Shown piece after piece: positions 1 through 64,000 of a DNA stretch of 64,000 bases. The stretch comes from Octopus sinensis. Taxonomy: Eukaryota. The stretch lies in contig NC_043021.1 in assembly GCF_006345805.1 (NCBI RefSeq), forward strand, positions 24,118,001 through 24,182,000, read 5' to 3'. Position 1 is the first letter of the stretch, and every line of letters begins with the position of its first letter. The notes below the pieces were generated by a model. The model was not told the DNA's origin. It did not search any database and worked only from the letters and a program-made list of their open reading frames with translations. The position numbers and the translations under genes are program-made.

Positions 1-14402: not shown

Positions 14403-14437
14403 GTTTCCGACGAAGAGCTCCGCTCGAAACGTCATAC
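14403..14437 (+). ncRNA. Minimal type-I hammerhead (U4>C) in a pLTR-like tail (~14300-14530)
   Basis: gttt CCGACGA a gagc-tcc-gctc GAAA cg TC atac; homologous to 35510-35544. Confidence 0.7.
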
Positions 14438-14528
14438 CCTCCTTCTTCCATTTTCCTGAGCGCCTAATAATATTAATACTGTAATTATTCCACGTGTTGT
14501 TGTTTTTTCTGTTTTCCCGTTTGGATTA

Positions 14529-14563
<35 letters not shown>

Positions 14564-14780
14564 CAATAATAAATCTCTAAGCGAGGTATAAACAGTAACT
14601 GCTCTGTAATATAAGCGGGATCAGCCATCTGAATGTGGCTAGGGACAGGGCGGGGTGGTGGGGGTGTTACTGATGCATTAGCCCAGGCGACTATAGACGT
14701 CACCAGAAGAGCCGACACCATCACGGTGTCCTTGCTAGCCTGTAAAGGGAGATCAGCCTCCCCGAAGATACGGATGCTAC

Positions 14781-14821
14781 ACACGGACCGGTTTCGAGGT
14801 GGTCGCCTCTCGTCAGCGCAT
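14781..14821 (-). ncRNA. Type-I hammerhead, canonical core
   Basis: Minus strand: atgcg CTGACGA gagg-cgacca-cctc GAAA ccgg TC cgtgt. Confidence 0.88.
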
Positions 14822-15137
14822 GGCAAGCACCGTTCTTCGTTGAGGGACTTCCTCTACAGGCTAGAAATATATAGATTTTCACAGTAAACACAGTCACTGC
14901 GTCGAAAATCTGTTCGATAACAATATAAATCTCTAAGCGAGGTATAAACAGTAACTGCTCTGTAATATAAGCGGGACCAGCCATCTGAATGTGGCTAGGG
15001 ACAGGGCGGGGTGGTGGGGGTGTTACTGATGCATTTAGCCCCAGGCGACTATAGACGTACCAGAAGAGCCGACACCATCACGGTGTCCTTGCTAGCCTGT
15101 AAAGGGAGATCAGCCTCCCCGAAGATACGGATGCTAC

Positions 15138-15178
15138 ACACGGACCGGTTTCGAGGTGGTCGCCTCTCGTCAGCGCAT
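15138..15178 (-). ncRNA. Type-I hammerhead, identical second copy
   Basis: Same sequence as 14781-14821, 357 nt away. Confidence 0.88.
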
Positions 15179-15399
15179 GGCAAGCACCGTTAGCATCCGT
15201 ATCTTCGGGGAGGCTGATCTCCCTTACAGGCTAGCAAGGACACCGTGATGGTGTCGGCTCTTCTGGTGACGTCTATAGTCGCCTGGGGCTAAATGCATCA
15301 GTAACACCCCCACCACCCCGCCCTGTCCCTAGCCACATTCAGATGGCTGGTCCCGCTTATATTATATATATATATATTATATATATATATATAGATAAG

Positions 15400-16012
15400 A
15401 AAAGGTGGTTGTGAAAGCACGTGGGTGAATATATAAAAAATAGTAAAGAGTGAAAAAACGACAGAAGGCTTAAATGTTAAAAAATATATATATTTGCGTC
15501 AAAATGTCTGGAGAATATTAGAATATTAAAAAAAAAAAATTTTTTTCCCTTATAATGACATAATTTAAAAAAAAATACCGGTTTCGCGTGTAGCTTTTCA
15601 AATTTCTTGTGACGTTATGTTTATGTTGAATAGAGTTATCCTTGTGTTTATGCTCCGGAGAGTTCTAAATAAGGGAAGGTAGTGGGTGATTTCTTCCGGT
15701 GTAAGGGAGATAATCGCTTAAAAATTTTTTTCCTTTTCCCTTAATGTGAATTTCTCTGTATCAGTATGTTCGGATGGTTGAGTCTGGGCTTGTACTTTTC
15801 AATGAAGAATGTTTCCTTGTTTAGTTTAATTTGTGTTGATGATCCGAAAGCACATTGGTAAAATGGAAAGATTAAAAATTGTGCTAGTAGTTGCTTTGCG
15901 CATTTCTCAATGTGCTCACTAAAAGGTATCATTCTATATTCTGGGAATGCAATCTGTTGTCGATGCAGTGTGCATCTACGTCTGAGTGATAGTCCCGTGG
16001 AACCCACGTAGT
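15400..16012 (-). mobile_element. 5'-truncated PLE: GIY-YIG C-terminal half plus pLTR with U3-A8 HHR-like motif (15571-15608)
   Basis: YYVGSTGLSLRRRCTLHRQQI..SEHIEKC..IFPFY..KETFFIEKYKPRLN; then aagaaat TTGAAAA gc-tacac-gc GAAA ccgg TA. Confidence 0.82.
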
Positions 16013-16039
16013 ATATATATATATATATATATATATATG

Positions 16040-16693
16040 TAATGTAGGATAACATTTTTTTTTCTTTTTCGAAAAAAAAAAGAAAAAAAATTTTATCAAT
16101 GGCCAGCATATTAAAAATACTTTTAAAGGATAAATTTATATAATTCATAAATAAGGGCAAACGAAAAGATTTCTAATGCCAAATATGCCGAAAAATTGGA
16201 CATATTGTCCATTAACCATATAATTTTTTCACAATATGCACGCTACTCGAAAAAAGGCCGACAGAAATTTCTAAAAAATTCCATTATTACCATATCGGAC
16301 CGATTTCAGGGTTAGCTTATAACAGCCCTCCCTTCGTCAGTGATACATGTGGCAAAAGAAATAAATGAGATACTTACTCATACCCATGGAAGAAGCAAAC
16401 ACTAATTCATGAGCACAACTAAGTACCCCAAATACATCCAAAATAGAAATATAAATTTAAGCGTTCACTTCCGGACTCTCCCACTCTGTGAGGGCCTCAG
16501 TTCAAATCGCACGTGTCTCGAATGGGCTGGAGTATTTCTATTTTGGATTTATTTGGGGTACTTAATTGTGCTCATGAATTAGTGTTTGCTTCTTCCATGG
16601 GTATGAGTAAGTATCTCATTTATTTTTTTACTACATTTATCACTGACGAAGGGAGGGCTCTTATGAGCTAACCCTGAAATCGGTCCGATATGG
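16040..16693. mobile_element. PLE-type fold-back remnant with two inverted hammerheads
   Basis: Arms 16290-16451 and 16533-16693; HHR tatca CTGACGA aggg..ccct GAAA tcgg TC cgata at 16638-16690 (+) and 16293-16345 (-). Confidence 0.8.
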
Positions 16694-17383
16694 CCACGTG
16701 AATAACCGGGTGGTGGACTAGCGTTGCTTGGAATGTGAATGGAATAGTGTAGTAGTGAGGTAGGCATAGAGAATGGGATTGGGTTACTGCAAGTTGTTTG
16801 TTAGAGATGCTAAGGTGAGTTAAAGCTCATAAATGTATATAATGTTTTTTGTGGGTGTTAAGTATTGTTGTATATGTCGAGTTTAGTGAGTATGTATAGG
16901 CGATATGTGAGGGAGTATATGTATCTTTTGTGTGTGAGTGTTTTTGCGTTGAGTGTGGTTTTTTGGGGGTGTGAATGTGTATATGGGTTTGTTATTTAGG
17001 TTTTGGGATGTATGTGTTATTTGTCTGTGTGGGGAGGGAGTGGGTTTTGGTGTATATTGAGGTTTATAAGTTAGTATAGGTATGTGTATAAGTCGTGAGT
17101 CTGTGGTTTACGTGTGTGTATTTGTGTGTGAATGTTTAGGTTAGGGGGGGTTACTTTATAGGTTTGTTATAGAGTTTAGCAAAGGGAGATTTTATCGTTA
17201 TATGTTTTTAAGAGTTTTGTTTTATCATGGTTTTTTTAGGAATTTTTGGGTAATTAGTCTATATTTTGATATGGATTATATATAGGTTATATATGGATTA
17301 TATACTTATATTTTTTCATTTATACTTTAATTATTTAAAAGTATTATTTTTATATTTTAAAATTTTGATTTTTTAGATTGGAA

Positions 17384-17430
17384 GTCCACCTGAAGATTGT
17401 CGATCAAGACAAGAAACGATTGTAGTGGCG
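17384..17430 (+). ncRNA. Minimal type-I hammerhead in the 5' pLTR
   Basis: ccac CTGAAGA ttgtc-gatcaa-gacaa GAAA cgattg TA gtgg. Confidence 0.88.
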
Positions 17431-17662
17431 GTTTTTTTGACTATTTATTAATTTTATGTATTGATTAAGTCTTTCCTTGTTTGTTTTGCAAAATAGTGGT
17501 TTTGTCTCAAATAATATTTTATAATATTTTACTATAAAATTGGATTTAATCCTAAATCTGATTTTTTCCCTGTAAATAAATTGGATATATTCCCTAATAT
17601 TTATTATTTATATAATATTGATAATTTTGTATATTGAGTGTAATACCTCAATTTCGCAAATT

Positions 17663-20166
17663 ATGGATTTTACAGGTAAGATAGAACCGCTGTTTTGGGA
17701 TTCATCTTTGAAAGATATTCCTATTCCTTCTAGAAAGGAATTTATCTTGAAACTTGTTAATAATGTTAAAGATTTTATTTCTAGAATTAAATGGAAAGCT
17801 TTTTACTATAATTTTTATTTATTTAATGATATTGATAGTAGGAATGATAATTATACCTCTAAATTTAAATCTAGAAAGGAACCTCCATTAATAAAGAATT
17901 ACAATTACTTGAAGATAGTATATGGAAGGTGGTAAAAATATTGAATTCCATAAATACCCAAATAGAAATAATGAATATTTAAGGAATTTAGCAATTAAAA
18001 TTAAAGATATGAGAATATGGATAGTATTATAGTACAATCTGATAAAACAAGGAACTTATATAAATTAGATGTTAAATTATATGATAAACTATTAGGGAAA
18101 GAAATAATTAAAAAATATAAAATTGTTCCAGATGATATTCTTTATAATATTAATAAGGCCTCTAAAGTAGTAATGTTAAAATATGAGTTGGATAATAAAA
18201 CTGAACCTTATGTACCTTTGCACCCCAGAATTACTCTTAAAGACCATAAAGATAATTTTTATTCAGACCCTAAAGTTAGATTAATTTGCCCATGTAAATC
18301 GGACCTAGGTAAATTAAGTAAATTTATTTTAGATAAATATATTGATAAGTTAAATAAACTTAATTATTTAAAATTATGGTTTAGTAATAATAATACATTG
18401 AAATGGTTTAATAATATTAAAGATAAAAATCGTTATAAATTTATTCAAATAGATATAGATAATTATTATTCTTCTATTAATGAAATTGTGTTTAATAAAG
18501 CGCTTATTTTCGCAATGAATAAAGTGGGCATGTCACGGGAAGAAGTTAATGTAATTAAATTGGCTAGGAAATCGCTAATTAAATATAAAAATAAATTATG
18601 GGCTAGGAATGATACTAGAGATTGTTTTGATATACCTATGGGAGCACCAGATTCTGCACAGGCTACTGATTTAGTAGGTATTTTTCTTTTATCTGAACTC
18701 CAATTAGAAAATCTTAAGATAGAGGGTGGTTTATATAGAGACGATCTTCTACTAGTTACAAAGAATTGTACTAATAGGAATCTAGAAGTATATAAGAAAA
18801 AACTATATAGTTTCTTTAAAAGATATGGTTACGTATTACTATATATAAGGAGAATTATAATGTTAATTATTTAGATGTTAATTTTAATCTTATTACAGGT
18901 AAACACAACCATATCATAAACTTAATGAGAACCTTAGATATAAAATGTTAATAGTAATCACCCATTTTCTATTAAAAAATCGTTGATTAATAATATAAGT
19001 AAACGTATTTCATTACTCTCTTATGATATAGAGATTTTTAATAACATGCTAATTATTATAATGAGGCCCTTAGAGGGGCAGGTTATAATAAGAATATTAA
19101 ATTTTATAATATTAGCGATAATGATTTAAATGATAATTTTCGAGATACTTCTAATAATAATTATAATTTTGTTACGTTTAGTGGTAAAAATAATAGATAT
19201 TATAAAAAAAATAATAAAAATGATAAAATATAAATAAGAAATAATAATAATAATAATAAATATAATAATAATAATATAAATAAGAATAATATAAATAAAA
19301 ATAAATTTAATAATTATTATAATAATTATATTGATAAATTTAATAATATTAATAATTCCTTAAATGCTGTACATAGATATAATTCTGATAATAATTTTAA
19401 TAAATAAAGAATTATAAATATATTTATAATAATGATAATAATAATAAGGTTAAGAATAAAATTTGGTTAATAGTTCCTTATGGAGATCAAGTTAAAACGA
19501 ATATTATTAAAGAGATTTTAGATGTTATAGAACTATTTATTAGAGATAATCGTAAATATAGAAACATTTTCTCTTTTAATAATTTTGGAGTTGGTTACTC
19601 TACCACTAATAATGTTGGTAACATTATTCTTCATTTAATAAATATAAACTGAATAATTTTTATAAAAGAAATTATTTGATAATAATATTAATAATGATAA
19701 GACTTATATTAATTGTACATGTAGAGATAAATCTAATTGTATATTAAATAATAATTGTGATATTAACGATGTAGTGTATAAATGTATAGTTACATTACAT
19801 GATAATAACTTTAAGAATAATAATTACACAAAAGCGGTTTATATAGGTTCTACTTCCTCAAAAATAAAACTAAGAATTGCACAACATATGAATTCTTTTA
19901 AAAATAAAAACTTAATCAACTCAACCGGACTTAGTAAGTATATTTGGAGTCTTAAATCACTAAATATTAATTATAGTTTAATATGGGAAATAATTTGTAA
20001 AACTAAATCATATAATATAGGAGCTAATTGTTGTTATTTATGCTCTAATGAGTTTAAAGAAATTTTATTTTATAAGTATGATAATTTACTTAATACTGGG
20101 GAGGAGCGCAAAATAAAATGTAGACACAAGTTACTTTACTTATATAATAAGTTTCATGATAAATAG
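17663..20166 (+). pseudogene. PLE polyprotein: reverse transcriptase, Asn-rich linker, Cys cluster, GIY-YIG endonuclease (frameshifted in this assembly)
   Basis: SLKDIPIP N-terminus; QSDKTRN; DIDNYY; FDIPMGAPDS; GLYRDDLL; CTCRDKSNC..C..VVY..VYIGST..KLRIAQH..LLN..CRH. Confidence 0.9.
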
Positions 20167-23104
20167 CAATAATAGTTCCCTTTTAGTTATTTTAGTTTAG
20201 TTTAAATTAGTTTAGATGATATATTTTTGGTTATGTTGTCTAGGATTTAATTATAGTTAGTCTTTATTGATATTTCTTTGTTTTAATTAGTTCATTTTTA
20301 ATGTATATTAATTTAGCAGTTTATGGTACGTTAAAACTTTAATAATTTATATTAGATTTTTTTATTTTTTTATTTTTATTTTTATTTATTTTATTTTATT
20401 ATGTATTTTTATTTTGCATTTGTTATATGTATTTTGAGGATATATTTATATGTTTTTGGGTGTTATTTAGTGGTGTTTTTATTGAGTTTTGTATGTATGT
20501 GTGAATGTTTAAGATCCCTTGTGTTTTTGTTTTTTATTTGTATGTTGAATTGACAGATTTTATTTGGGTATTGTCTTTTATAATAAAGTACACACCCATA
20601 ACAATTATAAGTGCCCACTTCATTCGTTGTACTTGGGTTTGCATGTGAGCCTCAGCATATGCACCTAACGGCCACTCCAGCCCCACATGGATAAATAAAC
20701 ACATACATCCCCTAAAAATAAAAAAAAAAAAAAAAAAAAAAAAATGGGAGTAATCCCATTCACACCAATTATATGTATACAATTATACACACTTGAATAA
20801 TACATACTAGCCCTAATATACAGAACATACTAATAATCACCAACTAACCACCATCACAAATGAAACCCACACCCATACAATGACAAAACTCCCCCATACC
20901 CTATTTACACCTACATAGTAATCCCAATATATTCTTCCATACATGGACGCAAGTGCGTGAAGCACATGACATAATTAGTACGTACAACCCCTAATACACA
21001 CTAATATATACGTATCAAGCTCGACCTCCACAGTGATAAGTTTACACACAATCACACCCAGATGGGTGAATTGCACAACCAGTGAATGCTCACACATACG
21101 GGCGCGATTACATTGTTGCATATATCGAGCCAAAATAGTATGCATATGTACATGTGAGGGGTACACGTAAATGAAGTGAGCGTGTACCCCTGTTTTATAC
21201 CCGTGCGTGAATATACACATGGAGACTACCACACAGGTACAAATGTGTTTAGAAATGGGAGCCCCATCACTACACTTAATGTATACTCTCACCCATCCGC
21301 ACGGATGTGTAAGTGTATCTCCGGTGTATATGTTGAGGCTTATATGTAGAGTTGTTGAAGGGAACGTCGTTGAAATTGTGAATGAATGGGTAGAGTTGGG
21401 AATTGTAACCGGGTGGTGGACTAGTGTTGCTTGGAATTGTGAATGGATTAGGGTGGTAATGAGGTAGGCATTGAGTATGGGTTACTGTAAGTTGTTTGTT
21501 AGAGTTGCTAGGGTGAGCTAAAGCTCATAAATGTATATAATTGATTTTTCATGATAGTTTTTAAAGAATCCATTCATAATAAAAATTTTTTTTAAGTAGC
21601 GTTGGTTTGCTACGTGGAAATAGTTTTTAGTTCCATTTATTATATTTCTCCATTCATACTATGAATGACGTTTACTTTTTATGGCGCGTATTCTTTTTTT
21701 ACATTAGTTATTTCCATGGTAACGTAATTTTGTTTGGTTTTTTAACGGCTAAGAATCTAATTTCACTTCATAATTTGTAACTGAATTGTAAGTATGTATT
21801 TGATTTATCCTTATGTCATAATGTTATTTTTGATATTCTGGTTAATTACGATGTATTTATTGTTGTTTTCATAAGAGTGTTATGTATATGAGATTGGTTA
21901 TGAGTTTTTAATTGTATAATTAATTTATTTATCTGTATGAGTGTGTGGTGTAAATATTGTTGTATATATCGAGTTTTAGTGAGTATGTATATGCGTATAT
22001 GTGAGGGAGCATATGTATCTGTTGTGTGTGTGTGTTTTTGCGTTGTGTGTGTTTTGTGTGTGAATGTGTATTTGGGTTTGTTATTTAGGATTTGGGATGT
22101 ATGTGTTTTTTGTCTGTGTGGAGAGGGAGTGGTTTTTTGGTGTTATATTGAGGTTTATAAGTTAGTATAGGTTTGTGTATAAGTCTTGGGTCTGTGGTTT
22201 ACGTGTGGGTTTTTTGTGTGTGAATGTTTAGGTTAGGGGGATTGCTATATAAGTTTGTTATAGGGTTTAGCAAAGGGAGATTTTATCGTTATATGCTTTT
22301 ATGAGTTTTGGTTTATCATGGTTTTTTTTTTAGGTAATTCGTGGTATTTTGTCTATTTTAGGTGTTGGTTATTTTTTTACATTGTTTCATTCATAATTTT
22401 TGAGTGGTGTTCGTTTTGCCACGTGAATAACCGGGTGGTGGACTAGCGTTGCTTGGAATGTGAATGGAATAGTGTAGTAGTGAGGTAGGCATAGAGAATG
22501 GGATTGGGTTACTGCAAGTTGTTTGTTAGAGATGCTAAGGTGAGTTAAAGCTCATAAATGTATATAATGTTTTTTGTGGGTGTGTAAGTATTGTTTATAT
22601 GTCGAGTTTAGTGAGTATGTATAGGCGTATATGTGAGGGAGTATATGTATCTTTTGTGTGTGAGTGTTTGCGTGTGAGTGTGTGTTTGTGTGTGAATGTG
22701 TATATGGGTTTGTTATTTAGGTTTTGGGATGTATGTGTTAATTTGTCTGTGTGGGGAGGGAGTGGGTTTTGGTGTATATTGAGGTTTATAAGTTAGTATA
22801 GGTATGTGTATAAGTCGTGAGTCTGTGGTTTACGTGTGTGTATTTGTGTGTGAATGTTTAGGTTAGGGGGTTTACTTTATAGGTTTGTTATAGAGTTTAG
22901 CAAAGGGAGATTTTATCGTTATATGTTTTTAAGAGTTTTGTTTTATCATGGTTTTTTTAGGGAATTTGTGGTAATTAGTCTATATTTTGATATGGATTAT
23001 ATATAGGTTATATATGGATTATATACTTATATTTTTTCATTTATACTTTAATTATTTAAAAGTATTATTTTTATATTTTAAAATTTTGATTTTTTAGATT
23101 GGAA

Positions 23105-23151
23105 GTCCACCTGAAGATTGTCGATCAAGACAAGAAACGATTGTAGTGGCG
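23105..23151 (+). ncRNA. Minimal type-I hammerhead in the 3' pLTR
   Basis: Identical to 17384-17430. Confidence 0.88.
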
Positions 23152-23322
23152 GTTTTTTTGACTATTTATTAAATTTTATGTATTGATTAAGTCTTTCCTT
23201 GTTTGTTTTGCAAAATAGTGGTTTTGTCTCAAATAATATTTTATATATTTTACTATAAAATTGGATTTAATCCTAAATCTGATTTTTTTCCCTGTAAATT
23301 TGGATATATCCCTAATATTTAT

Positions 23323-23398
<76 letters not shown>

Positions 23399-23480
23399 AA
23401 TATATTATATATATATATATTATATATATATGTATATAAATATACATACTACATATATATACATACATACATATACATAT

Positions 23481-23838
23481 ATCTATCTATCCGCTCATCG
23501 AAGTCGACTCTCGGTTACTCGTTGGATCAGTGTCCTCCAGTCAGTTCTATCCTGGGCCGCTTCTTTCAGATTGTCTAAGTCTATTCCGGTATCACTCTTG
23601 ATGGTGTCAAGCCAGCGGGTTCTTGGTCGGCCTCTTCCTCTCTTGCCACTGACCATTCCGAGCATGATGTCCTTCTCCAATCTAATATGCAAATCTATAC
23701 TTGGTGATCCTAGCTTCTAGCGACATTTTCGGCCTTATCCTGCTTAAGAACTTCTCCATCGGTGAGCCTCGCTGTCCATCGAATCCGTAAAAGTCTTCTC
23801 CAACACCAAAGCTCGAATGCATTAATTCTCTTCTGGTC
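23481..23838 (-). mobile_element. RTE LINE 3' fragment
   Basis: RINAFELWCWRRLLRI and GKRGRGRPRTRWLD; (GATA)n tail; same family as 45403-46080. Confidence 0.9.
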
Positions 23839-23863
23839 ATATATATATATATATACATACATA

Positions 23864-23895
<32 letters not shown>

Positions 23896-24071
23896 CATAC
23901 ATATATATATACATACATGCATATATATACCTACATATATATATTATATAGAGGGCATTATTACATATAAATGCCTCACGCTAAGAGGGACATAAGTCAT
24001 TTCTACCAAAAAATTTTTACTAATCATACCCAATGCAGTTTTCAAAGCAAGACATTTAAAAAAATGAATTT

Positions 24072-24137
24072 AGTCTTATATCACCTGTGATTTCGCACTC
24101 ACCGCAGAGAATTTGCGTCCATGCTCATCATAAGACT
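24072..24137 (-). ncRNA. Hammerhead-like motif lacking C3, with longer stem III
   Basis: Minus: agtctta TGATGA gca..tgc GAAA tcac-ag-gtga TA taagact (7-bp stem I). Confidence 0.6.
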
Positions 24138-24429
24138 GATTCTGAACATATCAAATAAACGACCAGTACCGTCGAAGTCGAACAGCCACTGCTCTTTCTA
24201 ACGAAGCACATGGAAAAGTTTACAAATCATATATCCGGTAAATGGCGGGCTTCTTCGAACTGCATTTCGGGTAGGAAAAGTTTTTTCGGAATAAATTTAA
24301 CAATTAAGGATAACTTCTTAATAAGGAATCTTAACAAGAAATTATCAGGTAGATAGCGTGAAACACCTCATAAGAGAAAAATTTCGAAAATAATTCTTTC
24401 TTATTGAACATATTAATTTATATATATAT

Positions 24430-24529
<100 letters not shown>

Positions 24530-24559
24530 TGTAATATAATATAAGGAAAAGAAAAGAAA

Positions 24560-25790
24560 ACAAAGTTGCATTTTTACCCTGTATTTTTATATTTTGGGGT
24601 TATGACTCGTTTCTTCAGGAGATTTGGAAAAAGATGTAGTTGAAAAAGTCGTAGCTCTGATAAAGGAAGAAGGGGAGGAAAGAGGAAGGTGATATGCAAA
24701 GAGTGCTGCTGGTATGTAGTTCTTTCCTGTTGTTAACGGCTGACCTCAATTCATTTGTAAGGAGGACCTCTAGGATTCTGATATCGTCCGTCTTGCGTTG
24801 AGTAGTCCTGGGGTAAATATTAAAATCCTGGCTTTCGCACTTATGTGTTTCCTTATTGAAGTGTCCATGTGTTCTTTTATACGGATGTGCAATTTCCTGG
24901 TGGTACTCCCTATATTGGAAACCCCACATTTACTGTTTTATACACCACATAGGCCCTCGGGTACATTTTGATGTCGTTAGGCAGTTGGCTAGTGTGCACC
25001 CCACGATGTTATTTGTGGTATTTTTCCCCGACAGAAATTTCCTCAAGCATGGACTGGCGTGCATCATCTGTATGTTACATATCTCCCCGAGGGTTGCATA
25101 TTGTATAGGTGCAATTGTTCTTTCATGGAAACAGGGCGGTTTAAATAAGCATTTTCCAGACTTGGGATCACAGCCCTTCTAATGTGGTTTACCCCCTTCT
25201 GTGTTTTGTGGATGCAGTCGTTTGGCTACAGCTGGAGGAGAGTCATTGCGTGCTAAGTTGTTTCGATCCATCTGTCTCTTATGCGTATGATTTCATTTTG
25301 TACGTATGCAGCTTTGGCTCTGGTGGGCAGGGCTGACTCGTAGTGTACGAACAGATTCCTACTAGCTGCTTTTCTATAAAAAAAATTACTATAGATGGAA
25401 CCTTCCTCTGTGATCTTGATTTGAAATCCGGCAGAGAGAGGGTTCCGGACTCGTACAGTATTTCATTTTAAATCTGATGTGGTTATTGACACTGATGAAA
25501 CTTTGATGTAAGGCGATTACGTCCTCTCCAGAGGAAGTGAGCATCATGATCTCATCGACGTATCTTGGAAACAAGACGCACAAGTGGCGGGTGTTAAACG
25601 CTGCGTATTCCAGTTTGTCCATGTACGAGATCGCCAGCAGGCTTGTGAAGATAGATCTCATCGGCAGATTTGAGATTTGTTTGTATACTTCACCGTTGTA
25701 CTGGAAATAGGTGTTACAGACTATGATGTTCAGTAGTTCTCAGATGTTCGAGGGTATAAGACCGAAAAGGTGGAAGCTGTTGGGAGACGA
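24560..25790 (-). mobile_element. Old PLE fragment (RT core to endonuclease C-terminus)
   Basis: NTYFQYNGEVYKQ..LPMRS, RYVDEI, and terminal RILEVLL.NELRSAVN; many stops and frameshifts. Confidence 0.75.
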
Positions 25791-26439
25791 AAGGGAAGAA
25801 GATACATAGGATCTGTCTCCTTATCCTCTTTTACACACGTTAGGCTTTTCGGAATGTTTGGGATTGCTGGTCGTAAACCGCAGATTGTTTTAATCTTCCA
25901 AGACATTTATTTGTATTATGACTTATACTTTATCTATTATTAGGATTGGTGTGTGCGTGAGTGAATATGAATATAGGCAAGGAAATTAATCCAGCAACAT
26001 ACAACAAATAAACAGTGAAGCGAATAGGCTAGCCAGTTTATTAGAAATAGGAGACTGTATGGGTCACCCCACTAACCACATTATTCTTAAAGATCGCAAA
26101 TTCTATTTTCTGTCCAACTTGGTGGGACATATCAATGCCACGAAACTGAAGCGCCACGAGGTTGATTAGATTAATGGATGTGAAGTGTCGGTGTATTGAA
26201 GTAGTTCTGAAGTATTGAAATTAGGGTTATTAACACAATCTGATTTAGTGAAGTTTTACCTATCTATAACACAATCCCGCTTTCAGGAGGCCATGGCCTT
26301 CAGGAAGCAATTTACGACGAGAAGTGGACCTCGATATCTGAATCATTGTTATATCACATCTCTTTCTATTGAGTTAAAAAAGCAAAAGTTTGGTTTTCAA
26401 GAGCCTACAATTGTTCAACATCCTGAAATTGTTCGATAT

Positions 26440-29070
26440 GACCGTCTACCCACGCAGATCATAACATGATAGAACTGTCAATATATGGTCCAAAGTTAAT
26501 TAAAGAATCATTCAACACTGCTGGATCCCAAACGCTAGCCAGCCTGAACATCTACAAGGCTGACTGGAAGTCCATCAACAAAAGGATACTCCAGCAAAAC
26601 TGGCTTAAAAGTCTGTCCAAACAAGACACTGAGATGAAATTCAATGAATTTGCGAGCCATATGCATTAAGTTTGTCCCAGAGAAGAAAGCCACCACACAT
26701 AAGAACATTATTCTCCGAGATAGAAGAATCCTAATGAGACGGAAGATAAAGATCTCGAATCGCTTAAATAAGGAACCTAATGACAGCAAAAAGCCCTACC
26801 TCAAAATGGCGCTCTTAGAGACCGAGAATAAGATCAGACTCCCCCATGAAAAGGAAAGGGTAAACAGAGAAGCTAGGGCTGCGGAAAATATAAAAAGGAA
26901 CCCTAAAGCCTTCTACAAGTTCGCAAAAGAGCCTGCCTCAGTGCGATACAGAATAGGACCACTGTTTGGTGAAAAGGACATCACTGACTGCAAACCCCAA
27001 GAGGATAAATGAAGCACTCAATAAACAATTCCAAAGGGTTTTCACCTCCCCACAAGAAAGCATGAAAATAAGCAGAACTGATGAGTTCTGCAACACCTCT
27101 AACCTACAAGACAAAAAGGCGACCCTCAATTACATTGACATTACAGAACAGGATGTATTGTTGGTCATTGATGAGATAAACCCAAACTCTGCAACAGGCC
27201 CCGATGGACTCCCAGCAATTCTGTTAAAAACATGCAAGGAAACTCTTGCAAAACCACTGCAAATGCTTTTCTAGTGTTCCGTTGTATGCAGTACGTTTCC
27301 TCACACGTTAAAAGAAGGAATAACCTGCCCTGTCCACAAAGGAGGCAGCAGAGCAGATTCTATAAACTACAGGCCTATCTCTCCAACCTCACGTGTCAAC
27401 AAGATCATGGAACGCATTGTCAGAAAAAGACTGACCACTTTCCTGGAGGAAAATGACCTGCTTACAGACATGCAACATGGTTTCCGTCCTGGATGGCGCT
27501 GCCTAACACACCTACTAGAGCACTTCGACTGGGTACCAAAGCAACATCTCAACCATTCAAATGTGGATGTAATATATCTGAACTTTGCCAAGGCGCTTGA
27601 CAAAGTCGATCATGGGATAATATGTCACAAATTGCGTGACTTCGATATCGCTGGTAGACTGGGAGAGTGGCTGCATGATTTCCTGAAGGGCAGAAGTTAG
27701 GCTGTCACAGCAAATGGTGCTCTCTCTCTCTCTCTCTCTCTCTCTGAAGTGACACCAATCCTCAGTGGAGTCCCCCAGGAAACAATGCTGATACCACTAC
27801 TTTTGAGGGTTGCTCTGTTGGACATGTCCTCAGCCATAGAGTCAACCACATTCACCAGCTACGCCTATGATACAAAAGATGAAGGCGGCGAGCTGGCAGA
27901 AACGTTAGCTCGCCGGGCGAAATGCGTAGCCGTATTTCGTCTGTCGTTACGTTCCGAGTTCAAATTCCGCCGAGGTCGACTTTGCCTTTCATCCTTTCGG
28001 GGTCGATAAATTAAGTACCAGTTACGCACTGGGGTCGATGTAATCGACTTGATCCCTTTGTTGGTCCTTGTTTGTCCCCTCTATGTTTAGCCCCTTGTGG
28101 GTAGTAAAGAAATATATGATACAAAAGTATTGCAGGCAGTCAAGGAGACTACTGATAGCCTAAGACTGCAGAATGACCTGAACGTAATATATAAATGGGC
28201 TGATGAGAATAATATGCAGTTCAATGGCGTAAAATGTCAAGCACTCCGCTATCAACCCACAAACTACAGCTGAAGTACTCGGGACCAGCAGGCAATGTCA
28301 TCCCAGAGTTATAGTCGGTGTGTGACCTGGGAATCCACATGAACAACGATGCAAAATAATAGGTGTACATTGCTCAGATGGCAACACTATGCAGGCAGGT
28401 TGCAGGTTGGATCCTTAGATTCTTCAAGACTAGGAACAAAGACAATGCTTCTGCTTCGGATAACCTTTGTCCTCAGTCGACTGGAATACTGTTCCCAACT
28501 GTGGTCCCCACAGAGTGCAAAACTAATTGCGGAACTAGAAACGATCCAACGTCACTACACAAAGAAGATAGACTCAGTAAAACACATGGGCTACTGGGAG
28601 GGGTTGAAGGAACTGGAACTCTACTCCCTGGACAGGATACGTGAGAGATATGCAGTGCTATACATATGGAAAATACTGGAGGGTCAGGTTCCAAATTTCG
28701 GGATCGAAATCTACAACAATGTCCGAACTGGACGGCAGTGCACACTAGCAAAGGTCCTGTCTTCTCTATCAAGGATACGAACCCAATATTGTAATAGCTT
28801 CGGATTCAAGGGACCACAACTTTTTAATGCCCTATCACAGAACATCAGGGATCTGTGAAGAGTAGACATGGAAGTCTTCAAAAAACGTCTAGACCGTTTT
28901 TTTCTCTCTGCAATACCGGATGAACCCACATCGCGACAGGAAGCACAAAGAGTGGCAACGCCCAACTCGTAACTCGTTACTAGAAGCATTACTTGAAAAA
29001 TCCGCGGATGCAGTAAAGGCGGTGCACCAGCATGGTCTCGACCTCTGGCTGAAACCCATAAAACATAAAA
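26440..29070 (+). mobile_element. CR1/L2-type LINE, decayed RT region, interrupted by a SINE
   Basis: NPKAFYKF, ATGPDGLP, QHGFRPG, YLNFAKALDKVDH, SGVPQ, SRLEYCSQLWSP. Confidence 0.92.
27879..28114 (+). mobile_element. SINE family B inserted in the LINE RT
   Basis: 13-bp TSD tatgatacaaaag on both sides. Confidence 0.92.
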
Positions 29071-29402
29071 GGTAAAGTTAACTACCTAATTGAACTGAAT
29101 CTTAATTACTTCTTTACACATACACACACACACGCATACATACATATATACATATATATACATATACATACATATACATGTGTGCATACATATACAAATA
29201 TATACATGTGTGCATACATATACAAACATATACATGTATGCATACATACATAAACATATACATGTATGTATGCATATACAAACATATACATATGTGTATA
29301 CATATGTATACATATACATATGTGTATACATATGCGTACATATACAAACATACACATGTATGTATACATATGCAAACACATACATATATGTATACATATA
29401 CA

Positions 29403-29464
<62 letters not shown>

Positions 29465-29478
29465 GTGTGTGTGTGTGT

Positions 29479-29787
29479 GGAGGCGCAATGGCCCAATGGT
29501 TAGGGCAGCGGACTCGCGGTCGTAGGGTCGCGGTTTCGGTTCCCAGACCGGGCGTTGTGAGTGTTTACTGAGCGAAAACACCTAAAGAACCACGAGGCTC
29601 CGGCAGGAGGGGGGGGGTGATCCCTGCTGTACTCTTTCGCCACAACTTTCTCTCACTCTTTCTTCTGTTGGCCTGCTCGCTTAGCCAGCGGGTGGCGTTA
29701 TTTGAAGGCTAAAACAATGCGAAGCGCATTGTGACCAGCGAAGTGTAGCAACATCTGATAGCCTGGTCGGTCACGGTGATCACGGTG

Positions 29788-29790
<3 letters not shown>
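29479..29790 (+). mobile_element. tRNA-derived SINE, family C head with alternative 3' tail
   Basis: Head matches 43740 and 50029 up to ~29665, then unrelated tail ending in cacggtgat repeats. Confidence 0.85.
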
Positions 29791-29824
<34 letters not shown>

Positions 29825-30625
29825 ATATAATATATATATATATATACATATATGCATATACATACATATATATGCATATGCGTACACATATACATACATA
29901 TGTAGAGAGAGTAGCAACTACACTTATGCTGAGTGGACGTTATAACGATCCCACCTTTTGAAGATAATAAAACTGTACGACTGGGGGTCGTACAGTGTCG
30001 GATAGAAACATTCTATCGACGACTTAGAATATAACAATATCGGCCAGAGAGAAAACCGTCGTACTAAGACAGATATAGCACATACCTAAGCCTGAACTTT
30101 GCATATCCCTTGTCCAGTAAGGTCAAAAATCAACCTTTAGCTATTTTTTGCACAGAATCCAAGACGCACGTTGGGATGTGAAAATATCAGTCAGTTTGCT
30201 CCGAGGACATTTGTTTTTTCTTTTTTCAACTTCATAATGCACTTTAAATGTGTAAATATGGATAGGAGTAATCTGCTGAAACGCAGTGTAGGCAATATGA
30301 ATGAACTCATAAACTGGACAATGATGAAAATAAATGAACTGGTTATTCTGTTTATGTATTCTCCGTTTTCTTTGTATTATATATGAGTGTGTTTTGGGTT
30401 TGCTTTCCCGCTGCTTGTCAACCGTTTTTGGTTTGCTAACATCCCCGTAACTCGGGACAAAGAAGTCAATAAAATAAGAACGAGCACCTAAAATAATATG
30501 TACTGGGCTCGATTCGTTCGTCTAAAACTCTTTGAGATGGTGCCCCAGTATGACCGCATTCCAATGACTGACAAGTAAAAGATAAAACATACATCCATAA
30601 GCATATAAACACACACACACACACA

Positions 30626-31022
30626 CTCTTTTACTTGTTTCAGTCATTTGACTGCGGCCATGCTGGAGCACCGCCTTTAGTCGAGTACATCGACCCCAGA
30701 ACTTATTCTTTGTAAGCCTAGTACTTATTCTATCGGTCTCTTTTGCCGAACCGCTAAGTTACGGGAACATAAACACACCAGCATCGGTTGTCAAGCAATG
30801 CTAGGGGGACAAACACAGATACACAAACACACATACGCATATATGTATATACATATATACGACGGGCTTCTTTCAGTTTCCGTCTACCAAATCCACTCAC
30901 AAGGCATTGGTCGGCCCGAGGCTATAGTAGAAGACACTTGCCCAAGGTGCCACGCAGTGGGACTGAACCCGGAACCATGTGGTTGGTTAGAAAGCTACTT
31001 ACCACACAGCCACTCTTGCGCC
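30626..31022 (-). mobile_element. SINE family A (a diverged + strand 3' half lies at ~30390-30590)
   Basis: Full family match. Confidence 0.93.
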
Positions 31023-31739
31023 TATATTTATTCATGAAAATTTTGTTCATGAAAAATTATCTTTTAAAAACTAGAAAATATAAAAAAAACAATTACTCCT
31101 AAAATTAAGAAACACCAAAGGAAACTATAGTGAATATGTAGGTGAGAATTTCCAATCACTGACATCACTATGTAGAACTACTCAGACTCTCCTCCTTCCT
31201 TTTCTTTCTCCTCCTCCAACACCGTCACTGTTAGTACAACTACTGCTACTGCAACCACCACCACCACCACCACCACCACTACTACTCCGTCATCATCATC
31301 ACCATCTTAGCAATTATTATCGCAATCGTCGTCATCATCATCATCATCATCATCGCAATTCTCGTCGTCGTCGTCATCTTCGTCCTCGACCGCAGCAGCA
31401 TTAAAATCCACATTAAAAATGCAAATCCCAAACCGAAGAAAACACAAAAACGCGAGCATAGAAGAAAAAAAAAAAAAAAGAAAAAGAAGAAAAAGGAAAC
31501 ACCAAGTACTTCAAATGGTCACACACACAAGGTTTCGTTTGTTTATTTATCTATATGGCAAAAAAGTGGATGGGCAAAAAAACTAGAATAAATTTAATTC
31601 ATTGTTTTAGGAATTTACAGCGAATTCATTTGCCTCTGTTTTGCCGGAAGATAATTTTCGTTATTTATCTGTCAGACTGTCTGTCTGTTTCAACTCGTTA
31701 GTCATTCTTCTAAACTAAAGGAATTGATTAACAACTTAC

Positions 31740-33000
31740 CAATAGTTCTATATTTACACACTGCCTTCAGCTTGGAGATGGTAATTTAGTTGAGGAGCAA
31801 GGCATTCGTTTGTCATAATTATCGCTGATTTGTTGTCGTTGCAGCATTGAAATCTTTGAGTTGATGTTTCTTTCTTGTTTCCTTCGAGCCGAGGCGGTTT
31901 TGCCTATAAGGATACACTGCAAAGCAGCATGTTGCAGCACTTCTTGCTTAATTACATTAATGAACTTCCAAACAGTGGGTGAGGACCATCAAATAATGTC
32001 TGCCTTCCCCTGTGCTATCCTTCTAGTCGACTTGCTGTTCTTGGGATCTCTTCTAGTGTTCGTTCTCTGAGATTCCATAAGTTAGTGGCGAAAAGTGGAC
32101 ATCTTCGAGGCTGACGCCGCGTCAATCTTCCGATATAGGTGTCTTCAAAGTATGACACTAAGGAATGGAAATGCACAGTAGCAATATTTACTTGAGATAT
32201 ATCTTCATCTGTGTTTTCAAACACATTTACAACATCCGCTTCCGGTAGAAACGTCATAGCACACAAACTTTTGCAAAAGAACCTCACCCGCTCATTTTCG
32301 ATGTAGGCGTCTCGTAGTCCAACTGCCTGAATTTCCCGCTATATAGCTTGCGAAAAGTGAAAAAAAAACAACAACTCTGTAATTGGCAGTTGGGGAAGGC
32401 CTGCCTGAGAGCTTCCCGTGCTGCTATTTCAAAGTCTGTCAGTATATACTGAGGTGAAAAGTTAGGACAATGTATAACTCTCCACAAGCGGCCATAAATG
32501 GCTTGAGTTTTGGACGGAAGAAGAACATAAAGATTAACGTTAAGCCGTGTTTTATGAAGTGCACTGTATATATCTGGTAAAACTAGCTCGGCGCTATTGT
32601 ACCGTCGCACATAATGGTTGTGGAATGTTCTAACTGTCTAAGCATGCTGCCAGTGACAAAAATAAAAATTCGGTCTGGTACATCAGGCGTATCTTCGTAC
32701 AAGAATCAGGACCTCATCAGTTCCGTGAGTTGTAGTTTGGTACAGTGCTGGAATCATCACGTCGACAGATGTTGCCCGTTCTGATGGAAACTCTTCTTTA
32801 ACTTGCCTCCGTTTCCTCTGGATTCTTGCCAACGCTTTTCATATCAGAACTCGAAACAATTCTTTGTTATGCCTAACAATTAATCGGTGAGAGGTAGTTG
32901 CGTGGCAACGGCTCCGGCTGCCATATTGTCCAAGGCTTTCTCAAATCTTTGTTTGGCAAGGTCTCATGCTTGGTTATGAGGATGACATTCTTTAATTTTA
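31740..33000 (-). pseudogene. Mutator-like (MULE) DDE transposase, decayed
   Basis: YVLLPSKT..Y, LTDFEIAAREAL..FP, C.FH, YFEDTYIG, PLF..LWN, PRT...LEG. Confidence 0.85.
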
Positions 33001-33211
33001 TATCTGCTAAAACTGGCCAAGCTTCAAGGATTCTACACTTTATGTAACAAAAATCTTTTCGATTTGTTTAGTTCCTTTGCTTTAACAGAACTTTTCCCAT
33101 AGCTCTATAGCACAGATGTTATTGGATTAAGTTTGTTTTGTGGAAAGTGCTTCTTAGTGTACGCCCATGTTGTTATTTAACTCGGAGCTCTTTCTGTTGT
33201 TATTTCTGTTC

Positions 33212-33270
<59 letters not shown>

Positions 33271-33851
33271 GAGAACTCACAGCTTATTTTGCTGGGTATG
33301 AGAGAAAGTGTCAGCTGTCCACAGCCAGTAGGCTAAGGAGACACTTGTTTACTGATCATGCTTCAAAAACTCTGCGAAGAATTCTTGCAGTTCCAAGCAA
33401 TGCTGGTTTTTGTAGGTATTCTTCTACCTTCCCACTTGACCAATCATTTTAACCATGTCCGTAGCTGAGTGCTGATACTGTCAACTGCCCCAATTACTAC
33501 TGCTATCCACGTCGACTCTCCTCATTGACTGCAGCCTTCGTATTTCCTACTACAATTCGTCATAGTTATTTCTTTCTTTCTTATTTCACATTGATCCTGT
33601 TGTCACCGGAGCTTGCTATATCGATCGTGCATGTTGCTTCCTTTTCATTCACCAGAACAATGTCCGGTTTTCGATGTCTCTCTGGATCACTGTATCCCAC
33701 AGGATTTCGCAACTATCATTCTCTTTGTTCTATGTAGGCCGTTCTTTCCACAAAAATCCAAATGGATCATTCTTGTCACATTGTCATGGCGTCTTTTATA
33801 TTCGCCAATGTGCCAATGTCGTGCTCTCGCTAACGATGTTCCATACTACAT

Positions 33852-34278
33852 TACTCTTTACTCTTTTACTCTTTTACTTGTTTCAGTCATTTGACTGCGG
33901 CCATGCTGGAGCACCGCCTTTAGTCGAGCAACTCGACCCCGGGACTTATTCTTTGTAAGCCCAGTACTTATTCTATCGGTCTCTTTTGCCGAACCGCTAA
34001 GTGACGGGGACGTAAACACACCAGCATCGGTTGTCAAGCAATGCTAGGGGGACAAACACAGACACACAAACACACACACACATACATATATATATATAAA
34101 TATATACATATATACGACAGGCTTCTTTCAGTTTCCGTCTACCAAATCCACTCACAAGGCATTGGTCGGCCCGGGGCTATAGCAGAAGACACTTGCCCAA
34201 GATGCCACGCAGTGGGATTGAACCCGGAACCATGTGGTTGGTTAGCAAGCTACTTACCACACAGCCACTCCTGCGCCT
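33852..34278 (-). mobile_element. SINE family A
   Basis: Full family match. Confidence 0.94.
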
Positions 34279-34289
34279 ATTTTTTTTTT

Positions 34290-34520
34290 ACATTTGACGG
34301 ATATTTGTCCTCATATTCTTTGTTGTTAACACAACATTTCAGCTGATATACCCACCAGCATTCATCAGGTGTCTTGGGGAAATTTCGAACCTGGGTTCCC
34401 ATTCCTAAGGCATTTTTCGATGTTGTTGTTTTTATTCAGGTCAGTGCCTGGAATCGAACTCGGAATTATGGGGTTAGTAGCTCGCGCTCTTAACCACTAG
34501 GCCAAATGCTCCACGGGCAT
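34290..34520 (-). mobile_element. tRNA-headed SINE-like element carrying a hammerhead (34328-34373)
   Basis: A-box TGGCCTAGTGG (34504-34494), B-box GTTCGATTCC (34459-34450), then gacac CTGATGA at gctg..cagc t GAAA tg TT gtgtt. Confidence 0.75.
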
Positions 34521-35509
34521 TTTCCTAAGTATAAAGGTCAAGGATATCATGTAGAGAACAGAAAGCAACGGAGATAGGCTATCACCCTGGAAAATCCCCC
34601 TTCTGATACCCAGGGTGTCCAAGCCTTTTCCGTAAGATGTCAGCCTTTTTGTTCCGTCGGTAATATATCATTCTCATAAAAAAATTTGTAAAGTTCTTCT
34701 GCAATTCCTCCTGATAGTAACTTTCACATTAACTGGAGGCAACAAATTGGTCTGTAATTGTCAGCAGTATTTCCCTTTGATGCATCCTTCAGACACAACC
34801 CCGTTCGTCTTTTTGTCAACCAGCCCGGGATTTCTTCTTCTCCATTAACCAATGTATTAAATTATTCTGCGATCAATTTATCCAAGATCCCTGAACACCA
34901 CCAGGTCCTGCTACTTTCTAATTGCTTATCTTTTTACTCATATTTCTGATACTGTCTTCTGTGAAGTGGATAACCTTTTGCGTAGGATAAGAAGCTGTTT
35001 TCTTTAGGCTGCAGAGCCATTCACCTGTAGTATTATGTTGTTCTTGCTTACTCCATATCTTTCCCCAGAAAAGTCGACTTTCATAAGCATCAGGGACTAA
35101 TCTTTCATGTTGTTTTATCATCAATAATCTCTTGGTAAAATCACTCTTTCTTTCCACGGATAACCCGAGTCAGTGTTTTGTTTGCTCCTTCTTTTGGGAA
35201 CTTCAGTTGTTAAAACGATACATTGTTATCTTTTGTGTACACGTCACAAAATGTTTTTGATCCCTATTGATCGGTTTTGAAAAGGAAAATTCTACATTGT
35301 ACTGTCCCCGCTTTGTTCGGTTCTTCGTGGCTTAATAAATATGCCTGTCTGTCAAATAATTCTACACACAGTCGCAATATTTGAAGAATTCGTTTTCTCT
35401 TGAAGTGGCAAAATAGAGAAATTTCTCTCAAAAAGTTTATGATGTTATGTGTACCGTTGGCGATTTTTTTTCCACCGTCTTCCCTTCTTTTGATATTTCC
35501 TTTTCCTAT

Positions 35510-35544
35510 GTTTCTGAGGAAGAGCTCCGCTCGAAACGTTAAAC
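35510..35544 (+). ncRNA. Minimal type-I hammerhead in a pLTR-like remnant (~35200-35637)
   Basis: gttt CTGAGGA a gagc-tcc-gctc GAAA cg TT aaac; palindromic stem III ACGT. Confidence 0.8.
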
Positions 35545-35648
35545 CCTCCTTCTTTCCTGAGCGTTCAATAATACTATATTTGTTCCACGTCCTCGCGTTG
35601 TTGTGTTTTCTCTTTGTGTTTTCATGTTTGAATTAACTATATATATAC

Positions 35649-35685
<37 letters not shown>

Positions 35686-36082
35686 ACACACACACACACA
35701 CACATATATGTATATATATATATATTATTGTACTATTGAGAAATGTAAACTTACTCTAGCCGGATTACAAGTTCAGGTTTATATCTGTAATTATTGGGGT
35801 AATGTAGCACACAGCCTAAGTAGCGATCTTGAGAAGTTAGCTTTCTCCAAACCAAGTAGGAAAAGCTGATTCGAAAACTACAGATTGAAACCTTCACTGA
35901 AACTGTAAAAACCTGTAAAACTTTCCAGAAGTTTCTCATTTCAGTATATATGAGCATGTTTAGACATGCAGCTCTATGCATGAGAATACATGCATAAAAT
36001 AAAACATACAAATCTGCACATGCACTGACTACAAATACTGCACACATGCATATATATATATATATATTATATATATATGTAG

Positions 36083-36265
36083 TTCTGAATTCAGCCTCAC
36101 TGCGTGGCACCTTGAGCAATTAACTTCTACTATACCCTCGGGCGGACCAAAGCGTTGTGAGTGGATTTGGTAGACGGAAACTGAAAGAAGCCCGTCGTTA
36201 TATATATATATATAATATATATATATATTATATAGATATATATATATATGTATGTATATATATAC

Positions 36266-36308
<43 letters not shown>

Positions 36309-36612
36309 ATATATATATATATATATAATATATAATATATATATATATAATATATATATATATGTATGTATGTGTGTGTATGTGTGTGTGTGTGTATGTG
36401 TGTGTGTGAATATATATGTGTGTCTGTGTTTGTCCCCCACCATCGCTTGTCAACCGATGTTTACGCTCCCGTAACTTAGCGGCTCGGCAAAATAGACCAT
36501 TAGATTAAGTACCAGGCTTACAAATAATAAGTCCTGGGGTCGATTTGTTCGACTTAAGGTGATGCTCCGGCATGGCCGCTGTCAAATGAACGAAAGAAGT
36601 GAAAGAATAAAG
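36083..36612 (+). mobile_element. SINE family A, diverged, expanded internal (TA)n
   Basis: ccttgagcaa..gtgagtggatttggtagacggaaactgaaagaag and family tail. Confidence 0.85.
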
Positions 36613-36614
36613 GA

Positions 36615-37110
36615 ATACATATATATGTATATATACACACACACATATATACACATATATATGATTATACATACTTACATACATATATATATATATACAT
36701 ATATGTGTATATATACTTATATGTGTCTACAGACACACATATATATATACATACATATGTGTATATATATATGTATGTATATATATATATATGTATGTAT
36801 ATATATATATATATGTATGTATATATACACATATGTATGTATATATATATATATGTATATATACATATATATCTGTATATATACATATATGTGTATATAT
36901 ACTTATATGTATCTACAGACACACATATATATATACATACATATGTGTATATATATATGTATATATACATATATATCTGTATATATACATATATGTGTAT
37001 ATATACTTATATGTATCTACAGACACACATATATATATACATACATATGTGTATATATATATGTATATATACATATATATCCGTATATATACATATATGT
37101 ATGTGTGTTT
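36615..37110. repeat. TA-rich minisatellite with recurring tacttatatgt.tctacagacacac unit
   Basis: Unit seen near 36714, 36900, 37004. Confidence 0.8.
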
Positions 37111-37430
37111 ATACACACACGTTACACACATATTAACACATATCAACCTACGTTTGTCTGTGTGTATGTGTGTGTATGTAGCAACATAGACCTACAGTTA
37201 GGTCTAGGCAGGCGCGTTTATCTGGTTTCCACAGTGTATAAGTGGCTGATATTAGAACCCTCCCCACCGAAAGGGACGCCGGTCCATCTGGAACTCCACT
37301 ACCGCTCAGTGGACTGGAGTAACGTGAAATTAAGTCTTTTACTCAAGGAAAGAACGCATTTTCCGGGAATCGAAACACGATCTTATGATCATGAGCGTAA
37401 CACTCTAACCAATTGTCCTCGCGTTTTCAC

Positions 37431-37829
37431 GTGGCTGTGTGGTAAGTAGCTTGCTTACCAACCACATGGTTCCGGGTTCAGTCCCACCGCGTGGCACTTT
37501 GGGCAAGTGTCTTCTACTATAGCCTCGGGCCGACCAAAGCCTTGTGAGTGGATTTGGTAGACCGAAACTGAAAGAAGCTTGTCGTATATATATATATATG
37601 TGTGTGTCTGTGTTTGTGTGTCTGTGTTTGTCCCCCCCCAACATCACTTGACAACCGATGCTGGTGTGTTTACGTCCCCGTAACTTAGCGGTTCCGCAAA
37701 AGAGACCGATAGAATAAGTACTAGGCTTACAAAGAATAACTCCTGGGGTCGATTTGCTCGACTAAAGGCTGTGCTCCAGCATGGCCGCAGTCAAATGACT
37801 GAAACAAGTAAAGAAAAGAGTAAAGAGTA
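37431..37829 (+). mobile_element. SINE family A
   Basis: Full family match. Confidence 0.93.
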
Positions 37830-38053
37830 ATCGGCTAACCTCCTCTTCTCAAAATTGCTGGCCTTGTACCAAAACTTGAAACCATTAGTGCTAAAATACG
37901 GCGAGCTAACAAAATCGTTAGCGCGTCGCGGAAAAGGCTTAGGGACATTTCCTTTGACTTTTTGTGTTCTGAGCTCAAATACCACCGAGATCAAGTTATC
38001 TTTAATCGTTTCGCGGAAGATAAAATAAATAGCAATCAAATAATAGGTTCAAT

Positions 38054-38369
38054 TACGGAGATATACTTGAATAGCGAGTGACTTGATCTGAGATCGTGTG
38101 CTGGAACGAAAAAAATTGCAGCGTGGAAGGTGTTTATAAGCCATTTAAGAAACACACAAAACCGTTAGATTTACTTCAACATTTAAATTTAAATTGTCAA
38201 AATATTTTCGTCGCTTTCAGACCGCAACCTGTTCACTGACAAAGCTTCGTATTAACAGGTCGTGGTCTCAAAGCGACGAAAATATTTTGACAAATTAAAT
38301 TTAAATGTTGAAGTGAATCTAACGGTTTTGTGTGTTTCTTAAAAGGCTTATAAACACCTTTGATGCTGC
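38054..38369. mobile_element. Fold-back element with G3-C8 hammerhead-like motif, inserted in a diverged SINE B
   Basis: Palindrome 38115-38372; 12-bp TSD aataggttcaat (38042-38053 / 38370-38381); motif at 38194-38242 (-). Confidence 0.8.
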
Positions 38370-39191
38370 AATAGGTTCAATATAATCGACTAAGTTGCTC
38401 TCCCTAAAAGAAGCCGGCCTTCTGTAAAAAATTGAAACCATTATTAAGCTGATGTTTTTCGAACAAATCATCGTGATATCTTAATGAAAACGTTTTAAAT
38501 TTAGATCGGTCTGATAGACGTTTGAACCACAGAACTAAGGGCCGGTGTCTGGTGGGTTGGTGTAAAATCCGTTAAATAAACCACTTACTAATAAACTGTT
38601 GTGATGACCAAGATGAAGATGTTTGAACGGCTCCATTTCGTCTAAGTAACAAGTAAACTTCATAAATTAATGAAGAGTACAGTGAAAAGTTCATCAAAAA
38701 CTGTTGATGTTTATTGATAATCTCAAATACACACATATATATCTTCATACATGCATACATACATACACACCGATACGTACATATAAAAACATGCAATGAA
38801 GAATCACATACATACATGCATATCCTACTTTTATACATTGTCTATCTATCTCTCTATCTCTCTATCTGTCTGTCTGTCTATCTATTTCCAAATATATAAC
38901 ATGTGGCGGCTATTTGTATATGAAAACAACTCCACCACCTTTATCTAATCTTCTTCCTCTTTCTCCCTCTAAAACCGCTGCTGCTACTACAACTACTATT
39001 GCTGATGGTGATGCTGATGTTAATGGTAATAAATCTAGTTCCACTTGGATTCTCTCCATCTCTTTTATCACTGATAGTGTTTGATTATTGGCAAATAACC
39101 AAGTTTGTTGAGTTGATTAATTGGAACAAAGAATATTCAAGCAAAATATATATGTGTCCGTCTAACAATATCTATCTATCTATCTATCTGT

Positions 39192-39511
39192 GAGGGCGCG
39201 TGGCTTAGTGGTTAGGGCATTCGGCTCATGATCGTAAGGTTGTGAGTTCGATTCCCGGCGACGCGTTGTGTCCTTGAGCAAGACACTTTATTTCACGTTG
39301 CTCCAGTCCACTCAGCTGGCAAAAATGAGTTGTACTTGTATTTCAAAGGGTCAGCCTTGTCACTCTCTGTGTCACGCTGATTATCCCCGAGAACTACGTT
39401 AAGGGTACACGTGTCTGTGGAATGCTCAGCCATTTGCACGTTAATTTCACGAGCAGCTGTTCCGTTGATCGTATCAGCTGGGACCCTCGTCGTCGTAACC
39501 GGCGGAGTCTT
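39192..39511 (+). mobile_element. tRNA-derived SINE, head D with family C tail
   Basis: TGGCTTAGTGG and GTTCGATTCC boxes; 3' half matches ~43940-44115; sits in (CTAT)n. Confidence 0.85.
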
Positions 39512-39519
39512 TTTTTAAG

Positions 39520-39780
<261 letters not shown>

Positions 39781-40007
39781 TTATGTAGATATATAATAGA
39801 AAGATGCACACGCACACATATATATGTATATAATGTGTATTTGAACATATATGGTCATATATGGTCATGTATATACATATCGGTTCGATAATGATACGAG
39901 TGAGGAGTTTAATGTGGGTCTTGTATGAGCATGTATACGTTAGATAAAATGAGACAACGAAAGCAAGGCTATGTTGAATTTTCAGGTCATTTATAAAGAG
40001 AAAATTA

Positions 40008-40055
40008 GTCTTACAGCTGTTTCTGGGATATTATTGATATCCCTTTATCAGAGAC
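40008..40055 (-). ncRNA. Minimal hammerhead (G8>A) in a pLTR-like remnant
   Basis: Minus: gtct CTGATAA a gggata-tcaataa-tatccc a GAAA cagctg TA agac. Confidence 0.72.
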
Positions 40056-40504
40056 AATGTGAGATGGTTAAATAGAGGGAAATATTAGAGATCAAAATGA
40101 GGAGTTATTTTGAAAAGAGAAGTAAATAAGGAGTACATAGGGAAATAGGAGAATGAATGAAAGAGCTGTACCAATACTTACCATGTTTACAGAAAATGTG
40201 GGACTTCCAGCCAGGAAGTGGCCGCTGGTCTTATGTCAACACGCGTCATTTCAGATTAATGTTCTGATTCACAATATAATGCATGGAAATACCGTGTTAG
40301 TAGACGTTAGTTATGAGCCATAGTTTTCAGGTCTTCAGTATCTTCATTCTTGTTGAAATCTGGTTGATTTAAGTGGAGTTCCGTGCCTATATTAACACGT
40401 AAATTCTGAGTTCAATTATCCTTGCAACCGACGTTGCCTCTCCTCTTTCTGGGGTCGACAAGACAACGTCTCTGTCGCATTAATCTTTCCATAGATAAAT
40501 TCTT

Positions 40505-40939
40505 GGATCTTTTCGGTTTGAACGGCAGTTTTTAACATAATTTCTAGGTAACTAAAAAATTTTAAACTTCGTATACTGGTAGAATGTGTTTTTAAAACAT
40601 CTTTTTCTCTTGGCTTTATTGAGAAAATTCTATAGTTTGTAAGATATTTGTTGTTTTTTTTTCTTCAATTTCTGCAATTTCAACCAATCACTGACTTCTA
40701 TTGAGGTAAAAAAAACATTGTGCCGTATGACTATGTCCCTCGTTTAAGAAACAGATTGGGTTTATTTACATTTGTGAAGAAAAAAAAAGATACCCTTTCT
40801 CCCACCCCTAACCCTAACCCTAACTAACCCTAACCCTAAAACAGATTGAAATGCAATAGATCGATACTAGGGTCATAATTATGGGTGACAATTTCATATG
40901 TACCGCTAGAAAAAACTGCCGTTCAAACTGAAAAGATCC
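40505..40939 (+). mobile_element. MITE copy 2
   Basis: TIRs; 8-bp TSD aaattctt. Confidence 0.95.
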
Positions 40940-41902
40940 AAATTCTTCTCTAGAATTTATCAAGGGAAAAATTCTTTCTTATAATTTCTGACCTTGTGCA
41001 TAACTTTCAGATTATACCAATAAATATCTATTGGTAGAATTAGTAGAACGGTGGACAACCGTCTTATAGTAAATCCTTTTACATTCAAAATTCGAATAAC
41101 GTTGTATAGGCTTTAATTTTCAACTTACTGACATTGATAATGTAAAGTGCAAGTCCACAATGATCCCCGCAGGCCACACGCACGCACACACACATACACC
41201 CCCCCACCACAAAATATTATTTCAATTATGCTGTTGCTAAAGAAATAGCACGAAGAATCTTGATAGAACGTAGTAAATCGAATTGTAGAATGCTTGGAAT
41301 ATCATTATCTTTAAAAGAATCGTTGCATTGAATTAGTTTTAAAGAATATCGATCGGAAATATAATGCCGCCATTTTATTACCCATGGGAATATTCGACGT
41401 TTTTTGTGCCAAGAGTTACACTGAGTTATTTCGATTCTAAATGTGTACCATTTGTGGGCGTAGGCGGCCACTAATATGCTGAGTCTATAAGCTATATGGG
41501 TACTCACCACAAAAATTCCTATTTGTTAGTATAAATAACGCACTGTGTCTGGTATTCTTGTATAAGCAGTACAGTTACTTTGATCTTAGCTCAACTTGTT
41601 GTTTCTGCTGGGTTTTTTTGTCGAGTTTTGTGACTGTTGTCGATGCTGTTCAACCTTTACAGTCAAAGGTATTTCAACCACAGTTACTCTTATTTTCAGA
41701 CATCTTGTATCATACAAAAGTTCTCTGCCTTTTCTAAGACGATCGGGTATGATTTGAGGGAAATTTGACTAGTTTCTTGTATGTCGACCGACCGCATAGA
41801 GGCTTCCCACTCGTCTTTGCTATAATTAATAACCGATTCAATTCAGACTGTTTATGTTATTGTCGTTATAGCTGATCTACCTTATTATTTCTTTAGACTT
41901 TG

Positions 41903-42490
41903 AGGCAGCTCAGCTGGCAGAATCGTTAGAGCGCTGGACGAAATGCTATGCGGTATTTCGTCTGCCGTTATGTTCTGAGTTCAAATTCCGCCGAGGTCGA
42001 CTTTGCCTTTCATCCTTTCGGGTTCGATAAATTAAGTACCAGTTACGCACTGGGGTCGATATAATCGACTTAATCCCTTTGTCTGTCCTTGTTTGTCCTC
42101 TCTGTGTTTAGCCGCTTGTGGTTAGTAAAGAAATAGGTATTTCGTCTGCCGTTACATTCTGAGTTCAAATTCCGTCGAGGTCGACTTTGCCTTTCATCCT
42201 TTCGGGTTCGATAAATTAAGTACCAGTTACGCACTGGGGTCGATATAATCGACTTAATCCCTTTGTCTGTCCTTGTTTGTCCTCTCTGTGTTTAGCCGCT
42301 TGTGGTTAGTAAAGAAATAGGTATTTCGTCTGCCGTTACATTCTGAGTTCAAATTCCGTCGAGGTCGACTTTGCATTTCATCCTTTTGGGGTCGATTAAA
42401 TAAGTACTTGTTATGCATTGGGGTCGATGTAATCAACTTGTCCCCTCCACCAAAATCGCTGCTCTTGTGGAAAAATTTGAAACCATTATT
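41903..42490 (+). mobile_element. SINE family B, tandem ~3-mer (184-bp period)
   Basis: Units restart at ggtatttcgtctgccgtta (41952, 42136, 42320). Confidence 0.9.
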
Positions 42491-42976
42491 TCTTTAGGCT
42501 TTGCTTTGTTTCCCCTTTAATCAATTAGACAACCTCTACAAGTTCGCCCTATCGGCGAGGAACAATAACCGAATTTCCTTCAAATTATACATTAGCATCA
42601 CACACATCAGATAATGCATCCTATATACTTCTAAGGAGTCGGGATGGTCATGACTGGATACCTTTCATAATAGGTCTATTCAGGCTTGAGCTAAACGACA
42701 GTAACCCAATATTAACTTGGTGAGGTACGGGTACGGGGTGTATTTGTTGGCGTAAAAGAAGTGTTCATGTGATGTATGACTGTACAATATTTGATGTGTT
42801 GATATGAGTAATGTGTGTTTCTTTCATCGACATCTTCATACAAGTCCACGTTTGATTGCTGGCTATTCTTTGATAGAATTGTCGTCGATATTGTTATTTA
42901 TTCCTCCTTTTACTCGTACCTCCAGTTTGATTTCAAGTCTTAAGTGTGGATTTGAATTAACTCTATAAAAAGATAA

Positions 42977-43422
42977 GGATCTTTTCGGTTTGAACGGCAG
43001 TTTTTTCTAGCGATGTCATATGAAATTGTCACCCATAATTATGACCCTAGAATCGATCTATTGCATTTCAATCTCTTTTAGGGTTAGGGTTAGTTAGGAT
43101 TGGTTAGGTTTAGGGTTAGGGGTGGGGGGAAAGGTATCTTCTTTTTCTTCACAAATGTAAATAAACCCAATCTGTTTCTTAAACGAGGGACATATTCATA
43201 CGGCACAGAATGTTTTTTTTACCTCAATGGACGTCACTGATTGGTTGAAATTGCAGAAATTGAAGAAAAAAAACAACAAATATCTTACAAACTATAGAAT
43301 TTTCTCAATAAAGCCAAGAGAAAAAGATGTTTTATAAACACATTCTACCAGTATACGAAGTTTAACATTTTTTAGTTACCTAGAAATTATGTTAAAAACT
43401 GCCGTTCAAACCGAAAAGATCC
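42977..43422 (-). mobile_element. MITE copy 3
   Basis: TIRs; 8-bp TSD aaagataa. Confidence 0.95.
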
Positions 43423-43739
43423 AAAGATAATAATAATGGTTATCCTAAAACATTCATTTCTTACAAGACATTTTTTATGCTGGAAGACGAAGATTTACGC
43501 CGACATCATAATATTACGGCTATCTATTTTATATGAGCTTGAGCAATGAAAAGGAGATTCAAACAGCGGAATTCGAACTAACTATAGCTTTGACTGTAAT
43601 CGATAAAACAAAATACAGTAGATATCGTAGACGAAGCTGGTCGTGGCGGAAGTTCAAATGACATGATTGTATGTAAACGTTCCAGAAAACCTAGGATCGA
43701 GGCAAGTTAAAGTAACCAAGATGATAGTATAGAAGTGTA

Positions 43740-44123
43740 GAGGCGCAATGGCCTAGTGGTTAGGGCAGCGGACTCGCGGTCATAGGATCGCGGTTTCGAT
43801 TCCCAGACCGGGCGTTGTGAGTGTTTATTGAGCGGAAACACCTAAAGCTCCACGAGGCTCCGGCAGGGGATGGTGGTGATCCCTGCTGTACTCTTTCACC
43901 ACAACTTTCTCTCACTCTTACTTCCTCTTTCTGTTGTACCTGTATTTCAAAGGGCCGGCCTTGTCACTCTCTGTGTCACGCTGAATATCCCCGAGAACTA
44001 CGTTAAGGGTACACGTGTCTGTGGAGTGCTCAGCCACTTACACGTTAATTTCACGAGCAGGCTGTTCCGTTGATCGGATCAACCGGAACCCTCATCGTCG
44101 TAACCGACGGAGTGCTTCCATCC
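43740..44123 (+). mobile_element. tRNA-derived SINE family C
   Basis: A-box TGGCCTAGTGG, B-box-like TTCGATTCC; TSD agtatagaagtgt. Confidence 0.92.
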
Positions 44124-44264
44124 AGTATAGAAGTGTTCAGATATGTTGCAGATTAATGAACTTGAGTTTTCTATCTCTGTATCGTGTGTTCAAATTTTCT
44201 TTCTACTGGTGTTTCATTCTGTTATGTTTCTTCAGAGGACAATCTATATAATTAATTCTACGTA

Positions 44265-44495
44265 AGGCGGCGAGCTGGCAGAAACGTTAGCACACCGGGC
44301 GAAAAGCGTAGCCGTATTTCGTCTGCCGTTACGTTCTGGGTTCAAATTCCGCCGAGGTCGACTTTGCCTTTCATCCTTTCGGGGTCGATAAATTAAGTAC
44401 CGGTTACGCACTGGGGTCGATGTAATCGACATAACCCGTTTGTCTGTCCTTGTTTGTCCCCTCTGTGTTTAGCCCCTTGTGGGTAGTAAAAGAAA
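44265..44495 (+). mobile_element. SINE family B monomer
   Basis: 20-bp TSD tatataattaattctacgta. Confidence 0.93.
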
Positions 44496-44985
44496 TATAT
44501 AATTAATTCTACGTACATTCGTTCTCGAAGACATGGGAATTAGGTACTTGGTTATCATGGATATACCTGACTTTGATGGAAGCAGAAAGATGGTAAAATA
44601 TTTCCACAAAATTAAATAAGTAAATGTAATTATGCCGTTTCCAAAGCCTCTCATATAAATCTTTACTGTCAGATTTGGACGGCATGTAAAATTCAACATT
44701 ATTAGCACGTCAGTCCAGAATAACTATTAGAAAACAGAAAAACAAACAATTAAACAGCGATCTTACGCGAAGCCCACAAATGACAAGAATCAAAATATAC
44801 GAGATTCGCTAATTTACAAATTATGCAAAGATAATGTAAAAAAAAAAAAAAAGAGTGTTTTTCTTCAAGTTAACGACGAGTGATTAATTATGTCCACCAG
44901 GCCATAATCACTTCTCTTAATTTCAGCGACATAAATAAAACAGTACGTATCTTGTTGGACGTGTTGAGCGAGTGATTTTGAAATT

Positions 44986-45402
44986 GGATCTTTTCGGTTT
45001 GAACGGCAGTTTTTTCTAGCGGTGTCATATGAAATTGTCACCCATAATTATGACTCTAGTATCGATCTATTGCATTTCAATCTATTTTAGGGTCAGGGTT
45101 AGTTAGGGTTAGGTTTAGGGGTGGGGGGAAGGTATATTTTTTTTCTTCACAAATGTAAATAAACCCAATCTGTTTCTTAAACGAGGGACATATTCATACG
45201 GCACAGAATGGACGTCACTGATTGGTTGAAATTGCAGATATTGAAGAAAAAAACGACAAATATCTTACAAACTATAGAATTTTCTCGATAAAGCCAAGAG
45301 AAAAAGATGTTTTATAAACACATTCTACCAGTATACGAAGTTTAAAATTTTTTAGTTACCTAGAAATTATGTTAAAAATTGCCGTTCAAACCGAAAAGAT
45401 CC
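44986..45402 (-). mobile_element. MITE copy 4
   Basis: Both TIRs present; no TSD; abuts an RTE fragment. Confidence 0.93.
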
Positions 45403-46080
45403 GTGAGAAATTTGGCCTGTACTTCAATGTCAAGAAAACGAAGATCATGTCAACAGCAACCACAGCAAACATCAGCATCAAGATCGATAATGAAGAGATC
45501 GAAGTGGTTGATGATTTCATCTTGCTTTGCTCCAAAATATATCGAGATGGTAACTGCACTCCAGAAATAAGGCGGCGGATAGTGCTGGACAGGGTCTGGA
45601 ACAGTAGAGACATCAGACTTGCTACCAAATGCAGATTGGTGAATGCAATCGTCTTCCCAATAGTAACATATGGATGCAAGACCTGGACACTAAAGAAAGC
45701 TGACCAGAAGAGAATTAATGCATTCGAGCTTTGGTGTTGGGGAAGACTTTTACGGATTCCATGGACAGTGAGGCTCACCAATGGAGAAGTTCTTAACCAT
45801 ATCAAGCCGAAACTGTCGCTAGAAGCTAGGATCACCAAGCATAGGCGGACATATTTTGGTCATATTATGCGGAGAAAATCCCTGAAGAAGGACATCATGC
45901 TCGGAATGGTCAGTAGCAAGAGAGGAAGAGGCCGACCACGAACCTGCTGGCTTGACACCATCAAGAGTGACACGGGAATGGCCATAGCCAATCTGAAAGA
46001 AGCGACCCAGGGTAGAACTGGCTGGAGAACATTGATCCATCGAGTAACCGAGAGTCGACTTCGACTGAACGGATAGATAG
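45403..46080 (+). mobile_element. RTE LINE 3' end (RT C-terminus)
   Basis: GLYFNVKKTKIM, YGCKTWTL..RINAFELWCW, YFGHIMR, KRGRGRP; GATA tail. Confidence 0.92.
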
Positions 46081-46458
46081 AACCAGTTCTCCATTTTTCC
46101 GTCCTTGTTTTCGTATACAAAAGCAAGCTTACTTTCTTCTAAAGAATCTAGTGCTCTTGCTTAGATTTTCTTGAGGCCGTCCAGATTGGAGCAATCTCGA
46201 GTGTAACCGGCCGAAACTGCAACGACGATCTGGAACTCGACTGACGAAAGAAAGCTCCGAATGGCCTGTCCTTGGTTTTTCTTGCACACATACAATTACG
46301 CAACTATACATGACTATGTGCTTGTATATCATAATCCTGCCTGTGTTTATGTGTTTGTGTATGTGCATAAATGTATTTATATACGTACGTATATATATAG
46401 ATCTATAAATATATATATTATATAACTGCATATGGGTATGCTTATATACCCGTACACA

Positions 46459-46494
<36 letters not shown>

Positions 46495-46603
46495 CATGCA
46501 GTTAAGGCTGTATCATGTATTTCTAGATAGATACGTATATATATGCGTGTGTGTGTCTAACTTTACGTATTTGTGTGTGTGTGTGTGTGTTTGTGTGTGT
46601 GTG

Positions 46604-46638
<35 letters not shown>

Positions 46639-47200
46639 TATGCTTATGTCAACGCATTTATGACTTCAGCAATAATTCACGAAAATTTCTAGCTTTTAAA
46701 CTGATTTCTCAAGAGACGGCGACAGTTTCTCTGTTACCTTGTAACTAATACCTTCACAGCTTCCAGGTGAAGTTAATTAAGATAACTATATTGTAGAAAT
46801 TAGTTACTCAGGCATTGTAGTCAGCGAAATTACCAAACTTCAATAACAATAATAACAACAACTTCAACACAAACAAAAGAAAATGCATTAAATGATATGA
46901 AAACCTGGGTCAAATGTAATGACGAAAATCCAACTGCTAATTTTCTCTCTGTCGGTGGCCATTTGAGAACACTAAACATTACTTTGCCAACTCAACAACT
47001 GAACCGCTTTACGGTCAGACTGTTTTGGCATTGATAATAGTTACGTCTATATAGTTTCACTCTGATGAATATGTTTATACATGCTCGTAAGACACTAAAG
47101 GGGAAATCACAACGACCATTCTAGATAAAATATACGGTGAACTCTTGGCCAAAGAGTCACCATGCCAAATTTTATTCTGACATGGGGTGTTTTATACATA

Positions 47201-47365
47201 CGCGCAGGAGTGGCTGTGTGGTAAGTAACTTGTTTACCAAGCACATGGATCCAGGTTCAGTCCCACTGCGTGGCATCTTGGGCAAGTGTCTTCTGCTATA
47301 GCCTCGGGCCGACCAATGCCTTGTGAGTGGATTTGGTAGACGGAAACTGAAAGAAGCCTGTCGTA

Positions 47366-47420
<55 letters not shown>

Positions 47421-47648
47421 ATGTGTATGTGTGTGTATATGTTTGTGTGTCTGTGTTTGTTCCCCCACCATCGCTTGACAACCGATGTTGGTGTGTTTAC
47501 GCCCCCGTCACTTAGCAGTTCGGCAAAAAGAGACCGATAGAATAAGTACTGGGCTTGCAAAGAATAAGTCCCGGGGTCGATTTGCTCGACTAAAGGTGGT
47601 GCTCCAGCATGGCCGCAGTCAAATGACTGAAACAAGTAAAAGAGTAAA
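47201..47648 (+). mobile_element. SINE family A
   Basis: Full family match. Confidence 0.93.
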
Positions 47649-47668
47649 CATACACACATACATACATG

Positions 47669-48790
47669 AAGATGTTAGAAGCCTGAGATCAGCGCAGACG
47701 TCCTTCGAATGCCGTATGGTATCACTCAGGCAGCACCAGCTAAACAACAACAGCAAAAATAAATATATCAATGCAGTCCTGAAAAGTGAAGTGAGCAACA
47801 TTGTACGAGCTGGCAGTGAACTCCTCAAGAAACACTCTCTTCCACATGATCTCTTATCAAGCCTCAAAACAGCTGGGCTCTCTTACCTCAAAGACCCGGA
47901 TGGAAAGCACTCGGCATAAAAAAAAAAAAAAATCATGCATGAGTATGTTACCCGGAAGCTTGAAGAAGACAGTAGAATTGACACGAAGCGCAGCCTCTTT
48001 TGGGCACAAGACCACTACATCACATCACACTTTGAAGACTATGCTTTGGCAATACAGGAACAGGAGATTGCCTGGTGAACAAGAGAGACAGTGAGGCACC
48101 TTTAATCCCAAAGTGCAATCTCATGTGTAGGCTATGCCATGTTTCTGTGGAAGACATTACGCATGTGATTAGCAGCTGTCACGGTACTACCTCCCTATGT
48201 GGCACGATGTTGTTGCTAAAACAACTTACAATGCCATCCGCAAGAAGGATTGTCCTGAAATAAACTTAGAAAATCCCTCTGTTATGGAATACATTCATAA
48301 ACACCAACTCAAGGAATACTGGTGGAATATTCCCATCAAAACCTCTGTCGTGTATAAGCATAACAGGCCAGATATTGCTGTTTGGGACAGAAGGGAAAAA
48401 GGTATGTACCATCATAGAGTTTAGCTGCCCTGCAGATATAAAAGTCTCTTTAAAAATCAAAGAAAAAGAGAATATCTATGGACAACTGCTTCGAAACCTC
48501 CAGCTTCTATATCCACACTATGAATCCATATTCATACCAATAACAACTTGAGCACTAGGTTTTGTTAGTAAATGCTTAAAGGAGAATCTGGATAAACTGG
48601 GATTTTCAGAAAAAGTAATCGACCGGCTAATTCGTAAAGTCCAATCTGTGAGTGGAACAGTAAAAATATGCAAGACTTTTCTCAAGTCTCAAATGTGAAT
48701 TTGTCTATGTTAACTACATCCCCAAAATAGAGCCTTGTATCTTTGTTGGAAACCGACTCCGTCCTCAGTGGAAGATCTATAATAATTAAA
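47669..48790 (+). mobile_element. RLE-type LINE 3' end (R4/Dong-like)
   Basis: AIQEQEI; CCHC knuckle CRLC..EDITHVISSC; HDVVAK; HNRPDIAVWD..IEFSCP. Confidence 0.85.
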
Positions 48791-48838
48791 AAAAATAGAA
48801 GACACACATACATACACCAACTCACGCATACACACACG

Positions 48839-48913
<75 letters not shown>

Positions 48914-49223
48914 CATGGGGCAGAAATAGTTTATTAGCATATAGCTAATATATCTCACACACACTCACACCCGCACACAGTGACACACACACAGACAAAC
49001 ACACACGCACGCATATAAGCCCCTGTTAGAAACATCGAATCTTTTTAAAGATCGTTAGTATGGGCATATGTGGAAGAGAGAGAGAGAGAGGGATAGAGAA
49101 GGGGAGATAAAGAGGAGGAGAGAGGGAGGGGCAGTCAGACAGTCCCACAGAGTTGATTCCATATATGTTAATTAGTTTTAATTATCTAGAATACACACTT
49201 ATCAATAAGTAAGCTAACTTTTC

Positions 49224-49639
49224 GGATCTTTTCGGTTTGAACGGCAGTTTTTAACATAATTTCTTGGTAACTACAAAATTTTAAACTTCGTATACTGGTA
49301 GAATGTGTTTATAAAACAACTTTTTCTCTTGGCTTTATTGAGAAAATTCTATAGTTTGTAAGATATTTGTTGTTTTTTTTCTTCAATTTCTGCAATTTCA
49401 ACCAATCAGTGACGTCTATTGAGTTAAAAATCATTCTGTGCCGTATGAATATGTCCCTCGTTTAAGAAACAAATTGGGTTTATTTACATGTGAAGAAAAA
49501 AAAGATACCCTTCCCCCCACCCCTAACCCTAACCCTAAAATAGATTGAAATGCAATAGATCGATTCTAGGGTCATAGTTATGGGTGACAATTTCATATGA
49601 CACAGCTAGAAAAAACTGCCGTTCAAACCGAATAGATCC
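49224..49639 (+). mobile_element. MITE copy 5
   Basis: TIRs present; TSD not evident. Confidence 0.93.
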
Positions 49640-50028
49640 TAAATACAGTTATTTCTCCAATAACCAGAACGTTACGATTGAAGGAAGTACAGCACTCGAT
49701 TACAATGAAGCGACCACGATACTCCGCTGGTACGTTACATTTGATCTTGGCGCGATTTGAACTCAGAGTGGGAAAGCAACCTGCAAAGCACTAATGATTG
49801 TTCCCGCTCACCAATAATTGGATTATGTTAGTACCAGTGTTTTCTCATCAGATGCCAATCGACAGGCGAACTTATAAGATCAAATATGATTTCTTTACTT
49901 CAATTCCATCTTAAGAGACACTTCAGTTGTTCTCCATCCGTTTCTAGTATCGGAGAAGCGGAAGTGTGGTAATTTCTTGTTCGACTTCATTATCAAACAT
50001 TGTGTAGTGGAGGCGCAATGGCCTAGTG

Positions 50029-50397
50029 GTTAGGGCAGCGGACTCGCGGTCATAGGATCGCGGTTTCGATTCCCAGACCGGGCGTTGTGAGTGTTTATTG
50101 AGCGAAAACACCTAAAGCTCCACGAGGCTCCGGCAGGGGATGGTGGTGATCCCTGCTGTACTCTTTCACCACAACTTTCTCTCACTCTTACTTCCTCTTT
50201 CTGTTGTACCTGTATTTCAAAGGGCCGGCCTTGTCACTCTCTGTGTCACGCTGAATATCCCCGAGAACTACGTTAAGGGTGCACGTGTCTGTGGAGTGCT
50301 CAGCCACTTACACGTTAATTTCACGAGCAGGCTGTTCCGTTGATTCGGATCAACCGGAACCCTCATCGTCGTAACCGACGGAGTGCTTCCATATCCA
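50029..50397 (+). mobile_element. SINE family C
   Basis: Near-identical to 43740-44123; TSD tatcaaacattgt. Confidence 0.92.
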
Positions 50398-51704
50398 TAT
50401 CAAACATTGTTCTGCAATGGAGAGGTACATCTGCGTTTATCAACTAATTCACTTCTAGTACGTGGTCTCATCAACTTATTGACAGTTTTTATTGTTTTAT
50501 TGTTTTATTTGTACTTGTTTCAGTGTAGCTCACGTAAACTTTTGAAATAGAATAAATTTCAATTTTCGAGATTTGTATATTTTTGTAGATAAATATTTGC
50601 CCTGCAAGAACTGGAAATCACAAGAACAATAAACTTAAAAACATCAAGCTAGAAAATACAGCATCAACAACAAATGTGAAACAAAATATCAATACTTTCT
50701 CATTTGCTGTGCATCATAACATTATTTATGAATTTTAAAGAGCCAAGCTGGTAGAACCGGACAAAATGCTTAGAGGAATTTCGTTCGTTTTTACGTTCTG
50801 AGTTTAAATCCCGCCAAAGCCAACTTTTATCCCCAACCCAGAAAAAACTTGAAGCTATTATATTTTAGATTTTATTCAGGAATAATAAATAATGTAATAA
50901 ATAATGTTTTTTCTTCTTTTTTTCTTTTAAAACTTCTTTAGAGGGGGGAATCTCTACGCCGTTCCCCTTCCTTTTAAGCATTTCTTTGAATCTACTCAAT
51001 TCCTCCAGACACATGCATTCGCTTTTCTCTTTCACCACCCCTGCATAATTCTTCACCTCCATTACTTCGTGTATTCTCTTCAGACTTTTAACCAACTCTT
51101 CCCCAGACGACGTAAAGTCCGAAGAAGAACTCCAGCCTTCGTATACCATTACGAAAGCACGAACCTACGACGTCCCCCCATCAAACGAGGGAAGGCGTCG
51201 AACAATACCTCTGCACAAACGGCAAAACACGTGTTCCGCACAAAGACAGCAGTTCAAGCAGCAATCAACAAGTCGACTACCAAACGCTTTCTCTCTCCCT
51301 TCCTCTCTCTCTCTCTCTCCCTCTCTCTCTCTATCTATCTATCTATCTATCGAGGTTACCGTGGTCTTTTTCGTAGGCTTTTCTTCCCACGGTTAAACCT
51401 TACTTGCTTTCCCCTTTACACCATACATCATGACACCGTGATACACGATCCCTATTGATCGTTTTTTTTCCTCTTCCCCTTTTTTCCTCTTTTTTCTTCT
51501 TTTTTTATTTTTCTTCTTTTGTTCTTTTTCCTTTTTTTTCTTTTTTTTTCTTTTTTCCCTTTTACGATCCCTTTTGATCGAAAACCTACGCCACTTTTTT
51601 TGTTTCTTTTGTTTTTTGTTTTTTGTTTTTTTTTCATCTCCCAAAAGAAAAGCTCTACCTTGTAATTTGTCCCGTGTGCAGACCTGTGTGGCCAATAAAG
51701 AAAC

Positions 51705-51705
<1 letters not shown>

Positions 51706-51801
<96 letters not shown>

Positions 51802-51806
51802 AATCC

Positions 51807-51876
<70 letters not shown>

Positions 51877-51877
51877 T

Positions 51878-51965
<88 letters not shown>

Positions 51966-51970
51966 AATCC

Positions 51971-52050
<80 letters not shown>
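51706..52050. repeat. (CTAT)n microsatellite
   Basis: Direct reading. Confidence 0.97.
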
Positions 52051-52385
52051 CACTCAGACCGCTACTATTTATATTCGTTCGGTAAAGTCTGTTCTTTTAG
52101 GGGATGTCGTGACTCTTGCCACAACACATTAGTAATAAAATACTTAGTATGTATAGTCCTGATGTGTAACTTTATTCAATGATAATTTTCTGCAGCACCA
52201 CGAAATAAATATTAGCAGATATTGTATTAAAAGTGGTAGCTTCTTTGGTTATTTCAGAATCGGCAATTGAAGGCACCTCTTCAACTGCACAGCAATCCTT
52301 TACTCGCTGTACAGTTTGGCATCAGAAATATTAGCTTCCTCTTTCAGCAATTCATCACACACACACACGCACGCACGCACACACA

Positions 52386-52447
<62 letters not shown>

Positions 52448-52461
52448 CGCACGCACACACG

Positions 52462-52496
<35 letters not shown>

Positions 52497-52854
52497 GCAC
52501 ACACGCACGCACACACACACACACATGTAGCTTTCAGTTGAATATATTCAACTGGAAGCTAAATGGTTATGACCATCGTGTTTATCTGTACACTGTGTGT
52601 AGCCTGGTAATTGATCCACACACCCAGGAGCCGTTCCGCATTAAGCCTCACATCAGATCAATAACGGAACAGAACAGAGTAACTTGCATGCATACTTAGC
52701 TACGTTCATTGTTTGACGTTGTTCTCGTTGTAGACATTGTAAATGTTACGGCTTTTGCAACGATTGGATTCTCTCTTGCATCAAACATTTGCAAAGTATA
52801 AGTTATAAAGCCAAATGTAATACCTTCACAAATCCTTTATACTCTCCTACTTTC

Positions 52855-53295
52855 GGATCTTTTCGGTTTGAACGGCAGTTTTTTCTAGCGGTGTCATGTG
52901 AAATTGTCACGCATAATTATGACCCTAGAACGATCTATTGCATTTCAATCTGTTTTAGGGTTAGGGTTAGTTAGGATTGATTAGGGTTAGGGTTAGGGGT
53001 GGGGGGAAGGGTATCTTTTTTTCTTCACAAATGTAAATAAACTCAATCTGTTTCTTAAACGAGGGACATATTCATACGGCACAGAATGGTATTTACCTCA
53101 ATACACGTCATTGATTGGTTGAAATTGCAGAAATTGAAGAAAAAAACAACAAATATCTTACGAACTAGAGAATTTTCTCAATAAAGCCAAGAGAAAAAGA
53201 TGTTTTATAAACACATTCTACCAGTATACGAAGTTTAAAATTTCTTAGTTACCTAGAAATTATGTTAAAAACTGCCGTTCAAACCGAAAGGATCC
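52855..53295 (-). mobile_element. MITE copy 6, flanked by a 45-bp direct repeat
   Basis: TIRs; 52810-52854 repeated at 53296-53340 with 2 mismatches. Confidence 0.95.
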
Positions 53296-53760
53296 GCCCA
53301 ATGTAACACCTTCACAAATCCTTTATACTCTCCTACTTTCACCTCCCGTAGATGAACTCATCTCGAATAAATTCAACAGCACTGGCAATAAAAGAAGAAA
53401 CTCATTCTAAACAGAAAAAACAGTATAATCTGAGGAAGCTAGTGATGTTCATGGTTAGCCAAGTAATGTTTTCATCATGTCGGTTGAAGAACTGAAATAA
53501 GAAAATGAAAGGGGTCGAGGAGTGGTGTCAGGTCGCTCTTTAGCGCTACTATTAACATGTAACCCAGTACAGCCTGTCACAGGGTCGGCGACTAAACTGG
53601 CACTCCCATCAAGCTTGCTTGGTGAAGAGGGTGACGTTGGACACATTGCGGGACAAAAAATAAGACCCATCAAAGGGCGGAAGAACTACTGAAAACTAAT
53701 GTTTGATTGTGATGCGTGGGTGATAGTTTGCGGGTGTGTTTTTTGAGTGCTGTGTTATAT

Positions 53761-54163
53761 ACTCTTACTCTTTTACTTGTTTCAGTCATTTGACTGCGAC
53801 CATGCTGGAGCACCGCCTTTAGTCGAGCAAATTGACCCCGGGACTTATTATTTGTAAGCCCAGTACTTATTCTATCAGTCTCTTTTGCTGAACCGCTAAG
53901 TGACGGGGACGTAAACACACCAGCATCTTTGTCAAGCAATGCTAGGGGGACAAACACAGACACACAAACACACACACATACATATATATATATATACATA
54001 TATACGACAGGCTTCTTTCAGTTTCCGTCTACGAAATCCACTCACAAGGCATTGGTCGGCCCGGGGCTATAGCCGAAGACACTTGCCCAAGATGCCACGC
54101 AGTGGGACTGAACCCGAAACCATATGGTTGGTTAGCAAGCTACTTACCACACAGCCACTCCTG
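53761..54163 (-). mobile_element. SINE family A
   Basis: Full family match. Confidence 0.93.
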
Positions 54164-54269
54164 TATACAATTTTAAAGTTTTATCTATTTCTACATGTAC
54201 TTCTAAATCCCCGAATTTATTTTATTCTCTTATCTCTATTTTATCTTCATCTTTCTATCTATGATTGGA

Positions 54270-64000: not shown

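Follow-up and report, generated by a model that had tools for sequence, protein, structure and literature searches.

Metazoan non-LTR retrozymes consist of non-coding units of 150-450 bp that are arranged head to tail, with one type I hammerhead ribozyme per unit (Cervera & de la Pena 2020, PMC7229834; this and the other publications below are quoted from excerpts of their text). They are multi-copy, share their genomes with PLEs and are predicted to form stable, self-paired circles; members are known from coral, mussel (~350-390 bp) and axolotl (330/350 bp). According to the same source, ribozymes with a weak helix III cleave as dimers, and HHR_Amex1 of the axolotl cleaves well as a dimer but poorly as a monomer. 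A 2020 review attributes a stable helix III to most invertebrate retrozyme ribozymes and states that retrozyme repeats show no motif pointing to a partner enzyme (PMC7761336). Li, Clavereau & Pollet derive non-LTR retrozymes from PLEs on the basis of co-occurrence and pLTR homology in vertebrates, report mean family lengths of ~300-350 bp in several groups, and discuss local tandem amplification (bioRxiv 10.64898/2026.07.22.740005); in the excerpts of this preprint no mollusc is sampled, the main text makes no use of tails or inverted copies, and the mechanism of retrozyme mobilisation is called unresolved. PLE insertions carry a signature of their own, namely a partial tandem, an inverted 5'-truncated copy, a 30-40 bp tail and a bias for (TA)n targets, and non-autonomous head-to-tail Chlamys elements have also been described (Craig et al. 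2021, PMC8557442). In an anole PLE, the protein cleaves the two strands of AT-rich target DNA and extends each of them, and two internal cDNA start sites downstream of the hammerhead bound the tail; ribozyme cleavage is dispensable, and mainly uncut RNA is copied (Frangieh et al. 2024, PMC11167929). The insertion described here bears on two questions, namely by which enzyme animal retrozymes are mobilised and whether circles serve as its template.

The stretch of DNA analysed (64,000 nucleotides, hereafter the window) contains at 14563-15364 one insertion of a multi-copy, non-coding repeat, likely a non-autonomous PLE or animal non-LTR retrozyme that was likely copied into (TA)n by PLE enzymes in trans. 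Positions 14563-15191 hold a 357-bp non-coding unit in minus orientation, repeated head to tail 1.76 times (357 + 272 bp). The first copy is complete (14563-14919, with the element 3' end at 14563), and the second is a partial unit of 272 bp (14920-15191) that is 5'-truncated 18 nt upstream of its hammerhead core; the two are 98.2% identical over 277 aligned columns. An 85-bp spacer (14835-14919, minus), which is present once at the locus and contains no ORF, forms the direct link between the hammerhead side of one unit and the tail of the following one. Beyond the tandem lies a 174-bp inverted, 5'-truncated copy on the plus strand (15191-15364), which is the reverse complement of 14963-15136 and ends 6 nt short of the 5' end of the predicted monomer. 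The alignments show that this arm is missing a 44-bp 'tail', which is located at the element 3' end (14563-14606, minus). The three copies show six differences, five of them 1-nt indels; within the segment common to all three, every difference affects a single copy only. The tandem and its arm are flanked by (TA)n tracts on both sides: a left (TA)15 target tract (14533-14562), whose last 3 nt (ATA) are the same as in the unit, and a right tract (15358-15397), which overlaps the arm end by up to 7 nt. The left tract also closes, on the 3' side, an unrelated PLE-type end (14349-14555), and the elements are thus nested, as the retrozyme sits in the TA tract of that end.

A reading made from the sequence alone had described a GC-rich non-coding unit of 357 nt in tandem. 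The head-to-tail repeat is there, but it amounts to only 1.76 units, and TRF, which missed the sub-dimer array, lists no array with a 357-bp period. The non-coding description also holds, as the circularised unit has no ORF longer than 118 codons, a 122-aa frame across the unit has no Pfam match, and 14563-15364 contains no RT/GIY-YIG ORF. The G+C content of 50.4% is high only relative to the AT-rich window, and it lies at the upper limit of the range stated for metazoan retrozymes, below 50% (PMC7229834). On testable sequence features the element qualifies as a metazoan non-LTR retrozyme, while cleavage and circles, the functional core of the class, are predicted. Like the described members it has a non-coding head-to-tail unit of suitable length with one type I hammerhead, a stable self-paired predicted circle, multiple copies and PLEs in the same genome, and the proposed retrozyme-type unit is supported. 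It differs from them in its 1.76 units and in having an inverted arm and a tail; the word 'inverted', like any mention of octopus or cephalopods, is absent from the main text of PMC7229834 as excerpted. A literature search, which had most subscription papers outside its reach, found no cephalopod retrozyme. The excerpted part of an Octopus vulgaris repeat paper (PMC13282606) contains no mention of a ribozyme, and four motifs of the unit are absent from its small supplement, a file without the repeat library.

The two type I hammerheads are located on the minus strand at 15137-15179 (upstream; core 15173-15143) and 14780-14822 (downstream; core 14816-14786, with the predicted cut between 14786 and 14785). 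They are identical, and their predicted cuts (C17 = 15143 and 14786) are 357 nt apart, so that a predicted 357-nt monomer lies between them (14786-15142, minus). Each contains a CUGACGA core, a 4-bp stem II closed by a 6-nt loop that runs C...A, GAAA, the palindrome ACCGGU, GUC and a 6-bp stem I. This pair, which the sequence-only reading had reported, is borne out by shuffled controls: a descriptor fitted to the fold matches twice in the window and never in 200 locally shuffled windows, and the exact pattern also matches twice, as compared to no match in 100 shuffles. Both matches trace to one duplication and are not independent events. Rfam reports no hammerhead family at the gathering score and none at E<=10, where all 17 matches are miRNA-type hairpins under their cut-offs that arise because of the inverted repeats; an exact scan for the hammerhead in metagenome contigs gave 0 matches.

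Beyond the 6-bp stem I, a U is present on the 3' strand, and U-G-C immediately precedes the stem on the 5' strand. In a comparison made by eye, the U, the C and the 3' A of loop II occupy the sites of the Schistosoma contact motif, which consists of U1, C8 and the loop-II 3' A (Dufour et al., PMC2632901), and the Sm-alpha hammerhead has the same arrangement of a 6-bp stem I followed by U, a C on the other strand and a C...A loop II. Minimal PLE-type hammerheads, in contrast, are said to lack the elements of the loop 1-loop 2 contact (PMC6155905, PMC2632901, PMC7761336). A long stem I and Schistosoma-type loop-contact bases set the ribozyme apart from a minimal PLE-type motif. The proposal of a minimal type I hammerhead is thereby narrowed, as the type I assignment and the palindromic, dimer-type stem III stand and the word minimal does not. 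Helix III is weak, with one pair closed by the palindromic tetraloop CCGG (ACCGGU). It thus resembles the single-pair helix III and palindromic tetraloop of HHR_Amex1, the axolotl/newt satellite hammerhead (PMC7229834), rather than the stable helix III of invertebrate retrozyme ribozymes (PMC7761336). By analogy, cleavage is predicted to occur in dimers through this weak, amphibian-like stem. The prior odds of activity are modest, as in vitro cleavage was seen in only 1 of 9 dimers of Xenopus retrozymes (bioRxiv 10.64898/2026.07.22.740005). The likeness to the Amex1 and Sm-alpha ribozymes does not extend to the unit, whose sequence is unrelated to theirs as far as compared (no Rfam match).

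To describe the fold of the unit, we used nearest-neighbour energies, which exclude tertiary contacts. Stem I extends into a long imperfect hairpin of ~50 bp (14735-14864, minus) that carries the hammerhead at its tip; this rod is more stable than all 200 of its shuffles (z -6.7). The predicted circular monomer has an energy of -123.7 kcal/mol (z -4.9, 0 of 100 shuffles). The lowest-energy fold leaves the ribozyme inactive, since it pairs CUG of the core to the palindrome, and the pairing probability of stem I is only 0.01. Relative to the free ensemble, a double hammerhead costs 8.2 kcal/mol, as compared to 16.3 kcal/mol for a single active ribozyme. In the predicted fold the spacer is paired with sequence across the cleavage site, and variants found in the family keep this pairing. 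All six variants listed in the rod are compatible with the active fold; one changes a G-U pair to A-U and breaks the inactive pairing, and another possibly replaces a U-A pair with C-G. Outside the rod, 12 variants fall at paired sites, and only 4 of them keep the predicted pair. The remaining 7 of the 25 variants fall at unpaired sites, and the set is unphased and mixed across subfamilies. All 5 transitions in the rod are self-compatible, which at a background rate of 0.56 would happen by chance with a probability of ~0.06 and is a hint only that family variants favour the active rod fold.

The sequence-only reading further held that this locus can release a 357-nt monomer or circle, a claim that the predicted folds leave without support as stated. 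We consider it unlikely that the locus itself actively supplies linear and circular RNA of 357 nt, even though it contains two intact, identical hammerheads at the spacing of one unit and retrozymes are thought to depend on read-through transcription (PMC7761336). Just 18 nt of sense sequence are left ahead of the upstream core, and the unit contains no Pol III A/B box pattern; any transcript that carries both ribozymes must therefore run through the arm. (A sigma-70 promoter scan, which is not meant for eukaryotes, gave chance-level output.) In such read-through RNA, the arm and the initial 174 nt of the monomer are predicted to form a 174-bp hairpin, a duplex of -381.5 kcal/mol; forming the double hammerhead in cis would cost +211 kcal/mol with the arm, as compared to +8 kcal/mol without it. 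The upstream ribozyme is confined to the 54-nt loop of this hairpin, where stem II forms with a probability of 0.09. Cleavage in trans by a second RNA is possible, yet the monomer would remain paired. The modelled folds therefore portray the locus as probably a poor source of free circles, as its read-through RNA would lock half of the monomer in duplex, and circles, if any, more likely come from other tandem copies.

The non-autonomous, PLE-mobilised reading that we favour draws on the geometry of the insertion, whereas the preprint that proposes the same PLE link for the same class in vertebrates draws on co-occurrence and pLTR homology (bioRxiv 10.64898/2026.07.22.740005). As in insertions of EN+ PLEs, a 5'-truncated partial tandem, an inverted 5'-truncated copy beside its 5' end, a one-sided tail and a (TA)n target are all present, and the suggestion that the ~174-bp inverted arm inside (TA)n is a PLE-style integration mark thus agrees with the published signature (PMC8557442). 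The hammerhead is also positioned upstream of two presumed internal start sites, as in the anole element (PMC11167929). Differences from EN+ PLEs are the period of 357 bp instead of 2.5-4 kb, the lack of an RT/GIY-YIG ORF, the tail of 44 bp as compared to the quoted 30-40 bp, and the loop-contact bases of the ribozyme. No significant match to the unit was found elsewhere in the window (best E 0.22), and a Hydra-like PLE located ~2 kb away (16.7-23.3 kb), which we considered as the partner, accordingly has no sequence support. The PLE consensus files of PMC8557442, in which line breaks may hide matches, contain none of six short motifs of the unit.

In the mechanism that we propose, source tandem copies elsewhere would be transcribed, and their paired hammerheads would cut as dimers via the ACCGGU palindrome, with the single-ribozyme monomer or circle being nearly inert. 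A PLE reverse transcriptase/GIY-YIG endonuclease acting in trans would nick each strand of (TA)n and begin cDNA synthesis at a pair of internal sites that lie ~44 nt apart and bound the tail. Each target strand would prime one of the two cDNAs, with starts 223 and 179 nt downstream of the cleavage site. The long cDNA (629 nt) would run across two cleavage sites, so that its template would be a circle or an uncut multimer, with template jumping as a third option; the short cDNA would comprise 174 nt. Both would stop in the stem I helix and join head to head, producing the tandem, the inverted arm and the tail. The observed ends lie on opposite strands of this same helix, at 15136 for the short cDNA and at 15191 for the long one, and the position of the short end, a single junction, may fit run-off at the cut or stalling in the stem alike. 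On read-through, the daughter copy would give a 174-bp double-stranded hairpin and not free circles. We tentatively consider a more specific scheme, possible though short of probable, in which a PLE mobilises a cephalopod retrozyme family in trans from an RNA circle and each insertion records the mechanism. Fixed twin starts 44 nt apart and a cDNA of more than unit length copied around the circle would then be expected, the second cDNA would run off at the ribozyme cut (the arm ends 6 nt short of it), and the dimer-only, amphibian-type hammerhead would cut multimers and spare circles. A circle template is not required, however, as the anole PLE mainly uses uncut RNA.

To place the insertion within a family, we turned to public sequence runs. 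Part of the stretch is present in 20 of the 24 runs listed, which come from 9 studies and carry 4 organism codes; none of the 20 is on record as RNA. Four of the 24 runs (X1, X2, X8 and X19) were compared with the monomer (14786-15142), yielding 990, 741, 80 and 10 matching contigs, respectively, which indirectly points to many genomic copies. X8 and X19 may be RNA, but as contigs they carry no information on expression, strand or circles. The contigs of X1, X2 and X8 cover all 30 bins of the monomer, and those of X19 leave 14786-14893 uncovered. The head-to-tail junction (14919/14920) is bridged by X8 record 29 with 92 + 46 letters (among the 32 of 1828 pieces listed) and, among the pieces listed for X2, by record 21 at the 31-letter minimum. 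The word depth of record 21 is 3,321, as compared to 35-53 in four low-depth X2 contigs listed; X1 record 2 extends only 6 letters past the junction and was left out as a bridge. A diverged sister form also joins the spacer to the tail (an X8 loose end behind 14899, among the loose ends listed). Among the same loose ends, 22 contigs of X1, 29 of X2 and 5 of X8 break off near 14925, the place that corresponds to the tail end, beyond which the flanks are AT-rich and agree poorly (agreement 0.57-0.62); a fixed end with varied AT-rich flanks is what many insertions sharing one start would produce. The start site at 14963 is absent among the 24 of 98 loose-end rows listed, and the contigs of the four runs showed no inversion joint and no circle junction that differs from tandem DNA.

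The segments 14925-14958 and 14978-15048 are also common to more abundant families in X1, X2 and X19, where they continue in other sequence, and are candidates for an RT-recognition region and for the autonomous partner. X19 record 13 (1005 nt) shares only 14978-15048 before continuing in unlike sequence, and 28 X2 contigs, among the loose ends listed, depart from the unit behind 14958; one sister family could be a longer, coding element. Such departures would fit a rival reading, in which the insertion is the 5'-truncated 3' end of an autonomous PLE whose terminal region has tandem 357-bp hammerhead repeats and there is no independent short element. PLEs with tandem hammerheads have been reported (PMC7229834, PMC7761336), and they would yield the same end structure. 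We nevertheless judge this explanation improbable, and that the unit is only the pLTR of such a PLE unlikely, because, among the contig pieces and loose ends listed, the short head-to-tail junction recurs in public runs, at high word depth and in the sister form; in addition, the spacer pairs across the cleavage site with pairing that family variants keep, and the ribozyme has the loop-contact bases that minimal PLE motifs reportedly lack. That the tandem and its arm arose as an artefact, through assembly or a long-read fold-back, or by rearrangement of a solo repeat at the DNA level, is very improbable. A fold-back read would mirror the flank, whereas the arm terminates within the unit and is followed by a different flank; the tandem junction occurs in other samples, and the geometry is that of the published PLE signature (PMC8557442). 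In favour of such an origin, the predominance of 1-nt indels and the letters at 14898, 14924 and 15058 that are missing from copy 2 or the spacer and present in the family would fit consensus errors, and the inversion joint was not recovered in the four runs.

The window appears to hold repeats only. It comes from an animal genome, plausibly that of a cephalopod in view of a repeat landscape reminiscent of octopus SINEs. In matches of the neighbouring RT, an Octopus sinensis protein (51% over 35% of the query) is the one named animal among 25, whereas no cephalopod name occurs among the 120 of 181 matches listed for an RTE-type ORF. A degenerate Hydra-clade PLE, a type known in Octopus, occupies 16693-23318 on the plus strand and ends in (TA)n. 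It contains an RT frame (18005-18874) with DKT-type and YRDD motifs, a CxCx5C linker and a GIY-YIG frame (19666-20166), and is bounded by terminal repeats (16693-17600 and 22418-23318) that are 97% identical and have a hammerhead-like motif at 17390 and 23111; older partial repeats lie at 21406-22359. Directly upstream, an inverted repeat (16290-16693) with arms of ~160 bp and an 81-bp spacer carries a different hammerhead in each arm, with a 4-bp stem III (16340, minus; 16643, plus), and the Hydra-like PLE begins ~3 nt past the predicted cut. Another PLE-type family is represented by two 74% identical 3' ends on the plus strand (14349-14555 and 35460-35659), each ending in (TA)n. Its hammerhead is minimal, with palindromic ACGT, and has an intact core at 35514 and one core change at 14408. 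A 152-bp tandem repeat (13883-14223; 2.2 copies, 90%) lies in (CA)-rich DNA just upstream of the first of these ends. Further fragments are distributed among 2794-5360, 26638-28858, 45318-46076, 60703-61551 and 32015-32637; they include an RTE-like RT fragment, whose matches carry PF00078, and others that we take to be CR1/L2-like and R4/Dong-like RT fragments and a transposase-like frame.

The class to which the element belongs is already known, and a PLE origin of retrozymes has already been proposed (bioRxiv 10.64898/2026.07.22.740005); the gain is therefore not another kind of element but a clean test case and, if the sequence is from a cephalopod, a new host group. This insertion is a useful mechanistic record in its own right. 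Should the circle-template scheme be true, it would constitute direct genomic evidence for the proposed PLE-driven, circle-templated retrozyme cycle. A young, multi-copy family that carries the full PLE signature makes the mobilisation of animal retrozymes testable from genome data alone.
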